This document shows, one piece after another, positions 1 through 64,000 of a DNA stretch of 64,000 bases. The first letter of the stretch is position 1, and each line of letters starts with the position of its first letter. A program made the position numbers and the translations under genes. This stretch comes from Gemmatimonas sp. (GTDB lineage: Bacteria; Gemmatimonadota; Gemmatimonadetes; Gemmatimonadales; Gemmatimonadaceae): positions 1,632,001 through 1,696,000 of the forward strand of contig OZ257156.1 in the NCBI GenBank assembly GCA_965279375.1, in the 5' to 3' direction. The notes under the pieces were generated by a model. It did not search any database and had not been told where the DNA came from. It worked only from the letters and a program-made list of their open reading frames with translations.

Positions 1-396
1 AAGGATCAGCTCGGCGGAGCGCGCTGCAATCGTCGCATCCAAAAGCCCAAGCTGGTCCGCGGACAAGGCGTCGTCGCGGAAGCACGACGTGGTCCCGTTG
101 TGGCACGCTGGACCCGCCGGGCGCACCCGCGCCAACACCGCGTCGGCATCGCAGTCGGCAGTCAGCGACACCACATGCTGCACGTTGCCGCTGGTCGCGC
201 CCTTGTGCCACAGCCCTCGCGTGCGCGACGTGTAGTGCATTTCACCGGTCGCCATCGTGCGATCGAGCGCGTCGCGGTTGGCGTGCGCCACCATCAACAC
301 GGCGCCGGTCATCGCATCCTGCGCGACCACAGTGACGAGCCCGCCACCCTTGGCAAAGTCGAGTTCGTCGAGGTTGAGCATCACGTCCGCAGTCAT
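1..396 (-). CDS. hisI: Phosphoribosyl-AMP cyclohydrolase, probably bifunctional HisIE (truncated by window edge)
   Basis: Manual translation [28 protein letters not shown]...[15 protein letters not shown]...DCDADAVL...[12 protein letters not shown] shows the HisI motifs; ATG overlaps the hisN stop (ATGA); not in the ORF track because it runs off the edge. Confidence 0.93.
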
Positions 397-1241
397 TCCG
401 CTGCTCCCGTGGGCGACGCCAGCATCGGCGCATCGTCGCGCAACACGCTGCGTACCGCCACATCGAGCGCAGCATTCGTTGCGATCACGCTGCCGCCGAA
501 CGCGGTGTGCGCCCCCGTCCACGACGTGAACACGCCGCCCGCCTCGGTGATGATCGGTGCAATCGCCGCGGCGTCCCACGGATTGACGATGTCGTCCACC
601 ATGATCTCCGCGCGACCCGTCGCGAGCAGCAGATAGCCGTAGCAATCGCCCCACGTGCGCGCGACACCAACACGCGCCGTCAGCGACCGCCACTGCTCGC
701 CACGCCACGGACGCTCGAGAAAACGCTCGTCGGTGATGAGCGCCGTCGCCTGCGCCAAATCGCTCACGCTCGATACCTGCGCCCGCGAGCCATTCCACCA
801 ACACCCTTCGCCCGGCGCCGCCACCACCAGCTCGTTCACCGCAGGAAAGCAGGCACCACCGGACAACACGGTATCGCCCTCGCAGCACGCGATCAGTGTG
901 CCCCACAACGGCACACCACGAACGAATGCCTTGGTGCCATCGATGGGATCGAGAATCCACTGTCGACGCGCGTGTGGTCTCACGGCCGCAAACTCTTCGC
1001 CCTGAATGCCGTCTTCGGGAAAGCGTGCCGCGATCCACGCACGCGCCGCCAACTCGGCTTCGCGATCGGCAATCGTCACCGGCGAGCCATCGCCCTTGGT
1101 CTCCACATTCACCGCACCGCGATACCACCGCATCGCCACCGCCGCCGCCAGCTCGGCGACTTCCGCCGTCGCTTCGAGCAGCACACTGGGCGATGCGCCA
1201 ACACGAGATCCAGCACGAGACCCGCTACGCACACTGCTCAT
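393..1241 (-). CDS. hisN: Histidinol-phosphatase, inositol monophosphatase family
   Basis: [36 protein letters not shown] and WD motifs; inside the his operon. Confidence 0.9.
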
Positions 1242-2014
1242 GCCGCCACCTCGAGAATCGAGCGGACGGGCAGCCCCGCGCGCTGCATCGTGTCCTTGAG
1301 CGCACGCACGGTGGTGATGCCGTCGTGCAGAATCCCCGCCACCAGCACCGCATCGGCCCCACCATCGCGCACCGCATCCACCAGATGTGACGCCTCGCCC
1401 GCACCTCCCGACGCAATCACTGGTACATGCACCGCATCGGACACCGCGCGCGTCAGCGTGAGATCGTAGCCCGTGCGCGCGCCATCACGATCGATGGACG
1501 TGAGCAGAATCTCGCCCGCACCACGCGCCACGCACTCCTGCGCCCACGCGACTGCTTCCAGCGGCGTCTCTTCGCGGCCGCCCTTCACCCACACCTTCCA
1601 CACACCGTCGGCATTCAGCTTCGCATCGATGCTGGCCACCACACACTGCGCACCAAAGCGATCGGCCGCCTCGGTCAGCACCTCGGGACGCGACACCGCT
1701 GCAGAGTTGAGCGAAACCTTGTCGGCGCCAGCGCGCAACGCGCGCGCCACATCGTCCGACGTGCGCACGCCACCACCGATGGTCAGCGGCACGAACAGCC
1801 GCTCCGCGGTGCGACGCGCGACCTCCAACAGCGTCGCACGCTCGTCGGCGCTCGCCGAAATGTCGAGAAAGGTGATCTCGTCGGCGCCTTGCTGTTCGTA
1901 GAACTCGGAGAGCGCAACCGGATCGCCAACATCACGCAGCCCTTCGAACTGCACGCCCTTCACCACACGTGAGCCCTTTACGTCGAGGCACACGATCAAC
2001 CGGCGTGTGAGCAC
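1238..2014 (-). CDS. hisF: Imidazole glycerol phosphate synthase cyclase subunit
   Basis: RRLIVCLDVKG..VVKG, GADEITFLDI, PLTIGGG, GEILLTSIDRDG, VIASGGAG; GTG start at 2014 just after the hisB stop. Confidence 0.96.
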   Translation of the reverse strand: MLTRRLIVCLDVKGSRVVKGVQFEGLRDVGDPVALSEFYEQQGADEITFLDISASADERATLLEVARRTAERLFVPLTIGGGVRTSDDVARALRAGADKVSLNSAAVSRPEVLTEAADRFGAQCVVASIDAKLNADGVWKVWVKGGREETPLEAVAWAQECVARGAGEILLTSIDRDGARTGYDLTLTRAVSDAVHVPVIASGGAGEASHLVDAVRDGGADAVLVAGILHDGITTVRALKDTMQRAGLPVRSILEVAA

Positions 2015-2015
2015 G

Positions 2016-2558
2016 TCACGACTCCCGGATTTCGAGATGTACTGAGCCCTTGGTGCTGAAGACTGCGCCCGTTTCTGCCAACGCTTCGCGCAGCGCGAAA
2101 CCCAATCCTTTGATTGCCGCTTCGACGATGTGGTGCTTGTCCTTGCCGCGCAGCACACGCACATGCAGCGTCGCCTTCGCGTTGTCGGCGAACGACCGCA
2201 GGAAATGATCGTACAACGGCGACGGCAGCGGTCCGCGATAGTACGGACGCCCACCGATATCGATCACCACTTGCACGAGCGCGTCATCCATCGGCACGGT
2301 GCGCTCGCCGTAGCGCGCACAGCCCGCCGGCGCGAACGCCGCCACCGCCTGCCCCAGCACGATCGCCACGTCTTCAATCAGATGATGACGCAGGTCGCCC
2401 GTGGCCTGCACATCCAGATCCACGCCGGCATAGCGCGCGAACGCCACGAGCATGTGATCCAGAAACGCATCGCCCGTTTCCACGCGCGCGGTACCGGTGC
2501 CCGCCGTGATGGCGATGCGAATCTGCGTTTCCTTCGATTCCCGAATGACAACGGTCAT
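2016..2558 (-). CDS. hisB: Imidazoleglycerol-phosphate dehydratase (monofunctional)
   Basis: RESKETQI, FLDHML, GDLRHHLIED, PMDDAL, HHIVEA, STKG; ATG at 2558 overlaps the hisA stop. Confidence 0.95.
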   Translation of the reverse strand: MTVVIRESKETQIRIAITAGTGTARVETGDAFLDHMLVAFARYAGVDLDVQATGDLRHHLIEDVAIVLGQAVAAFAPAGCARYGERTVPMDDALVQVVIDIGGRPYYRGPLPSPLYDHFLRSFADNAKATLHVRVLRGKDKHHIVEAAIKGLGFALREALAETGAVFSTKGSVHLEIRES

Positions 2559-3268
2559 GCGCCAAACTCCTCCGCGAGGCGACGCGCATCGAGCGCGCCT
2601 GTGTACAACGCCATCCCCAGGACCGCACCCGCGAGTCCACGATGTTCCAGCGCCCGCATATCCTCCAGCGACGACACGCCTCCCGATGCATACACGGGCC
2701 ATGCGCTGGCTTCCGCTACGTCTTCCATCAGCGGCAGGTCGGTCCCCTGCATCTTCCCTTCGAGATGCACGGCGGTCACCAGCACACCAGCCAACGGCAA
2801 CGATGACAGCTCTTCCACAAAGTCGATCACGTTGAGCCGAGACGTTTCCGCCCAACCGCGCGTGACCACCAGCCGCTCGCGCACGTCGGCCGCCACGATC
2901 AGTCGCCCCGGAAAGCGATGCGCCATCTCGCTGCGCCAATCGTCGTCTTCGATCGCGCGCGTGCCCACCACCACCCACGTCGCGCCGTCGTCCAGCAACC
3001 GCTCGATCTGCGATTCCTCTCGCACGCCGCCGCCCACCTGCACGGGCACGGCACTGTCGCGCAGAATCTCGCGAATGATCTCGCGATTGCCACCACGCCC
3101 AGTGGCCGCGTCGAGATCCACCACATGCACGCGCTCGAATCCCTGGCGCGCCCAGTCACGGGCGACTGCCACCGGATCTTCCAGACGCACGCGCTCGTCC
3201 GCGTAGTCGCCGCCAACCAACTGCACGCAGTGTCCGCCGCGCAGATCCACCGCCGGAATCGCAATCAT
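2555..3268 (-). CDS. hisA: ProFAR isomerase
   Basis: IPAVDLRGGHCVQL, HVVDLDAA, QVGGGVR, ASGGVSS. Confidence 0.96.
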   Translation of the reverse strand: MIAIPAVDLRGGHCVQLVGGDYADERVRLEDPVAVARDWARQGFERVHVVDLDAATGRGGNREIIREILRDSAVPVQVGGGVREESQIERLLDDGATWVVVGTRAIEDDDWRSEMAHRFPGRLIVAADVRERLVVTRGWAETSRLNVIDFVEELSSLPLAGVLVTAVHLEGKMQGTDLPLMEDVAEASAWPVYASGGVSSLEDMRALEHRGLAGAVLGMALYTGALDARRLAEEFGA

Positions 3269-3978
3269 CCCTGCTCCACGATTGTTGAAGGTGCCGCTGA
3301 GGACGGTGAGATACGCGCTCGACGCTCCGCCGCGCGACGATCACGCACTCGCGTCGCCTCGTCGAGAAACGCGCCTACAAATCGGACACCCGGTGCACTC
3401 GACTTTTCCGGATGGAACTGCGCACCCACCACGGCACCCACGCGCACCGCCGCGGCAAAACGATCCCCTTCGTGCGTGCTCCACGCAACGACCGCCCCTT
3501 CCGCGCCCGTCGCCGGACGACAGACATAGCTGTTGGCATAGTACGCCACATCCAGCGCGGACTCACGCAGCAAGCCGTCCGACGCATCCTCCAGCCGATT
3601 CCACCCGATCTGCGGCACCCGCTCCGCCTGCAGCTTCGTCACTCGACCGGGCACGATGCCAAGCCCATCACCCGGGCCCTCGTCGCTTGCGTCGAAGAGC
3701 AGCTGCATCCCCAGACAGATGCCCAGACACGGCAAGCCGCCCATCAACGCCTCGCGCATTGCGTCTCGACCCGGCGCCAATCGTTCTGCCGCGGGCGTAA
3801 ACGCACCAACCCCCGGCAGCACCAGCGCGTCGGTATCGCGCACCGCCGCCACGGGGTCCGTTTCGACGCGCACCTTTGCGCCACTCAGCTCCAGCGCTTT
3901 AACCAGCGAGTGCAGGTTGCCCGCGCCGTAGTCGAACACGGTCACGCGCAGTACCCCTTCCACGACGTCGTCAATCAT
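3265..3978 (-). CDS. hisH: Imidazole glycerol phosphate synthase glutamine amidotransferase subunit
   Basis: DYGAGNLHS, LPGVGAF, GICLGMQLL, QIGWN, QFHPEKS; ATG at 3978 overlaps the hisC stop. Confidence 0.96.
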   Translation of the reverse strand: MIDDVVEGVLRVTVFDYGAGNLHSLVKALELSGAKVRVETDPVAAVRDTDALVLPGVGAFTPAAERLAPGRDAMREALMGGLPCLGICLGMQLLFDASDEGPGDGLGIVPGRVTKLQAERVPQIGWNRLEDASDGLLRESALDVAYYANSYVCRPATGAEGAVVAWSTHEGDRFAAAVRVGAVVGAQFHPEKSSAPGVRFVGAFLDEATRVRDRRAAERRARISPSSAAPSTIVEQG

Positions 3979-5048
3979 CCGTTCACCTCGGCCATCGCCG
4001 GTCCCAGTGCATCGAGCAGTCGCTGCATGAACGGCCACGGTCCCACCGAGATGCGCAGCGCATCGCCCACATGCGGCAACGCAGGGAACGGACGCACCGC
4101 CACGCCGCGCGCACGCAATGCCGCGCCAACGGCCACGCAATTCGCCACCGGCACGCACACGAAGTTCGCGTGCGACGGCATCGGCGAGAGCCCCATCGCG
4201 CGCAACGCATCGGCCAGTCGCTCGCGCAATGTCACCGCCAGCGCGACGTGTTCCTGCACCCACGTCAGGTCATCGCGAACCGCCGCCAACGCCATTCGTT
4301 CAGCGAGAGCATTCAGCTTGTACGGCCCGCGCGACTTCTCCACTTCCATCACCAGCTTCGGCTGCCCGATCGCATACCCAACGCGCAGCCCCGCCAATCC
4401 GAACGCCTTGGACATCGTGCGAATCACCAACACGCGGTCCGACTTGGCGACGAGATCCACCGCAGACACGCCCGCAAACTCCGCGTACGCTTCGTCGATG
4501 AACACCACGCCAGTCGACTCGGCGATCACGCGTTCCATCGTCTCGCGCGCGATCACTGCACCCGTAGGGTTATTGGGCGTGCACAGGTAGACGATCTTCG
4601 CGTTGGCGGCGAGCAACCCGTCTACATCCGGCTGCTGATCGGCCAGCTCGGTTACTCCCACGTACTCGAGCGCATTCATGCGCGCGAAGATCGGAATCAT
4701 CGCAAACGACGGCTCGGAGCCCGTCACCACATCGCCCGGCTCGCCAAAGGCACGCATCGCCGAATCGAGAATATCGTCCGAGCCACAGCCGGTCACGATC
4801 ATCTCCGGCGACACGCCCAGATACTCCGCCAGCGCTGCCTTGAGCTCCGCCGCGTACAACGTCGGGTAGCGCGTCACCGCCGACGACACCACCTCGCGCA
4901 TCGTGCGCTCGGCGGCGGGCGGAATGCCCCACAGGTTCGTGTTGTCGGTGAGGTCGAGATCGATCGGCGCGCGCTTGGGATCGTAGAGCGGCACGGCATC
5001 GTACGCCGCGCGGGCGATCGCGAGGCGGTCCGTAGTTGTTGTGGTCAT
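3975..5048 (-). CDS. hisC: Histidinol-phosphate aminotransferase
   Basis: GSDD, PNNPTG, DEAYAEF, RTMSKAFGLAGLRVGY (PLP lysine motif). Confidence 0.95.
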   Translation of the reverse strand: MTTTTTDRLAIARAAYDAVPLYDPKRAPIDLDLTDNTNLWGIPPAAERTMREVVSSAVTRYPTLYAAELKAALAEYLGVSPEMIVTGCGSDDILDSAMRAFGEPGDVVTGSEPSFAMIPIFARMNALEYVGVTELADQQPDVDGLLAANAKIVYLCTPNNPTGAVIARETMERVIAESTGVVFIDEAYAEFAGVSAVDLVAKSDRVLVIRTMSKAFGLAGLRVGYAIGQPKLVMEVEKSRGPYKLNALAERMALAAVRDDLTWVQEHVALAVTLRERLADALRAMGLSPMPSHANFVCVPVANCVAVGAALRARGVAVRPFPALPHVGDALRISVGPWPFMQRLLDALGPAMAEVNG

Positions 5049-6379
5049 GTGGTCCTCCACGCGCGTGCGGCGGCCGCATGTCCAGGCAGCCCTTCGGAAT
5101 CGGCAAAGCGACCGACATCATCCGCCAGTCGCGCGGCAGCATCGGGCGACACACGTTGCCATGTGGTCCAGCGCACGAAGTCGAGGGTGGACAATCCCGA
5201 GTAGCAACGCGCCGCGCCCGCCGTCGGCAACACGTGGTTAGCGCCAGTCATGTAGTCGCCAAACGCCACCGCGCTGCTCTCGCCAACGAATACCGTTCCA
5301 GCGCTGCGCAACGCGCTGAGTGTCGCGTCACGTACCTCGTCGCCAACGATCAGCAACAGGTGTTCCGCCGCCCATTCGTTCGCGAAGGCCACCCCTTCAC
5401 GCAGCGATGGCGTCGTCACGATCGCGCCGCGCGCGGCCAACGCCGTGCGCACGATCGATTGCCTCGGCGCAGCATTGACGGCGGCCGTCAGTTCCGCTTC
5501 CAGTGCGGCCACGCGTTCTGCGCTGTGCGCGCCCACCAACACCGCCACCACCGCGGCGTCGGGATCGTGCTCCGCCTGCGCCACCAGCTCGCGCGCGATC
5601 GCGCTGGGCGACGCCGATTCGTCGGCCAGCACCAGCAACTCGCTCGGACCGGCTGGCGCGTCGATGGCCACGTGCGCCACCAGCTGCAGCTTCGCCTCCG
5701 CCACGTAGGCGTTGCCCGGTCCCATGACGCGGTCCACCTGAGGAATCGTCGGCGTTCCCATCGCCAGCGCTGCGATGGCGCCAGCGCCACCGATCGCAAA
5801 CACACGGTCCACATTCGCCAGCGCCGCGGCGGCGAGCACCACGTCGGAGGGCATGCCGTTTGGACCCGGAGGGGAGCAGACGATGATCTTGCCCACGCCC
5901 GCCACACGCGCCGGAATGGCGCCCATCAGCAGAGAGCTGGGGTATGCCGCTCGTCCGCCGGGGGCGTACACACCCACGCGGCCCAGTGGATCGGGGCGAC
6001 GTCCAACCACGATCCCCGGCTCCGGCGAGACCTCCACCGCCTCGGGGAGAAACGCCCGATGCACCGCAGCGATGTTGCGCGCTGCCCGTTCCAGCGCGTC
6101 GCGCAGCGCGGGATCGAGCTGATCGAGCGCCTCGGTCCACCGTTCGCGCGGGACCTCCAGCGCCGTCAATACAACCCCGTCGAACTCGCTGGCCATCTCA
6201 CGCAACGCCAGGTCGCCGTCGCGTCGCACGCGCTCGATGATGGCGGTCGTACGCGCCCGCACCGTCGGGTCGCCACTCAACGTGCGGTCCGTGATCGTGC
6301 GCCGTGTGTCCGTATCGAGCGACGCCAGCGGACCGCTCGCGCGCAGTTCGACCGGGGTGGTCGTCTCGGACACGCTCAT
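5045..6379 (-). CDS. hisD: Histidinol dehydrogenase
   Basis: GVYAPGGRAAYPSS, GPGNAYVAEAK, PAGPSE, AQAEHD, GDYMTGANHVLPT. Confidence 0.97.
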   Translation of the reverse strand: MSVSETTTPVELRASGPLASLDTDTRRTITDRTLSGDPTVRARTTAIIERVRRDGDLALREMASEFDGVVLTALEVPRERWTEALDQLDPALRDALERAARNIAAVHRAFLPEAVEVSPEPGIVVGRRPDPLGRVGVYAPGGRAAYPSSLLMGAIPARVAGVGKIIVCSPPGPNGMPSDVVLAAAALANVDRVFAIGGAGAIAALAMGTPTIPQVDRVMGPGNAYVAEAKLQLVAHVAIDAPAGPSELLVLADESASPSAIARELVAQAEHDPDAAVVAVLVGAHSAERVAALEAELTAAVNAAPRQSIVRTALAARGAIVTTPSLREGVAFANEWAAEHLLLIVGDEVRDATLSALRSAGTVFVGESSAVAFGDYMTGANHVLPTAGAARCYSGLSTLDFVRWTTWQRVSPDAAARLADDVGRFADSEGLPGHAAAARAWRTT

Positions 6380-7254
6380 GGCACCAGTCGCTCGATGCGG
6401 GTGACGAGAATGCCCTCGCCGCCGAGTGCGCGGAGCTGGGAAATCGTGCGGTAGATCGTGTCTGCAGCCACGACGGCGTGCACGGCGACGAAGCGACCGC
6501 CGTCGGCGATGTCGATGACGGTGGGGCCGTTGAGTCCCGGGAGAACGGCGCGCACAGCTTCCATCGCATCTCGCGGGACGTTGGCCATGAGGTACCGCTG
6601 CCCGCGCGCGCGAATGACCGACGCGAGCGCCGTGACCAGATCGTCGAGATGCTGGCGGCTGGCCGGGGCACCGTTGCGGGGGCCGTCGGTGGCGGTGACG
6701 AGGTGTGCGCTGGAGAGCAGCACTGTTTCCACTTCGCGGAGCCCGTTCACCCGAAGCGTGGACCCGGTGGACGTCAGATCGATCACGACGTCGGCGATCC
6801 CCAGGTGTGGCGCGATCTCGGCGGCGCCGGACACCGGCACGATCTCGACCGGGCGCCCGCGTTGGGCAAAGAACGCGCGGGCAATGCGCGGGAAAACCGT
6901 CGCCACCCGGGCGGGCTTGGCGTCACTCCCGATCTGCTCGACCGACGTAATTCCCGCATCGTCCTTGGCCGCGACCACCAGGCGGCAGCGACCGAAGCCC
7001 AGGTCGAGGTGGGACACGAGGGGGCGTTCCGACTCGCAGACCAGGTCCCAGCCGGTCACCCCCACGTCGGCGGCGCCATCGGCGACGAACTCGGGGATGT
7101 CCTGGGCCCGCACGAAGATGGCTTCGAACTCGCCGCCCAGTGACGCGGTCAGGGAGCGCTCGCTCGAGGAGCGCACCTCCAGACCGGCGTCATTGAACAG
7201 CTCACGGGTGTCTTCACTGAGGCGCCCCTTATTGGGGAGGGCAATGCGCAGCAT
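6376..7254 (-). CDS. hisG: ATP phosphoribosyltransferase, long form with C-terminal regulatory domain
   Basis: MLRIALPNKGRL, RAQDIP, DLGFGRCRL, DLTSTGSTLRVNGL, PGLNGPTV C-terminal domain. Confidence 0.96.
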   Translation of the reverse strand: MLRIALPNKGRLSEDTRELFNDAGLEVRSSSERSLTASLGGEFEAIFVRAQDIPEFVADGAADVGVTGWDLVCESERPLVSHLDLGFGRCRLVVAAKDDAGITSVEQIGSDAKPARVATVFPRIARAFFAQRGRPVEIVPVSGAAEIAPHLGIADVVIDLTSTGSTLRVNGLREVETVLLSSAHLVTATDGPRNGAPASRQHLDDLVTALASVIRARGQRYLMANVPRDAMEAVRAVLPGLNGPTVIDIADGGRFVAVHAVVAADTIYRTISQLRALGGEGILVTRIERLVP

Positions 7255-7303
7255 GGGGTGTCCGGGATGTCGCGGGGTATCGGGAGACGGACGGTGCCAA
7301 GAC

Positions 7304-7332
7304 AAAAAAGGCCCGTCCGGAGGGGACGGGCC
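7304..7332 (-). terminator. his attenuator Rho-independent terminator
   Basis: Minus strand GGCCCGTCC-cctcc-GGACGGGCC-TTTTTT between the leader ORF and hisG. Confidence 0.9.
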
Positions 7333-7372
7333 GAAGCAGGCTTAGAACGGTCGGGTCAGCGATCGACGCTGG

Positions 7373-7456
7373 TCACCCACACACGCGCACAGCGCCTCGA
7401 CCCGTCGGGCCGTGACCGTGATGCGCATGATGGTGGCGGAGAGCGTTGGTGATCAT
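7373..7456 (-). CDS. hisL: his operon leader peptide (27 aa)
   Basis: MITNALRHHHAHHGHGPTGRGAVRVCG; six His in eight codons, upstream of a terminator and hisG. Confidence 0.88.
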   Translation of the reverse strand: MITNALRHHHAHHGHGPTGRGAVRVCG

Positions 7457-7465
7457 TGTCGTAGG

Positions 7466-7494
7466 AGCGTAGCCGTCGTGGCCGGTATCGTCAA
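7466..7494 (-). promoter_or_regulatory. Sigma70-type promoter of the his leader
   Basis: TTGACG (7494-7489), 17-bp spacer, TACGCT (7471-7466), 9 nt before the leader ATG. Confidence 0.7.
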
Positions 7495-7530
7495 GCTCGG
7501 CAATGGGGAGCAGTTTGCTTCCCCGTGCGC

Positions 7531-7548
7531 TTGTGAATAACTTCACAA
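7531..7548. promoter_or_regulatory. Rex-like (or CRP-like) operator upstream of the cupredoxin gene
   Basis: TTGTGAA-TAAC-TTCACAA is a perfect match to TTGTGAA-N4-TTCACAA and also to TGTGA-N6-TCACA. Confidence 0.65.
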
Positions 7549-7627
7549 TGCTTGCAGGGCCCTGCGAGCAGCAGGGCAAGTTCCTGTTGATGACACAAAT
7601 TCGAACAGGCTATGGAGGCCTCTCGAC

Positions 7628-8128
7628 ATGAAGTTCTTCGGTAAGGCGGTTCTGGCGGGTGCGGCGCTCGTGCTCAGCGCGTGCGGCGGCGAAAAGGCGG
7701 CTCCGGCTGCGGATACGGCGGCTCCGGCGATGGCGGCTCCGGCTGAGGCCCCTGCGGCCGCTCCGGCGACGGGCGCGATGGCCCCGATCACGGGCACGAC
7801 GCATGAAGTGAAGATGATCGGCGACGGCACGGGCTATAAGTTCGAGCCGGCTGAACTGACCATCAAGGCGGGCGACGGCATCAAGTTCGTGTTCGTCTCG
7901 GGTGGCCCGCACAACGTGGCGTTCGACGCCGCGTCGCTGTCCCCGGAAGCGAAGACGGCCCTCACGGCCAACATGCCGGAGCAGGCGGGCGAGCTGTCGG
8001 GCAAGATGCTCCTCAACGCTGGTGAGAGCTACACGGTCTCGTTCGGCAACGTCCCGGCCGGTTCGTATGACTTCCATTGCACGCCGCACCTCGCGATGGG
8101 CATGAAGGGCAAGGTCACGGTCCAGTAA
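7628..8128 (+). CDS. Plastocyanin/azurin-family blue copper lipoprotein
   Basis: Lipobox LSAC, Ala/Pro linker, GPHNV and CTPHLAMGM type-1 copper ligands; GGAGG RBS. Confidence 0.92.
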   Translation: MKFFGKAVLAGAALVLSACGGEKAAPAADTAAPAMAAPAEAPAAAPATGAMAPITGTTHEVKMIGDGTGYKFEPAELTIKAGDGIKFVFVSGGPHNVAFDAASLSPEAKTALTANMPEQAGELSGKMLLNAGESYTVSFGNVPAGSYDFHCTPHLAMGMKGKVTVQ

Positions 8129-8149
8129 TCGGACCGCTGTGCTGCAGGT

Positions 8150-8182
8150 CGCGGGGGCTGGCGCTTAGCGCCGGCCCCCGCG
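8150..8182 (+). terminator. GC-rich hairpin terminator after the cupredoxin gene
   Basis: CGCGGGGGCTGGCGC-tta-GCGCCGGCCCCCGCG; weak U tail. Confidence 0.6.
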
Positions 8183-8269
8183 CTCGTTTCATTGCAATAC
8201 GTCGCAAGACTTCATTCATGGCGAATCCGTCGCTTCTCCACCGCACCACGCGACTCTTCCGGCTCCTCG

Positions 8270-10117
8270 TTGACGACGTCTCATTCGCGATGGCGTAGTT
8301 CGTCGCCGCGCGCGGCGTGGATCGCCGCTCGAGCGCGCAACGCATCGCGGCGCTACTGGCGCATAGCGATCATCTCGGTGCTCGCCACGAGCGCCACCGC
8401 GCTCGCGCTCGTTCTCGTGCCGCGCACGGTCGATCGCCGATGGCGCGCGCAGCTCGACCAACTGCCGCCCACTCGCGACACGCTCACGTTACAGGCGCAA
8501 CTCGCTGCGCTCGCCGAACGCCGCGCCAACGCCGAGCGCGCCGAAGAAGCACGCGTGCGGGCAGTACTCGGCGACACGATCCTCTCCGATTCATTGCGTG
8601 CGGTGTCACCGCTGTCGTCGGCGAGCGATAGCGCGCGTGGTAACCAGGCAACGGCCGGCGTCACACCGAACGCCACGCCAATAGCGGCGGCGCCCGTGCG
8701 CGTCGTCACCGCTGCCGATGCTGCCGCCAATGCCGATCTCGCTCGTCGATTGCGTCGCGCCCGCACAGTGCCGCTCACCGAGAGCTATCGCGACCTCGCC
8801 GCATCTCCGCTGCTGCGCGATGAGCCGCGCGTCCGCGTGCTGCTCGATTCGATCGAAGCAGTGAGTCAGGAGCGCGATGCGTTTGCCGCGCTCGGTGGAG
8901 CGGATGCGCGCTATGCCGCACTGACTGCGCGACTTTCGACGCTCGGAGTGCGGCTCGTGCGTGTGGCAGAAACACGTCTCGCCGAGTCGCGCGTCGCGAC
9001 GCGTGCGACTCCGGCTCCGTCGGCACCTCCGGTACCCGCATCCTCGGCGACGGTGTCGTCGGCGACGGGCGCGAGTGCGACCAACACAGCAGCGAGTGAT
9101 ACGCCTGTTGCGACGCCCGCGCCGTCACCGAGCGATTCGCTGGCGCTCGTCGATTCCACGGCGCCTTCCAATCGCGATGTCGCGCATGACGAATTTCTGG
9201 CCGCTGAACGCGCGCGCACCGACACGCTCTTGCAGTGGACGATCGAACTCGACGCGGCGCGGCGGGAGAACGACGATCTGGTCTTGCGCCGCCGAGCGAT
9301 TCAATCGCGGTTGAGCGTCGCCGCGCCGCCGCTTGCGCTCGCGCTGGCGGCGCTTGTGGTTGGCGTCACGATTGGCTTCGCACTGGTTTTCTCGGGCGAA
9401 TTGCGGCGGCCGACCGTTGGCGACGATCGTGAGGTCGAGCGTCTCACACAGGCGCGTGTGATCGCGCGACGCCCGCAGAAGAGTGCGACGCGTCGCAAGG
9501 CCGTTGAATCGCTCACGCAGCTGCTGGACGAGGATCGCACGGCGTATGAACTGCTGCACCTCACGCTCACCGGGATCGGGGAAGTGGCGCGTCGCGTGCA
9601 CGTGATCGCGGACGATCCAACGTTGGCGACGGTGGTGGCATTGAATCTCGCGGCGACTGCGGCGCGGGACTCGCGCGTGACGTTGCTCGTTGAGGATCCG
9701 ATGGCGCGACTCCCGATGGAGCGACTCCCGATGGAGCGCGTGTCGATGGATGCTGCACGCGGTCCAACGCCACCGGACGCGCAGCCGTCGCCCGCGCTCG
9801 CGCGCACGGTCACGCTCTCGCGAGATACGTCGATCGGCGTGCTGACGGCGGCCACGCCCCAGGTGGAACGGCTGGCGACGGCGGATCGTTACGACCTCAC
9901 GTTGATGCCGGGTGATGCCGCGTCGATTGGCCGCGCCACCGCGTCGGGGTTGATTGCGCCGGATGTGTTGCTGTGCGTGCGACCTGGCGTGACCTCACTG
10001 GCGTGGTTGACCGCGGTGTCGCGCCAGACGCGCGCGTCGGGGCAGCGCGTTCGCGCCGTCTTGCTCTGGACCAGCGAGACGCCGCGCGCACTTTCTCCTC
10101 TCGCGTCCCGCAACTAG
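8270..10117 (+). CDS. Membrane protein, degenerate Wzc/chain-length-determinant-like (start uncertain)
   Basis: TM helix, long helical/low-complexity region, second TM, then a tail with VALNLAATAARDSRVTLLVED, YDL and DVLLCVRPGVT resembling a BY-kinase domain without Walker A. Confidence 0.6.
   Translation: MTTSHSRWRSSSPRAAWIAARARNASRRYWRIAIISVLATSATALALVLVPRTVDRRWRAQLDQLPPTRDTLTLQAQLAALAERRANAERAEEARVRAVLGDTILSDSLRAVSPLSSASDSARGNQATAGVTPNATPIAAAPVRVVTAADAAANADLARRLRRARTVPLTESYRDLAASPLLRDEPRVRVLLDSIEAVSQERDAFAALGGADARYAALTARLSTLGVRLVRVAETRLAESRVATRATPAPSAPPVPASSATVSSATGASATNTAASDTPVATPAPSPSDSLALVDSTAPSNRDVAHDEFLAAERARTDTLLQWTIELDAARRENDDLVLRRRAIQSRLSVAAPPLALALAALVVGVTIGFALVFSGELRRPTVGDDREVERLTQARVIARRPQKSATRRKAVESLTQLLDEDRTAYELLHLTLTGIGEVARRVHVIADDPTLATVVALNLAATAARDSRVTLLVEDPMARLPMERLPMERVSMDAARGPTPPDAQPSPALARTVTLSRDTSIGVLTAATPQVERLATADRYDLTLMPGDAASIGRATASGLIAPDVLLCVRPGVTSLAWLTAVSRQTRASGQRVRAVLLWTSETPRALSPLASRN
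9698..9750 (+). repeat. In-frame 15-bp tandem repeat, about 3.5 copies (PMARL-PMERL-PMERV)
   Basis: ccgatggcgcgactc ccgatggagcgactc ccgatggagcgcgtg tcgatgga. Confidence 0.8.
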
Positions 10118-10127
10118 TCTCCGGATC

Positions 10128-10562
10128 ATGTGGGCTGACACACTGCTCGTTCTCGAGCGCGGGCACTTGCTCCGATTGGCGCTCTGGGGCGGCGGCAGCG
10201 TGCTGGCCGGAACGCTGCTGTTGGCGGTGCTGACGATGCGGCGCATCGATGCGGCGCTCCTTCGTCACTTCGCCATCCAGACGGCCGCGTGGGGCGCTGT
10301 GGACCTCGCGATCTGCGCGTGGGGGTGGCGCGGTCTCGCGCTCCGTAACTACGCCGGCGCCCAGCAGCTGCTGAATATTCTCTGGCTCAATACCGGGCTC
10401 GACGCAGGGTACGTGGCGATCGGTGTCACGCTGGCCATCACCGCGTGGCGCTGGGGCGCTCGCGCCGGCGGCATCGGCGCCGGACTTGGCATCATCGTGC
10501 AGGGACTCGCGCTTTTCCTGCTCGACTTGCGTCTCATTCTCGTCATCGGTCCCATGCAGTAG
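10128..10562 (+). CDS. Small 4-TM membrane protein of unknown function
   Basis: Hydrophobic segments; FAIQTAAWGAVD, LNTGLDAGY, GIIVQG...LLD pattern. Confidence 0.8.
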   Translation: MWADTLLVLERGHLLRLALWGGGSVLAGTLLLAVLTMRRIDAALLRHFAIQTAAWGAVDLAICAWGWRGLALRNYAGAQQLLNILWLNTGLDAGYVAIGVTLAITAWRWGARAGGIGAGLGIIVQGLALFLLDLRLILVIGPMQ

Positions 10563-10605
10563 CGCTTGGAGCGCTGAATGGCACCAATCACCACACGGCT
10601 CAACT

Positions 10606-11115
10606 ATGGAACCCGCCATCCCGGACCTGCGCGACCTTCCGCGCGCTGACGCATACGCCCGGTTGCTCGAGATGCAATCGCTGTTGCTGGACGGCGCGGA
10701 CGATCCGATCTCCGCGATGGCGACGATGAGCGCGTTGTTGCATCACGCGTTCGGTCACCTCTGGACGGGTTTCTACCGCGTGGTGACGCCGGACGCATTG
10801 CTGCGGGTGGGCCCGTATCAGGGCTCGTTGGGTTGCCTCGATATTGCCTTTGGGCGAGGAGTTTGTGGCACGGCCGCCGCCGAACGACGGACGGTGGTCG
10901 TGCCGGACGTGCACGCGTTCCCGGGGCATATCACCTGCGATCCGCGTTCTCGCAGCGAGATCGTCGTGCCCGTGTTCGACGCGCATGGCGCACTGATTGC
11001 AGTGCTCGACATCGATTCGGGCGTGCCGAACGCATTTGGAGACGACGACCGTGCGGGCCTCGAGTCGATGGTGGCTTGGTTCGCGCGGACGACGTATGTT
11101 CCGCTCCCAGCCTGA
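10606..11115 (+). CDS. msrC: GAF-domain protein, free methionine-(R)-sulfoxide reductase-like
   Basis: WTGFY, GPYQGSLGC..I.FGRGVCG, VPDVHAFPGHITCD..SRSEIVVP, LDIDS. Confidence 0.82.
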   Translation: MEPAIPDLRDLPRADAYARLLEMQSLLLDGADDPISAMATMSALLHHAFGHLWTGFYRVVTPDALLRVGPYQGSLGCLDIAFGRGVCGTAAAERRTVVVPDVHAFPGHITCDPRSRSEIVVPVFDAHGALIAVLDIDSGVPNAFGDDDRAGLESMVAWFARTTYVPLPA

Positions 11116-11140
11116 GCCTTCCCCGATCCCGACCTTGCGC

Positions 11141-11746
11141 ATGACCGGCTACTCCGATCGGATCAACCACGCGTTCGCCTTCGCCGCCAAGCACCACGAT
11201 CAACAGGTGCGCAAAGGCACGAAGCTGCCGTATCTCACGCATCCGGCCAACGTCGCCATCATTCTTGCGCGCTATGGCTGCGGTGATGACATGATCGTGG
11301 CGGGCATTCTCCACGATGTCGTCGAGGATTGCGTGCGTGACGGCTGGACGCGCGAAATGCTCGAGGAGCGCATCGGACGAAAGTTCGGCGCGAGCGTGCT
11401 CGAGACGGTGCTGACAGTGACCGAACGTCGCGTGGACGACGATGGCGTCGAGTTGTCCTACGATGATCGCAAGGACGACTATCTGTCGCGGCTCGCGATC
11501 GCGAGCGAAGACGCGCTCTGGGTGTGTGCCGCCGACAAGGTGCACAACGCCAACTCCATCCTCTCCGATCTACGTCGCACGTCGTTCCCCGAAACCGTCT
11601 GGGGGCGCTTCTCCGTCGATCGCGACGGCACGGTGCGAGGGTATCAGCGCGTGGCCGAACGTCTGCGCGAAGTAGGATTCACCGCGTCGATCGTCGACGA
11701 GCTCGAGATGGCGGCGCGTGATCTCGATACCGCGGGACGGGCGTAG
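11141..11746 (+). CDS. HD-domain protein, small alarmone hydrolase (Mesh1/SpoT-HD-like)
   Basis: AFAAKHHDQQVRKGTKLPYLTHPANVA, AGILHDVVED, ADKVHN. Confidence 0.82.
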   Translation: MTGYSDRINHAFAFAAKHHDQQVRKGTKLPYLTHPANVAIILARYGCGDDMIVAGILHDVVEDCVRDGWTREMLEERIGRKFGASVLETVLTVTERRVDDDGVELSYDDRKDDYLSRLAIASEDALWVCAADKVHNANSILSDLRRTSFPETVWGRFSVDRDGTVRGYQRVAERLREVGFTASIVDELEMAARDLDTAGRA

Positions 11747-11756
11747 CTGATCGTCA

Positions 11757-11952
11757 GGATTGGCTCGGGTGCGAGGTCGTGGATAGGAAGTGATGAACTG
11801 CCTTGCCACGGATAAGAGCAGAAACGCGCGGAAAAAGCTCGCGGATACTACGAAAACAACAATTGTTGTTCGCAGTATCCGCGAGCTTTTGTCTGTTTCT
11901 ATCAGTTCGTATCCGTGGCAGGGCAGTTCATCCCTGGTATCCGAACCAATCC
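11757..11952. repeat. Nested palindromic element, copy 1 (orphan, between convergent genes)
   Basis: Arms GATGAACTGCCTTGCCACGGATA (11792-11814) / TATCCGTGGCAGGGCAGTTCATC (11910-11932); inner arms AAAAGCTCGCGGATACT / AGTATCCGCGAGCTTTT; central palindrome AACAACAATTGTTGTT. Confidence 0.92.
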
Positions 11953-11959
11953 AGCGGGA

Positions 11960-13192
11960 CTACGCCGGCTGCAACACTCCGCCGCCATACGTCCGCTCCA
12001 CGTAGTTCTCGAGGATGACGAGGAACTCGGGCACGATGTTGTCGCCCTTGAGTGTGGTGAAGAGCTTGCCGTCCACGTACACCGGCGCCTTTGGCTCTTC
12101 GAACGTGCCAGGCAATGAGATGCCGATGTTCGCATGCTTCGATTCGCCTGGTCCGTTCACCACGCACCCCATCACGGCGACCTTCATCTCCACCACGCCC
12201 GGCTTGGATTCACGCCACACCGGCATCTGCTCGCGCAGATAGCCCTGAATGTCTTCCGCCATGTGCTGGAAGAACGTGCTGGTGGTGCGGCCACAACCCG
12301 GGCACGCGGTCACCTGCGGTGCGAACGAACGCAGCCCCAGCGACTGCAGAATCTGCTGCGCGACGAACACCTCTTCGCGACGATCGCCGTTGGGCTTGGG
12401 CGTGAGTGACACACGAATCGTGTCGCCGATTCCTTCGCTCAAGAGAATTCCCAGCGCCGCCGCCGACGCCACCACGCCCTTGGTGCCCATGCCCGCCTCG
12501 GTGAGTCCAAGGTGCAACGGATAGTCACACCGCTTGGCTAACCGACGGTAGCACTCCACGAGATCAGGCACGACGGAGATCTTCGCCGACACTATGATCT
12601 TGTCGTGCGCGAGTCCCACCTCTTCCGCCAGCGTCGCCGAACGCAATGCGCTCTCGAGCATGGCGTCCATGTACACATCCTTCGCGTCGCGCGGGGTCGC
12701 CGAGTTGGCGTTGTCGTCCATCATCTGCGTGAGCAGGTCCTGGTCGAGCGAACCCCAGTTCACGCCGATGCGCACCGGCTTGTCGTGATCGATCGCAGCT
12801 TGCACGATGGTGGTGAAGTTGGCATCGCGATGCTTCGAGCCAACGTTCCCCGGATTGATGCGGTACTTGTCCAGCGTCGCCGCGCACTCCGGGTACTTCA
12901 CCAGCAGCAGATGTCCGTTGTAGTGGAAGTCGCCGATGAGCGGGACGTCGAGTCCCATGTCATCGAGCCGCTGCCGGATTTCGGGGACCGCCTGTGCCGC
13001 CTCGTCGTTGTTGACGGTGATGCGCACCTTCTGCGAGCCCGCCTCGAACAGCTCGGCGACCTGCTTGGCCGTGGACGCCGGATCGGCGGTATCGGTGTTC
13101 GTCATCGACTGGACGACGATCGGAGCGGCGGAGCCGACCGTGACGCCGCGCACGCGGACGCTGGCGGTTTGACGACGAAGCGGAGAAGTCAC
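11960..13192 (-). CDS. ispG: (E)-4-hydroxy-3-methylbut-2-enyl-diphosphate synthase
   Basis: [55 protein letters not shown]. Confidence 0.97.
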
Positions 13193-13305
13193 AAGGAACC
13201 CTGAGCGGTGAAGAGCCGTACGGAGCGACGCGCGACCGGAGCTGTGCCCGGATCGTTGCCGCTGATAAGGTAGCGCGCCTCGCCCCTCCTCCCCAAGTTC
13301 CGCCC

Positions 13306-13791
13306 ATGGCTGATTCTTCTGGTTCCGATCGTTCGGGCGCCGACGAGCGCTCCGACGCCGCCGTCGAGAGCGGCATGTCCGAGGCGGCGACTCCCGTACT
13401 CGTGCCCAAGAAGTCCTTCGCCCGACGCAACTGGGGCAAACTCACGCTGGCGACCCTGTTCGGGCTTCCCGCGGCGACGCTGGCCATCTGGACCGCCGTT
13501 GCCATGACCTACACCTACTCCGATGGCGAGCGGGCCGGCTACGTGCAGAAGATGTCCCGCAAGGGATGGGTCTGCAAAACGTGGGAAGGCACGCTCTACA
13601 CCGACATCGCCAAGGGCTTTCGCTCGGACAGCTTCAACTTCACCGTGCGCAGCGACTCCATTGCGCACCTGGTCGACAGCCTCAGTGGCAAGCGAGTTGC
13701 AGTACGGTATGAGCAGCACGTCGGACTCCCCACCTCCTGTCTCGGGGATACGGAATATTTCGTGTCCGGGGTACGTGCCATTCCTGAATAG
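13306..13791 (+). CDS. Conserved hypothetical single-TM protein
   Basis: TM helix followed by [25 protein letters not shown] and C-GDTEYF; function unknown. Confidence 0.8.
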
Positions 13792-13799
13792 AGGACCTC

Positions 13800-14351
13800 A
13801 TGCATAGACTGATTCGCAAAGCAGGGCTCGCTGCACTGATCGCCCCACTTCTCGTGCTTCCCGCGCTCGTGTCCGCTCAGCAGACCACGCCGGTGTCCTT
13901 TGGCGTGAGCGGTGGACTGTCGGTTCCCACGGGCAATCTCGGTGATGCAGTCGATGGCGGCTACAACATCGCCGGCCACATCTGGCTGCAGCCGCGCTCG
14001 ATCAAGTCGGTCATGTTTCGTGGTGACGTGAGCTACGACAACTGGAAGTACAAGCGCTTCAGTGCCAACTACCGCAATCTGGGCGTCACGGCCAACGCGA
14101 TCATCCATCCGGCGGTGTCCAACTCATCGGTCGTTCCGTACCTGCTCGGCGGCGGCGGTTTCTTCAACTCGAAGGCGTATACCACCTCGAGTGAGTCCAG
14201 CACGTCGACGAACCCCGGCCTGCAGGTCGGCGGCGGCATCGAGTTCAAGCTGTCTGGCTTCTCGACGTTTGCCGAAGCGAAGTTCGTCAACGCGTTCACC
14301 GATGGCAGCAACACGAACTGGATTCCGATCACCTTCGGCATTCGCTTCTAG
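13800..14351 (+). CDS. Outer-membrane beta-barrel protein (8-strand, OmpA/Ail-like)
   Basis: Signal peptide, PYLLGGGG, alternating strands, C-terminal Phe. Confidence 0.85.
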   Translation: MHRLIRKAGLAALIAPLLVLPALVSAQQTTPVSFGVSGGLSVPTGNLGDAVDGGYNIAGHIWLQPRSIKSVMFRGDVSYDNWKYKRFSANYRNLGVTANAIIHPAVSNSSVVPYLLGGGGFFNSKAYTTSSESSTSTNPGLQVGGGIEFKLSGFSTFAEAKFVNAFTDGSNTNWIPITFGIRF

Positions 14352-14487
14352 TCGCGACGAAGGCGGCGCCTAACCAGCGCCCGCCTGCACCACATCGCGA
14401 GTTCGGACTGACCCGAATTCGCGCCACATCTCGGGGCCAGCCGCATTGCAGTAGCGGTTGGCCCCGACGTGCTTGCACTATTCGCCC

Positions 14488-15789
14488 ATGCACGACTCCG
14501 CTCAACCCGTCATCATCGTCGGCGCTGGTGTCGCTGGCCTCGTCTGCGCGATTGAATTGCAGCGCGCCGGACGTCCGGTCGTTCTCCTCGAAGCCGCCAA
14601 CGATGTCGGCGGACGCGTGCGTTCGTCGCTGATGAACGATGTCGTCGTGGACCACGGCTTTCAGGTCCTCTTCACGGCCTACCCGACGCTCGGCGAGTAT
14701 CTCGATCTCGATGCCCTGTCGCCGCGCAAGTTCCTGCCGGCAGCGCGCATCGTGCGCGATGGTCAGGTCTCGCTCATCGGAGACGCGCTGCGGGATCCCG
14801 CGCTGCTGCTCGATACCGTGCTGGCACGCGCGGTGTCCGTGGGTGACAAGCTGCGGCTGCTCGCGCTCCGACGCTTCGCACAGCAGCTCTCCATCGATGA
14901 ATGCTTCAGTGCACGCTTTGCGAATGTGACGACGCGCGCATTTCTCGAGTCGCGCGGATTCGGCAAAGGCGTCATCGACGGCTTCTTCGCGCCGTTCTAT
15001 GGCGGCATTCTGCTCGATCGGACGCTCGCCACCAATGCGTCCATCCTGCTCTTCACCTTCAAGATGCTCGCCGCCGGCGACACCGTCGTGCCGGCGCGTG
15101 GAATGGGCGAGATCACCGCACAGCTCGCGTCGAAGTTGCCGCGCGGTTCAGTGCGGGTAGGTGTGGGCGTGCGTGCGATCGAAGCGAAGGATGGCCGCAT
15201 TTACGGCGTACTGCTGGAGGACGACAGTCGCTTCGAAGCGGCGGACATCGTACTTGCCGCCGAACCGCCGGCCGCCGCACGTCTCGCGGCCACGGCCGGC
15301 ATCTCGCTCGTCGTGCCCACTGGCGACGCACGTGGATGCACGACGCTCTACTACACGACCCAACGCTCGCCGCTGCCGGGCAAGGCGCTGTGGCTCAATG
15401 CGGAGCCCAACGCGGTGATCAGTCACGCCGTCACCCTCACCGATGTCGCCCCCGAGTATGCGATGGGGCAACAGCTGCTGGTGGCCACCGCGCTGGGCGA
15501 TGCGGCCAACCTCTCCGACGATCAGCTGGATACGGCGGCGAGACGCGAGATCGCCGCGATGGCCGCAGCCAGCGGCGATCGCGCGGCGACCACGTTGACA
15601 CGTCTGGCGATCTGGCGTGTACCATACGCTCAGTTCGCCCAGCCTCCGGGATGGCGCGATCAGCGTCCCACCATCGCCTGCGGCCTTCCGGGCCTCTGGC
15701 GTGCAAGCGAAGTGCTTCACAGCAGCTCACTCGAAGGGGCGGCGCGCGGCGGACAGATGGCCGCGCGCGCTATCATCCAGCCGCGCTGA
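14488..15789 (+). CDS. FAD-dependent oxidoreductase (amine oxidase/phytoene desaturase-like)
   Basis: IIVGAGVAGL, EAANDVGGRV, DHGFQV, SSLEGAARGG. Confidence 0.88.
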   Translation: MHDSAQPVIIVGAGVAGLVCAIELQRAGRPVVLLEAANDVGGRVRSSLMNDVVVDHGFQVLFTAYPTLGEYLDLDALSPRKFLPAARIVRDGQVSLIGDALRDPALLLDTVLARAVSVGDKLRLLALRRFAQQLSIDECFSARFANVTTRAFLESRGFGKGVIDGFFAPFYGGILLDRTLATNASILLFTFKMLAAGDTVVPARGMGEITAQLASKLPRGSVRVGVGVRAIEAKDGRIYGVLLEDDSRFEAADIVLAAEPPAAARLAATAGISLVVPTGDARGCTTLYYTTQRSPLPGKALWLNAEPNAVISHAVTLTDVAPEYAMGQQLLVATALGDAANLSDDQLDTAARREIAAMAAASGDRAATTLTRLAIWRVPYAQFAQPPGWRDQRPTIACGLPGLWRASEVLHSSSLEGAARGGQMAARAIIQPR

Positions 15790-15812
15790 CCACCTCACGA
15801 ACACACGCTGTC

Positions 15813-16379
15813 ATGCGAAAGACTCTCTCCTCCGTCGCACTGGCGTTACTCCTCCCGGCCGCACTCGCCGCGCAATCTCTACGCGAGCAGACGCGCGCGG
15901 TACGCACCGACTCGCCGAAGCACGTCATTGCCGTCAATCCGTTCCTCCCGCTCTTTGGGTACTTCCAGGGCGAGTTCGAGACTCGTCTCAACGCCAACGT
16001 CGCGTTCGCGATCGCCGGATCGCATGTGGAATGGGATAACGACCGCTACACCAACCTCGACGCGAAGCTGCGACTCTATCCGCAGGAGCGTGCGCTGCAG
16101 GGACTGGGACTTGCTGCATCGGTCGGTGTCGCCAACATTCGGCGCGCATCGTACCAGGACTGCAGCTTTCTGACCCCCGATTGCACGACCGTCGCGAAGC
16201 GCAACATCGGCGCGCCCACCTTCGCCGTCGAAGGGCAGTACCAGTGGCTCCTCGGCAGCAAGCGCGCCACCGCCGTGAGCACCGGCTTCGGCGTCAAGCG
16301 TTACTTCGTGGATCGCGATGACCTGAATGGCGATCGCGTTCGTCCGACCTTCAAGCTCGCGATCGGCTACGCGTTCTAG
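15813..16379 (+). CDS. Small outer-membrane beta-barrel protein, paralog A
   Basis: Signal peptide, NLDAKLRLYP, YQWLLG, C-terminal GYAF. Confidence 0.8.
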   Translation: MRKTLSSVALALLLPAALAAQSLREQTRAVRTDSPKHVIAVNPFLPLFGYFQGEFETRLNANVAFAIAGSHVEWDNDRYTNLDAKLRLYPQERALQGLGLAASVGVANIRRASYQDCSFLTPDCTTVAKRNIGAPTFAVEGQYQWLLGSKRATAVSTGFGVKRYFVDRDDLNGDRVRPTFKLAIGYAF

Positions 16380-16420
16380 TGCATCGCTGCACTGCACGGC
16401 TCGGGGGAGGGGCACGCGTG

Positions 16421-17017
16421 ATGGCCGCGCTCGGAATGCTTGCGCTCGTCGCAGCTACAGTCGCCGTACTCACGCCGACGGCGGCCCTCGCGCAGAACGG
16501 TGCGTCGCAGCGAACGGTCACACCGGACACGGTGCTGATGCCGACACGTGCCTTGTCGATCAATCCGTTCCTGCTTCTCTGGGGCAACGTGCAGGCGGAG
16601 TTCGAGCAGCGCATCAACGTTCGGTCCGCGTTCGCGGTCTCCGGCTCATCGATGCGCTTCGGCTCCGACCTCCGATACAACAATCTCGACGCCAAGCTGC
16701 GCTTCTATCCCGCCGAGGGCGCGCTGGAGGGGCTCGGTGTCGCGGCGGCGGTTGGTGTAGGTCAGCTGCGACGCGATCTCACCTACTACACCTGCGCTGG
16801 CACCGGCATCGAGCCTGCTTGCAGTCTCGGCAAGAGCAGTGTCACCGTACCCACGTTCTCGATGGAAGCCACGTACCAGTGGCTGCTCGGTCAAAAGCGC
16901 GCCACCGCCGTCGCCGTCGGCTTTGGTGCCAAGCGTTACTTCGCGTCGCGAGACGACTTCCGCAGCGAGTGGCGCACCTGGCCCACCGGACGGCTCACCA
17001 TCGGTCGCGCCTTCTGA
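16421..17017 (+). CDS. Small outer-membrane beta-barrel protein, paralog B
   Basis: Signal peptide, NLDAKLRFYP, YQWLLG, C-terminal GRAF; clear paralog of the upstream gene. Confidence 0.8.
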   Translation: MAALGMLALVAATVAVLTPTAALAQNGASQRTVTPDTVLMPTRALSINPFLLLWGNVQAEFEQRINVRSAFAVSGSSMRFGSDLRYNNLDAKLRFYPAEGALEGLGVAAAVGVGQLRRDLTYYTCAGTGIEPACSLGKSSVTVPTFSMEATYQWLLGQKRATAVAVGFGAKRYFASRDDFRSEWRTWPTGRLTIGRAF

Positions 17018-17040
17018 CGCGACATTCGCTTGTTTGTGCT

Positions 17041-17076
17041 TGCGCTGGAACCTGCGTTGGAACTTGCGTTAGAACT
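17041..17076. repeat. 12-bp tandem repeat x3 spanning a stop codon
   Basis: tgcgctggaacc tgcgttggaact tgcgttagaact. Confidence 0.75.
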
Positions 17077-17614
17077 TGAAGCCCAATCCGGCGAACACGA
17101 GCGGGACGTCACCAAGTCCAATCTGCCCGGCTGCGCTCACGCGTGACGAAAGCCAGTAACGCGCACCGACCTGCATCCCTACACCAAAGCCGAGATCACT
17201 GATTGCGCCGGTCGCCGCGCTGGTGATGTCCGCACTCGTGCGCAACAGCCCGGCGCTCGCGCCAATGTACGAATCGAGCTTCGGGTGTCCGGCGGTCGTG
17301 AGATGCAGATTGCCCGTCGCCAGCAGTGGAATGATCAGCTGCGTTGTCTTCACGCTGCGTTCGGTCTTCGAGTCACGCTCCGCACCCACGAACGCACCAA
17401 CACCCAAGTGTAGGTGCGCGCCGAGCGATGCCACGCCCCACTCGACGGTCGCACCACCGCCCAGTCCATCAAAGGCGCCGCCGGCCATCACGCCAAACGA
17501 GAGCACGCGCGTGCCTTTCGCGAAATTCGGCGCGGTAGACTGCGCACCAACGAGCGTTGGCGCGATCAGTGCCAGCGCGCATGCAGAGATCAGCGTTCGG
17601 AGTGAGTGCGTCAT
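17069..17614 (-). CDS. Outer-membrane beta-barrel protein
   Basis: GGAGA RBS, signal peptide MTHSLRTLISACALALIAPTLVGAQ, VGARYW, C-terminal GFKF. Confidence 0.8.
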   Translation of the reverse strand: MTHSLRTLISACALALIAPTLVGAQSTAPNFAKGTRVLSFGVMAGGAFDGLGGGATVEWGVASLGAHLHLGVGAFVGAERDSKTERSVKTTQLIIPLLATGNLHLTTAGHPKLDSYIGASAGLLRTSADITSAATGAISDLGFGVGMQVGARYWLSSRVSAAGQIGLGDVPLVFAGLGFKF

Positions 17615-17703
17615 CGTGTGGTCTCCAATTGCAAGGACAGGGCAATGCTGCGTCATGCTCGCAAGCCGGGAGTTCGCGAGTGCGGGTGGTCGTGCGTGAC
17701 TGA

Positions 17704-18396
17704 CTACGTCGTGGGAGTGAGGACGCCAACGAGCGCGCCCACGTCCATCATACGGGTTACGGTCGTCACGGCGCCCGCGTTCCGCAGCCGCTCCGCCGAC
17801 ACCATCTCGGCAAAGCCGATCACCGTCATGCCTGCATCGGTGGCGCCCTTCACACCCAGCGGGCTGTCTTCCACCACGATGGTGCGTGCCGGCGCAAACC
17901 CCATCTGTTCGGCGGCGTGGAGAAACAGATCCGGCGCCGGCTTGGGCCGTGCGACATCCATCGCCGAGAAACGCTTTCCTTCGAACCGTGCGAGTAGCCC
18001 GGTCTTGCCGAGCGTTGCACGCATCTTCTCGTGCTCACCGTTGGATGCCACGGCGTAGCGCACACCGGCGGAGTCCAACGCGTCGAGCAGCGTGGTGATA
18101 CCGGTAACCGCCACGAGATCGCGCTCGAGTTCGAGCAACGACTCCGCGTGAAAGCGCTCCAGCAAGTTGTCCGGCGGTGCGTGACCCAGCATCTCGGTCG
18201 TGATGGCCATGCACGTCGCCATCGAGTTGCCCATGAAGATGCCGAGCGATTGCTCGGTGGTCATCGGCAACCCGATCTCGGTGAGCAGGCGCGCCCACAC
18301 GCCGTTGGAGATGCGCTCGCTGTCCACCAGCACGCCGTCGCAATCGAAGATCACGCCGTCAAGTGCCGGCAAGAGCGGCGCCGTGATCGGACTCAT
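17704..18396 (-). CDS. HAD-IA family hydrolase
   Basis: FDCDGVLVDSE, VASN, KPAPDLF, VEDSPLG. Confidence 0.93.
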   Translation of the reverse strand: MSPITAPLLPALDGVIFDCDGVLVDSERISNGVWARLLTEIGLPMTTEQSLGIFMGNSMATCMAITTEMLGHAPPDNLLERFHAESLLELERDLVAVTGITTLLDALDSAGVRYAVASNGEHEKMRATLGKTGLLARFEGKRFSAMDVARPKPAPDLFLHAAEQMGFAPARTIVVEDSPLGVKGATDAGMTVIGFAEMVSAERLRNAGAVTTVTRMMDVGALVGVLTPTT

Positions 18397-18401
18397 GCCG
18401 C

Positions 18402-19820
18402 TCAGAGCGCAGCCTCGCTGCCGAACGTCGGTGCCGCGAGGCTGGCGTGTGCCTGTTCGAGCTGTCGTGCGACGGCGTTCGGACCCGTGCCACCATCGAT
18501 GTTGCGCGCTTCGAGTGAGGCGCGCGCGCCCAGCGCAGTGATTGCGTCGTCGCCAAAGAGCGGATGCGCCGCTTTGATGCGCTCCAGCGGCGACTGGTCC
18601 AGCTCAATGCCTTCTTCCTCCGCCTGACGCACCAGTGAACCCACGGCGCCGTGCGCTTCGCGGAACGTCGCGCCGCGACGCACCAGATAGTCGGCGAGGT
18701 CGGTGGCCATCATCGCGCTGGATACGGCCCCGCGCATGCGCTCCGTGTTGAAACGCAGCTCGGCGATGGCACCTGCGACTGCAGGCAGCACGAGTAGCAG
18801 CGTGTCTACGGCATTGAACATCGCGCGCTTGTCGTCCTGCAGGTCCTTGCTGTAGCCGCTGGGCAGCCCCTTGATCGTGCCCATGAGCGAGACGAGATCG
18901 CCCAGCACGCGGGCACCACCGCCGCGCGCGAGTTCGAAGACGTCCGGATTGCGCTTCTGCGGCATCATGCTCGAGCCGGTGGAGAAGCCGTCGCCGAACT
19001 TCACGAAGCCGAACTCACTGGTGCCGTACACGATCATGTCTTCGGCGATGCGCGAGCAGTGCGCGGCGATCATCGCGCAGACGAACAGCGTCTCCGCTAC
19101 GAAATCACGATCGCCCGTGGCATCGATGCTGTTCTGCGAGATCTCTGCAAAGCCAAGCTCGCGCTGCAGCAGCTGGCGCGAGACAGGGAACGCCGAGCCG
19201 GCGATGGCACCTGAACCCAACGGCATGGTGGCCGTGCCGCGATGGGCCGCGGCGAGACGGGTGCGATCGCGATGGAGCGGCCAGAAGTGCGACAGCAGCC
19301 AGTGCGTTCCGCTCACGGGCTGCGCGCGCTGCATGTGCGTGTACGCGGGGAGCATCGCGTCGGTGAGCGTCTCGGCCTGCGCCAGCAGGGCGCCCTGCAG
19401 GTCACGCACGGCCGCATCGAGGCGCGCATGCGCATCCATCGTCCACAGGCGGGATGCGGTGGCTACCTGATCGTTGCGGGAGCGGCCTGTATGCAGCTTG
19501 GACGCGACCGTGCCGGCCTCTTCGTGGAGCAGCCGGTCGATCATGGTGTGAATGTCTTCGTCTGTGGCCACGGGCTGCGCGCCGGCGGCGATGCGCGCGC
19601 CAACCCGATCGAGCCCATCGCGGAGCGCCGTCGCTTCTTCGGTGGTGAGCACGCCACCTTCGCCCAGCGCGAGCGCCCACGCGCGCGAGAGCCGCACGTC
19701 GAAGGGCCAGAGGCGGAAGTCGGTGCCGATGGAGCGATTCAGCGCATCGAGCAGTGGCGACGGGCCGCCCGCGAAGCGACCGCCCCAGAGCTTGTGCGTG
19801 CCGGCGGATTCCGCGCTCAT
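18402..19820 (-). CDS. argH: Argininosuccinate lyase
   Basis: KLWGGRF, HTGRSRNDQVAT, YTHMQRAQP, GSSMMPQKRNPD, GYSKDLQDDK. Confidence 0.97.
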   Translation of the reverse strand: MSAESAGTHKLWGGRFAGGPSPLLDALNRSIGTDFRLWPFDVRLSRAWALALGEGGVLTTEEATALRDGLDRVGARIAAGAQPVATDEDIHTMIDRLLHEEAGTVASKLHTGRSRNDQVATASRLWTMDAHARLDAAVRDLQGALLAQAETLTDAMLPAYTHMQRAQPVSGTHWLLSHFWPLHRDRTRLAAAHRGTATMPLGSGAIAGSAFPVSRQLLQRELGFAEISQNSIDATGDRDFVAETLFVCAMIAAHCSRIAEDMIVYGTSEFGFVKFGDGFSTGSSMMPQKRNPDVFELARGGGARVLGDLVSLMGTIKGLPSGYSKDLQDDKRAMFNAVDTLLLVLPAVAGAIAELRFNTERMRGAVSSAMMATDLADYLVRRGATFREAHGAVGSLVRQAEEEGIELDQSPLERIKAAHPLFGDDAITALGARASLEARNIDGGTGPNAVARQLEQAHASLAAPTFGSEAAL

Positions 19821-19939
19821 GACAGCACCACAACGGCAGCGGAGGCGACGATATCCGTCGCGAAGATCAGGCGGAGCGCAGAGATCTGAAGCATGTCGAG
19901 AGCGAGGGAGACGCGTGCCGGAGAGTGCCCGCACTGTGA

Positions 19940-19974
19940 CAGATAACTATGCAGCGCGATTGCATAATGGCGCG
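19940..19974. promoter_or_regulatory. Tandem ARG boxes upstream of argH
   Basis: cagataacTATGCA-N7-TGCATAatggcgcg; same core spacing as the argC site. Confidence 0.65.
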
Positions 19975-20041
19975 CGACGCAGAGTGTCGAGGCAGGCGAA
20001 ATCACGCCGAGCCGAATGGGAAAAGCAAGCGCGTGCGGTGG

Positions 20042-20509
20042 CTACTGATGGCCGCGCAGATACTCCTTGAGGCGGCGCACGACACGCTCGCGGCCGGGCA
20101 CGGAACGACAGATGATCAGCACGGTGTTGTCGCCAGCGATGGTGCCGGCGATATCGGGCCAGCCGGCGTGGTCCAGCGCTTCCGCCACCGGCTGTGCGCC
20201 CGACGCCACGGTGCGCGCCACGACCATCACCTGCACCGCTTCCACGCTCAGCAGAAACTGCGGCAGCATCGCCTCGAACCGACGCGCCTCGGCGTCGCTC
20301 GCGCCATTCTCGGGAAAGGCGTACCGCACACGCCCTTGCTCGTCAGGGATGCGCGCCAGGCGCAGCTCGCGCAGATCGCGCGAGAGCGTCGATTGCGTTA
20401 CGTCCCAACCACGTCGTGTCAGCTGTCGTCGGAGCTCTTCCTGGCTCGCGACCATCTTGGCGGTCACGATCTCCCGGATTGCGTTGTGTCGATCGGTTTT
20501 GTCGGCCAC
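20042..20509 (-). CDS. argR: Arginine repressor
   Basis: SQEEL, VTQSTLSRDLREL, GTIAGDNT; GTG start preceded by AAGGA. Confidence 0.95.
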   Translation of the reverse strand: MADKTDRHNAIREIVTAKMVASQEELRRQLTRRGWDVTQSTLSRDLRELRLARIPDEQGRVRYAFPENGASDAEARRFEAMLPQFLLSVEAVQVMVVARTVASGAQPVAEALDHAGWPDIAGTIAGDNTVLIICRSVPGRERVVRRLKEYLRGHQ

Positions 20510-20618
20510 GTGAGTTCCTTCCAGTCGTTCAGTCGAGAGCTGCAATCCGGTCGTTCTGCACCGTACTGCATGGGCCGTCCGCGCAGAGCCAGCAGGAGAT
20601 CGCGTCCGAGCGAATCCG

Positions 20619-20668
20619 TTGACAGAGCCCGGATGGGAAATTATGCATTCTGAGTGAATAGTATTCCT
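20619..20668 (+). promoter_or_regulatory. argC promoter with tandem ARG boxes overlapping the start codon
   Basis: TTGACA at 20619; tgggaaatTATGCA-N7-TGAATAgtattcct. Confidence 0.68.
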
Positions 20669-21655
20669 GTCGGGGTCCTCGGCGCTAGCGGGTATTCAGG
20701 ACGCGAACTCTGCGCCCTCATCGCCGGCCACCCTCAGCTCTCGTTGGCGTTCGCCACGGCGAACGCGCAGAAAGGCACCACGCTACGCGTGCGTGCCGGT
20801 GGGCGCGTGCATCCGATATCCCTCGTCGGTACCGACGAGATCGATCTCACCAGCGCGAAGCTCGTCTTTGCGGCGCTGCCGCATGGCGCGTCGGCGGAGT
20901 GGGTGGCCAAGGTCATCGCGGCCGGTGTGCGTGTGGTCGATCTCTCGAGCGACCTGCGCCCCGGGCACGGTGGGGTGCTGCATGGTTTGCCGGAAGGCGT
21001 GCCGTATGATGCCCCGTATGGTCTCACCGAGTGGCACCGCGACTCCATTCGCGGCGCGTCGGTGGTGGCCAATCCCGGCTGCTACGCCACCAGCATCCTC
21101 ATGGCGCTCGCGCCGCTGGCCCAAGCTGGACTGATCGCGCCGGGCGCGACGATCAACATCTCATCGGCCAGCGGTGTCAGTGGCGCCGGTGCCAGCCCCA
21201 AGCTCGAGCTGCTCTACGCCGAGGTGACGGAGAACTTTCGCGCGTACAGCGTGGGGAATGCGCACCGCCATCTGTTCGAGATGCGTGCGTCCTTGCAGCA
21301 GTTGGGCGCCGACTGTGACTTGTTGTTCACGCCGCACCTGCTTCCCGTCGATCGTGGCATTCTCTCCACGATCTCGGTCCCGCTCGCGCGTCCCGTCGAC
21401 GACGCGATGGCACCGTTCCGTGACGCGTATGCCAACGAGCCGTTCGTCGAGCTCACCAGCGACTTGCCGGCGCTGACGGATGTGGCGCATCGCAACGTCG
21501 TCCGGCTGAACGCGCGAATTCCTCAGGGCGTGCGCACGCCGACGATGCTGATCTTCAGCGCGCTCGACAATCTCGTGAAAGGCGCCGCCGGTCAGGCGAT
21601 GCAGAACGCCAATCTCATGTTGGGTCTCGACGAAACGTCGGGACTCGCGCGCTGA
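20654..21655 (+). CDS. argC: N-acetyl-gamma-glutamyl-phosphate reductase
   Basis: GASGYSG, ALPHG, DLSSD, ANPGCY, SGVSGAG, DNLVKGAAGQA. Confidence 0.96.
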   Translation: MNSIPVGVLGASGYSGRELCALIAGHPQLSLAFATANAQKGTTLRVRAGGRVHPISLVGTDEIDLTSAKLVFAALPHGASAEWVAKVIAAGVRVVDLSSDLRPGHGGVLHGLPEGVPYDAPYGLTEWHRDSIRGASVVANPGCYATSILMALAPLAQAGLIAPGATINISSASGVSGAGASPKLELLYAEVTENFRAYSVGNAHRHLFEMRASLQQLGADCDLLFTPHLLPVDRGILSTISVPLARPVDDAMAPFRDAYANEPFVELTSDLPALTDVAHRNVVRLNARIPQGVRTPTMLIFSALDNLVKGAAGQAMQNANLMLGLDETSGLAR

Positions 21656-21715
21656 CCGTTCGCACGCTCCGTCGCCGCTCCACGCATCTCCAAAGCTTCT
21701 CCCTCGCAACTTCTT

Positions 21716-21759
21716 CGCGTTTCCATCGCGCTTCCATCGCGCTTCCATCGCGTCTCCAT
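21716..21759 (+). repeat. 11-bp tandem repeat x4 ending 5 nt before the argB ATG
   Basis: cgcgtttccat cgcgcttccat cgcgcttccat cgcgtctccat. Confidence 0.85.
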
Positions 21760-21764
21760 CGCCC

Positions 21765-22601
21765 ATGAACATCGCCGCTCTCGCCGCCACCATCGCGGCT
21801 AACACCGCCATCAACGCGTCGCTCGCCGCCGCGCGCCAGGCGGCTGTCGGTCCGTTGGTGGTGAAGCTGGGCGGCCGGACGCAATCCGATTCGGCGCTGC
21901 CGGCCGCGCTGGCTGCGCTCTGGACCGCCACGGAAGGCAAGCTGGTGATCGTGCACGGCGGTGGTGATCAGATCAGCGCGCTGCAGCGACTGCACGGAGA
22001 AGAGCCGGTGTTCGTCGGTGGTCGTCGCGTGACGACCGACGGTGCGCTCGAACTCGTGCGCATGGTCCTCTCCGGTCTCGCCAACAAGCAACTCGTCTCC
22101 GCACTCACCGCGGCCGGTGCGCCTGCGGTCGGTATCTCCGGCGAAGATGGCGCCACGCTGCGCGCAGAGCCGATCGACGTGGCGACCTTCGGTCAGTCGG
22201 GGACGCCCACCGGTGTCGAGCCGCGTTTGGTGCAGACGCTGCTCGCCGCTGGCTACTTGCCGGTGATCTCGCCGGTGGCCACGCACGCCGATAGCGCGGT
22301 GGGCGGCGCGCTCAACGTGAACGGTGATGACGCCGCTGCGGCGATCGCCGCCGCACTCGATGCGTCTGAGCTGTTTCTGCTCGCCGACGTGCCTGGCGTG
22401 CTCGACGGCGACAAGCAGCGCGTGCCCACGCTCACGCTCGAGGAAACACGCGCGCTCGTTGCGTCCGGTGTCGCCGGCGGTGGCATGGCCGCCAAGCTCG
22501 ATGCCTGCGCGCAGGCGCTCGCTGGTGGTGTGGGACGTGTACGCATCGGCGATCTCGCCGCCCTCACCGTGCCGGATGCCGGCACATCGATCGTTCGATA
22601 G
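21765..22601 (+). CDS. argB: Acetylglutamate kinase
   Basis: VVKLGG, VHGGG, GRRVT, NVNGD, DVPGV, GGMAAK. Confidence 0.94.
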   Translation: MNIAALAATIAANTAINASLAAARQAAVGPLVVKLGGRTQSDSALPAALAALWTATEGKLVIVHGGGDQISALQRLHGEEPVFVGGRRVTTDGALELVRMVLSGLANKQLVSALTAAGAPAVGISGEDGATLRAEPIDVATFGQSGTPTGVEPRLVQTLLAAGYLPVISPVATHADSAVGGALNVNGDDAAAAIAAALDASELFLLADVPGVLDGDKQRVPTLTLEETRALVASGVAGGGMAAKLDACAQALAGGVGRVRIGDLAALTVPDAGTSIVR

Positions 22602-22686
22602 CACCACCGACCCGCTCGAGTTCTCGCTGGTGTTTTACCGCAGTTCTGTCGTTGTCCCGCAGTCGTCTCTTTCCGAGTAGCCAATC

Positions 22687-23919
22687 ATGACCGCTCCTTC
22701 GACCGCCACGCCCGTTGCATCGCCGGCTGCTTTCGTGCCGCCGGCCCCCGCTGCCGCGCCGACTCCGATTCTCGGCACGTACAAGCGACAGGCGCCGCTG
22801 TTCGTCCGAGGAGAGGGCGTCTACATGTACGACGCGGACGGCAAGCGCTATCTCGATCTGGTCGCCGGCATTGCCGTCACCTCACTCGGCCACGCCGACG
22901 CTGGTGTGAAGAAGGCGATTGAGGAGACGCTCGCTACGGGGCTCATCCACACGTCCAACCTGTATCGCACCGAGCCGGGCGAAGCGCTCGCCAGCTGGCT
23001 CGTGGCGCACTCGTTCGCGTCGAGCGTGTTCTTCTGCAACTCGGGTGCGGAAGCCAACGAAGGCGCGTTCAAGTTCGCCCGTCGTTGGGCAGGCACGACG
23101 GGGCATCCCGCCAAGCACGAAATCATCGCGCTGCGCGGTGCGTTCCATGGACGCATGCCCGGCACGCTGGCCGCGACCGATCGGCCGGCGTATCGACTGC
23201 CGTTTCGACCGCTGATGGGCGGCGTGCGCATTGTGGAGCGCGATCTCGAGGAGCTGCGCATCGTGCTCGATTCCGAGACGGCTGCGGCGGTGATCGTGGA
23301 GCCGATTCAGGGTGAAGGTGGCGTGCGTGTGGTGGACCCCGAGTTCCTGCGCGGTCTCCGGCAGCTCACGCGCGAACGCAACGTGCTGCTCATTCTGGAC
23401 GAGATTCAGTGCGGTCTTGGACGCACCGGTTCGTTCTTCGCCTACGAGCAGTTGGGCTTCGAGCCGGACATGCTGACGATGGCCAAGCCGCTCGCTGGCG
23501 GCCTGCCGATGGGCGCGATTCTGGTGAACGACACCGTAGCGGCCGCGATGCAGCCGGGCGATCACGGCACCACGTTCGGCGGTGGTCCGCTGCTCGCCAA
23601 CGTGGCGCATCATGTGGTGCAGCGTCTCTCCGAGCCCGCGCTCCTCAAGCACGTGCAGGAAACGGGCGCCTGGTTTGGTGAGCAACTGCAGGCCCTCTCC
23701 GATCGCACGGGACGCATTCGCGCCATCCGCGGCAAGGGACTGATGTGGGGCGTGGATGTGAGCGAGCCCGCTGGCGCGATCATCCAGCGCGCGTTCGCGA
23801 AGGGGCTGCTGCTCGTCAGCGCCGGCGATCACACGCTGCGCTTCCTGCCGCCGCTGGTCATCACCAAGGCCGAGCTAGCGGAAGGACTGCGGATTCTCGA
23901 AGAGGCGCTTGTCGGGTAG
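22687..23919 (+). CDS. argD: Acetylornithine aminotransferase
   Basis: NSGAEANE, FHGR, EPIQGEGG, DEIQCGLGRTG, AKPLAGG, HGTTFGG. Confidence 0.95.
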   Translation: MTAPSTATPVASPAAFVPPAPAAAPTPILGTYKRQAPLFVRGEGVYMYDADGKRYLDLVAGIAVTSLGHADAGVKKAIEETLATGLIHTSNLYRTEPGEALASWLVAHSFASSVFFCNSGAEANEGAFKFARRWAGTTGHPAKHEIIALRGAFHGRMPGTLAATDRPAYRLPFRPLMGGVRIVERDLEELRIVLDSETAAAVIVEPIQGEGGVRVVDPEFLRGLRQLTRERNVLLILDEIQCGLGRTGSFFAYEQLGFEPDMLTMAKPLAGGLPMGAILVNDTVAAAMQPGDHGTTFGGGPLLANVAHHVVQRLSEPALLKHVQETGAWFGEQLQALSDRTGRIRAIRGKGLMWGVDVSEPAGAIIQRAFAKGLLLVSAGDHTLRFLPPLVITKAELAEGLRILEEALVG

Positions 23920-23949
23920 CAACGCTCTGCCGTGATGCTCGATATCCGA

Positions 23950-24122
23950 GGTGGGGATAGCAGCAGATGAACTGCCCTGCCACGGATAGGAGCCGATAGA
24001 AACGGAAGAAGCTCACGGATACTACGAAAACAACAATTGTTGTTTGCAGTATCCGCGAGCTTTTTTCCGTGTGAATCCGTTGGTATCCGTGGCAGGGCCG
24101 TTCATCCGTTCGTATCCGCCCC
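23950..24122. repeat. Nested palindromic element, copy 2 (orphan, between argD and the PaiB-like gene)
   Basis: Arms GATGAACTGCCCTGCCACGGATA (23966-23988) / TATCCGTGGCAGGGCCGTTCATC (24084-24106); central AAACAACAATTGTTGTTT (24028-24045). Confidence 0.92.
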
Positions 24123-24137
24123 CATCCCCTGGCCGTC

Positions 24138-24788
24138 ATGTACATCCCCGGCTCCTTTCGCGAATCCGATCCCGCGGTGATGTGCGACTTCATCGCGGAC
24201 CATCCATTCGGCGCGCTGGTCACCGCGTCGCCGACGAGCGGGATCTTTGCCACGCATCTGCCCTTCCTGCTCCAGCGCGAGCGCGGCACGCACGGCGTGC
24301 TGCAGGGACACATCGCGCGTGCCAACCCGCATCACGATCTGCCGGACACGGCCGCCGAGGCGCTGGTGATCTTCACCGGTCCTGACGCCTACATCACGCC
24401 GACGTGGTACGCCAGCAAGCGCGAGCACGCCAAGGTGGTGCCCACCTGGAACTACGTCGCAATTCACGTCTACGGCACTCTGCGCTTCGTCGACGACCAC
24501 GCGTTTCTCATGCAGCACCTCGACGCGCTCACCGACTCGCATGAATCCACACAGCCGCATCCGTGGGCGATGCACGACGCGCCGAGCGATTTTCTCGAGC
24601 AACTCGCGCGCGCAACCATTGGCGTCGAGATCGAAATCACGCGACTCGAAGGCAAGTGGAAGATGAGTCAGAACCGTCCCGCTGCCGACGTCGATGGCGT
24701 GATCGACGGACTCGCCGCGTCGGACGACCCGCACGCGCACGCGGTTGGCGAACAGGTGCGCGCGAGAAAAATTTTCCGCGCTCACTAG
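24138..24788 (+). CDS. FMN-binding negative transcriptional regulator (PaiB family)
   Basis: MYIP..F, ATHLP, GHIARANP, GPDAYITPTWY, VPTWNY, KWKMSQNR. Confidence 0.92.
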   Translation: MYIPGSFRESDPAVMCDFIADHPFGALVTASPTSGIFATHLPFLLQRERGTHGVLQGHIARANPHHDLPDTAAEALVIFTGPDAYITPTWYASKREHAKVVPTWNYVAIHVYGTLRFVDDHAFLMQHLDALTDSHESTQPHPWAMHDAPSDFLEQLARATIGVEIEITRLEGKWKMSQNRPAADVDGVIDGLAASDDPHAHAVGEQVRARKIFRAH

Positions 24789-25065
24789 TGCGCGTCGGAG
24801 AATTGCGCAATATTTGCGTTGCCTTCACGTGCCTCCGTGAACGGTGCGGTTTTGCCACGCGACGTTTGCGTGTCGGCGGCCGCGAGAGCAACACGCTCCG
24901 CGTAGCTCGCTCACCGGCGGTGTAGCACCTGTCCTGACGCGTCGATCCGGCGGCGCGTACGAGGCCGGACAGGTGCCGCCGGTTGAGCTGCCCCCGCCAT
25001 CTCGTTGCAATGCGGTTGCACGCAGAGAGCAACCAGTGCCGTCCCAGCGCGCTAGTTTCCACCGC

Positions 25066-26703
25066 ATGCCGACCTACTCCGCTCCTCGTGCGGCGTCCGC
25101 ATATCTGCTGACGCTGCTCTCGCTCGCCTTGCCCGCCACGCTCGCCGCACAAGCGAAGGCGCAGGCGAATACCAAGCCCGCCGCACTGCCGCCAACGCTC
25201 GTCGTACAGATCACCGTCGATCAGCTGCGCCCAGACTACTTCGATCGCTTCGCACCGCAGCTCTCCGGCGGACTCGGACGGCTCATGCGTCAGGGCGCGC
25301 GCTTCACCAACGGCTTCCACGATCACGCCACGACCGAGACGGCGCCGGGTCATGCCACGCTCTGGTCTGGTCGCTATCCCGCGCACACCGGCGTCGTGCT
25401 CAACGAGATCGGCGTCGCCGATCCGCAGTCGCCGCTCCTGTTCGGTCGCGGCGGGGGCGCATCGCCGTATCGCTTCCGCGGCTCCGCGCTCTTCGACTGG
25501 GTTCGCACCGCCGATCAGTTCAGCCGCGCACTCTCCGTCTCGCGCAAGGATCGCGGCGCCATTCTCCCGCTCGGCCGCGCCAAGCAAAACGTCTACTGGT
25601 ACTCGCTCGACGGACGCTTCACCACGAGCAAGTACTACGGCGATACCATCCCCACTTGGGTGCAGAAGTACAACGCGACCAATCCCGTCGCACGCTACCT
25701 GGGCACCGAATGGACACCACTTCTCGCCGCCTCCGAGTATCCCGAGAAGGACTCGGTGCCGTACGAGAGTCAGGGGAAGGACTTCGTCTTCCCGCACAAG
25801 CTCGCGTCCGATGTGCGCACCGGTACCAGCGACTTCACGGAGTTTCCGTGGATGGATGACATCACCGTGGACTTCGCGCTCGCCGGCGTGAACGCGCTCG
25901 ACCTAGGCAAGGGTCCGTCGGTCGACGTGCTGGCCGTCTCGCTCTCCACCACGGACGCCGTCGGACATCGCTACGGCCCGGAGTCCAAGGAGCTGCACGA
26001 TCAGGTGCTGCGCGTCGATCGCGCACTCGGCCGCCTCATCGATTCGCTCTACAAGCTGCGGGACTCCACGCGCATCGTCTTCGCGCTGGGTGCGGACCAC
26101 GGCGTCGCGCCCTTTCCGGAGTCGCATTTTTCCGGCACCGATCCGGATCGCGGGCGCGTCGATCCGCGCCCCGTCATCGATTCGGCGCGCAGCCGTCTCG
26201 CCGCACGTGGCGTGGAAGGGGACGCGCTGCTGCTGCAGTCGGGGATCATCTCGCTCGATCGCGCTCGCCTCGCCGCCCGCGGCATCAAGGCCGACTCGGT
26301 GGTGGAAGCCGTGCGTACCGCGCTGCTGCGCGACAAGGGTGTCATGCGCGTCGATCGGGTCTCGCAGCTGGCCGCCGGCGCGGCCAAGGGCGACAAGTAT
26401 TCGCGCCGCTGGTTGCACTCCGTCCCGCCTGACCTCAAGGCCGTGCTGACAGTGACGCTCAAGCCGTACTTCTATTGGTACACGACGCGCTACGCCACAC
26501 ACGGCACGCCGCACGACTACGACGCGCACATCCCCATGCTCTTTATGGGCCCGATGTTCGTTCCGGGCACCTATCCCAAGCCGGTGCGTTCAGTGGACAT
26601 CGCCCCCACGCTCGCCGCCGCGATCGGAATCGAGCCCACGGAGACGGTGGATGGCCGAGTGCTGGTCGAGGCGATGCGCAAGCCGCAGTCCCGCAAGCCG
26701 TAA
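25066..26703 (+). CDS. Alkaline phosphatase / nucleotide pyrophosphatase superfamily protein (PafA-like)
   Basis: Signal peptide, VDQLR, TETAPGHAT, SRKDRGAI, DAVGH, ADHG, HGTPHDYD. Confidence 0.9.
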   Translation: MPTYSAPRAASAYLLTLLSLALPATLAAQAKAQANTKPAALPPTLVVQITVDQLRPDYFDRFAPQLSGGLGRLMRQGARFTNGFHDHATTETAPGHATLWSGRYPAHTGVVLNEIGVADPQSPLLFGRGGGASPYRFRGSALFDWVRTADQFSRALSVSRKDRGAILPLGRAKQNVYWYSLDGRFTTSKYYGDTIPTWVQKYNATNPVARYLGTEWTPLLAASEYPEKDSVPYESQGKDFVFPHKLASDVRTGTSDFTEFPWMDDITVDFALAGVNALDLGKGPSVDVLAVSLSTTDAVGHRYGPESKELHDQVLRVDRALGRLIDSLYKLRDSTRIVFALGADHGVAPFPESHFSGTDPDRGRVDPRPVIDSARSRLAARGVEGDALLLQSGIISLDRARLAARGIKADSVVEAVRTALLRDKGVMRVDRVSQLAAGAAKGDKYSRRWLHSVPPDLKAVLTVTLKPYFYWYTTRYATHGTPHDYDAHIPMLFMGPMFVPGTYPKPVRSVDIAPTLAAAIGIEPTETVDGRVLVEAMRKPQSRKP

Positions 26704-26723
26704 ACCATTGAGGGTCGCAGCGC

Positions 26724-27347
26724 ATGACTGACGAGGGCGACGATTCGGCAACACACGGACTGCATCGCGCCTTCGACGAAATGCGTTTCAGCAGCGCGCG
26801 CACGCTCAACCTGCGCGCGCTGCAACCCACCGCCTCACAGGCGGCGACGCTCGCCGAGCAGTGGCTGCGCGGCAAGCAGATGGAAGGCGCCAACGAAGCG
26901 CTGGTCATTACCGGACGCGGCAATCGCAGTGTGGACGGCTACTCGCCGGTGCGCGAAGCGATCGTGAAGCTGCTGCCGTCGTTGCGCCGTCGAAACGTGC
27001 TGGCCACGTACGCGGAGCACACGCCCGGTTCGTTCGTGGTGACGTTCGCGGCCGTGCGCGCCCTCTTCGAGGCGCCCAAGCGCCGGCGTGAGCCGATCAA
27101 GCCGATGCCGCCCGTCGCGCCGGCCGCCCTCGACGCCCTCGACGGCGAGACGTTGCTCATCATGCGCGAGCTCGCCGCCACCACGCTTGCCTCGCTCGGC
27201 ATTCATTCCCCCACGCGGGCGATGGTGGAAGACGAAATGTGCCGGCAATTCGCACAGCTGAGTGCTGGACTACCGGCCACCACCGATCGCGAAGCGACCT
27301 TGCAGCAAGCCGCATTGCGCGCGCTCGAGGAATTCGAAGCGAGCTAG
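26724..27347 (+). CDS. Smr (small MutS-related) domain protein
   Basis: LNLR, ALVITGRGNRS, PGSFVV. Confidence 0.7.
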   Translation: MTDEGDDSATHGLHRAFDEMRFSSARTLNLRALQPTASQAATLAEQWLRGKQMEGANEALVITGRGNRSVDGYSPVREAIVKLLPSLRRRNVLATYAEHTPGSFVVTFAAVRALFEAPKRRREPIKPMPPVAPAALDALDGETLLIMRELAATTLASLGIHSPTRAMVEDEMCRQFAQLSAGLPATTDREATLQQAALRALEEFEAS

Positions 27348-27453
27348 TCGCAGGGCACGCGGCAGCGCACCCTTGCCGTGCGCGTACCGAAACGGCACTG
27401 TCCGATGATCCGTGCCGCTGCTCCCCGCTCTCTGTTTCTCCGAGGCTGCCTTG

Positions 27454-29628
27454 GTGTTCGTCTCCTCCCGTTCGTTCCAGGCGCGTGTTGCATCAGCGCT
27501 GGCGGTCTCGTTGGCCGCGTCACCGCTTGCCGTATCGGCGCTCGCTGCGCAGAGCAGTGTTCGTCCCATCACTGGCTACTCGACGGTCAACGCGGACGCG
27601 CAGCGCAAGGCGGAGCTCGACGCCATCCGCGGCACCGCGCCACTCAGCGCGAAGGCGCATTCACAGGCGCTCTCCAAAGAGCCGCACGTCGCCGGCACGC
27701 CGGCGCAGGCCCGCACGCGCGACTACGTGATCGCGCAGATGAAGTCGTTCGGCCTGGAGACGGAAGTGCGCACGTACGACGTGTGGTTGCCGCACGCCAC
27801 GTCGGTGAAGGTCACGCGCATGCTGCGCGACACCGTGGTGCTCGATCTCGCCGAACCCGCGATCGCCAGCGATCCCGTCACCGCGATGGCGCAGTATCCC
27901 ACCGTGAATGGATCGAGCGGCGCCGGCGTGGGCGAAGGCGAATTGGTCTTCGTCAACTACGGACTCATCGAAGACTACGCCACCCTCGACTCGCTCGGCG
28001 TGTCGGTCAAGGGCAAGGTCGTGTTGGCGCGCTACGGTCGGAGCTTCCGCGGCATCAAGTCGCGCGAAGCGGAGAAGCGTGGCGCTGTCGCGCTGCTCAT
28101 CTACACCGATCCGCTCGACGATGGCTTCGTCCGTGGCGATGTGTATCCCGAAGGCCCGATGCGACCGTTGCGCGGATTGCAGCGCGGCAGCGTGTGGAAC
28201 GGCACCGGTGATCCGCTGACGCCCGGATACGGCAGCACGCCGGGAGCACCGCGGCTCAAGCCGGAGGACACACCGCTCCCGAAGATTCCAGTCGTGCCGA
28301 TCAGCGCCGCGAACGCGGAACTGCTGCTCGCGCCGGTGCGTGGTACCGCGATTCCGTCCAACTGGCAGGGCGGCATGGGCATCCGCTATCACGTCGGGCC
28401 AGGCCCCGCCAAGGTGCGCGTGGAAGTCACCACCGACGCTGCGACCAACGGCACCAAGCAGATCTTCAATACGCTGGGCACCATTCGCGGCAGCGAGTTC
28501 CCCAACGAGTACGTGTACATTGGCGGACATCGCGATGCGTGGGGACCCGGCGCAGCAGACAACGTCAGCGGCACCGTCAGCATCATCGAAGCGGCGCGCT
28601 CGCTCGGCGCGATGGTGAAAGCGGGCTGGCGTCCCAAGCGCTCGATCGTGTTTGCGACATGGGACGCGGAAGAGTGGGGCTTGGTGGGCTCGACGGAATA
28701 CGTCGAGGACGATTCGCTCAAACTGCAGAAGGGCGCCGTCGCCTACTTCAATCAAGATGTCGCGGCGCAGGGCTCACAGTTTGGTGGTGGTGGCTCACCC
28801 TCGCTGCGCGCCACGTTGCGCGACGTCACGCGCGGCGTGCTGGATCCCAAGGGGCGGGGCACCGTCTATGACACGTGGCGTGCGGCGACGGGCACCACGG
28901 CCGACACGCTCGAGCCGCCCATGGGCGATCCGGGTGGCGGCAGTGACTTCGCCGGTTTCTACAACCATCTGGGCATCCCCATCTCCGAATGGGGTTTTGG
29001 TGGACCGGCCGGTACGTATCACTCCGCGTACGACACGTTTGCGTGGATGGAGCGCTTCGGCGATCCCGGATTTCTGTACCACGCAACCGCCGCAAGCATC
29101 GCCGCTGCGATGGCCGTACGCGTAGCCGACGCCGACATCCTGCCGTACGACTACGTGGAGTTCGCGCGCACCATGCGTCGCTATCTCCCGCCGATGCAGC
29201 GCAGCTTTGCCGCGAAGGGATGGAACGCCCAGGCACTGGACCAGATCTCGAGCGGAATTGCGCGACTGGAGACGTCGGCTGCCGCGTTCGCTGTCACGCG
29301 CGATAGCGTGCTGCGCAATGCGTTGCCGATGGCCACGCGACAGGCCGCGAATGCTTCGCTCATGAAGGTGGAGCGCGCGTTCGCGCGGCCGTCGGGGCTC
29401 AAGACGCGCCCGTGGTATCGCTCATTGATCTACGCATCGGACGTGGACAACGGTTATTCGACGATGAATTTCCCGGGGGTGAACGAAGCCGTTCGCGCCG
29501 GAGATCAGCCGACGGCGCTCGCCGAGATCGCCGACCTCGCCAAGCGTTTTGGTGCGGCCGCCGATGCGGTCGATGCGGCGCGAAAGGCGCTGGTCACGCC
29601 GCCGACAGCGGCGCCCATCAAGCGGTGA
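27454..29628 (+). CDS. M28 peptidase, glutamate carboxypeptidase II-like (PA and TfR-dimer domains)
   Basis: PHVAGT, VNYG..EDY, GGHRDAW, GAADNVSG, WDAEEWGLVGSTE, GGGSDF, YHSAYD; start approximate. Confidence 0.92.
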   Translation: MFVSSRSFQARVASALAVSLAASPLAVSALAAQSSVRPITGYSTVNADAQRKAELDAIRGTAPLSAKAHSQALSKEPHVAGTPAQARTRDYVIAQMKSFGLETEVRTYDVWLPHATSVKVTRMLRDTVVLDLAEPAIASDPVTAMAQYPTVNGSSGAGVGEGELVFVNYGLIEDYATLDSLGVSVKGKVVLARYGRSFRGIKSREAEKRGAVALLIYTDPLDDGFVRGDVYPEGPMRPLRGLQRGSVWNGTGDPLTPGYGSTPGAPRLKPEDTPLPKIPVVPISAANAELLLAPVRGTAIPSNWQGGMGIRYHVGPGPAKVRVEVTTDAATNGTKQIFNTLGTIRGSEFPNEYVYIGGHRDAWGPGAADNVSGTVSIIEAARSLGAMVKAGWRPKRSIVFATWDAEEWGLVGSTEYVEDDSLKLQKGAVAYFNQDVAAQGSQFGGGGSPSLRATLRDVTRGVLDPKGRGTVYDTWRAATGTTADTLEPPMGDPGGGSDFAGFYNHLGIPISEWGFGGPAGTYHSAYDTFAWMERFGDPGFLYHATAASIAAAMAVRVADADILPYDYVEFARTMRRYLPPMQRSFAAKGWNAQALDQISSGIARLETSAAAFAVTRDSVLRNALPMATRQAANASLMKVERAFARPSGLKTRPWYRSLIYASDVDNGYSTMNFPGVNEAVRAGDQPTALAEIADLAKRFGAAADAVDAARKALVTPPTAAPIKR

Positions 29629-29650
29629 GACGCCCGAACACTTTCTCCTC

Positions 29651-30784
29651 GTGACTTCGCAAGACACGGCACACGCCCTCGAACCGCGTTACGCCCGTCA
29701 GGTCACGCTGCGCGGCTTCGGACTCGCCGCGCAGGAAAAGCTGGCCGCCGCCCGCGTGCTCATCGTGGGCGCGGGCGGACTTGGCTCGCCGGCTGCGATG
29801 TATCTCGCGGCCGCGGGCGTGGGCACGATCACGCTCGTCGACAGCGACACTGTCGATGAATCCAACCTGCATCGGCAACTGCTCTACAGCACGATGGACG
29901 TGGGGCGCGACAAGCTCGAAGCGGCGCTGGATCGGCTGCAGTCGCTCAATCCGCACGTGCGCTTGGGGATGGAGCGCGGCCGATTGAATGCGGCCAATGC
30001 ACTCTCGCTCGTGCAGGCGCATGACCTTGTCATCGATGCGACGGACAACTTTCCCACGCGCTACGCCATCAACGACGCCTGCCTCGAGTCCGGTCGCGTG
30101 TTCGTGTATGGCAGCGTCGCGCGCTTTCAGGGGCAGGTGAGCATCTTCGCGGCACCCGAAGGGCCGTGCTACCGTTGTCTCTTCCCCGAGGCTCCGCCGC
30201 TGGGCTCTGTCCCCACCTGCGCGGAAGAGGGCGTGCTGGGAGTGGTGCCCGGAGTCGTTGGGCTGCATCAGGCGACGGAGGCGATCAAGTGGATCACCGG
30301 CGTCGGCACCCCATTGGTCGGGAAACTGATGCTGCTCGACCTGCTCGAAAACGACAGTCGCTGTATCGCCGTGTCGCGCCGCGTGGATTGCTCCTGCGGC
30401 CGAATCGGACTGGGCGCCTCCTCTTCACGTACCGATTCACGTCCTGCCACACGAGCGATGACCTACGATCCCGACATCGAACCCGCCGAACTCTCCGTCC
30501 GACTCGCCCGTGGCGATGCGCTCACCCTGATCGACGTCCGCGAGCCGTGGGAGTACGACACGGCGCACATCGAAGGGAGCGTCCTGATCCCGTTGGGCGG
30601 GCTGCCGCAGGGTGCGGCCAAGCTGGACCCGGCAGCGGAGTACGTGACGCTGTGTCATCATGGCATGCGCAGCGACATGGCGGCGAACTGGCTGCGGCAA
30701 CACGGCTTTGCGAAGGTGCGCAATCTCGTGGGCGGAATTGACGCCTACAGCGAGAGCGCCGACCCCTCGATTCCGCGCTACTAG
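29651..30784 (+). CDS. moeB: ThiF/MoeB adenylyltransferase with C-terminal rhodanese domain (MoeZ-like)
   Basis: VGAGGLGSP, SNLHRQ, DATDNF, CYRCLFP, CAEEGVLG, DVREPWE, CHHGMRS. Confidence 0.88.
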   Translation: MTSQDTAHALEPRYARQVTLRGFGLAAQEKLAAARVLIVGAGGLGSPAAMYLAAAGVGTITLVDSDTVDESNLHRQLLYSTMDVGRDKLEAALDRLQSLNPHVRLGMERGRLNAANALSLVQAHDLVIDATDNFPTRYAINDACLESGRVFVYGSVARFQGQVSIFAAPEGPCYRCLFPEAPPLGSVPTCAEEGVLGVVPGVVGLHQATEAIKWITGVGTPLVGKLMLLDLLENDSRCIAVSRRVDCSCGRIGLGASSSRTDSRPATRAMTYDPDIEPAELSVRLARGDALTLIDVREPWEYDTAHIEGSVLIPLGGLPQGAAKLDPAAEYVTLCHHGMRSDMAANWLRQHGFAKVRNLVGGIDAYSESADPSIPRY

Positions 30785-30828
30785 ACCGTCCCGGGCGACA
30801 AGGAGCGCGACGTGCGACGACGGAGATC

Positions 30829-31689
30829 GTGAGCGCTCGACGAGACAGAATAGCGGCACAATTCGAGCAGGATCATGCCAAACGACTGAGAATTGGTCCT
30901 GATGGTGTGATTGTTGGTGCGGCGCCGTATCGGCTCGATGGGAGCGCGACCCATGCCGTGCTGCTCATGCACGGTTTCAACGACACGCCGCAGTCGGTGG
31001 CCCCGTTAGCGCGGGTGCTGCATGCGGCGGGTTGGACTGTCGTGGCGCCGCTGTTGCCGGGGCATGGCCGGAGCTTGCCGGTCATGGCGGCGGAGTCGCG
31101 GGCGGAGGCGTGGCTGGAGTGTGCGCGGGCGGAGTATGCGGCGCTTCGCGCGACGCACGGCACGGTGGCGTTGTGCGGGCTGTCGATGGGCGGCGCGTTG
31201 TGTACGTTGCTCGCGGCCGAGCATCCGGAGGTGCCGGCGCTGGTCTTGTTGGCGCCGTATCTGGGGATGTCGTGGATGTGGCAGGCGAAGTTATTGCTGG
31301 CGTGGGGAGCGATGCTGTTCACGCCGTATCTCAGGGGTTCGGGCGGTGAGCGATCGATCCACGATCCCGAGGCGCGGTCGCGGGCGTTGGGGCCCGGGGT
31401 GAACACTGCGCAGACGCTGACGGGGCTGCGGACGATCGCACTGGCTGCAGAGTCCGTTCTCTCGGCGGTGCGGCAGCCCGTGCTCTACTTGCAGTCGCGG
31501 GAGGACAATCGGGTCACGAGCGCCGACGCCGAGCGACATTTCGCGATGCTTGGCGCGGCGGTTCGGGAGCAGCGGTGGCTGACCGGGTGCGGGCACATCA
31601 TAACGGCGGACTATTGCCGAGACGAGGTGGCGAGGCAGGTTATCGCGTGGCTCGAGCAGCACGCCCGGGGTGGGATCGGGAACGCCTGA
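30829..31689 (+). CDS. Alpha/beta hydrolase, carboxylesterase-like
   Basis: LMHGF, LPGHG, GLSMGG nucleophile elbow, D and H triad positions. Confidence 0.9.
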   Translation: MSARRDRIAAQFEQDHAKRLRIGPDGVIVGAAPYRLDGSATHAVLLMHGFNDTPQSVAPLARVLHAAGWTVVAPLLPGHGRSLPVMAAESRAEAWLECARAEYAALRATHGTVALCGLSMGGALCTLLAAEHPEVPALVLLAPYLGMSWMWQAKLLLAWGAMLFTPYLRGSGGERSIHDPEARSRALGPGVNTAQTLTGLRTIALAAESVLSAVRQPVLYLQSREDNRVTSADAERHFAMLGAAVREQRWLTGCGHIITADYCRDEVARQVIAWLEQHARGGIGNA

Positions 31690-31763
31690 TCCCTATCTTG
31701 TGGTTCGTCGCGGACCGGAGTTTCTGAGCCGGTCTTCTATTCATCTACTCAATTTGGAACGCC

Positions 31764-32870
31764 ATGCGAATCTGCGTTGCCGCTGAAACGGCTCCACGCG
31801 AACACCGCGTCGCGCTGGTCCCCGACAGTGTGGCGAAGCTCGTCAAGGCGGGGCATGAGGTCGTCGTGCAGTCCGGCGCCGGTGCGGCCGCCTACCACGA
31901 CGACGCCAGCTATGTCGCCGTTGGCGCGACGATCGCGCCCGATGCAGCGTCGGCGCACGTCGGAGCGCAGGTGGTCGTACGCGTGCAGCGCCCGACCGAG
32001 GCCGAAGTTGCGCTCATTCCTGAAGGCGCGACGCTCGTCTCCATGATGGCGCCCGCCTCCGCTGCGGCGATCGTCGCCGCGCTTGGCGCTCGCAAGGTCA
32101 CGTCGCTCGCGCTCGAGCTGGTTCCACGTATCACGCGCGCGCAGAGCATGGACGTGTTGTCATCGCAGGCGACCGTCGCTGGCTACAAGGCGGTCCTGAT
32201 TGGCGCCGCTGAGTTGCCGCGCTTTCTGCCGATGCTGACCACCGCGGCCGGTTCCATCACGCCGGCGAAGGCGTTCGTGATTGGCGCTGGTGTCGCTGGA
32301 TTGCAGGCGTTGGCTACGGCGCGCCGGTTGGGCGCGATCACCAGCGGGTTCGACGTGCGCGCCGCGGCGGCGGAGCAGGTGAAGTCGCTCGGCGCGACGT
32401 TCGTGCAGTCGGAAGTGGTGAGTGCGGCCGCCGAAGACAAGGGCGGCTACGCCAAGGCACAGAGCGAAGACGAAGCGGCGCGCACGCTCGCGACGATCGG
32501 CAAGCACATCAAGGATCAGGATCTCGTCATCACCACGGCGGCCATTCCTGGTCGCGCTGCGCCGAGGCTGATCACGGCGGAGATGGTGCGCAGCATGCGC
32601 CCGGGGTCGGTAATCGTGGACCTCGCCGCCGAAACCGGTGGCAACTGTGAACTCACCAAGTTGGGCGAGACGGTGGTGGAGAACGGCGTGCACATCATCG
32701 GCGCGTCGAATCTGCCGGCGACGATGCCCACGCACGCCAGTCAGATGTACAGCCGCAACGTGCTCACGCTGCTGCAGCATTTGGTAAAGGACGGCGCTCT
32801 CAACATCGATCTCGCCGACGAGATCACCGGCGCCATGACGCTCACGCACGACGGTCAGGCGCGTCGCTAA
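31764..32870 (+). CDS. pntA: NAD(P) transhydrogenase subunit alpha, part 1 (domain I)
   Basis: EHRVALVP, RITRAQSMDVLSSQ, GAGVAGLQA, TTAAIPG, DLAAETGGNC. Confidence 0.95.
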   Translation: MRICVAAETAPREHRVALVPDSVAKLVKAGHEVVVQSGAGAAAYHDDASYVAVGATIAPDAASAHVGAQVVVRVQRPTEAEVALIPEGATLVSMMAPASAAAIVAALGARKVTSLALELVPRITRAQSMDVLSSQATVAGYKAVLIGAAELPRFLPMLTTAAGSITPAKAFVIGAGVAGLQALATARRLGAITSGFDVRAAAAEQVKSLGATFVQSEVVSAAAEDKGGYAKAQSEDEAARTLATIGKHIKDQDLVITTAAIPGRAAPRLITAEMVRSMRPGSVIVDLAAETGGNCELTKLGETVVENGVHIIGASNLPATMPTHASQMYSRNVLTLLQHLVKDGALNIDLADEITGAMTLTHDGQARR

Positions 32871-32949
32871 CCGCGGCGCCTACGTCCCACCGCCTGCGAG
32901 CGTCGCGCCCACGCTGACAGCTCGCTTCACACCCGACGGAGAACGCGCC

Positions 32950-33264
32950 ATGTCCGGCACCGGCATCATTCAACTGTACGTGTTCATTCTGGCCGGCTTT
33001 GTCGGCTTCCTGCTCATCTCCAAAGTGCCGCCGCTGCTGCACACGCCGCTCATGGCCGCGACCAACGCGATCAGCGGCATCTCGCTTGTCGGCAGCATCG
33101 TGCTCGCCGGCGGACAGTACGGCACCGTCGCAACGATTCTTGGCGTCGTCGCGGTGGCCTGCGCGATGACCAACGTGGTGGGTGGATTCATCATCACCGA
33201 TCGCATGCTCAACATGTTCAAGCGCACGGAAAAGCCAGCCGAGAAGAAGGAAGGGGCGGCGTGA
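32950..33264 (+). CDS. pntA: NAD(P) transhydrogenase subunit alpha, part 2 (membrane)
   Basis: VPPLLHTPLMAATNAISG, NVVGGF..TDRML.MF. Confidence 0.95.
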   Translation: MSGTGIIQLYVFILAGFVGFLLISKVPPLLHTPLMAATNAISGISLVGSIVLAGGQYGTVATILGVVAVACAMTNVVGGFIITDRMLNMFKRTEKPAEKKEGAA

Positions 33265-34742
33265 GCATGCTGTCGATGCTTCCCGGAGTGCTGCCGCTGT
33301 TGAGCGCGGCCAGCGAAAGCGCTGGCGGCACCAGCGAAACGCGAGAGCTGATCATTCAGGTCACCTATCTCGCCGCGTCGGTGATGTTCATCCTTGGGCT
33401 TCGCAGCCTGACCAAGCCCGACGAAGCGCGCCGCGGCATGCAGCTGGCCGCCGTCGGCATGCTGCTCGCGATCATCGGCACGATGCTCCATCAGGAGATC
33501 CTCACCTACACGTGGATCCTGACGGGCCTGGTCATCGGCTCGGTGATTGGCTACCCGCTCGGCAAGTTCGTGCCGATGACCGCGATGCCGCAGCGTATCG
33601 CCTTCTCGCACATGTTCGGCGCGCTGGCGGCTACGCTCGTCGGTATCGGCGAGTTCTATCACATGTACCAGGCGGGCACGCCCGCTCCGGCTGATGCCGA
33701 CGTGCGCTTCAAGATGGCGGCACTTGGTTTCGAAGTGCTGTTCGGCGCGCTGACGGTGTCGGGCAGCTTCATGGCGTTCGGAAAGCTGCAGGAGTTCATC
33801 ACCGGTCGTCCGGTGACGTACAAGGGACAGAACATCGTCACGGCGCTCGTCTTCATGATCGCACTCGGCGCGTTCTTCATGCTGATCGTGCAGCCGTCGA
33901 ACGTGTACGCGTTCTATACGATGGTCGCGGTGTCGTTCATCATCGGCTTCCTGTTCGTGCTGCCGATCGGTGGCGCAGACATGCCGGTTGTCGTATCGCT
34001 GCTCAATTCCTTTGCCGGTCTCGCCGCATCGGCCACGGGCTTCGCGATCGGCAACAATGTGCTCATCATCGCCGGTGCGCTCGACGGTGCCTCCGGCTTC
34101 ATTCTGTCGATCATCATGTCGAAGGCGATGAATCGCTCCTTCGGCAACGTGCTCTTCGGTGCGTTCGGCTCTGGCGGCGGTGCCGCCAGCACGCGCACGT
34201 CGGAGGGACTCACGGCCAAGAGCATCTCGGCGGAAGATGCGGCCGTATTGCTGGCCTATGCGGGCAAGGTCATCGTGGTGCCGGGTTACGGCATGGCCGT
34301 CGCGCAGGCGCAGCATCAGGTGCGCGAGTTGGCCGAGCTGATCGAGAAGAAGGGCGGCGAAGTGAAGTACGCCATTCATCCAGTGGCCGGTCGCATGCCT
34401 GGCCATATGAACGTGCTGCTCGCCGAGGCCAACGTGCCGTACGATCGCATGTACGACATGGACGAGATCAACGACCAGTTCCAGGAGTGCGATGTCGCGG
34501 TCGTCATCGGCGCCAACGACGTCGTGAACCCGGCGGCCAAGACGGATCCGGGCAGCCCGATCTACGGCATGCCGATTCTGCGCGTGAACGAGGCGAAGGC
34601 GGTGATCGTGCTCAAGCGTTCAATGAACACAGGCTTCGCCGGCATCGAGAACGATCTCTTCTTCGACGAGAAGACGAGCATGCTCTTCGGTGACGCCAAG
34701 GCGTCGCTCTCCAAGCTGGTCAGCGAGGTGAAGGGGTTGTAG
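33261..34742 (+). CDS. pntB: NAD(P) transhydrogenase subunit beta
   Basis: MTAMPQ, GGADMPVV, KAMNRS, VPGYGMAVAQAQH, HPVAGRMPGHMNV, GANDVVNP. Confidence 0.97.
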   Translation: MSMLSMLPGVLPLLSAASESAGGTSETRELIIQVTYLAASVMFILGLRSLTKPDEARRGMQLAAVGMLLAIIGTMLHQEILTYTWILTGLVIGSVIGYPLGKFVPMTAMPQRIAFSHMFGALAATLVGIGEFYHMYQAGTPAPADADVRFKMAALGFEVLFGALTVSGSFMAFGKLQEFITGRPVTYKGQNIVTALVFMIALGAFFMLIVQPSNVYAFYTMVAVSFIIGFLFVLPIGGADMPVVVSLLNSFAGLAASATGFAIGNNVLIIAGALDGASGFILSIIMSKAMNRSFGNVLFGAFGSGGGAASTRTSEGLTAKSISAEDAAVLLAYAGKVIVVPGYGMAVAQAQHQVRELAELIEKKGGEVKYAIHPVAGRMPGHMNVLLAEANVPYDRMYDMDEINDQFQECDVAVVIGANDVVNPAAKTDPGSPIYGMPILRVNEAKAVIVLKRSMNTGFAGIENDLFFDEKTSMLFGDAKASLSKLVSEVKGL

Positions 34743-34864
34743 TGCGTGCGTTTCGCACGCGCCGCGTCATTCCGATGGCGTGAGCGAGCGAGGTGACGAG
34801 TAGTCTGCAACGAGCCGCCTGCCATCGCAGCGCGGCTCGTTTGTGTGTCAGCAGGGAGTTGACT

Positions 34865-35281
34865 GTGCAGCTCGACGATCTTCGGCTCGCGCATGGCGAA
34901 GTCACGCGCAAGGTCATCGGCGCGTTCTATGACGTGTACAACGTACTTGGCTTCGGATTTGTCGAATCCGTGTACGGGAGCGCGATGGCCATCGCGCTGT
35001 CGAAACGAGGAGTGCAGTTCGAACGGGAACGACTGCTGGCCGTTCGCTATGGGGACGTGCTGGTTGGCGAATTCCGTGCGGACCTGATCGTGGAGCGGCG
35101 CGTCATTGTCGAACTCAAGGCCGCCGAGCGAATAGTGCCGGCGCACGAGAGCCAATTGCTCAATTATCTCCGGTCATCGGGCCTGCGAGTAGGTCTCATT
35201 CTCAACTTCGGCGCCAAGGCGACCATGCGTCGGCTCATCTGGACTGGATCTGGGATTGATGTGGCGGATATGAACGGATGA
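34865..35281 (+). CDS. GxxExxY protein (PD-(D/E)XK nuclease superfamily)
   Basis: GFGFVESVY (GxxExxY), FRADLIVE, VELK, QLLNYL, GLILNFG; GTG start after GGGAG; stop codon lies inside palindrome copy 3. Confidence 0.93.
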   Translation: MQLDDLRLAHGEVTRKVIGAFYDVYNVLGFGFVESVYGSAMAIALSKRGVQFERERLLAVRYGDVLVGEFRADLIVERRVIVELKAAERIVPAHESQLLNYLRSSGLRVGLILNFGAKATMRRLIWTGSGIDVADMNG

Positions 35282-35438
35282 ACTGCTCGGCCACGGATAT
35301 GAGCTGATAGAAACGGAAACTGCGCACGGATACTGCCCAAGCAGAGAGATTTCTCTTTTTGTGGTATCCGTGCGCAGTTTCCGTGTGCATCGGTTGGTAT
35401 CCGTGGCCGAGCAGTTCATCCGTTCTTATCCGCGCCAC
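35261..35438. repeat. Nested palindromic element, copy 3 (attached to the GxxExxY gene)
   Basis: GTGGCGGATATGAACGGATGAACTGCTCGGCCACGGATA (35261-35299) / TATCCGTGGCCGAGCAGTTCATCCGTTCTTATCCGCGCCAC (35398-35438); inner arms ACGGAAACTGCGCACGGATAC / GTATCCGTGCGCAGTTTCCGT. Confidence 0.93.
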
Positions 35439-35587
35439 TCGTTCGACGGCTGCAATCGTTGAACGAATTCATCCCTGATGGTGCGGGAACCGACCAAGGG
35501 TGGCGCACGCTGGTCACGCGGATAACTTTCCTTGGCTGCGCCGTCGGCTTGGCGCGGACGTGTTCGTCATCATCTGGAGTGCTGTAG

Positions 35588-36364
35588 ATGCCCGAGTTTG
35601 GAAGCTGGGGAACGGACTGGTGGAAGCCAGTGCTGTTCGTGCTGGTGGCTGGTCACATCACCAACGTGTGTGTGACGCTGTTTCTGCATCGTGCGCAAAC
35701 GCATCGTGGTGTTCGGTTTCACTACCTGGCGGAGTTGCCGATGCGTGTGTGGTTGTGGTTGACCACCGCAACGCGCACCAAGGAATGGGTGGCGTGCCAT
35801 CGCAAGCATCATGCGTTCGCCGATCGCGAGGGCGATCCGCATAGTCCTGTCGTCGAGGGACTGCGCAACATCCTGCTCAAGGGTGCGTTCTACTATCGCA
35901 AGACCGTGCGCCAGCCCGGCGTGCTCGAGAAGTACGGCAAGGGGACGCCCGAGGATTGGCTGGAGCGCCATCTGCTGGACAAGCGGAGCTCATTGGGGAT
36001 CGTGCTCATGCTTGGTATCGACATCTGGCTCTTCGGCTTCTTCGTGGGTCCGCTGGTGTGGGCGGTGCAGATGATCTGGATTCCGCTGTGGGCAGCGGGT
36101 GTGATCAACGGCGTCGGTCATGCGCTGGGCTATCGGAACCACGATGTGAAGGACGCGAGCCGAAACATCTCGCCGTTCGGCATCATCATTGCCGGCGAAG
36201 AGTTGCACAACAATCACCACGCTGATCCGCACTCCGCGAAGTTCGCGCATCGCTGGTTCGAGTTCGACATTGGCTGGATGTACATCCGCCTGCTCTCATT
36301 CCTGGGCTTGGCCGAGGTGAAGTACGCTCGGCTCGGTGCCCATGTTCGCGTCACCGAGTCCTAG
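35588..36364 (+). CDS. Membrane fatty acid desaturase (delta-9 / DesA-like)
   Basis: His boxes HRAQTH, HRKHH, GEELHNNHH; EFDIGW. Confidence 0.93.
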   Translation: MPEFGSWGTDWWKPVLFVLVAGHITNVCVTLFLHRAQTHRGVRFHYLAELPMRVWLWLTTATRTKEWVACHRKHHAFADREGDPHSPVVEGLRNILLKGAFYYRKTVRQPGVLEKYGKGTPEDWLERHLLDKRSSLGIVLMLGIDIWLFGFFVGPLVWAVQMIWIPLWAAGVINGVGHALGYRNHDVKDASRNISPFGIIIAGEELHNNHHADPHSAKFAHRWFEFDIGWMYIRLLSFLGLAEVKYARLGAHVRVTES

Positions 36365-36372
36365 GGTTTCTC

Positions 36373-36651
36373 ATGGCAGACGTTTCATGTTCGCGTTGCG
36401 GTCAGACGCGTGAAGGCTTCGAGCGACCTCCGTTCCCAGGCACGATCGGCGCGCGCATCATCGGCGAGATCTGCAAGGATTGCTGGGGGCAGTGGCTGAA
36501 GCAGCAGACGATGTTGATCAATCACTACGGGCTGAACGTGATGGACCCGCAGGCGCGCACGTTTCTGACGCGCAACATGGAAGGCTATCTGTTCAAGACC
36601 GGGTCCACCGACGACGTCGATACCAGCAAGCAGGGAACGATCACGCACTAG
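36373..36651 (+). CDS. yggX: Fe(II)-trafficking / oxidative damage protection protein (YggX family)
   Basis: PPFPG.IG.RI...I.K..W.QWL.QQTMLIN; extra CxxC pairs. Confidence 0.82.
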   Translation: MADVSCSRCGQTREGFERPPFPGTIGARIIGEICKDCWGQWLKQQTMLINHYGLNVMDPQARTFLTRNMEGYLFKTGSTDDVDTSKQGTITH

Positions 36652-36684
36652 CGTGATCGGCGCTGGTTCGTTGTCGAGAATGAC

Positions 36685-36719
36685 GAAGCGCCTCGTCCGG
36701 GTATCGGAGGAGGCGCTTC
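36685..36719. terminator. Hairpin between convergent genes
   Basis: GAAGCGCCTC...GAGGCGCTTC. Confidence 0.6.
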
Positions 36720-36777
36720 AGCGTTCGCGGGACGCGGATGTTTCGCTACGGCGCAGCAATGCGCCGGTTGGAGCCTG

Positions 36778-36987
36778 CTAGTTTACGCCAGCGATATAGC
36801 GGGCGAGGCGCCCGCAGCTGGTGCATTTCAACGTCACGTGCGAGTTGGGTGGTGCCGGCGTCGACACCGGGTCGCGATCAATGCTGCCTGAGCAAGACGG
36901 GCAGCTCAGGGGCAGGCCGGTACGGTCTGCTGCAATGAGGTGCAGCGCCTGTGCCGGATTGAACGTGTTCGGTCGTGGCTTACGCAT
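36778..36987 (-). CDS. Small zinc-ribbon protein (69 aa)
   Basis: GGAGG RBS; CPSC...CTSC. Confidence 0.72.
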   Translation of the reverse strand: MRKPRPNTFNPAQALHLIAADRTGLPLSCPSCSGSIDRDPVSTPAPPNSHVTLKCTSCGRLARYIAGVN

Positions 36988-37159
36988 TCCGCCTCCTCGC
37001 GAATGTTGCGCCGACCGCAGACTGCGGCCGGGAGGCGAAAGGTAGCTAAACCGGGGTCCGACCGGCACTGGCAGAGCGAAAGAGTCGGGATCGACCTTAA
37101 CCGCCGTCCCGAATTTTCGCCAGTTACCTGTAGGGTCTGCTTGGGAACGTTCGATCCGC

Positions 37160-38158
37160 TCACTCCCAGCTGGTGGGGCGTCTCCAGAGCTTCCGGCCGA
37201 GCTTCCATGACCGCTTCGCCGAGATCTCCTGTGTGCCGCCGGGCGGGTACAGCTCGGGGTCGGCGAACTCGTCGAGCATGTCGGTGGCCTTGGCCGAGGC
37301 TTCGTCGGCCCAGTGCACGATTTCGGCCTCGACGGTCATGGGCTGCACGGGGCTACCGAACTCGAGCGATCCATGGTGGGACAGGATGAGGTGCAGGAGT
37401 TCGTTTCGCTGCGCCTCGGACAGCGTGAACTCCGCGGCTGCCAGCCTGCGGTCGAACATGAGGGCGCCGAGGGTGACATGGCCGAGGAGCATGCCCGTGG
37501 AGGTGTGGGCAAAGCCTTCGGGGGAGATGGCGTAGGCGTCGACTTTGCCGATGTCGTGGAGGAGGGCTCCGGCGACCACCAGATCCGCGTTGGCTTGGCG
37601 AACTGTCCGGGCGACATGCCGAGCGATGGAGGTGACCTCGTAGACGTGGAGGAGCAGACCGCCCAGTTGCGCGTGGTGTCCGTTGACGGAGCCGGGGGCG
37701 CGTTCGAAGGCGACGCGGAAGTTGTCGTCGGCGAAGAACAGGTCCACGGCTTGCCGGATTGTGCTGGAGGCGATGCCGGCGCGGAGTTTGTCGAGCGCGT
37801 CCCAGACTTTTTCGGTCTCTACGTCGATGCGGACCAGGAACTCGGAGGGGTCGAACTGATCGGCGGGGAGCACCCGCAGCGGGGCAGTGAGCTGGAGTTG
37901 ACGCTTGCGCGAGCCATCGTCGCCGAATGTGGCGACCTCTCCAATGACCTGCACGACGCGTCCTTTCTCTGCGCCGGCGGCCCAGTCGAGGCGTTCTGAC
38001 CAGATGGGGGCGGTTTCTATGGTCCCGGTCGCATTGCCGAGTGCGAGGACGACGAAGGGGAGTCCCGCGCGCGTGGTGCGTTCGGTTCGCTCGCGTACCA
38101 AAAACTCGTGCTGGACGCGATCGCCGAGTGTGGCGCTGCGGAGGTCGAAGGGTGCCAT
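37160..38158 (-). CDS. yhaM: OB-fold + HD-domain 3'-5' exoribonuclease, YhaM/CBF1 family
   Basis: N-terminal OB-like region, HHAQLGGLLLH, GALLHDIGK, GH, HLILSHHG..EFGSP..P.T.EA.IVH.AD. Confidence 0.85.
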   Translation of the reverse strand: MAPFDLRSATLGDRVQHEFLVRERTERTTRAGLPFVVLALGNATGTIETAPIWSERLDWAAGAEKGRVVQVIGEVATFGDDGSRKRQLQLTAPLRVLPADQFDPSEFLVRIDVETEKVWDALDKLRAGIASSTIRQAVDLFFADDNFRVAFERAPGSVNGHHAQLGGLLLHVYEVTSIARHVARTVRQANADLVVAGALLHDIGKVDAYAISPEGFAHTSTGMLLGHVTLGALMFDRRLAAAEFTLSEAQRNELLHLILSHHGSLEFGSPVQPMTVEAEIVHWADEASAKATDMLDEFADPELYPPGGTQEISAKRSWKLGRKLWRRPTSWE

Positions 38159-38251
38159 GGAGGGGTTACGGCGGTGGCGCGTGCTGGAACTGCGGGGCGG
38201 ATTCGGAAGGAAGGCCCTTGCGCCGAATGGACTGGATGGAGAGGCTTGAGC

Positions 38252-38848
38252 ATGTCTGCAAGCCGTCGTTCCGTTCATTTGGCGCCGCGTGGGGTTCCCG
38301 CAGCGAATGGTGATGTGCTGGAGGATGGTCGCGCCACCCCGGCGAGCGCTGGTGTGATCGATTCTCCGCACGAGGAGTTGGCGCCGGCGGAGGCGTCTGC
38401 GCTGCGCTTGTGGGTCGTGCTGGCGCGCGCGCACGCGGCGATCTCCGCGCACGCGACCGAGGATGCGTCCCGAAACGGGCTGACGCTGGCCGAGTTCGGT
38501 ATTCTCGAGGCGCTGTACCATCGAGGGCCGATGCTGCTGGGTGAGGTGCAGCGTCGCATTCTGGTCTCGAGCGGAGGTATCACCTTTCTCGTGGACCGGT
38601 TGACGGCGAAGGGGTTGGTGGAGCGGCGGTCGTGTCCATCCGACCGTCGGGCGCGTTACGCCGCGCTGACGCCGCAGGGCGAGTCGCTGGTGGCGGAGAC
38701 GTTTCCGGTTCACGCGGCCGTCTTGTCGCGCGTGATGTCCGGGCTGACGCCGGAGGAGCAGGAGCGTGCCGCGGACTTGATTCGTACGCTCGGACTGCAC
38801 GCGGCGAGCGAGCCGCGCTTGAGCGCGCTGGAGTCGGTGCGGGGCTGA
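38252..38848 (+). CDS. MarR-family regulator, MhqR-like (start may be further downstream)
   Basis: LRLWVVLARAH, GLTLAEFGILEALYHRG, ILVSSGGITFLVDRL..KGLV.R...SDRR. Confidence 0.9.
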   Translation: MSASRRSVHLAPRGVPAANGDVLEDGRATPASAGVIDSPHEELAPAEASALRLWVVLARAHAAISAHATEDASRNGLTLAEFGILEALYHRGPMLLGEVQRRILVSSGGITFLVDRLTAKGLVERRSCPSDRRARYAALTPQGESLVAETFPVHAAVLSRVMSGLTPEEQERAADLIRTLGLHAASEPRLSALESVRG

Positions 38849-38905
38849 GGTATTAGGGTCGTATTCGCTCCGCGATCACGGCCCGACTTCTGCGACAGAG
38901 GGTGC

Positions 38906-38978
38906 TTGACGGAGACACCATTCCCACTTATATCTCAGTTCAGAGATACTCACTGTAGAGTATCGCAAATTTGAGATA
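38906..38978 (+). promoter_or_regulatory. yceI promoter with three overlapping MhqR-type operators
   Basis: TTGACG at 38906; 18-bp palindromes TATCTC-N6-GAGATA (38931), ATACTC-N6-GAGTAT (38946), TATCGC-N6-GAGATA (38961). Confidence 0.78.
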
Positions 38979-39026
38979 AGCATTCTCCGCACAACCACCA
39001 CCGCCTACCAGGCGAAGGAGCTGCTT

Positions 39027-39563
39027 ATGAAGTGGGCAATCGACTCGGCGCACAGCCAGATCCAGTTCAGCGTCAAGCACCTCGGCATCTCCACCGTGCG
39101 CGGCACCTTTGACGCGTTCTCCGGCAGCATCGAGGAATCGAACGGCGTCGTGACCGCGGTCAGCGTCGATATCGACACCAAGTCGGTGAACACCAATCAG
39201 GGTCAGCGCGACGAGCATCTCCGCAGTCCCGACTTCTTCGACAGCCCCACGTTTCCGCACGCCAGCTTCCGTCTGACGAAGTTCGACAAGAAGGGCGATG
39301 ACGTGACGGCCACCGGCGAACTGACCATTCGCGGCGTGACGCACCCGGTGTCGCTCAAGGGCGAGATCGCTGGACCTGCCACGGATCCGTGGGGCAACCA
39401 GAAGGTGTCGGCCACGCTCGAGGCGCGCATCTCGCGGAAGGAGTGGGGGCTGACGTGGAACGCGGCGCTCGAGACCGGCGGCGTGCTGGTGAGCGACGAA
39501 GTGCGTCTCGCGATCGACGTGCAGGCGGCCGTTGCGGTGGAAGCGGAGCCAGTCGCCGCGTAG
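39027..39563 (+). CDS. yceI: YceI family polyisoprenoid-binding protein
   Basis: WAIDSAHSQIQF.VKH.G.STVRG.F, RDEHLRSPDFFD, GELTIRGVT, DPWG. Confidence 0.93.
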   Translation: MKWAIDSAHSQIQFSVKHLGISTVRGTFDAFSGSIEESNGVVTAVSVDIDTKSVNTNQGQRDEHLRSPDFFDSPTFPHASFRLTKFDKKGDDVTATGELTIRGVTHPVSLKGEIAGPATDPWGNQKVSATLEARISRKEWGLTWNAALETGGVLVSDEVRLAIDVQAAVAVEAEPVAA

Positions 39564-39584
39564 TCCGCTCACGGTGAGGACAGG

Positions 39585-39627
39585 AACGGGGACGCTCTCA
39601 GCTGTGGCTGCGAGCGTCCCCGTTTTT
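39585..39627 (+). terminator. Rho-independent terminator after yceI
   Basis: AACGGGGACGCTC...GAGCGTCCCCGTT followed by a T run. Confidence 0.8.
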
Positions 39628-39679
39628 CGTGCCAGCGTTGCAGAGCGACCGACCGCTGCGCACCAATCGACGCGGCTGC

Positions 39680-39910
39680 TCAGGACACGTACAGGATGTC
39701 CCCGTCGTTGTCGATTCCGAGTTCCTGCTGCACCCCACACACGCCACAGATCAACACCGCGTGCCAACGCTCGCCGAGCTGATCCTGCAACGCGGGAAGT
39801 GCTTCACGCACCGTGAGCTTGCGATACGTGTACTCCTTGCAGCCGATGCACGCATGCGCTCGAGCGATCCGCTCCGCGCGTTCCTGCGTGATGGGCGAGG
39901 GATGGTTCAC
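39680..39910 (-). CDS. Small putative zinc-binding protein (76 aa)
   Basis: CIGC...CGVC; GTG 3 nt after the SPFH stop codon. Confidence 0.72.
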   Translation of the reverse strand: MNHPSPITQERAERIARAHACIGCKEYTYRKLTVREALPALQDQLGERWHAVLICGVCGVQQELGIDNDGDILYVS

Positions 39911-39913
39911 GGC

Positions 39914-41008
39914 TCAGCTGCCGCTGTTGGGCGTGCCGGACTCACTGCCTGGGAGCGCCTTGGGGACACCCGGATAACCGAGCCCTGACGACGAGGCCGA
40001 GCGCGTGCCGGGGGCGCGTGCGGCGTCATCGGCGTCGCGTGAATGCCCCGTGGCGCTGAGCAACTCGCGAAGACCGCCCAGCGCACCCATGACGCCCGAC
40101 GCTTCGGCGGGGAGGAAGATCGTGGTGCCCTTTCCCTGCGTGAGCTGAGGCAGCGCTTCGAGGTACTTGAGGCCGAGCAGGTACATGGCGGCCTGTCCTT
40201 CCGGCAACGACGCTGAAATGAGTCCGATCGCTTCCGCCTCCGCGTGCGCGATGGCGAGTCGCGCCTCGGCCATGCCCTGCGCACGCAGGACGTTGGCGTC
40301 GCGCTCACCTTCGGCTTTGCGTACCTGCGACTCGCGCTGGCCTTCCGACTCGAGAATGGCGGCGCGCTTGCCAGCTTCGGCGTTCGTCACCGACGCTCGG
40401 CGTTCGCGTTCGGCGCGCATCTGCAGTTCCATGGACTGCTGGATGTCGCGCGGGGGTTCGATGCTCTGCAGTTCGACGCGCGTCACATCGACGCCCCAGC
40501 CGATGGAAGCCTCTTCGATCACGTCGCGCATGCGCTTGTTGATCACGTCGCGGCTGGTCAGCGTGGCGTCGAGTTCCATATCGCCGACGATGTTTCGCAG
40601 CGTGGTCCGCGTCAGCGTTTCGAGCGCGTATGGCAGGTTGGTGACGGAGTACGTCGCCTTCTGCGGATCGGCGATGCGGTAGTAGAGCACCGCATCGATG
40701 TCGATCGTGACGTTGTCCTTGGTGATGACAGGCTGGCTCGGAAAGTTGAGCACCTGTTCACGCAGATCGATTCGCGACGTGGAGCCGGCGACGATCTTTC
40801 GCACGCCGGCGACATCGGATTCGAGATAGCGCACGTCGATCGTGCGCGGCCGTTCGATGAACGGGATGAGCAGGTTGAGCCCGGAGCGCGCTATGCGATC
40901 GAATCGTCCGAGCCGCTCCACCACCATCACTTCCGCCTGCCCGATGATCTTGACTGAGCTCACCAGCAACACGAGCACAAGAACGACAGCGACGATCAGG
41001 AAGGGCAT
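39914..41008 (-). CDS. SPFH/band-7 (stomatin-like, QmcA-type) protein
   Basis: N-terminal TM, VVERLG, PVITKDNV, QMRAERERRA. Confidence 0.93.
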   Translation of the reverse strand: MPFLIVAVVLVLVLLVSSVKIIGQAEVMVVERLGRFDRIARSGLNLLIPFIERPRTIDVRYLESDVAGVRKIVAGSTSRIDLREQVLNFPSQPVITKDNVTIDIDAVLYYRIADPQKATYSVTNLPYALETLTRTTLRNIVGDMELDATLTSRDVINKRMRDVIEEASIGWGVDVTRVELQSIEPPRDIQQSMELQMRAERERRASVTNAEAGKRAAILESEGQRESQVRKAEGERDANVLRAQGMAEARLAIAHAEAEAIGLISASLPEGQAAMYLLGLKYLEALPQLTQGKGTTIFLPAEASGVMGALGGLRELLSATGHSRDADDAARAPGTRSASSSGLGYPGVPKALPGSESGTPNSGS

Positions 41009-41031
41009 GGCGGAGTACGGATGTTTGGTGG

Positions 41032-42111
41032 CTACGGTCTCCAGTCGGCGATGAAGAGATTCGTTTCGCCGGCCTTCGCATCGAAGCGATTGGAGGCCCA
41101 GATCAGTTGCTTACCATTGGGGCTGAACATCGGGAACCCGTCGAACTCCGGATTCGTGCTCACCTGCTCGATTCCGGTGCCGTCCATCTTCACGATGAAC
41201 AGGTCAAAGTTACGACTGCGCGGGTTCTTGTGGTTGGACGAGAAGATGATGTGCTGTCCGTCCGGCGTCCACGAGGGACCGAAGTTGGCGCCGCCGAGGT
41301 TGGTGATCTGCTTGTTGTTGGACCCGTCCGCGTTCATGACGAACAGTTCCATGCGATTCGGGCGGATCATGCGCTTGCTGAGCAGGTCGCGATACGACGC
41401 GATCGAATCCGGATTGGTCGGATGCCAGGCGCGATAGACGATCTTGGTGCCATCGGGCGACCACCACGGTCCGCCATCGTAGCCCGGCGTGGTGGTCAGC
41501 TGCTTCACGTCGGTGCCGTCGACATTCATCGTGTAGATGTCGAGGTCCCCGCCCTTGAGCGACGTGAAGACGATACGCTTGCCGTCGGGGGAGAGCACAC
41601 CTTCCGCCGTGTAGACGCCGTAGTTGGTGAGGCGCTTGAGATCCTTTCCATCGCGTCCGACAGTGTAGATGTCGAACGGATCGATGCCCCAGACGTAGCC
41701 CTTGGACGGATCCGGCTTGGCCGGGCAAGCGGTGTCAGCGGCGTGCGTCGAACCGAAAAAGAGGCGCTTGCTGCCGGGAAGGAACCAGCCGCAGGTGGTT
41801 TTGCCGCCGACGGAGACCTTGGTCAGCCCCGTGCCGTCCGGGCGCATGACGTACTGCTGATCGCAGGTGCGGCCGTCGCGCGTGGATTGGAAGGTGATCC
41901 ACTGCCCGTCGGCGCTGAAATAGGCTTCAGCGTTCTCGCCGCCGTTGGTGAGCTGGCGAATGTTGGTCAGATGAGATTCGCCGGCTTCGGCCGGCACGGC
42001 GGTGCGGGCGGCGCCTGTCACGGCGGACGGCGCGGCACTCGGCACGCGGCTGCAGGCGGCCGCGGCGACGACGACGGCGGCCAAAATCAGAGCGGAATTG
42101 GATGTACGCAT
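41032..42111 (-). CDS. PD40/TolB-like beta-propeller lipoprotein
   Basis: Lipobox AAAC; repeated SPDG..IVF.S blades; GENAEAYFS, YDGGP, FDGFPMFSP. Confidence 0.88.
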   Translation of the reverse strand: MRTSNSALILAAVVVAAAACSRVPSAAPSAVTGAARTAVPAEAGESHLTNIRQLTNGGENAEAYFSADGQWITFQSTRDGRTCDQQYVMRPDGTGLTKVSVGGKTTCGWFLPGSKRLFFGSTHAADTACPAKPDPSKGYVWGIDPFDIYTVGRDGKDLKRLTNYGVYTAEGVLSPDGKRIVFTSLKGGDLDIYTMNVDGTDVKQLTTTPGYDGGPWWSPDGTKIVYRAWHPTNPDSIASYRDLLSKRMIRPNRMELFVMNADGSNNKQITNLGGANFGPSWTPDGQHIIFSSNHKNPRSRNFDLFIVKMDGTGIEQVSTNPEFDGFPMFSPNGKQLIWASNRFDAKAGETNLFIADWRP

Positions 42112-42174
42112 GCGGCTAACCGTAGACGGCCACAGCTGTTCCGGCAATCCGCACCATTACGAAGGCACAATCCA

Positions 42175-42207
42175 GACGGGTGCGGAGCGTGACGCCCCGC
42201 ACCCGTC
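42175..42207 (-). terminator. Hairpin downstream of the 42218 stop codon
   Basis: GACGGGTGCGG...CCGCACCCGTC. Confidence 0.55.
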
Positions 42208-42217
42208 CGGCATTGGA

Positions 42218-42479
42218 TCACTTCAATTCAATGACTTTGACACCGGCCAGCGAGCCGGCGGTACTCACATAGCCCACTCGATAAGGTGCGCCGTTATCGG
42301 CCGCCGACCACGGAGATGGTGCCGGGAACGCTCGCGACGGCATTGATCGCGGCGTGGGTGGAGAGCGATGACTGGGTGCTCTGCGCCTGCGCGCCGGTCG
42401 CGATGGCAACGGAAGCGATGATGGCGGACGCGGCGATGGCTGCCAAGAGTGGCAGCGAAGAGTTGCGAGGGGGGCGCAT
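42218..42479 (-). pseudogene. Probable frameshifted small secreted protein
   Basis: Signal-peptide ORF (42479-42294) stops; a shifted frame continues SAADNGAPYRVGYVSTAGSLAGVKVIELK to 42218. Confidence 0.4.
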
Positions 42480-42602
42480 GGATGGGATTGGCCGTGTGAA
42501 GCCAGCATCGAGCTGCGTCGCCCGTGACTAATTCATCGGCAATCCAGCAGAAATCTTTAGCACGGCATCGTTTGCTCTGTCACGTGAAGCAACGCTCAGG
42601 GC

Positions 42603-42640
42603 AAAGAAAACCGCCCGGATCGAGTGCTCGATCCGGGCGG
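42603..42640 (-). terminator. Rho-independent terminator after ctpA
   Basis: CCGCCCGGATCGAG-ca-CTCGATCCGGGCGG-TTTTCTTT on the minus strand. Confidence 0.85.
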
Positions 42641-42671
42641 CGTTAACCATTGTTACGCTGCTGCGCGTCGC

Positions 42672-44279
42672 CTACTTGGACCCGCTCTTCGCGAGCGCGG
42701 GCTTGCCTTGCGGCAAGAGTGCTGCGGCGGCGAAGACGTCCTTCTGTGTCGTGCTCTTGCGGAGCAATTCGATTGCCTTGCGCAGCTGGTTGTCATCGTT
42801 GAGCTGATGACGCTTCACGGCGGTGTCGCCGAAGGCGAGCTTGGCAACGCGCTCTTCGATGGCGCGATCGACATCAGCGGCGCCGGCGTCGAACATGGCC
42901 TTGTCGATCTTGACCGAGTCGGCGGTGAGGCGACGATAGAGGTCTTCGCGCCACGCCGGGTTGATGGCGAAGTCGGGCTTAACCTTCCCCTTCTGTTCTT
43001 CGGCGATGGCCTGCAGCTGCTGTAGATACTTCTGGGAGGCAGGTGCGAGCGCGCGGCGCAGCTTCTGCTCGGCGGTCGTCAGCGTATCGGCGGCGACGTA
43101 AACGTCGGGCGTGATGGCACCACCGCCGTACAGCGTGCGGCCGCTGGCGGACTTGTACGTCGGCTTGGCCTTGCGTGCCGAATCGGACTCGATGGAGTCA
43201 GGCGCGACTTCGACGAACTGTCCGTTGTCGTTGAACTTGCGCTCCTTCTGAATGGAGCGACCCGACGGCGTGTACCACTTGCCCGTGGTGATCTTGAGCG
43301 CGTAGCCGCCATCGAGGTTGTAGACGCTCTGCACGAGGCCCTTGCCGAACGACGTGGTGCCGAGGACGAGGGCGCGATCGTAGTCCTGCAGCGCGCCGGC
43401 AACGATTTCAGCGGCGGACGCCGAGTAACCGTCGACGAGCACGACGAGCGGGACATCCGGTGCGAGCGGATCGTTGTTGGCGACGAACTTCTGGAAGTCA
43501 CCGCGACCGCGGACGCTGAGCAGTTCCTTGCCCTTGGGGAGGAACAGGTTGGACATCGCGAAGGCTTCTTCGAGGATGCCGCCCGGGTTGCCGCGCATGT
43601 CGATGACGATGCCCTTCGCGCCCTGCTTGCGCAGCGAGGTCACCGCTTCGACGATGTCCGACGTTGTCTGCTCGCTGAAGCGCTCGAGCGGGACGTATCC
43701 CACCTGCGGATCGATCATCATCGAGTAGCGAACGGCCGGCACGTGGATTTCGGCGCGCTTGAAATCGAGCTTGATCGGCTGGGGCACGCCGGGGCGCATG
43801 AACTGCACGGTGACGGCGCTGCCGACGGGCCCGAGTAGCTTGCTCTGAGCCTTCTGGGTGTCCCAGCCGCGGGCGGAGAAGGTGTCCACCTGGAAGATGC
43901 GATCGCCTTCCTGTACGCCGCGCGATTCGGCCGGAGAGTTGTGGAAGACCTTATTGATGGTCACCCACTCGCCGATCTTGGAGATCTCCATGCCGATGCC
44001 GGCGTAGCGACCGTTGGTGTTGCGGGCGAACTCCTCCATCTGCTTGGGAGAGAAGAGTTCAGTGTAGGGGTCGTTGAGTTCCTTCACGAGGCCACGGGCG
44101 GCCTTTTCGTAGAGCGCCTGCGCGTCGAGCGTATCGACGTAGCGCAAGGCAACGAAGGTGAGGACCTGATCGAGGAGCTGCGCGCCGCCCCGCGAGGCGC
44201 GCGTCTGAAGGGCGAACCCTCCGGCGAGCACTGGGAGGAGGACGAGACTGGCCAGGGCGGCCTTGCGGGTGCGTGTCAT
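42672..44279 (-). CDS. ctpA: S41 carboxy-terminal processing protease with PDZ domain
   Basis: DPYT, GIGMEI, DMRGNPGG, SASAAEIVAGALQD, FGKGLVQ, WYTPSGRSIQ. Confidence 0.93.
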   Translation of the reverse strand: MTRTRKAALASLVLLPVLAGGFALQTRASRGGAQLLDQVLTFVALRYVDTLDAQALYEKAARGLVKELNDPYTELFSPKQMEEFARNTNGRYAGIGMEISKIGEWVTINKVFHNSPAESRGVQEGDRIFQVDTFSARGWDTQKAQSKLLGPVGSAVTVQFMRPGVPQPIKLDFKRAEIHVPAVRYSMMIDPQVGYVPLERFSEQTTSDIVEAVTSLRKQGAKGIVIDMRGNPGGILEEAFAMSNLFLPKGKELLSVRGRGDFQKFVANNDPLAPDVPLVVLVDGYSASAAEIVAGALQDYDRALVLGTTSFGKGLVQSVYNLDGGYALKITTGKWYTPSGRSIQKERKFNDNGQFVEVAPDSIESDSARKAKPTYKSASGRTLYGGGAITPDVYVAADTLTTAEQKLRRALAPASQKYLQQLQAIAEEQKGKVKPDFAINPAWREDLYRRLTADSVKIDKAMFDAGAADVDRAIEERVAKLAFGDTAVKRHQLNDDNQLRKAIELLRKSTTQKDVFAAAALLPQGKPALAKSGSK

Positions 44280-44385
44280 GCGGCGGCTCGAAATGGGGGT
44301 GTACCAGCAAACCTGCTCTGTCGTACGCGAGGCGCGGAGCTCGGTTCCCTGCCGGGACACGAGGGGACGCCAAAACTGCTTGTCG

Positions 44386-45267
44386 TCAGGGCTCCTCGCG
44401 AGGGCGAGAGCCAAGCACGTAGTCCACCTGCCAGACCCGTTCGTACTGACGGATCCCGATATCCCGCACGAGTCCCGCGCTCAGCAACATCTCATGCGCT
44501 GGTTGTAGGACGCGCTGGAGGTGTGATGGATAACGTTGCGTGAGGGGAAGTTGTTCGGCCAGTCGTTCGAGCGGGATGCGCCAGGAGAGGCGTCCGTCAG
44601 CGCGGGCGACCTCGAGCATCCGGTACAAACGGCGCGCTACCGGGGACGACAGCGCGTGGTATCGGGTGCTCGACAGGGTGATCGTGTGCCGAGCGGCGAG
44701 GTTGGCGCGCACCGTGGGGGAGATGATCACGCGGGCGTCGCCCGGTTCGCCAGTGGCGAGATTGCCGAAGAGGTGGAGCTGTTCGCGGTCCGCCACCCGA
44801 CGGCGCTGAACGGCGACCGAGGTGAGGATCGTGAAGCTGATGTCGCCGTGGCCCGAGGTTGCGGACCAGTAGGCGCCGACCGACTCGAGGGTGGTGCGTT
44901 CGAGACGGGTGAGGGCCGCGCGCAGCTGTTCGTAGGTGCGGCCGTCGGCGCGACGGCCCATCGACCGGAGAAACGCATGCAACGTGAAGGTGACCGCGCC
45001 ATCGGCGGGAGCACCCATCTCGTTGTAGCGGTGCAGCAGTTCGACGTAGACGTCCTGATCGAACGTGCCGGGCAAGCGGTCGCCGGCCATGGGGATGACG
45101 CGCCAGCGCCCGCCGTTGTCCGTGAGGAACGAAACGGGGGCGTCGTCCGCCGAATCACTGAGGCGGAAGAGGGGCAGCTCCTCGAGCGAGCGATCGAGGA
45201 TGACCCCACGCACGGCGGGTCGCTTGCGAGCAGCGAGTGTCATCAGCGATGGAAGCTGTGCGTCCAT
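44386..45267 (-). CDS. Plasmid-type replication initiator protein A (RPA family)-like protein
   Basis: LEELPLFRLS, P.TFDQDVY..L, FTLHAFLRSMGR...GRTYEQLRAALTRL..TTL, YHALSSPVARRLY, W.I.L..L.E..PL pattern of winged-helix Rep proteins. Confidence 0.7.
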   Translation of the reverse strand: MDAQLPSLMTLAARKRPAVRGVILDRSLEELPLFRLSDSADDAPVSFLTDNGGRWRVIPMAGDRLPGTFDQDVYVELLHRYNEMGAPADGAVTFTLHAFLRSMGRRADGRTYEQLRAALTRLERTTLESVGAYWSATSGHGDISFTILTSVAVQRRRVADREQLHLFGNLATGEPGDARVIISPTVRANLAARHTITLSSTRYHALSSPVARRLYRMLEVARADGRLSWRIPLERLAEQLPLTQRYPSHLQRVLQPAHEMLLSAGLVRDIGIRQYERVWQVDYVLGSRPREEP

Positions 45268-45327
45268 CCCTCGTAGCGCCAGCGGTTTGCGCGATTTCGT
45301 TCCAGTCGGTTCTCGGGTGTGGTACGG

Positions 45328-46062
45328 CTACGCGAGCAGCAATACCTGCCCACTGACGTTGCGTGCGGCATCGCTGGCGAGAAATGCGACGACATCGGCG
45401 ACCGACTCACGCTCGACGTACTCGGTGGAGTCGGCCATGTTGCTGAGATTAGCGGCGGTGCGGACGGCGGTGGGCGCGACGGCGTTGGCGCGCACGCCAT
45501 GCGCGCGCTCATCGGCGGCGACGGCGCGCATCATGGCGAGCACGGCGCTCTTGGCAGCAGCGTACGCGCCCAAGCCTTCTGGTTTTGCGCCGGGGAGTGC
45601 TGCAGCCGACGCGAAGTAGACAAACGCGCCGCGGCCGGTGCGCACGGCTGGCAGAAAGGCGCGTGTCGCGTTGTGCGCTGTGTCGAGGTTGATGACGAAT
45701 TGCTTCTGCCACGCGGCGTTGTCGGTGCTGTCGAGCGGGCCGGTGAGCCCGAAGCCGCCGGCGGCACAGACGACCGCGTGCACAGCGCCGCCAAAGCGAT
45801 CACTCGTTGCGGCGATGACCTCGTTGGCGACCGTCTGCGCGGCCTCACCATCGGCGAGGTTGGCGGCATGCGCCGACACGGTGTAGCCCAGCGCACGCAG
45901 CGTTGCCGCGCGCGCCTCGACTTCGGCGAGCGTCAGATCGAGCAGGGCGAGCGTGGCGCCGCGCTTTGCGAAGCCCAAGGCGAGCGCTTCTCCAACCTGT
46001 CCGGCGCGACCGACGCCAGTGATGACGACGAGCTTGTTCGCGAATTCATTTGTGGACTCCAT
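45328..46062 (-). CDS. Short-chain dehydrogenase/reductase
   Basis: TGVGRAGQVG, YAAAK, GVRANAVAP, SGQV. Confidence 0.92.
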   Translation of the reverse strand: MESTNEFANKLVVITGVGRAGQVGEALALGFAKRGATLALLDLTLAEVEARAATLRALGYTVSAHAANLADGEAAQTVANEVIAATSDRFGGAVHAVVCAAGGFGLTGPLDSTDNAAWQKQFVINLDTAHNATRAFLPAVRTGRGAFVYFASAAALPGAKPEGLGAYAAAKSAVLAMMRAVAADERAHGVRANAVAPTAVRTAANLSNMADSTEYVERESVADVVAFLASDAARNVSGQVLLLA

Positions 46063-46101
46063 GCGCGCCGTCTCCGGTGGAGCGTGGTCCCGCGAGGCTG
46101 G

Positions 46102-47205
46102 CTACGGCTTGAGTGCGCGCAGCGCGTCGGCGACGGCGTCGAGGCAGTGGGTGAGCCCCTCCACCGTGTGATCGCCCATGTGTCCGATGCGGAACGACGT
46201 CGCCTTCACCTTGCCATAGCCACCGCCAATCACGAAGCCGCGTTCGGCGACGGCCTTCACCAACGCCTCACCACCGATGCCCGCAGGAAGCGCGATGGCC
46301 GTGACTGTTGGTGAGCGTAGTCCGTCGAGCGCGCCGATGCACATCGGGACGTCGATGGCTTCGCGGGTGCGCACAAGCCACGCCTGCGTCAGCTGCTGCA
46401 TGGCCGCATGCCGAGCCCAGCGGGCTTCGATCCCTTCGCGGGCAATCGCTTCGCCCTGCAGCAGCGTGGCGTAGAGCAGCGAGATGGCGGGTGTGTTGGG
46501 TGTCTGGTTCTTGTGCGCGTAGTGCTCGAACTCGAGCACGTCGAAGTAGCGACCGCGTGCGGTGGAGTGCTTCGCGCGCTCGAGAAAGCGTTCGGATACG
46601 ACCGCGAACGCGAGCCCCGGCGGCAACGCGAGCGCCTTTTGGGAGCCCGTGAGCACGACGTCCAGGTCCCATGCGTCCGTCTCGACGGGTGCGCCGGCGA
46701 TGCCGGTCACGCTGTCCACGAGCACGAGCACGTCGTGTGCGCGCGCCAGCTTGGCGATGGGCGCGAGATCGGTGAGTGCGCCGGTGCTCGTTTCGGAGTG
46801 CACAACGGTGAGCGCCGAGTAGCGCTTGGCCTTGAGTGCCGTTTCGATCTGGTCAAGCGCGACGACGTCGCCCCACGGCGCGACGAGTTCGGTGACCTCG
46901 CGGTCGCAGGCGCGCGCGATGTCGGCGAAGCGTTCGGAGAAGGCGCCGTTGACCAGCGACAGGATGGGGCCCGGCGGCGAGCATCGCACCGCCATCTCCA
47001 TGAAGCCCGTGGCCGACGACGTGCTCACGTAAACCGGGCGGGTGGTGCGAAAGATCGGCTGCAGCGAAGCGACTACACGCGCAAACATCGACTCGAACGC
47101 CGCACCGCGATGCGGGAGCATCGGTGCAAGCATCGCTTCGAGAACTTCGCGGCGAACTTCTGTGGGTCCCGGAAGAAAGAACGTCCCGAATGCCGGCGCG
47201 GTCAT
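46102..47205 (-). CDS. Class-V aminotransferase (serine-pyruvate type; likely phosphoserine aminotransferase role)
   Basis: FLPGPT, HSETSTG, VDSVT, GSQKALALPPG, FRIGHMG; in the serA cluster. Confidence 0.88.
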   Translation of the reverse strand: MTAPAFGTFFLPGPTEVRREVLEAMLAPMLPHRGAAFESMFARVVASLQPIFRTTRPVYVSTSSATGFMEMAVRCSPPGPILSLVNGAFSERFADIARACDREVTELVAPWGDVVALDQIETALKAKRYSALTVVHSETSTGALTDLAPIAKLARAHDVLVLVDSVTGIAGAPVETDAWDLDVVLTGSQKALALPPGLAFAVVSERFLERAKHSTARGRYFDVLEFEHYAHKNQTPNTPAISLLYATLLQGEAIAREGIEARWARHAAMQQLTQAWLVRTREAIDVPMCIGALDGLRSPTVTAIALPAGIGGEALVKAVAERGFVIGGGYGKVKATSFRIGHMGDHTVEGLTHCLDAVADALRALKP

Positions 47206-47873
47206 GCCGTTTCCTTGAGCAGCAGGTCGTGCAGCGCGGAGAAGTCACGAGCCTCGGCGTCGGCGACGGCGACCACGTTGGGGCGACGCGCCACACCCGT
47301 GTAGGCGATGAAGCTGTTGGAGAGGCCGCGCACGGCCGCGTCGGTGGAGCCGTCGCCCACCATCACCATCGGCTTCGGCAACTTGAGGTTAAAGAGCGTG
47401 GCCGGCTTGCCGCGCTGCGTGGCGAGCGGTTGCTCGCCATCGAGACCGATGTAGCGATCGTCATCGTCGAAGCGCAGCGAGACGGCGTGGACGCGAGAGG
47501 GTGGCACCTCGAGATACTCCGCCAGTGGCAGGATCGCTTCGCGCAGACCGCCGCTGAGCAGCGTGACTTCGCTGCCCGACTGAGCCAGTACCGCGCAGAG
47601 TGCGCGCGCGCCGGGCTGCACGGCTTTTACGTAGGCGTGGCCGAGTGCGGCGACTTCGATGCGCGTGGGGCGAATGATCGCGAGGCGTTCGGCGTAGACC
47701 GACTCGAGCGGGATTTCGCCGGCCATCGCACGATCGGTCAGCGCGGTGATCTCGCGCGCGACCTCCTCCCCGCGCAGAGCGGCGAGCCAGTCGATGCCTT
47801 CGAGCGACGTGAGCGTGGAATCGACGTCGAGCACCACGGACGCAAAGCGCGCCTTGGACTGCGTGATCGTCAC
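47202..47873 (-). CDS. serB: Phosphoserine phosphatase-like HAD-IB hydrolase
   Basis: DVDSTL...EGID.LA, T.RAM.G, SGG, K, MVGDGSTD; GTGA overlap with the upstream gene. Confidence 0.8.
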   Translation of the reverse strand: MTITQSKARFASVVLDVDSTLTSLEGIDWLAALRGEEVAREITALTDRAMAGEIPLESVYAERLAIIRPTRIEVAALGHAYVKAVQPGARALCAVLAQSGSEVTLLSGGLREAILPLAEYLEVPPSRVHAVSLRFDDDDRYIGLDGEQPLATQRGKPATLFNLKLPKPMVMVGDGSTDAAVRGLSNSFIAYTGVARRPNVVAVADAEARDFSALHDLLLKETA

Positions 47874-49288
47874 AGAACGTTTCCGGGTGCGAGGATGCCG
47901 TGTGGGTCGAACTCGTGCTTGAGCGCGCGAATGACCCGCTGCTGCGCATCGCTGGCCTGCAGCGGGAGCCACTTGCGTTTGATCTTGCCGATGCCGTGCT
48001 CCGCGGCGACGGTGCCGCCCATGGCCACGACCTCGCGCAGCGTTGCCGCCACGACCGCTTCGATGCGGACCAATTCGGTGGCGTCGTGCGCGATGAAATT
48101 CTGGTGCGGATGACCGTTGCCCGCGTGTCCGTACGCGACGGCTTGTGGCACGCCGTGTTGGTCGGCGATGGCGCGCGCGATGCGCAGGGCGTCGGCGAGC
48201 TTGGGATACGGGACGGCCCAATCCGTGGAGACTTTCCGTCCACCGGCGGGGCGGCAGACAGCACCGCGTTCGTTCATGGTGGCGGGCACCGCATGTCGCA
48301 TGCGACGTGCGTCGCGCAACGGCGCCGGCGCGTCGTACACCTTGATGTCGGACGCCATCGCGTGATGCGCTTCCGCGAGTTCGAGCCACGCGTCGAGCGG
48401 CAGCTCGTCGTCGGCGGTGGCTTCGTTGGCGCCGGTTTCTTCCACGTAGACCATCGCCTGCGCGTCGGCGGCCCAGCCGGTGCTGCCTTCTGCAGCGCGC
48501 GCGATCGTCATGGCGCGTTCGTCGAAGAATTCGAGGCAGCGCGGATAGACGTTGGGTGAACGACGTGCGGCCACCACAAAGGCCAGCGCGTCAGCTTCGC
48601 GCGCGAACGGCACCGCGAGTCCCAGCACCTGCGCGGGCAGTGGCAGCAGTCCGAGTTCCGCTTCCACCACAACGCCGAGCGTGCCTTCGCTGCCGATGAA
48701 CCATTCGACGGGGTCGTGCGCGATGGGATAACCGACGGTGTTCTTCTCGAGAGCAGGTCGGCGCAGTTCGAGGCGTTCGCCGTCGGCGGTGAGTACCGTC
48801 AGCGCGCGTACATGCGGACCCGTGGCGCCGTAGCGCAACGAGCGTGCGCCGGATGCATTGCAGGCGATGGCACCACCTACGGTGGACTCTTCTTCGCTGG
48901 TGGGGTCGGGCGTGAAGAGCAATCCAACCGCTTCTGCCGCGCGGCGTACATCGGCCACGACGGCACCGGCACCGACGCGAATGGAGCGGGCGTCGGTGTC
49001 CACCTCGTGCATGTGCGACAGGCCGCGCATGGAGAGCAGCAACCCGCTGTCCACGATGGACGCGCCGGTGGTGCTCGACTGCATGCCGGCCGGCGTGACG
49101 TGAGTGCGCGAGGCATTCGCCTCGCGCAGCAGCGCTGCCACCTCCTCGATCGATGCCGGACGCACGACGCCCTCCGGCACGAGCTCGAGGCCGGACGCAT
49201 CACGCGCGTACGCGCGACGCACATCGAGATCACGCTCGATGGCGGGGGTGTCCGAACTCGTTGGCAGGTGCGGTGCGGTAGCAGTCAT
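47870..49288 (-). CDS. FAD-linked oxidase (GlcD / D-2-hydroxyacid dehydrogenase family)
   Basis: PDPTS, GGAIACNASG..S.RYG, KNTVGY, IGSEGTLG, GHAGNGHPH, AEHGIGK, DP.GIL.PG. Confidence 0.9.
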   Translation of the reverse strand: MTATAPHLPTSSDTPAIERDLDVRRAYARDASGLELVPEGVVRPASIEEVAALLREANASRTHVTPAGMQSSTTGASIVDSGLLLSMRGLSHMHEVDTDARSIRVGAGAVVADVRRAAEAVGLLFTPDPTSEEESTVGGAIACNASGARSLRYGATGPHVRALTVLTADGERLELRRPALEKNTVGYPIAHDPVEWFIGSEGTLGVVVEAELGLLPLPAQVLGLAVPFAREADALAFVVAARRSPNVYPRCLEFFDERAMTIARAAEGSTGWAADAQAMVYVEETGANEATADDELPLDAWLELAEAHHAMASDIKVYDAPAPLRDARRMRHAVPATMNERGAVCRPAGGRKVSTDWAVPYPKLADALRIARAIADQHGVPQAVAYGHAGNGHPHQNFIAHDATELVRIEAVVAATLREVVAMGGTVAAEHGIGKIKRKWLPLQASDAQQRVIRALKHEFDPHGILAPGNVL

Positions 49289-49302
49289 GCGGTAGCCGTC
49301 AT
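49275..49302 (-). repeat. 14-bp tandem duplication of the start-codon region
   Basis: Minus strand ATGACGGCTACCGC ATGACTGCTACCGC. Confidence 0.75.
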
Positions 49303-49338
49303 GCGGTTCAGCGAGTTGGTGCGCGTGGCCTGACGTGT

Positions 49339-50946
49339 TCAGTCCGTACGGAAATGTACGATGCTGGCCGACACGATATCCGGCAGTTCGAGCAGCGCCC
49401 GACGTGTCGCTTCGTCCACCTCACCGTCCACCGATACCGCAGCCAACGCATCGCCGCCCTGCGCCAGACGCGCCTGGTGATACTCGGCGATGTTCACGTG
49501 ACGCTCACCCAACAGCGTTCCCACGCGACCGATCACGCCGGGCACGTCCTTGTTGGTGAGAATGAGCAGCGTTTCCTTGGGGTTCACGTCCACATGGAAC
49601 GAGCCGATGCGCGTGAGCCGTGGCGAGCTGCCCTCCGGTGCGCATCCGGTAACAGCGAGCTGTTGCATGCCGCCGGAGAGCGCGACTTCCACCGCGCGCG
49701 GGTTGCCGAGTTCGCTGGATTCGCCGACGCTGAGTTCGATGCCGCGCGCTTCCGCGAGACTGCGCGCGTTGATGAGGTTCAGGCGATCGGACTCGATGAC
49801 GCCTTCGAGCACGCCAGTCGCGGCCGCGGCGAGCAACGCCTGCGAGCCGTGCGCGAGTTCAGGGCTGACGCGCAACGACACCCGACGCACCGCGCGCATT
49901 CCCTGATCGGCGAGCACCGCGCGCGCCACGGCGGCGGCGCGACGCGCCACGAGCATGGCGGCGTGGAGATCGGCCCACCCTTCGCTTCCTGCGGCGACGT
50001 TGATCGAGCGCGACAGATCCTTGTGCAGCAGTGCGTCGCGCACGGCGATGCATACATCGCGCGCCACGTTGCGCTGCGCTTCGACCGTGCTGGCACCCAG
50101 GTGCGGCGTAAGCAGCAGGTTGTGCGCTTTCCGCAGTGGACTGTCGACGGCCAGCGGCTCCACTGAATAGGCGTCGAGCACGGCGCCGCGCAGCTGATCG
50201 GTTTCGAGCGCCGCCAGCAGTGCGGCTTCATCGACGATGCCACCGCGAGCGAGGTTGGCCACAACGGAGCGCGACGGAAGACGGCTCAACTCACGCTTGC
50301 CGATCATGCCGCGCGTTTCGTCGGTGAGCGGCGTGTGGATCGTGAGGATGTTCGTTTCCGCGAGCAACGCGTCGAGCGTCACGGCGCGACGCACGCGCAG
50401 CGCGGTGAAGCGCTCATCGGCGACATACGGATCGTACGCGACGACCTGCATGCCGAATGCGTGGGCGCGCGTGGCCACTTCGCCGCCGATGCGCCCTAAC
50501 CCGACAATGCCGAGCGTCTTGCCCTTGAGCTCACGACCGAGAAACAGCGAACGATCCCAGCGCCCTTCCGCCATGCTCTGCGCCGCCGTGGGCAACTGTC
50601 GCAGCAGCCCGATGACGGTACCGAAGAACAGTTCGGCGACGGCGATCGTGTTACCGGCCGGCGCATTGATGATCGCGACGCCCAACGACGTGGCGACATC
50701 GAGCGCGATGTTGTCCACGCCCACGCCGGCTCGGCCCACGACACGCAGTTTGGTCGCGTGTTGCAGCAGCTCGGCGGAGATGCGCGTCGCGCTCCGTCCG
50801 ACGATCGCGTCGTAGTCGGGGATGCGCCGCAGCAGCTCGTCCTTGGGGAGCGTGGGCACTTCATCGACGACCAGCTCGGGTTCGGCGAGCAGCAGCGCGA
50901 CGCCTTCCGGATCGACTTCGTCAGTTACGAGGACACGATACGTCAT
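49339..50946 (-). CDS. serA: D-3-phosphoglycerate dehydrogenase (type I, ASB + ACT domains)
   Basis: RAGVGVDNI, NAPAGNT, GLGRIG, HTPLT, NLARG, TPHLGASTVEAQ, NKDVPGVIG. Confidence 0.95.
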   Translation of the reverse strand: MTYRVLVTDEVDPEGVALLLAEPELVVDEVPTLPKDELLRRIPDYDAIVGRSATRISAELLQHATKLRVVGRAGVGVDNIALDVATSLGVAIINAPAGNTIAVAELFFGTVIGLLRQLPTAAQSMAEGRWDRSLFLGRELKGKTLGIVGLGRIGGEVATRAHAFGMQVVAYDPYVADERFTALRVRRAVTLDALLAETNILTIHTPLTDETRGMIGKRELSRLPSRSVVANLARGGIVDEAALLAALETDQLRGAVLDAYSVEPLAVDSPLRKAHNLLLTPHLGASTVEAQRNVARDVCIAVRDALLHKDLSRSINVAAGSEGWADLHAAMLVARRAAAVARAVLADQGMRAVRRVSLRVSPELAHGSQALLAAAATGVLEGVIESDRLNLINARSLAEARGIELSVGESSELGNPRAVEVALSGGMQQLAVTGCAPEGSSPRLTRIGSFHVDVNPKETLLILTNKDVPGVIGRVGTLLGERHVNIAEYHQARLAQGGDALAAVSVDGEVDEATRRALLELPDIVSASIVHFRTD

Positions 50947-51058
50947 GCGGACAGTCTGGGAGATGATGATGCTCGTCGCGCCGAACGTCGGACACGCGCA
51001 CCATCAATGGATACTCGGCTACGACGCTCGGCGGCAGCGTGCCGCGCGAGCGGAGTGC

Positions 51059-51607
51059 CTATCTCCCGAAATCGTTGCGTCCGAGGGCGCCGCGCAGGTT
51101 CTCGCGCATGGCGACGATGAGATCGTCCCGAGCGGCCGGTGAATCGTCGCGGACGTGGAGCTCAACGCCATCGGCGATGGAGACGCGTCGCCAAGAGGCG
51201 GTGCTGCCGTTCTCCTTGGCCACGATCGGGTCGAGCTGCAGCGTCAGCGCTGGTGCCAGCGAGGCAGCTACGCGCCGTTCGAGCGAATCGCCGGTGACTT
51301 CCCGCATCTCCGACTTGATCGCGTCCAGCGTTTGTCCTTCCCGCTGACGAATCTTGATCGCGAGGAGCTGGAGCAGATGGCGATAGCCGTACGTGGCCGC
51401 GGTACCCGCGCCTTCGGGGCGATCGAGCAGCCCGTTGGCTACGTAGAAGCGGACAGCGCGCGCACTTGGCATCGCACGGGCCGACGCATTGGTCGGCTTC
51501 ATGCCAGCGGCATCCACGAGGGAGGCCGCGTGTGCGGCGAGTCCACGAGCATTGAATGGAGCGTGGCGCGCGTGGGCGCGCAGGAGCGGAACAGGGGACT
51601 CGGCCAT
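51059..51607 (-). CDS. MerR-like HTH protein
   Basis: ARAVRFYVANGLLDRP.G.G..A.YGYRHLLQL; W.R..I..GVELHVR C-terminus. Confidence 0.8.
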   Translation of the reverse strand: MAESPVPLLRAHARHAPFNARGLAAHAASLVDAAGMKPTNASARAMPSARAVRFYVANGLLDRPEGAGTAATYGYRHLLQLLAIKIRQREGQTLDAIKSEMREVTGDSLERRVAASLAPALTLQLDPIVAKENGSTASWRRVSIADGVELHVRDDSPAARDDLIVAMRENLRGALGRNDFGR

Positions 51608-51689
51608 GGGACGCGGAATATACGGGCAATCCGAAGCACCGCGAGCAGGGCGGCCGAATCTCCCGATCACGCGTCCGGTGGACAGCCGG

Positions 51690-52556
51690 TCAGAGCTTGA
51701 CCCCGAGGAACTTGAGGAGCGCGGCCGCGAACAAGTCCGGGCATTCCTCGTGCGGGAGGTCGCCGGCCGGGAAGACTTCGAACGGAGCCTCGGGACGAAG
51801 CCCGTGCACCTGAGCTGCTTCCTTGAAGGGCGTCTGGGCGGCGAACTGGCCCCAGGCCAGCATGAACGGTCGCGGCATGGCGACCAAATCGTGCCGAATG
51901 TCGTGATTGAGCCGCATGCCGACAAAGGCGGCCGGTGCGAAACGGGCGTTGTGCTGTCTCGCGCTCTCCCAATAAAGATTTACCACGCGGTCGGACATCA
52001 TGGAGCGGTCGTGGTAGATGTCCTTCAGGAAGAAGCGGATGCTCGGCTTGGAGACGAGCGCCGAGAAGAGCGCGGTGCCGGGGACGTTGCTGCGGAAGAG
52101 CCCCTGCACCACAGAGCCGGCGGCGCCACCATAGTTGTAGAGCCGCGAGACACCGGCCGGACCGATCGCCGAGACAGCGCTGACGAGCTCCGGATGCGCA
52201 GCCGCGATGGCGATGAGGTATGTGCCCCCGAGCGAGGAGCCGACCAGCACGGCGGGCTGTCCGATGACGTCTCGCAGGAAATCGGTCAGCAGCTCGATGT
52301 AGAGCGTGGCGGTGTAGTGCAGCTCCGGGTGCGCCGACGCGCCGAAGCCGAGCAAGTCGATGCTGTAGGTGGTGTAGTGCTGTGCGAGCACCGGCACGAC
52401 GTCGCGCCATTCCATGGACCAAGCGCACGCATGGATGGAGTGAACGAGCAGCATCGGCGGGCCTTCACCGCGCTGGACATAGGCGATGTCATGACCGCGC
52501 CAGGTGTAGTGGCGTCGTTCACCGCCGATCGGATTGGGCAGCGCGTTCATGGGCAT
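51690..52556 (-). CDS. Alpha/beta hydrolase
   Basis: LLVHS, DLLGFGAS, GSSLGG, PHEE. Confidence 0.88.
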   Translation of the reverse strand: MPMNALPNPIGGERRHYTWRGHDIAYVQRGEGPPMLLVHSIHACAWSMEWRDVVPVLAQHYTTYSIDLLGFGASAHPELHYTATLYIELLTDFLRDVIGQPAVLVGSSLGGTYLIAIAAAHPELVSAVSAIGPAGVSRLYNYGGAAGSVVQGLFRSNVPGTALFSALVSKPSIRFFLKDIYHDRSMMSDRVVNLYWESARQHNARFAPAAFVGMRLNHDIRHDLVAMPRPFMLAWGQFAAQTPFKEAAQVHGLRPEAPFEVFPAGDLPHEECPDLFAAALLKFLGVKL

Positions 52557-52837
52557 GAATGGACACGAAGGTGCGAGACTGTGACAGTTGGCGTCTGCGG
52601 GGTGACACCTGCTCCAGACGATCCAATGTCCGTTCCGGCACCGGTGCCCAGCGGGCGGGTGCTCAGCGCGAGTGTGCAGAGTACGAGTACACGAGATTGA
52701 TCGCTGCGATGCGCCAGGCCGAACGAGTGACACTCCCCAGCATCACCCACCACCCAACCGGACGACCTGACGCGCTATCGCTGCGGCAATCTCAGAACTG
52801 TTCCTGCACTCGCTTCATTGTCCATTTCGCGCCCTAC

Positions 52838-53248
52838 TTACGCGCCGGCGCTCATCGCGAAGGCTGTTTTCACATCGGCGGCGGCGGCGTGCTGAGCAAT
52901 CGTCGCGAGGTCTACGGGCTTTTCCAGAAAGTGCAGCGCCCCGAGTCGGAGCGAGGCCTGCCGGTTGGAGTCGTCCGGGTAGGCGGTCAGCACGAGAACC
53001 GTGGCGTCCGGCGAGAGCATGCCGGCGAGGGCCATCACCTGGAGACCGCCATCGCGCTTCCCGCCAAGGCGAAGGTCGGTGACGATGAGATCGAAACGCT
53101 GCAGTCGGAGCTTTTCGAGCGCGTCCGGGAGCAGTTCTGCGGAGGAGACGGCATTTCCTTCGACGTCGAAGAGCTCGACGAGGACGTCGCGGATGGACTG
53201 TTCGTCTTCGACGACGAGGACATGCTTGGGCTGCTGAGTCGAGGGCAT
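52838..53248 (-). CDS. Single-domain response regulator
   Basis: VVEDE, DLIVTDLRL, LTAY, EKP. Confidence 0.92.
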   Translation of the reverse strand: MPSTQQPKHVLVVEDEQSIRDVLVELFDVEGNAVSSAELLPDALEKLRLQRFDLIVTDLRLGGKRDGGLQVMALAGMLSPDATVLVLTAYPDDSNRQASLRLGALHFLEKPVDLATIAQHAAAADVKTAFAMSAGA

Positions 53249-53363
53249 GTCTGTTCTTAGGGCGAGAATCGCGCCATTGGCGTCGATTGACGCGCTACTC
53301 GCGTAATGCGTTGCCAGACAGTGATTTACATTGTACGCGCGCCTGCTATCGCGACGACGGAAA

Positions 53364-53424
53364 CTGACCGATAATCGGTCAGATCACGCTAGGTGTCCGA
53401 AAAACAGTGACCGATTGTCGGTCG
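53364..53424. promoter_or_regulatory. Paired palindromic activator-binding sites
   Basis: CTGACCGAT-A-ATCGGTCAG (53364-53382) and TGACCGA-TTG-TCGGTCG (53408-53424), 43 bp apart. Confidence 0.65.
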
Positions 53425-53425
53425 T

Positions 53426-54786
<1,361 letters not shown>

Positions 54787-54790
<4 letters not shown>

Positions 54791-56340
54791 GCCGGTACCA
54801 GTGCGGGAAGCGTCAGCGTGACGACGGTGCCGGCTTCGGCGCTGCTGTCGATGTGAATGCTGCCACTGTGCTCGTCCATGATGCGCTGGCAGAGTGCGAG
54901 CCCGATCCCCGAGCCGCCGGTCTTGGTGGAGTAGAAAAACTCGAAGACGTGTGGCAGTACATCGGGCGGGATGGCGGGTCCGCCGTTCACAAGGCGGCAG
55001 CGAAATCCGCCAGCCGGAGAGAGCTGCGCGATGAGCTGCAGCTCGCTCCCCTCGGGCGCGGCGTCGCAGGCGTTCACGAGCACGTTGCGACAGACCTGCC
55101 CGAACTGCTCGAGATCGATCAGGGCACGAACAGGCGTCTCCATGCGCACGCGTCGCAGCGTGAGATGCTTCCCCTCGATGCGTCCGCGTTCGCCTTCGAG
55201 AATGTCATCCCAGACCAGTTCGGGATCATTGGCCACGAGATGCGCGGCGTTGGGACGTCCGAACTCCAGCAGCGAGGTGACCATGCGATTGAGTCGCTCC
55301 ACCTCGCGCAGAATGCGACCGACGTTCTTCTCCACGACAGGATCTTCGCGACTGCGGAACTGCAGCAGCTGCGCAGCGGAGGAGATGCCGAAGAGCGGAT
55401 TGCGCAGTTCATGCGCCACGCCGGCCGCAACTTCGCCGATGGCTTCGAGTCGGCGCTTTTGCTCCACGCGCTCCACCAGCCACGCGCGTTCGATCGCGAC
55501 GGCCGTTTGCGCCGCGACCACGGCGAGCACGCGTTCGGCTTCCTCGAGCGCCTGTTCCGATTCGATCGGTTCGGCGCAGAGCGTGATGGCGCCGAGTACC
55601 CCTTCCGCGCTGACGAGTGGCGCGGTGATTTCGAGGCCAGCGTCGGTGTGCTCACGAATGACGTGTCCCTTGGCCAGCGCATCGAGCCACGTGCGCAGCA
55701 GCCGCTGTTCGAGCTGCGCCGGCTTCTGCTCGTCTTCGTAGCCCTGCCGATGCGTGATGCGGAACTCCGCCGTGTCATCGTCGGCGAGCGCGATGAGAAA
55801 TCCGGTGGACGGCACCGCGCGACGGAGCTGATGCGCGACTTCGGCGTAGACCTGATCGAGCGCGATCGCTTCGGCGAGTGCCATGCCGGTGTTCAGCAGT
55901 GCTTCGCGCGAGCGATGGCTTGGGGTGATATCCACCGTCGAGAAGACGAAGCCGGTGATATCGGTGCCGTCGTCGAGTGCGGTGACCTGCATGAGGAACA
56001 CGCGCTCCTCGGTGGGGGAGCTGCACGGAAACTCCCAGCGCACCACCGGCACCACTCGATTGCGCAGCAGGCTCATGGCGCGCTCGATCTGATCGCGCGA
56101 TGCCTCGTCGGCCACGCCGTCAAAGACGGAGCGCCCGCAGACGGAGGCTTCCATCGCGAGCAGTGGTGCGCCGTTCTCGATGGCGAAGCGCGACCACGAG
56201 CCGTTGGCCGACGTGATCGTGCCGGCGAGGTCGACCGACCAGACGGTGAGCGGCAGTGCGTCGAGGACGCGCCGAGCGAAGGGCGCTGACTCGAGGTTGG
56301 TGCGTGTGCTACTGCTGGTACTGGGTTCCATGGCGGTCAC
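54787..56340 (-). CDS. PAS-GAF sensor histidine kinase
   Basis: AHELRNPL H-box, NVLVNACDA, FYSTK..GSGIGL; GTGA overlap with the regulator. Confidence 0.92.
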
Positions 56341-56364
56341 CGGAGCAAGTTACCGCTATCAACG

Positions 56365-56398
56365 CGAACAGGGGCGCGAAGATCCGCGCCCCTGTTCG
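56365..56398 (-). terminator. Hairpin after the histone-like gene
   Basis: CGAACAGGGGCGCG-aagatc-CGCGCCCCTGTTCG. Confidence 0.7.
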
Positions 56399-56425
56399 TC
56401 ATGCTGCGTTGGTACCGCCGATGAT

Positions 56426-57310
56426 TCAGCGGCCCTTCTTCTTGGCCGCCTTCTTGGGAGCGGCCTTCTTCGGGGCGGCCTTCTTGGGTGCTGCCTTTTT
56501 CACCGCCGCCTTCTTCACCGGTGCCGCTTTCTTGGGCGCGGCCTTCTTGGCCGGCGCCGCCTTCTTGGCGGGAGCAGCCTTCTTGGCCGGAGCCGCCTTC
56601 TTTGCCGGCGCGGCCTTCTTGGCCGGAGCCGCCTTCTTTGAAGGTGCGGCCTTCTTTGCCCCCGGTGCAGCCTTCTTGGCGGGAGCCGCCTTTTTCGCTG
56701 GCGCCGCCTTCTTGGCCGGCGGTGCAGCCTTGACCGGCGCGGCCTTCACGGGAGCAGCCTTAGCTGGAGCAGCAGCCTTGGCGGGCGCCTCCTTCTTGGC
56801 GGGCGCGGCCTTCTTGGCGGCAGGCTTGGGCGCAGCAGCAGCCGGTGCTTCGGCAACCACAGGTGCAGCCTTAGGTGCCTTGGGGGCCTTGGGCGGCTTG
56901 GGTGCCGCGACGGGCTTGGGCTCGGGCTCCGCAGGCGCGGCCGGCGGCGCGGGCGCCTCTTCGACCTTGGGCGGCATCACGGCCTTCAGCTTGGGCGCCG
57001 GCTTCTGCGCACCAGGGTTTTTGGGAGGACGGCCGGGGCCGCGACGCACGATCGGACGGCCGAAGAGATCGTCCTCGTCGTCTTCGTCGTCGATGGCCTC
57101 TTCCTCGAAGCCGTCGTCCTCATCGTCATCGTCATCGTCGTCGGTGTCGTCCGCGCTGTCCCACAGGCTGTCGCCGTCGTCAGAGGGGAGGCCGTATCCG
57201 TCCTCCTCGTCGTCTTCGTCGTAAGACGAGCCGCCGTATCCCCCCAGATCATACAGTTCGTCGCGATCCATGAACTGGAGCTCTTCAGACTTCTCGTCAC
57301 CACGCGGCAT
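56426..57310 (-). CDS. Histone H1-like protein: acidic N-terminus, AT-hook, PAKKAA repeats
   Basis: AGGAGGAGG RBS; D/E tract, RRGPGRPPK, many APAKKA repeats. Confidence 0.85.
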   Translation of the reverse strand: MPRGDEKSEELQFMDRDELYDLGGYGGSSYDEDDEEDGYGLPSDDGDSLWDSADDTDDDDDDDEDDGFEEEAIDDEDDEDDLFGRPIVRRGPGRPPKNPGAQKPAPKLKAVMPPKVEEAPAPPAAPAEPEPKPVAAPKPPKAPKAPKAAPVVAEAPAAAAPKPAAKKAAPAKKEAPAKAAAPAKAAPVKAAPVKAAPPAKKAAPAKKAAPAKKAAPGAKKAAPSKKAAPAKKAAPAKKAAPAKKAAPAKKAAPAKKAAPKKAAPVKKAAVKKAAPKKAAPKKAAPKKAAKKKGR

Positions 57311-57487
57311 GACTGCCTCCTCCTTCGTAATTGTCGAATATCAGGGTTAGCGGGAGTCGATGCGAAGCCCGACTCGCCGCGCGCGTATGCCCGCAAGTGG
57401 GACGCACAGGATCGGCGCCAGCATACCGTGCGTTCTACACACACCCTAGTACAAAGACGGCGGCGCTACGTCAAGCGCCTCGCGCGG

Positions 57488-58597
57488 TCAGATACGCGGA
57501 ATGTCCTGCACCTGCCCACGCGTGACCACGTCGCGCAGCGCGTCATAGATGCGCGGCTCGAGCAGGCGACCGGCCTGTGTGCGCAGATAGTCGAGCGTGG
57601 TGGCCGGCGGCAACGGGTCGCGATACGCACGCTGCGACGTCAGCGCGTCGAAGGCGTCGGCCGCGGTCAGAATGCGTCCGCCGAGTGCGATCTGGGTGCC
57701 GCTCAGGGCACGCGGATAGCCGCTGCCGTCCCAGTGCTCGTGGTGATCCTGCACGTAGTCGAGCGCTTCGCCGAGGTGCTGGAGGGGGCGCAGGATCTCG
57801 ACGCCGAACCGGACGTGGTCCTTGACGTGCGCGAACTCTTCCTCGGTGAGCGGACCGGCCTTGTTGAGCACCGCCTCGCGAATGCCGATCTTGCCCACGT
57901 CGTGCAGGCGGCCGGCGAGCCGGACGCGTTCGACCATCGCCGCATCGAGCCCCAGTTCGCAGGCGATGGCCGCGCCCAACTCGGCAACGCGATGCGAGTG
58001 GCCACGGAGGTACACATCCTTGGCTTCCATCGCGTTGATGAGCGTTTCCGCGATGCTGACCGTGAGTGCGCGCAGGGCCGCCTTCTCGCGTTCCAGCTCG
58101 GCGGTCCGAATGTTCACTTCCTCACGAATGAGGCGATCGTTAGCGCGTTTCTCGATGGCGTGGCTGCGACGACGCATCGCGCGCTCCACCGCCGACTGCA
58201 GGTCGGGGAGTTCGACCGGCTTGAGGAGATAGTCGAACGCGCCGGAGGAGAGCGCCTCGGTGGCGCTGGCCGCATCGTTGACGGCTGTGAGCATGATCAC
58301 GCCCAGATCGCCGTCGAGCTGGAGCGCGCGCGGCACCGTATCGAGCCCGCTCAATCCCGGCATGCGCAAGTCGCACAGCATGAGGGCGAACTTGCTGGCC
58401 GAGAGCTGTTCGAGCGCCGCCGTGCCGGAGTCGGCGACTTCGACTTCGAAGCCGCGGCTCCGCAGGAAGCGGCTCAGCGCGAGCCGAATGGTGGACTCGT
58501 CGTCGACCACGAGGATGCGGCGCAGTGCGTCGTCCGCGATGGCGGCAGCCGCAGCGTCGATGGCCGTGAACGGATCGGACATGGTCGGCGAATTCAT
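57488..58597 (-). CDS. Response regulator with HD-GYP cyclic-dinucleotide phosphodiesterase domain
   Basis: REC domain, GHSHRV, LHDVGKIG, HHEHWDGSGYP, ADAFDALTS.R.YR. Confidence 0.94.
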   Translation of the reverse strand: MNSPTMSDPFTAIDAAAAAIADDALRRILVVDDESTIRLALSRFLRSRGFEVEVADSGTAALEQLSASKFALMLCDLRMPGLSGLDTVPRALQLDGDLGVIMLTAVNDAASATEALSSGAFDYLLKPVELPDLQSAVERAMRRRSHAIEKRANDRLIREEVNIRTAELEREKAALRALTVSIAETLINAMEAKDVYLRGHSHRVAELGAAIACELGLDAAMVERVRLAGRLHDVGKIGIREAVLNKAGPLTEEEFAHVKDHVRFGVEILRPLQHLGEALDYVQDHHEHWDGSGYPRALSGTQIALGGRILTAADAFDALTSQRAYRDPLPPATTLDYLRTQAGRLLEPRIYDALRDVVTRGQVQDIPRI

Positions 58598-58604
58598 GGG
58601 ACGG

Positions 58605-61600
58605 TCAATTTATGTTACGCTGATCGGCGAAGACTTGCACGGGGGCATCGGCAATCGGCACCGCCTCGGGAGGCGCAATGAAGGGGAGCGACAGCGTCAC
58701 GGACGTACCGACGCCAACCTCCGACTGCACGTCGATGGTTCCCCCGTGCGCCTGGATGATGCCGTAGCTCACGCTGAGTCCCAATCCGGTGCCCATCCCC
58801 TCGGCCTTCGTGGTGAAGAACGGCTCGAAGATGCGGCGACGTACTTCGGGCGGCATGCCGCGCCCGGTGTCCGCTGCGGTCACGATCGCGTGGCTGCCTT
58901 CAGTACGCGTGGCGACGGTGAGCACACGCGTGTCCCACTGTTGCATCGCGAATTCGGCGTTGGCAATCAGGTTGAGAAGCACCTGCTGCAACTTCTGCGG
59001 GTCTCCGGGCACGCGCGGCAGATCGGGATCGAGCAGCAGTTCCACACGCACACCGGCGCTTCGCAACGGATACGCGCGCAGGCGCAGCGTCTGTTCGATG
59101 AGATCGTTCATGTCGAACGGGGCCGTGACCGGCTCCGTCTTGCGCGCAAACAGCAGCAAGTCGCGGATGACGGTCTTGGCGCGGTCGCTCTCCTGCTTGA
59201 TGAGCTGCACCGATTCGCGCTGGTCCCCTTCGAGATGCTCCTCGAGCAGAATCTGCGCGAACGCGGAGATGCCGGTGAGCGGATTGTTGATCTCGTGCGC
59301 AACGCCAGCCACCAGTTCGCCCAGCGCAACCATTTTTTCCGTGTGGCGAAGTTGTTCGGCGATGCGCCGATCGGCGCTGACGTTGCGTACGCTGACCACG
59401 TGGCCCAGCACCTCGCCATCCTGCGCCGTGAGCGGCGAGATGGTCACGGCGGCGGGGAATTCGCTGTCGTCCTTGCGACGATGCTGATGCTCGGTGATGC
59501 TGACGCCTTCGTCGAGGAGCGGCGCGTCGGGGCGCGTCGTGGGACCCGGCTCCACGCGGATGACCAGCTGCTCGAACTGCATCTCCATCAACTCCACCTG
59601 CGTCCAGCCGTACTCGCGCGCGGCGGCCGGGTTGGCGTAGCGCACGCCCACGCGATCGAGAATGAAGATCGGGTGGTCGATGGTGGTGAGCGCGGTCGCC
59701 AGCAGATGTTCGCGTTCGCGCGACAGACGCTCTTCCTCATCGAGGAGCAACGCGTCGAGTGCGAGCGCCAATGAGGTGGAGAGCACTTCGAGCGTGACGC
59801 GGTCGCGCTTGAAGAGCGGCGCTTTGCGTGGCGACGACACCACGAGCACGCCGAGTGTGCGGTCGCGCGCCGCGAGCGGCACGACGAAGCCCCATTCATC
59901 AGGGACCGTGGAGGCCAAGGCAGCGGGTGCGACGTCGCGGAGGGTGCTGAGCTCGCGCGGTTTGCCGTCGGGGGCGATGGAGGACACGCCCTTGCTGCCC
60001 CCCGGCCGATGTCCGCGCAGGACATCAAGCGTGCCACTGGCCGCGACGTACTCAATGAGGCCATCACGTCCACGGGCCACGCCGATGGCCTTGCCGATCG
60101 ATGGCACGAACCGATCGAGCACGCCGAGCAGTTCGTTGGCTCCGTCGCTGAGGGAGACCGCCTGCAGCGTGACGCGCGCGAGTTCGGCGGCGCCTTCGGC
60201 GCGCTGGCGTTCGAACGCTGATTGCGTGAAGAGGCGAGTCGTTTCAACGACCGTGCCCGCTTGTCGGGCGAGGATCGTCAACAGATCGACGTCCTGCAGG
60301 TCGAAGGCGTCGGGGTCGGGGGAGAGCAGGCGCAAGACGCCGGTGCTGCGTGGACCGAAGCGCACGACGGCACAAAGCTCGGCGGAGCCGCGTGTCCAGT
60401 AGCGCGTTTCGTCGGTGTGCACGATGAGCCGTGCGACGCCCGAGGCGAAGGCTTCCTTGGGGAGCGCGAGTTCGATGTCGCTGACGAGGCCCAGCTTGAC
60501 GGCCACGCCATCGCGCGTGGCGAGAACGCGCGTGAGTCCTTCGTAGCCGGCGGCGTAGACTTCGCAGACGGCGCTCGGAATGACGCCACGCACGGCGTCG
60601 GCGATCGTTTGCGGCAGCGTGTCTTCGGTGACGACGTGCGTGAGCTGCTGCTGCGCGCGCGCGAGCGCGGTGAGGCGTTGGGCGCGCCGTTCGAGCTCGG
60701 CGAGATTGACCGCGTTGCGGAAGGCGAGGACCACCTGCGTGGCGATGTCGCGGAGCAGCTCGCGTTCGTCGTCGGTGAACTCGTGGCCGGTGCGAAAGCG
60801 GACGGAGAGCAATCCCTGTGCACGATCCTCGAGCATCAGCGGAAGGAGCGCGATGGCGCTCAGTCCCATGGCCAGCAGCGGCGCGGAGGAGGTGTTGGGG
60901 TCGTTCGCGGGGACGACGTCAGCGAGATCGTCGATGAAGTCGGGGCGACCGGTGTCGAGCGACTGCCCGAGACGCGAGCGCCAGAAGGTCGCTGCGACGG
61001 CGTCGGCATCCACGCGGCCCGTGCCCTGCTGGTATTCGAGGCGAGCGGTGCGGAGCTGCGGGTTGGCCTCGTAGACGGCAAATCCGTCGGCACGCAGCTC
61101 TTCGCGGAGCACGCGGCCGACGCCCTCGTACACCGCCTCGCGTGTGACGGCGTCGGCGAGGATGCGCGCGGTGCGGGCGAGGATCGCGTTGCGTCGGGCG
61201 GCTTGCGCGGCGTCTTCGGCGCGGTGACGCGCGTCGATGGCGGCGAGTTCGGCGCGCTGGACGAGACGCTGGCTGCGCAGCACGAGGGCGCTGTGGTCCG
61301 CCAGGTGCCCGAGCATTTCGATGTCGTTGCGCGAGAAGGTACCACGCGCCGAGTTGACGCAGACGAGCAGGCCGGAGACGGCGCCTTCGACGATGATCGG
61401 GACAACCGCCATTTCGCGGGCGTCGAGCGCACGGCGCACGGAGCTGTCCACGTCGATCGGCAGTTCGCTGCCGGCGGCCCAGAACGCCTGGCGGGCCATG
61501 AGCGCATCGCGAAAGAGGGCAGGGTGCTCGCGAATGCGGAACTCGAGTCCATCGAACGGCTTGGTCACACCACTCGGCGCGACGACGACGAGCACGTCGG

Positions 61601-61808
61601 CCTTGAGCTCGAGGACGCAGCTCCCTTCGGCGTGCACGAGGTCGGCGGCGGTATCGGTGAGCCGTTCGAGCAGGGCGCGCACCGTCAGCGCGCTGTTCGC
61701 CAAATCGCGGACGAACTGCGTCAGCACGGCAGGCGCACCGAGAGCGCGCGCGCCGTCCGATCCGGAATCGGTGTGGGGTGCGTCAGATGTCGTGGTCACG
61801 ACCTGCAC
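58605..61808 (-). CDS. Cytoplasmic multi-GAF/PAS sensor histidine kinase
   Basis: About four GAF-like segments, PAS (YANPAA...YG), AHEINNPL, QVLLNL..NA, DTGRG, FFTTK..G.GTGLGL. Confidence 0.92.
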   Translation of the reverse strand: MQVVTTTSDAPHTDSGSDGARALGAPAVLTQFVRDLANSALTVRALLERLTDTAADLVHAEGSCVLELKADVLVVVAPSGVTKPFDGLEFRIREHPALFRDALMARQAFWAAGSELPIDVDSSVRRALDAREMAVVPIIVEGAVSGLLVCVNSARGTFSRNDIEMLGHLADHSALVLRSQRLVQRAELAAIDARHRAEDAAQAARRNAILARTARILADAVTREAVYEGVGRVLREELRADGFAVYEANPQLRTARLEYQQGTGRVDADAVAATFWRSRLGQSLDTGRPDFIDDLADVVPANDPNTSSAPLLAMGLSAIALLPLMLEDRAQGLLSVRFRTGHEFTDDERELLRDIATQVVLAFRNAVNLAELERRAQRLTALARAQQQLTHVVTEDTLPQTIADAVRGVIPSAVCEVYAAGYEGLTRVLATRDGVAVKLGLVSDIELALPKEAFASGVARLIVHTDETRYWTRGSAELCAVVRFGPRSTGVLRLLSPDPDAFDLQDVDLLTILARQAGTVVETTRLFTQSAFERQRAEGAAELARVTLQAVSLSDGANELLGVLDRFVPSIGKAIGVARGRDGLIEYVAASGTLDVLRGHRPGGSKGVSSIAPDGKPRELSTLRDVAPAALASTVPDEWGFVVPLAARDRTLGVLVVSSPRKAPLFKRDRVTLEVLSTSLALALDALLLDEEERLSREREHLLATALTTIDHPIFILDRVGVRYANPAAAREYGWTQVELMEMQFEQLVIRVEPGPTTRPDAPLLDEGVSITEHQHRRKDDSEFPAAVTISPLTAQDGEVLGHVVSVRNVSADRRIAEQLRHTEKMVALGELVAGVAHEINNPLTGISAFAQILLEEHLEGDQRESVQLIKQESDRAKTVIRDLLLFARKTEPVTAPFDMNDLIEQTLRLRAYPLRSAGVRVELLLDPDLPRVPGDPQKLQQVLLNLIANAEFAMQQWDTRVLTVATRTEGSHAIVTAADTGRGMPPEVRRRIFEPFFTTKAEGMGTGLGLSVSYGIIQAHGGTIDVQSEVGVGTSVTLSLPFIAPPEAVPIADAPVQVFADQRNIN

Positions 61809-61918
61809 CGCCCTCGCGGATCACTCCGCGCCTTCGACCTCGACTGGTCGTGGAAGAAGTCCCGCCTCGGTGCCACATCGCAGACCGAGGCGAATTGATT
61901 CCCGAGTCGTGTCAGCCA

Positions 61919-62740
61919 TCACTTGGCTGCTTTCGCCTCGGCTACCGCGCGATCGATTTCCGCACGATGGAGATCGTAATCGGCATTTTTCGTGGCGATC
62001 TCGCGATCGACCACCTTGAGCAGGAGCATATTGTACGTCTTTTCTGCACCGACGTCCTTCATGATACGCGCGGTGCGGGCCGCGAGCACCAGGCCGAGCA
62101 GATTGCCCTGCTCGTTGGCCAGCATCGTGTCCGCTTGCGCCTTGGCGATCTGGGGCTGACCCGTGATCTCGGCGATGCGCCCGAAATGGTACCGCTCGTC
62201 CTGCGACGGGGCGGTGAGCATGCCGTGCGAGGCCAGCGCCATCGGGGCGAAAAAATTCACGGAGTCGGTTTTGCCGGCCTCCGAATACTCCATGATGCGG
62301 TTGTAGAGCCGAACGGCGCGCTCGCTGGGGGACATGTTGGCGATGTTGGGCGCGCCGCTGCCAGTTGGGGCGCCGCCCGAGGGGCCATCCGCCGGTCCTG
62401 CGGAGGCGAATGGGGGCGCACCGGCGTCGGTCGCTGCGGGGGCCGCAGCCAAGTCGCTCGGCGCGGAGCTCTTGCCGCCGCCAAAGCTCTTGCCCGCGAA
62501 GTTGGCGACAAGCGCCAGCAGGGCGACAAAGGTGATGCCCCACGGGAGGATCGACGCAGTGCTGTTGCCAGCGGGTGCGGCGGCGACTGCGGCGGCGCGC
62601 GGAGGCGGCGCGACCTCGCCGACGGGGGTGCCGCAGCGGTGGCAGAAACGGGCGCTGGCGTTAAGCGCTGCGCCACAGGACTCGCAAAAGCCGCCGCCTG
62701 TGGGGGCAGTGATCGGCTCGGGGTTGGACGAAGAGGTCAT
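61919..62740 (-). CDS. Zinc-ribbon single-TM protein
   Basis: FCESCG...FCHRCG double zinc ribbon, TM helix, helical C-terminal domain. Confidence 0.82.
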   Translation of the reverse strand: MTSSSNPEPITAPTGGGFCESCGAALNASARFCHRCGTPVGEVAPPPRAAAVAAAPAGNSTASILPWGITFVALLALVANFAGKSFGGGKSSAPSDLAAAPAATDAGAPPFASAGPADGPSGGAPTGSGAPNIANMSPSERAVRLYNRIMEYSEAGKTDSVNFFAPMALASHGMLTAPSQDERYHFGRIAEITGQPQIAKAQADTMLANEQGNLLGLVLAARTARIMKDVGAEKTYNMLLLKVVDREIATKNADYDLHRAEIDRAVAEAKAAK

Positions 62741-62821
62741 GACAGTCGTAAGGTACCGGAGCGAGACCGGCAGCGTCCACGGTAGAATTCACGCATTCGC
62801 TGTCCACTTCTTCCCCACGCC

Positions 62822-64000
62822 GTGCCTCGTCCCAGCCGATCCATCGTTCCCGCCGACCTCTCGGGCGTCACCGCCGCCGAGATTCTCGACCTTGCCGACG
62901 CGCAGCAGGTGCGATTTCTGCGCTTGCAGTTCACGGATATTCTGGGCGTTATCAAGAATGTCGAGATCCCGTCGTCGCAGTTCAGGAAGGCGCTGCATGG
63001 CGACATCATGTTCGACGGGTCGAGTATCGAAGGGTTCGTGCGCGTGGAAGAGTCGGACATGCTGCTGGTGCCGGATCTGTCGACGTTCCAGATCTTTCCG
63101 TGGGGCGATCCGTCGGCGCGGGTGGGGCGCGTCATCTGTGACGTGAGCATGCCCGACGGGACGCCGTTCGCGGGTGATCCGCGTGGGACACTCAAGCGGC
63201 AGGTGGCGTTGGCGGAATCTCAGGGGTTCGTGATGAACGCCGGCATGGAAGCGGAGTTCTTCCTGTTCAAGGCCGCAGCCGACGGCCGGCCGGCGACGGA
63301 CACGCACGATGTGGGCGGCTACTTCGATCTGGCGCCGATGGACCTGGGCGAGGATGCGAGACGCTCCATTGTGGACGCGCTGGAGCAGATGGGCTTCGAG
63401 GTGGAAGCGGCGCACCACGAGGTGGCGCACGGTCAGCATGAGATCGACTTCCGCTATGCCGACGCGCTGCGCACGGCGGACAACATCGCAACGTTCCGCT
63501 TTGTGGTGAAGCAGGTGGCGCGTCAGTTCGGGTTGATTGCGTCGTTCATGCCCAAGCCGGTGTTCGGGCAGAATGGCAGCGGCATGCATACGCACCAGTC
63601 GCTGTTCGCGAATGGGCAGAACGCGTTTTGGGATCCGCAGCGGGAGTGGGGACTGAGCAAGACGGCGCTGCACTACATCGGCGGGTTGCTCAAGCATGCG
63701 CGCGCGATCACGGCGGTGACGAATCCGCTGGTGAACTCGTACAAGCGGCTCGTGCCGGGTTTCGAAGCGCCGGTGAACGTGGCGTGGAGCATGCGCAATC
63801 GCTCGCCGATGATCCGCGTGCCGGAACGGCGCGGCGCGGGTACTCGATTGGAGCTGCGCACGCCGGATCCGAGCGCGAATCCGTATCTCGCGCTGACGGT
63901 GATGCTGGCGGCCGGGTTGGATGGCATCGCGACCGAGGCCGACTGGCGTGAGCCGGTGAACACGAACATCTGGGAGATGTCGTTCCGCGAGCGGCGTCGA
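62822..64000 (+). CDS. glnA: Glutamine synthetase type I (truncated by window edge)
   Basis: Manual translation: [98 protein letters not shown]. Confidence 0.96.

What the first reader, a model, noticed from the sequence alone, without database searches (positions are those of the whole stretch)
34865..35438. GxxExxY nuclease gene fused to a large nested palindrome that also occurs as orphan copies: candidate nuclease-plus-palindrome mobile system
Seen: a 138-aa GxxExxY protein (GFVESVY; D...ELK catalytic pattern) sits between pntB and a desaturase gene, with no functional link to either. Its TGA stop lies inside the left arm of a 178-bp nested palindrome (35261-35438). Homologous palindromes without the gene occur at 11757-11952 and 23950-24122, so there are three copies in 24 kb, all at gene junctions. 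Established: GxxExxY proteins belong to the PD-(D/E)XK superfamily and I know of no demonstrated function; REPIN palindromes are spread by an adjacent RAYT nuclease. Inference: this is an analogous autonomous (gene + hairpin) and non-autonomous (hairpin only) pair that uses a PD-(D/E)XK nuclease instead of an HUH transposase.
Basis: partly seen in the sequence, partly recalled or inferred. Interest (0 to 1): 0.88.

Follow-up and report, generated by a model that had tools for sequence, protein, structure and literature searches.

The report
Stationary nuclease with co-evolving hairpin repeats
A small nuclease gene of unknown function sits beside a long DNA hairpin that is scattered, without the gene, across the genome, and related species each repeat the hairpin version found next to their own copy of the gene, which suggests an undescribed enzyme-and-repeat partnership like the known REP/RAYT systems.

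Summary
The 138-aa ORF is the genome's only GxxExxY/PDDEXK_3 gene, and the hairpin family has 12 two-arm loci genome-wide, not three.

The main new evidence is lock-step variation among 87 genomes of the genus. Four hairpin types are each expanded chiefly in genomes that carry that type beside their own GxxExxY gene (24/20, 20, 85/58/12 and 74 arms). The same HD|ispG junction is empty or holds different types in different species.

'Autonomous element' is not supported here. The gene is single-copy, vertically inherited (dS like its neighbours, dN/dS 0.15) and has a hairpin on one side only. It behaves like a stationary RAYT, with a RecB-type PD-(D/E)XK fold instead of HUH.

Against a causal role: two lineages keep large families beside a broken gene, some paralogs have no hairpin, and a non-nuclease four-helix-bundle gene in this genome has its own parallel hairpin family. 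No target duplication, expression or activity was shown.

I found no paper describing the link. This scan has reported the gene-inside-arms form many times on other DNA; none of the notes I was shown covers this gene-beside-hairpin form in Gemmatimonas.

The parts
34865..35281 (+). GxxExxY / PDDEXK_3 gene, 138 aa; invariant E34, D73, E83, K85 and a Q97xxxY101 motif; the last six codons and the stop are encoded by the hairpin arm
35261..35438 (.). Gene-adjacent inward hairpin, type 1; 23-nt cores at 35277-35299 (+) and 35398-35420 (-), 144 nt core to core; arms built from spaced CGGAT-like words
11757..11952 (.). Gene-less type-1 hairpin between convergent genes (HD|ispG junction); cores at 11792-11814 (+) and 11910-11932 (-), 141 nt core to core
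23950..24122 (.). Gene-less type-1 hairpin between co-directional genes (argD|paiB junction); cores at 23966-23988 (+) and 24084-24106 (-), 141 nt core to core
34809..34841 (+). Small leader hairpin upstream of the gene, conserved with compensatory changes before related GxxExxY genes at two different loci of the genus
   Evidence: 14 pairs, 5 with two-sided changes, in 11 related sequences chosen by eye
34853..34858 (+). Shine-Dalgarno-like AGGGAG six bases before the GTG at 34865, favouring this start over the GTG at 34793
   Evidence: sequence; a similar motif precedes the orthologue in G086
33261..34742 (+). Upstream neighbour pntB (host gene, not part of the system)
   Evidence: PF02233, E 9e-182
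35588..36364 (+). Downstream neighbour, conserved in the genus ('desaturase' label unverified); used as the anchor for junction comparison

Best explanation
This is a RAYT-like partnership built on a different enzyme. A stationary, vertically inherited GxxExxY gene sits beside one copy of a roughly 180-bp hairpin repeat, and gene-less copies of that repeat populate gene 3' ends, mostly between convergent genes. Shown: the linkage of gene and repeat type, turnover of the repeat at fixed junctions, fixed length, purifying selection on the gene, and an intact nuclease motif set. Inferred: the protein recognises the spaced xxGAT words of its cognate hairpin as DNA (extruded cruciform, or single-stranded hairpin during replication) and nicks or cuts it. 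Host recombination or repair then copies the hairpin into new gene ends and overwrites older copies, which would explain the mosaic arms, the ragged ends and the lack of a target duplication. Over long times gene plus hairpin are swapped, lost or re-sited together.
For: Type 1 core: G000 24 arms, G086 20, two genomes 2-3, 83 of 87 none; G000 and G086 carry this type beside orthologous genes. Type 2: G022 20, others 4 or fewer. Type 3: G105 85, G062 58, G026 12, others 2 or fewer. Type 4: G107 74, G006 9, G099 5, others 3 or fewer. At HD|ispG, 14 of 26 genomes have an insert of 120 bp or more and 12 have a gap of 72 bp or less. In 10 of the 12 filled cases that could be tested, the genome's own gene-adjacent region ranked in the top 5 of 32 (about 5 independent lineages). 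Across phyla, arms enclose the gene in 51 of 75 loci against 0 of 117 control windows. In relatives, 43 of 85 genes have a downstream hairpin against 71 of 1218 gene ends in G000. The repeat word follows the protein tree: 25 of 27 'B' loci lie in one clade (support 0.93) and 102 of 105 'A' loci outside it. 13 of 15 inward copies are 140-141 nt core to core; copies at orthologous sites (0.77-0.81) are no closer than the between-genome mean (0.78). dN/dS is 0.15 and dS 1.0 against 0.6-0.8 in flanking genes. G-U pairs do not exceed A-C on the sense strand (69 vs 79). No Y1/RAYT transposase was found in the genome.
Against: At the desaturase junction the gene is broken in 4 of 10 genomes that show it, yet G107 (N-terminal third missing) keeps 74 highly uniform arms and G022 (frameshift) keeps 20. 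The genome's single four-helix-bundle gene, not known as a nuclease, has its own fixed-length hairpin family with 25 arms, so the layout does not need a nuclease cargo. Some paralogs lack any hairpin (G086 L376, G025 L027, G062 L381). At HD|ispG the hairpins of G103 and G062 do not match the own-gene regions in the panel. G099 has 5 type-4 arms and no PF13366 match (76% complete). The genus-wide association is loose: 4 or more generic hairpins in 17 of 60 genomes with a close homologue against 1 of 27 without (kin are not independent). The search patterns were designed from gene-adjacent hairpins, so concerted evolution that merely includes the gene-adjacent site gives a similar pattern. No activity, expression or excision intermediate was seen.
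Confidence: 0.5

Rival explanations
1. The hairpins spread and homogenise by a route independent of GxxExxY catalysis (host recombination or repair, or an unidentified shared helper). GxxExxY and four-helix-bundle genes are passengers, or binding proteins that recognise or regulate the repeats.
For: A parallel four-helix-bundle system in the same genome. Large families beside broken genes in G107 and G022. Mosaic arms and slippage expansions. Origin-centred rather than gene-centred distribution in G062.
Against: Catalytic residues are invariant in 66 homologues. The repeat word tracks the protein clade across phyla. G088 and G078, without a PF13366 match, have empty junctions (86-89% complete). 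Gene ends in general rarely carry such hairpins.
Confidence: 0.27
2. One reading: gene plus hairpin is an autonomous transposable unit and the orphan hairpins are its non-autonomous derivatives.
For: In other phyla the arms enclose the gene (51 of 75). Gene and hairpin are both absent from the junction in G025 and G088. Homologues sit at several unrelated loci, up to 9 matches per genome. PMC3424549 (table passage) notes multiple transfers for PF13366.
Against: Single copy in G000. Same junction and host-like dS in G086. Hairpin on one side only. No target duplication. No near-identical gene copy at a second locus was seen in the genomes searched.
Confidence: 0.11
3. RNA-level system: the hairpins act as transcript-end or RNase III processing stems between convergent genes, like 23S rRNA intervening sequences, and the protein binds or cuts the RNA stem, including in its own mRNA.
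For: 8 of 12 type-1 loci lie between convergent genes and all follow a stop codon. The stem is very stable as RNA. A conserved leader hairpin precedes the gene. The four-helix-bundle family is the IVS protein family (PF05635).
Against: No G-U over A-C excess on the sense strand in any class (69/79, 45/53, 21/28, 43/47). No terminator-like site found at the gene locus. RNA function alone does not explain new insertions.
Confidence: 0.09
4. Chance: an ordinary MITE/REP-like repeat happened to land behind an unrelated nuclease gene.
For: The repeat favours gene 3' ends, and orphan arms also supply stop codons to host genes.
Against: Enrichment of 43 of 85 against 71 of 1218, four separate type matches and cross-phylum word covariation.
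Confidence: 0.03

Closest known systems
REPIN-RAYT systems / REPtrons (10.1101/2021.07.10.451892 and PMC3733652; passages read)
   Same: A single-copy, non-jumping, vertically inherited gene beside a family of extragenic inverted doublets. Repeat-specific partner genes. Two doublet orientations, one with a conserved and one with a variable spacer (here 140-141 nt inward; 49-105 nt between cores outward). Tandem clusters in some relatives.
   Different: The enzyme has a PD-(D/E)XK fold, not HUH/Y1, and no PF01797 was found in the genome. Arms are about 80-nt arrays of CGGAT-like words, not 20-40-nt REPs tagged GTAG or CGTC. There are tens of copies rather than hundreds. The gene is often broken or multi-copy in relatives, and in other phyla it lies inside the arms.
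PD-(D/E)XK nucleases with a RecB-type QxxxY motif (PMC2475608, abstract read); fold neighbours BpuSI nuclease domain, 3ijm, Cas4 SSO0001, Hjc
   Same: Same fold (VIA-align Z 9.2, rmsd 2.5 over 102 residues to 3s1s; Z 9.1 to 3ijm; Z 7.4 to Cas4 4ic1; Z 5.9 to Hjc 1gef), with E...D...ExK plus QxxxY invariant.
   Different: No close solved relative (11-18% identity among the top ten rows), and the matches do not single out a substrate. PF13366 is listed as function 'Unknown' in PMC3424549 (passage).
ORF-bearing 23S rRNA intervening sequences (four-helix-bundle / S23 ORF in a stem; recalled)
   Same: A small ORF associated with long inverted arms. The genome's own PF05635 gene is bracketed by such hairpins.
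   Different: Not in rRNA. The gene lies outside the hairpin here. No RNA-strand bias in the pairing. Dispersed orphan copies.
Bacterial MITEs (recalled: Correia, RUP, Nezha)
   Same: Short, non-coding, palindromic, multi-copy, with filled and empty sites.
   Different: No sharp terminal inverted repeats or target duplication seen, no matching IS transposase identified, and copies are overwritten in place.

Membership tests
GxxExxY / PDDEXK_3 family | Profile match above the curated cut-off, with the GxxExxY motif | tested here: met
   PF13366 131.9 bits (cut-off 22); TIGR04256 127.8 bits (cut-off 35)
PD-(D/E)XK nuclease superfamily | Restriction-endonuclease-like fold with conserved E, D, ExK residues | tested here: met
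   Model pLDDT 91.8; top fold matches are PD-(D/E)XK domains; E34, D73, E83, K85 invariant in 66 sequences
PD-(D/E)XK nuclease superfamily | Nuclease activity | not testable with these tools
   Needs an assay
REPIN-RAYT | HUH/Y1 tyrosine transposase as partner | tested here: not met
   Partner is PF13366; no PF01797 match in the 99.95% complete genome
REPIN-RAYT | Short REP palindromes tagged by GTAG or CGTC | tested here: not met
   The aligned arms are about 80 nt with no such conserved terminal tag (read from the alignment)
REPIN-RAYT | Extragenic inverted doublets at conserved spacing | tested here: met
   24 arms in 12 doublets; 13 of 15 inward copies in G000 and G086 are 140-141 nt
REPIN-RAYT | Single-copy, stationary, vertically inherited partner gene | tested here: inconclusive
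   Met for G000 and its G086 orthologue; other genomes of the genus have up to 9 matches at several loci, and alleles differ at one junction
REPIN-RAYT | Repeat family specific to the partner gene of each genome | tested here: met
   Four types; 10 of 12 junction tests, 2 failures
Insertion sequence / MITE pair | Gene bounded by terminal repeats and moving as a unit | tested here: not met
   Hairpin downstream only; single copy; same locus in relatives
Insertion sequence / MITE pair | Target-site duplication at filled versus empty sites | tested here: inconclusive
   One alignable site shows the hairpin replacing about 8 bp just after a stop codon, with no duplication; the other sites were too diverged
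23S rRNA intervening sequence | ORF inside a stem within an rRNA gene | tested here: not met
   Between protein-coding genes, with the ORF outside the stem
Known Rfam RNA | Match above the gathering score | tested here: not met
   Only sub-threshold long-hairpin matches in 34700-35600

The most novel reading that the evidence does not exclude
GxxExxY proteins are sequence- and structure-specific PD-(D/E)XK nucleases that replicate and re-edit their own cognate hairpin repeats in trans, a second origin of the REPIN/RAYT lifestyle with unrelated chemistry. Two protein clades read two different repeat words across many phyla, and four-helix-bundle genes run parallel repeat families, perhaps borrowing the same nuclease.
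Probability: 0.4. Interest if true: 0.88.

Novelty: new variant of a known kind. Interest (0 to 1): 0.7.

Why it matters
GxxExxY is a very widespread family listed as of unknown function. This locus gives it a concrete candidate substrate and a ready specificity matrix: four natural gene/hairpin types within one genus and two repeat words across phyla. If the link is catalytic, persistent repeat populations kept by a stationary gene evolved more than once, with different chemistry, and a 138-aa hairpin-specific nuclease could be useful as a tool. The parallel four-helix-bundle family in the same complete genome offers a built-in control.

Tried and rejected
Local (cis) spreading around the gene: in G000, 3 of 11 orphans lie within 50 kb of the gene (P about 0.001 against a uniform null; about 0.006 against an origin-restricted null). 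These sites are shared with G086 by descent, however, and in G062 57 of 59 arms lie in 3.06-4.35 Mb, symmetric about dnaA (3.69 Mb) rather than about the gene (3.44 Mb). Left as weak.

LexA control through the upstream TGAC-N7-TGAC motif: the motif is not upstream of lexA in G000 and is imperfect before this gene. Rejected.

Target duplication: 3 filled/empty hairpin alignments of G000 against G086 and 3 of G000 against empty relatives; only one had alignable flanks.

Sequencing runs: no RNA holder listed. The 4 of 18 runs laid were contigs and showed no joint skipping the hairpin or the gene among the rows displayed; uninformative.

The exact 23-mer gave 0 hits in metagenome contigs and 7 stretches, all from one named Gemmatimonadales genome, in genome contigs. 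No strain-level empty sites were available.

A homodimer prediction could not be run because the queue was full, so the oligomeric state is open. Fold searches did not single out Hjc or Cas4 over other PD-(D/E)XK folds. Promoter and terminator scan: none found.

Literature searches: 'GxxExxY' 2 papers listed, one passage read, unrelated; 'PDDEXK_3' 1; 'TIGR04256' 0; Gemmatimonas + repetitive extragenic palindromic 0; combined-term searches listed nothing on this link.

Full report
1. Observation. The ORF 34865-35281 encodes 138 aa and matches PF13366 (E 1.9e-38) and TIGR04256 (E 2.4e-37). It is the only PF13366 match in the 5.31-Mb, 99.95% complete genome G000. Its last six codons and stop lie in the left arm of the palindrome 35261-35438, which folds with z = -18.5; the nearest Rfam matches are far below threshold. 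The two other window copies are real. Genome-wide the 23-nt arm core occurs 24 times, 12 on each strand, in 12 doublets: 7 inward hairpins and 5 outward pairs. By my own gene calls, 8 of the 12 lie between convergent genes and none between divergent ones. The best named relatives of the protein are Gemmatimonadales and Gemmatimonas records.

2. Anatomy. Each arm is about 80 nt and is made of spaced CGGAT-like words with variable filler. In G000 and G086, 13 of 15 inward copies measure 140-141 nt core to core, although pairs are only about 75-90% identical; the gene copy is 144 nt and one copy is 178 nt. Outward pairs have 49-105 nt between cores. Sub-blocks are shuffled among arms. Upstream of the gene are a Shine-Dalgarno-like motif and a 14-pair leader hairpin (34809-34841) with two-sided changes in 5 pairs among 11 related sequences that I picked by eye.

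3. The gene is stationary. G086 has the orthologue (77%) at the same pntB junction with its stop in the same arm. dS is 1.0 against 0.59 and 0.81 for pntB and the downstream gene, and dN/dS is 0.15, which fits vertical descent under purifying selection. I inspected 30 of the 49 loci of the downstream anchor gene. Ten show GxxExxY sequence at this junction, nine with a downstream hairpin (G015 has it upstream). Four of the ten are broken (G022, G107, G017, G077). By eye, about five junctions have a hairpin or remnant without the gene; G025 and G088, close relatives, have neither.

4. Gene and repeat vary in lock step. I designed patterns from four gene-adjacent hairpin types and counted arms in all 87 genomes of the genus. 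Type 1: G000 24, G086 20, G025 3, G070 2, 83 genomes none. Type 2: G022 20, G000 4, four others 1-2. Type 3: G105 85, G062 58, G026 12, five others 1-2. Type 4: G107 74, G006 9, G099 5, eight others 1-3. Reversed-pattern controls were 0.

5. The same junctions are refilled. At HD|ispG (30 of 76 loci inspected, 26 with the HD neighbour), 14 genomes have an insert of 120 bp or more (13 clear hairpins, 1 decayed) and 12 have a gap of 72 bp or less, patchily on an ispG tree. For 10 of the 12 testable inserts the genome's own gene-adjacent region ranked in the top 5 of 32; G103 and G062 failed. Five of the ten belong to one clade, so about five lineages are independent. argD|paiB holds type 1 in G000 and G086, type 2 in G022, and is empty in G088 and G107. 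G086 has type-1 hairpins where the complete G000 has none. G000's 3121-kb site is empty in G022, G025 and G078. Copies at orthologous sites of G000 and G086 are 77-81% alike, no more than the between-genome mean of 78%, while the best within-genome pairs reach 87-91%. This points to replacement or conversion in place. The one cleanly alignable filled/empty site shows the hairpin replacing about 8 bp immediately after a stop codon, with no duplication.

6. Beyond the genus. I scored 166 distinct genes with full-length, stop-free matches; duplicates, short matches and matches with stops were dropped. Outside Gemmatimonadota the arms usually enclose the gene: 51 of 75 against 0 of 117 mostly coding control windows. 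In relatives the commonest form is a whole hairpin downstream: 43 of 85, against 71 of 1218 gene ends with gaps of 100 bp or more in G000. The repeat word follows the protein tree: 25 of 27 loci with CGCAGAG/CACGAAG-like words fall in one clade (FastTree 0.93), and 102 of 105 loci with xxGAT words fall outside it (words assigned by a rough rule, and kin share labels). On the sense strand G-U pairs do not exceed A-C in any class, which gives no sign of selection on an RNA stem.

7. Protein. The AlphaFold model (pLDDT 91.8) has the PD-(D/E)XK fold; best Z 9.2 to the BpuSI nuclease domain and 9.1 to 3ijm, with Cas4 and Hjc lower. E34, D73, E83, K85, Q97 and Y101 are invariant in 66 sequences. A QxxxY helix after motif III is described as characteristic of RecB-family nucleases (PMC2475608, abstract). 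A shared fold does not identify the substrate.

8. Results against a causal role. G107 keeps 74 uniform arms beside a gene lacking its first third, and G022 keeps 20 beside a frameshifted gene; both have other, more distant homologues. Paralogs L376, L027 and L381 have no hairpin. A generic hairpin pattern reached 4 or more copies in 17 of 60 genomes with a close homologue against 1 of 27 without (Fisher P 0.009). The exception G063 has four more distant homologues, the pattern misses type 3, and kin are not independent. Most telling, G000's only four-helix-bundle gene (PF05635) is bracketed by a different hairpin family: 25 arms, found in no other genome of the 87, 189 nt core to core in the 11 copies measured, 91% identical. 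Either a non-nuclease can hold such a family or both depend on a shared mover. Clustering near the gene is confounded with the replication origin.

9. Mechanism. Most likely (0.5) the protein recognises and cuts its cognate hairpin as DNA, and host repair copies and converts it, while the gene itself stays put and is only occasionally swapped, lost or re-sited with its hairpin. Linkage, turnover, fixed length and intact motifs are shown; binding, cutting and copying are inferred. Rivals: nuclease-independent spread with passenger or binding genes (0.27), an autonomous transposon (0.11), an RNA-level element (0.09), chance (0.03).

10. Comparison and novelty. It works like REPIN-RAYT: a non-jumping single-copy gene with extragenic doublets (10.1101/2021.07.10.451892, passages), repeat-specific partner genes, and two dimer orientations with conserved versus variable spacers (PMC3733652, passages). 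It is not a member: no HUH transposase and no GTAG/CGTC-tagged REP. PF13366 is listed as 'Unknown' with multiple transfers (PMC3424549, passages). Searches listed no paper describing the link. Most subscription journals are not in the library, I opened no supplements, and those of bioRxiv are closed, so a description there cannot be excluded. Earlier unchecked notes of this scan describe the enclosed-gene form in many other genomes. What this locus adds is the gene-beside-hairpin architecture, evidence of vertical inheritance, and species-by-species replacement of the repeat type.

Noticed in passing
G000:C1:2703444-2704467 (L331): The single four-helix-bundle (PF05635) gene is flanked on both sides by a second hairpin family: 25 arms in 13 loci, 189 nt core to core in the 11 copies measured, 91% identical, found only in G000 among 87 genomes.
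   Followed up: partly
G000:C1:761330-761540, 831630-831875, 1090700-1091005, 2272466-2272730: Four orphan hairpins of type 2, the type that is expanded and gene-adjacent in G022; G000 has no gene beside this type. Two further variant hairpins lie at 3478630-3478820 and 4609270-4609475.
   Followed up: partly
L146:1580-2770 (G086:C172): A 1.1-kb element with a 351-codon transposase-like frame (IS30-like by recalled motifs, not searched) is inserted in a type-1 hairpin, with part of the hairpin duplicated.
   Followed up: no
upstream of many genus GxxExxY genes (e.g. L003, L018, L019, L080-L082); G000:C1 about 1217300 and 1605080: A TGAC-N7-TGAC direct repeat precedes many GxxExxY genes of both clades and, in G000, two genes that look like Uma2-type nucleases (recalled motif). 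It is not upstream of lexA.
   Followed up: partly
L121 (G070:C1:4416300-4416470): The distant genome G070 has an outward type-1 pair like G000's 2183-kb copy, next to a gene 98% identical to G000's neighbour: probable horizontal transfer of gene and repeat.
   Followed up: no
G062:C1:3058823-4345559: 57 of 59 type-3 arms lie in a 1.3-Mb stretch symmetric about dnaA, several as tandem arrays. G000's type-1 loci also lean towards the origin, while its four-helix-bundle family does not.
   Followed up: partly
L151, L138, L129, L362: Gene-less arms overlap the last codons or stop of ordinary host genes in G086 and G025, as with the nuclease gene here.
   Followed up: partly
G000:C1:3021260-3021310 and 2272660-2272710; L061, L151: Slippage-like tandem expansions of short words at arm ends.
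   Followed up: no
window 56430-57024: Long array of 15-18-bp units on the minus strand encoding Lys/Ala/Pro-rich repeats, as in histone-like proteins.
   Followed up: no
window 35588-36364: The conserved downstream ORF called a desaturase has His-rich boxes but no Pfam match at E 1e-3.
   Followed up: no
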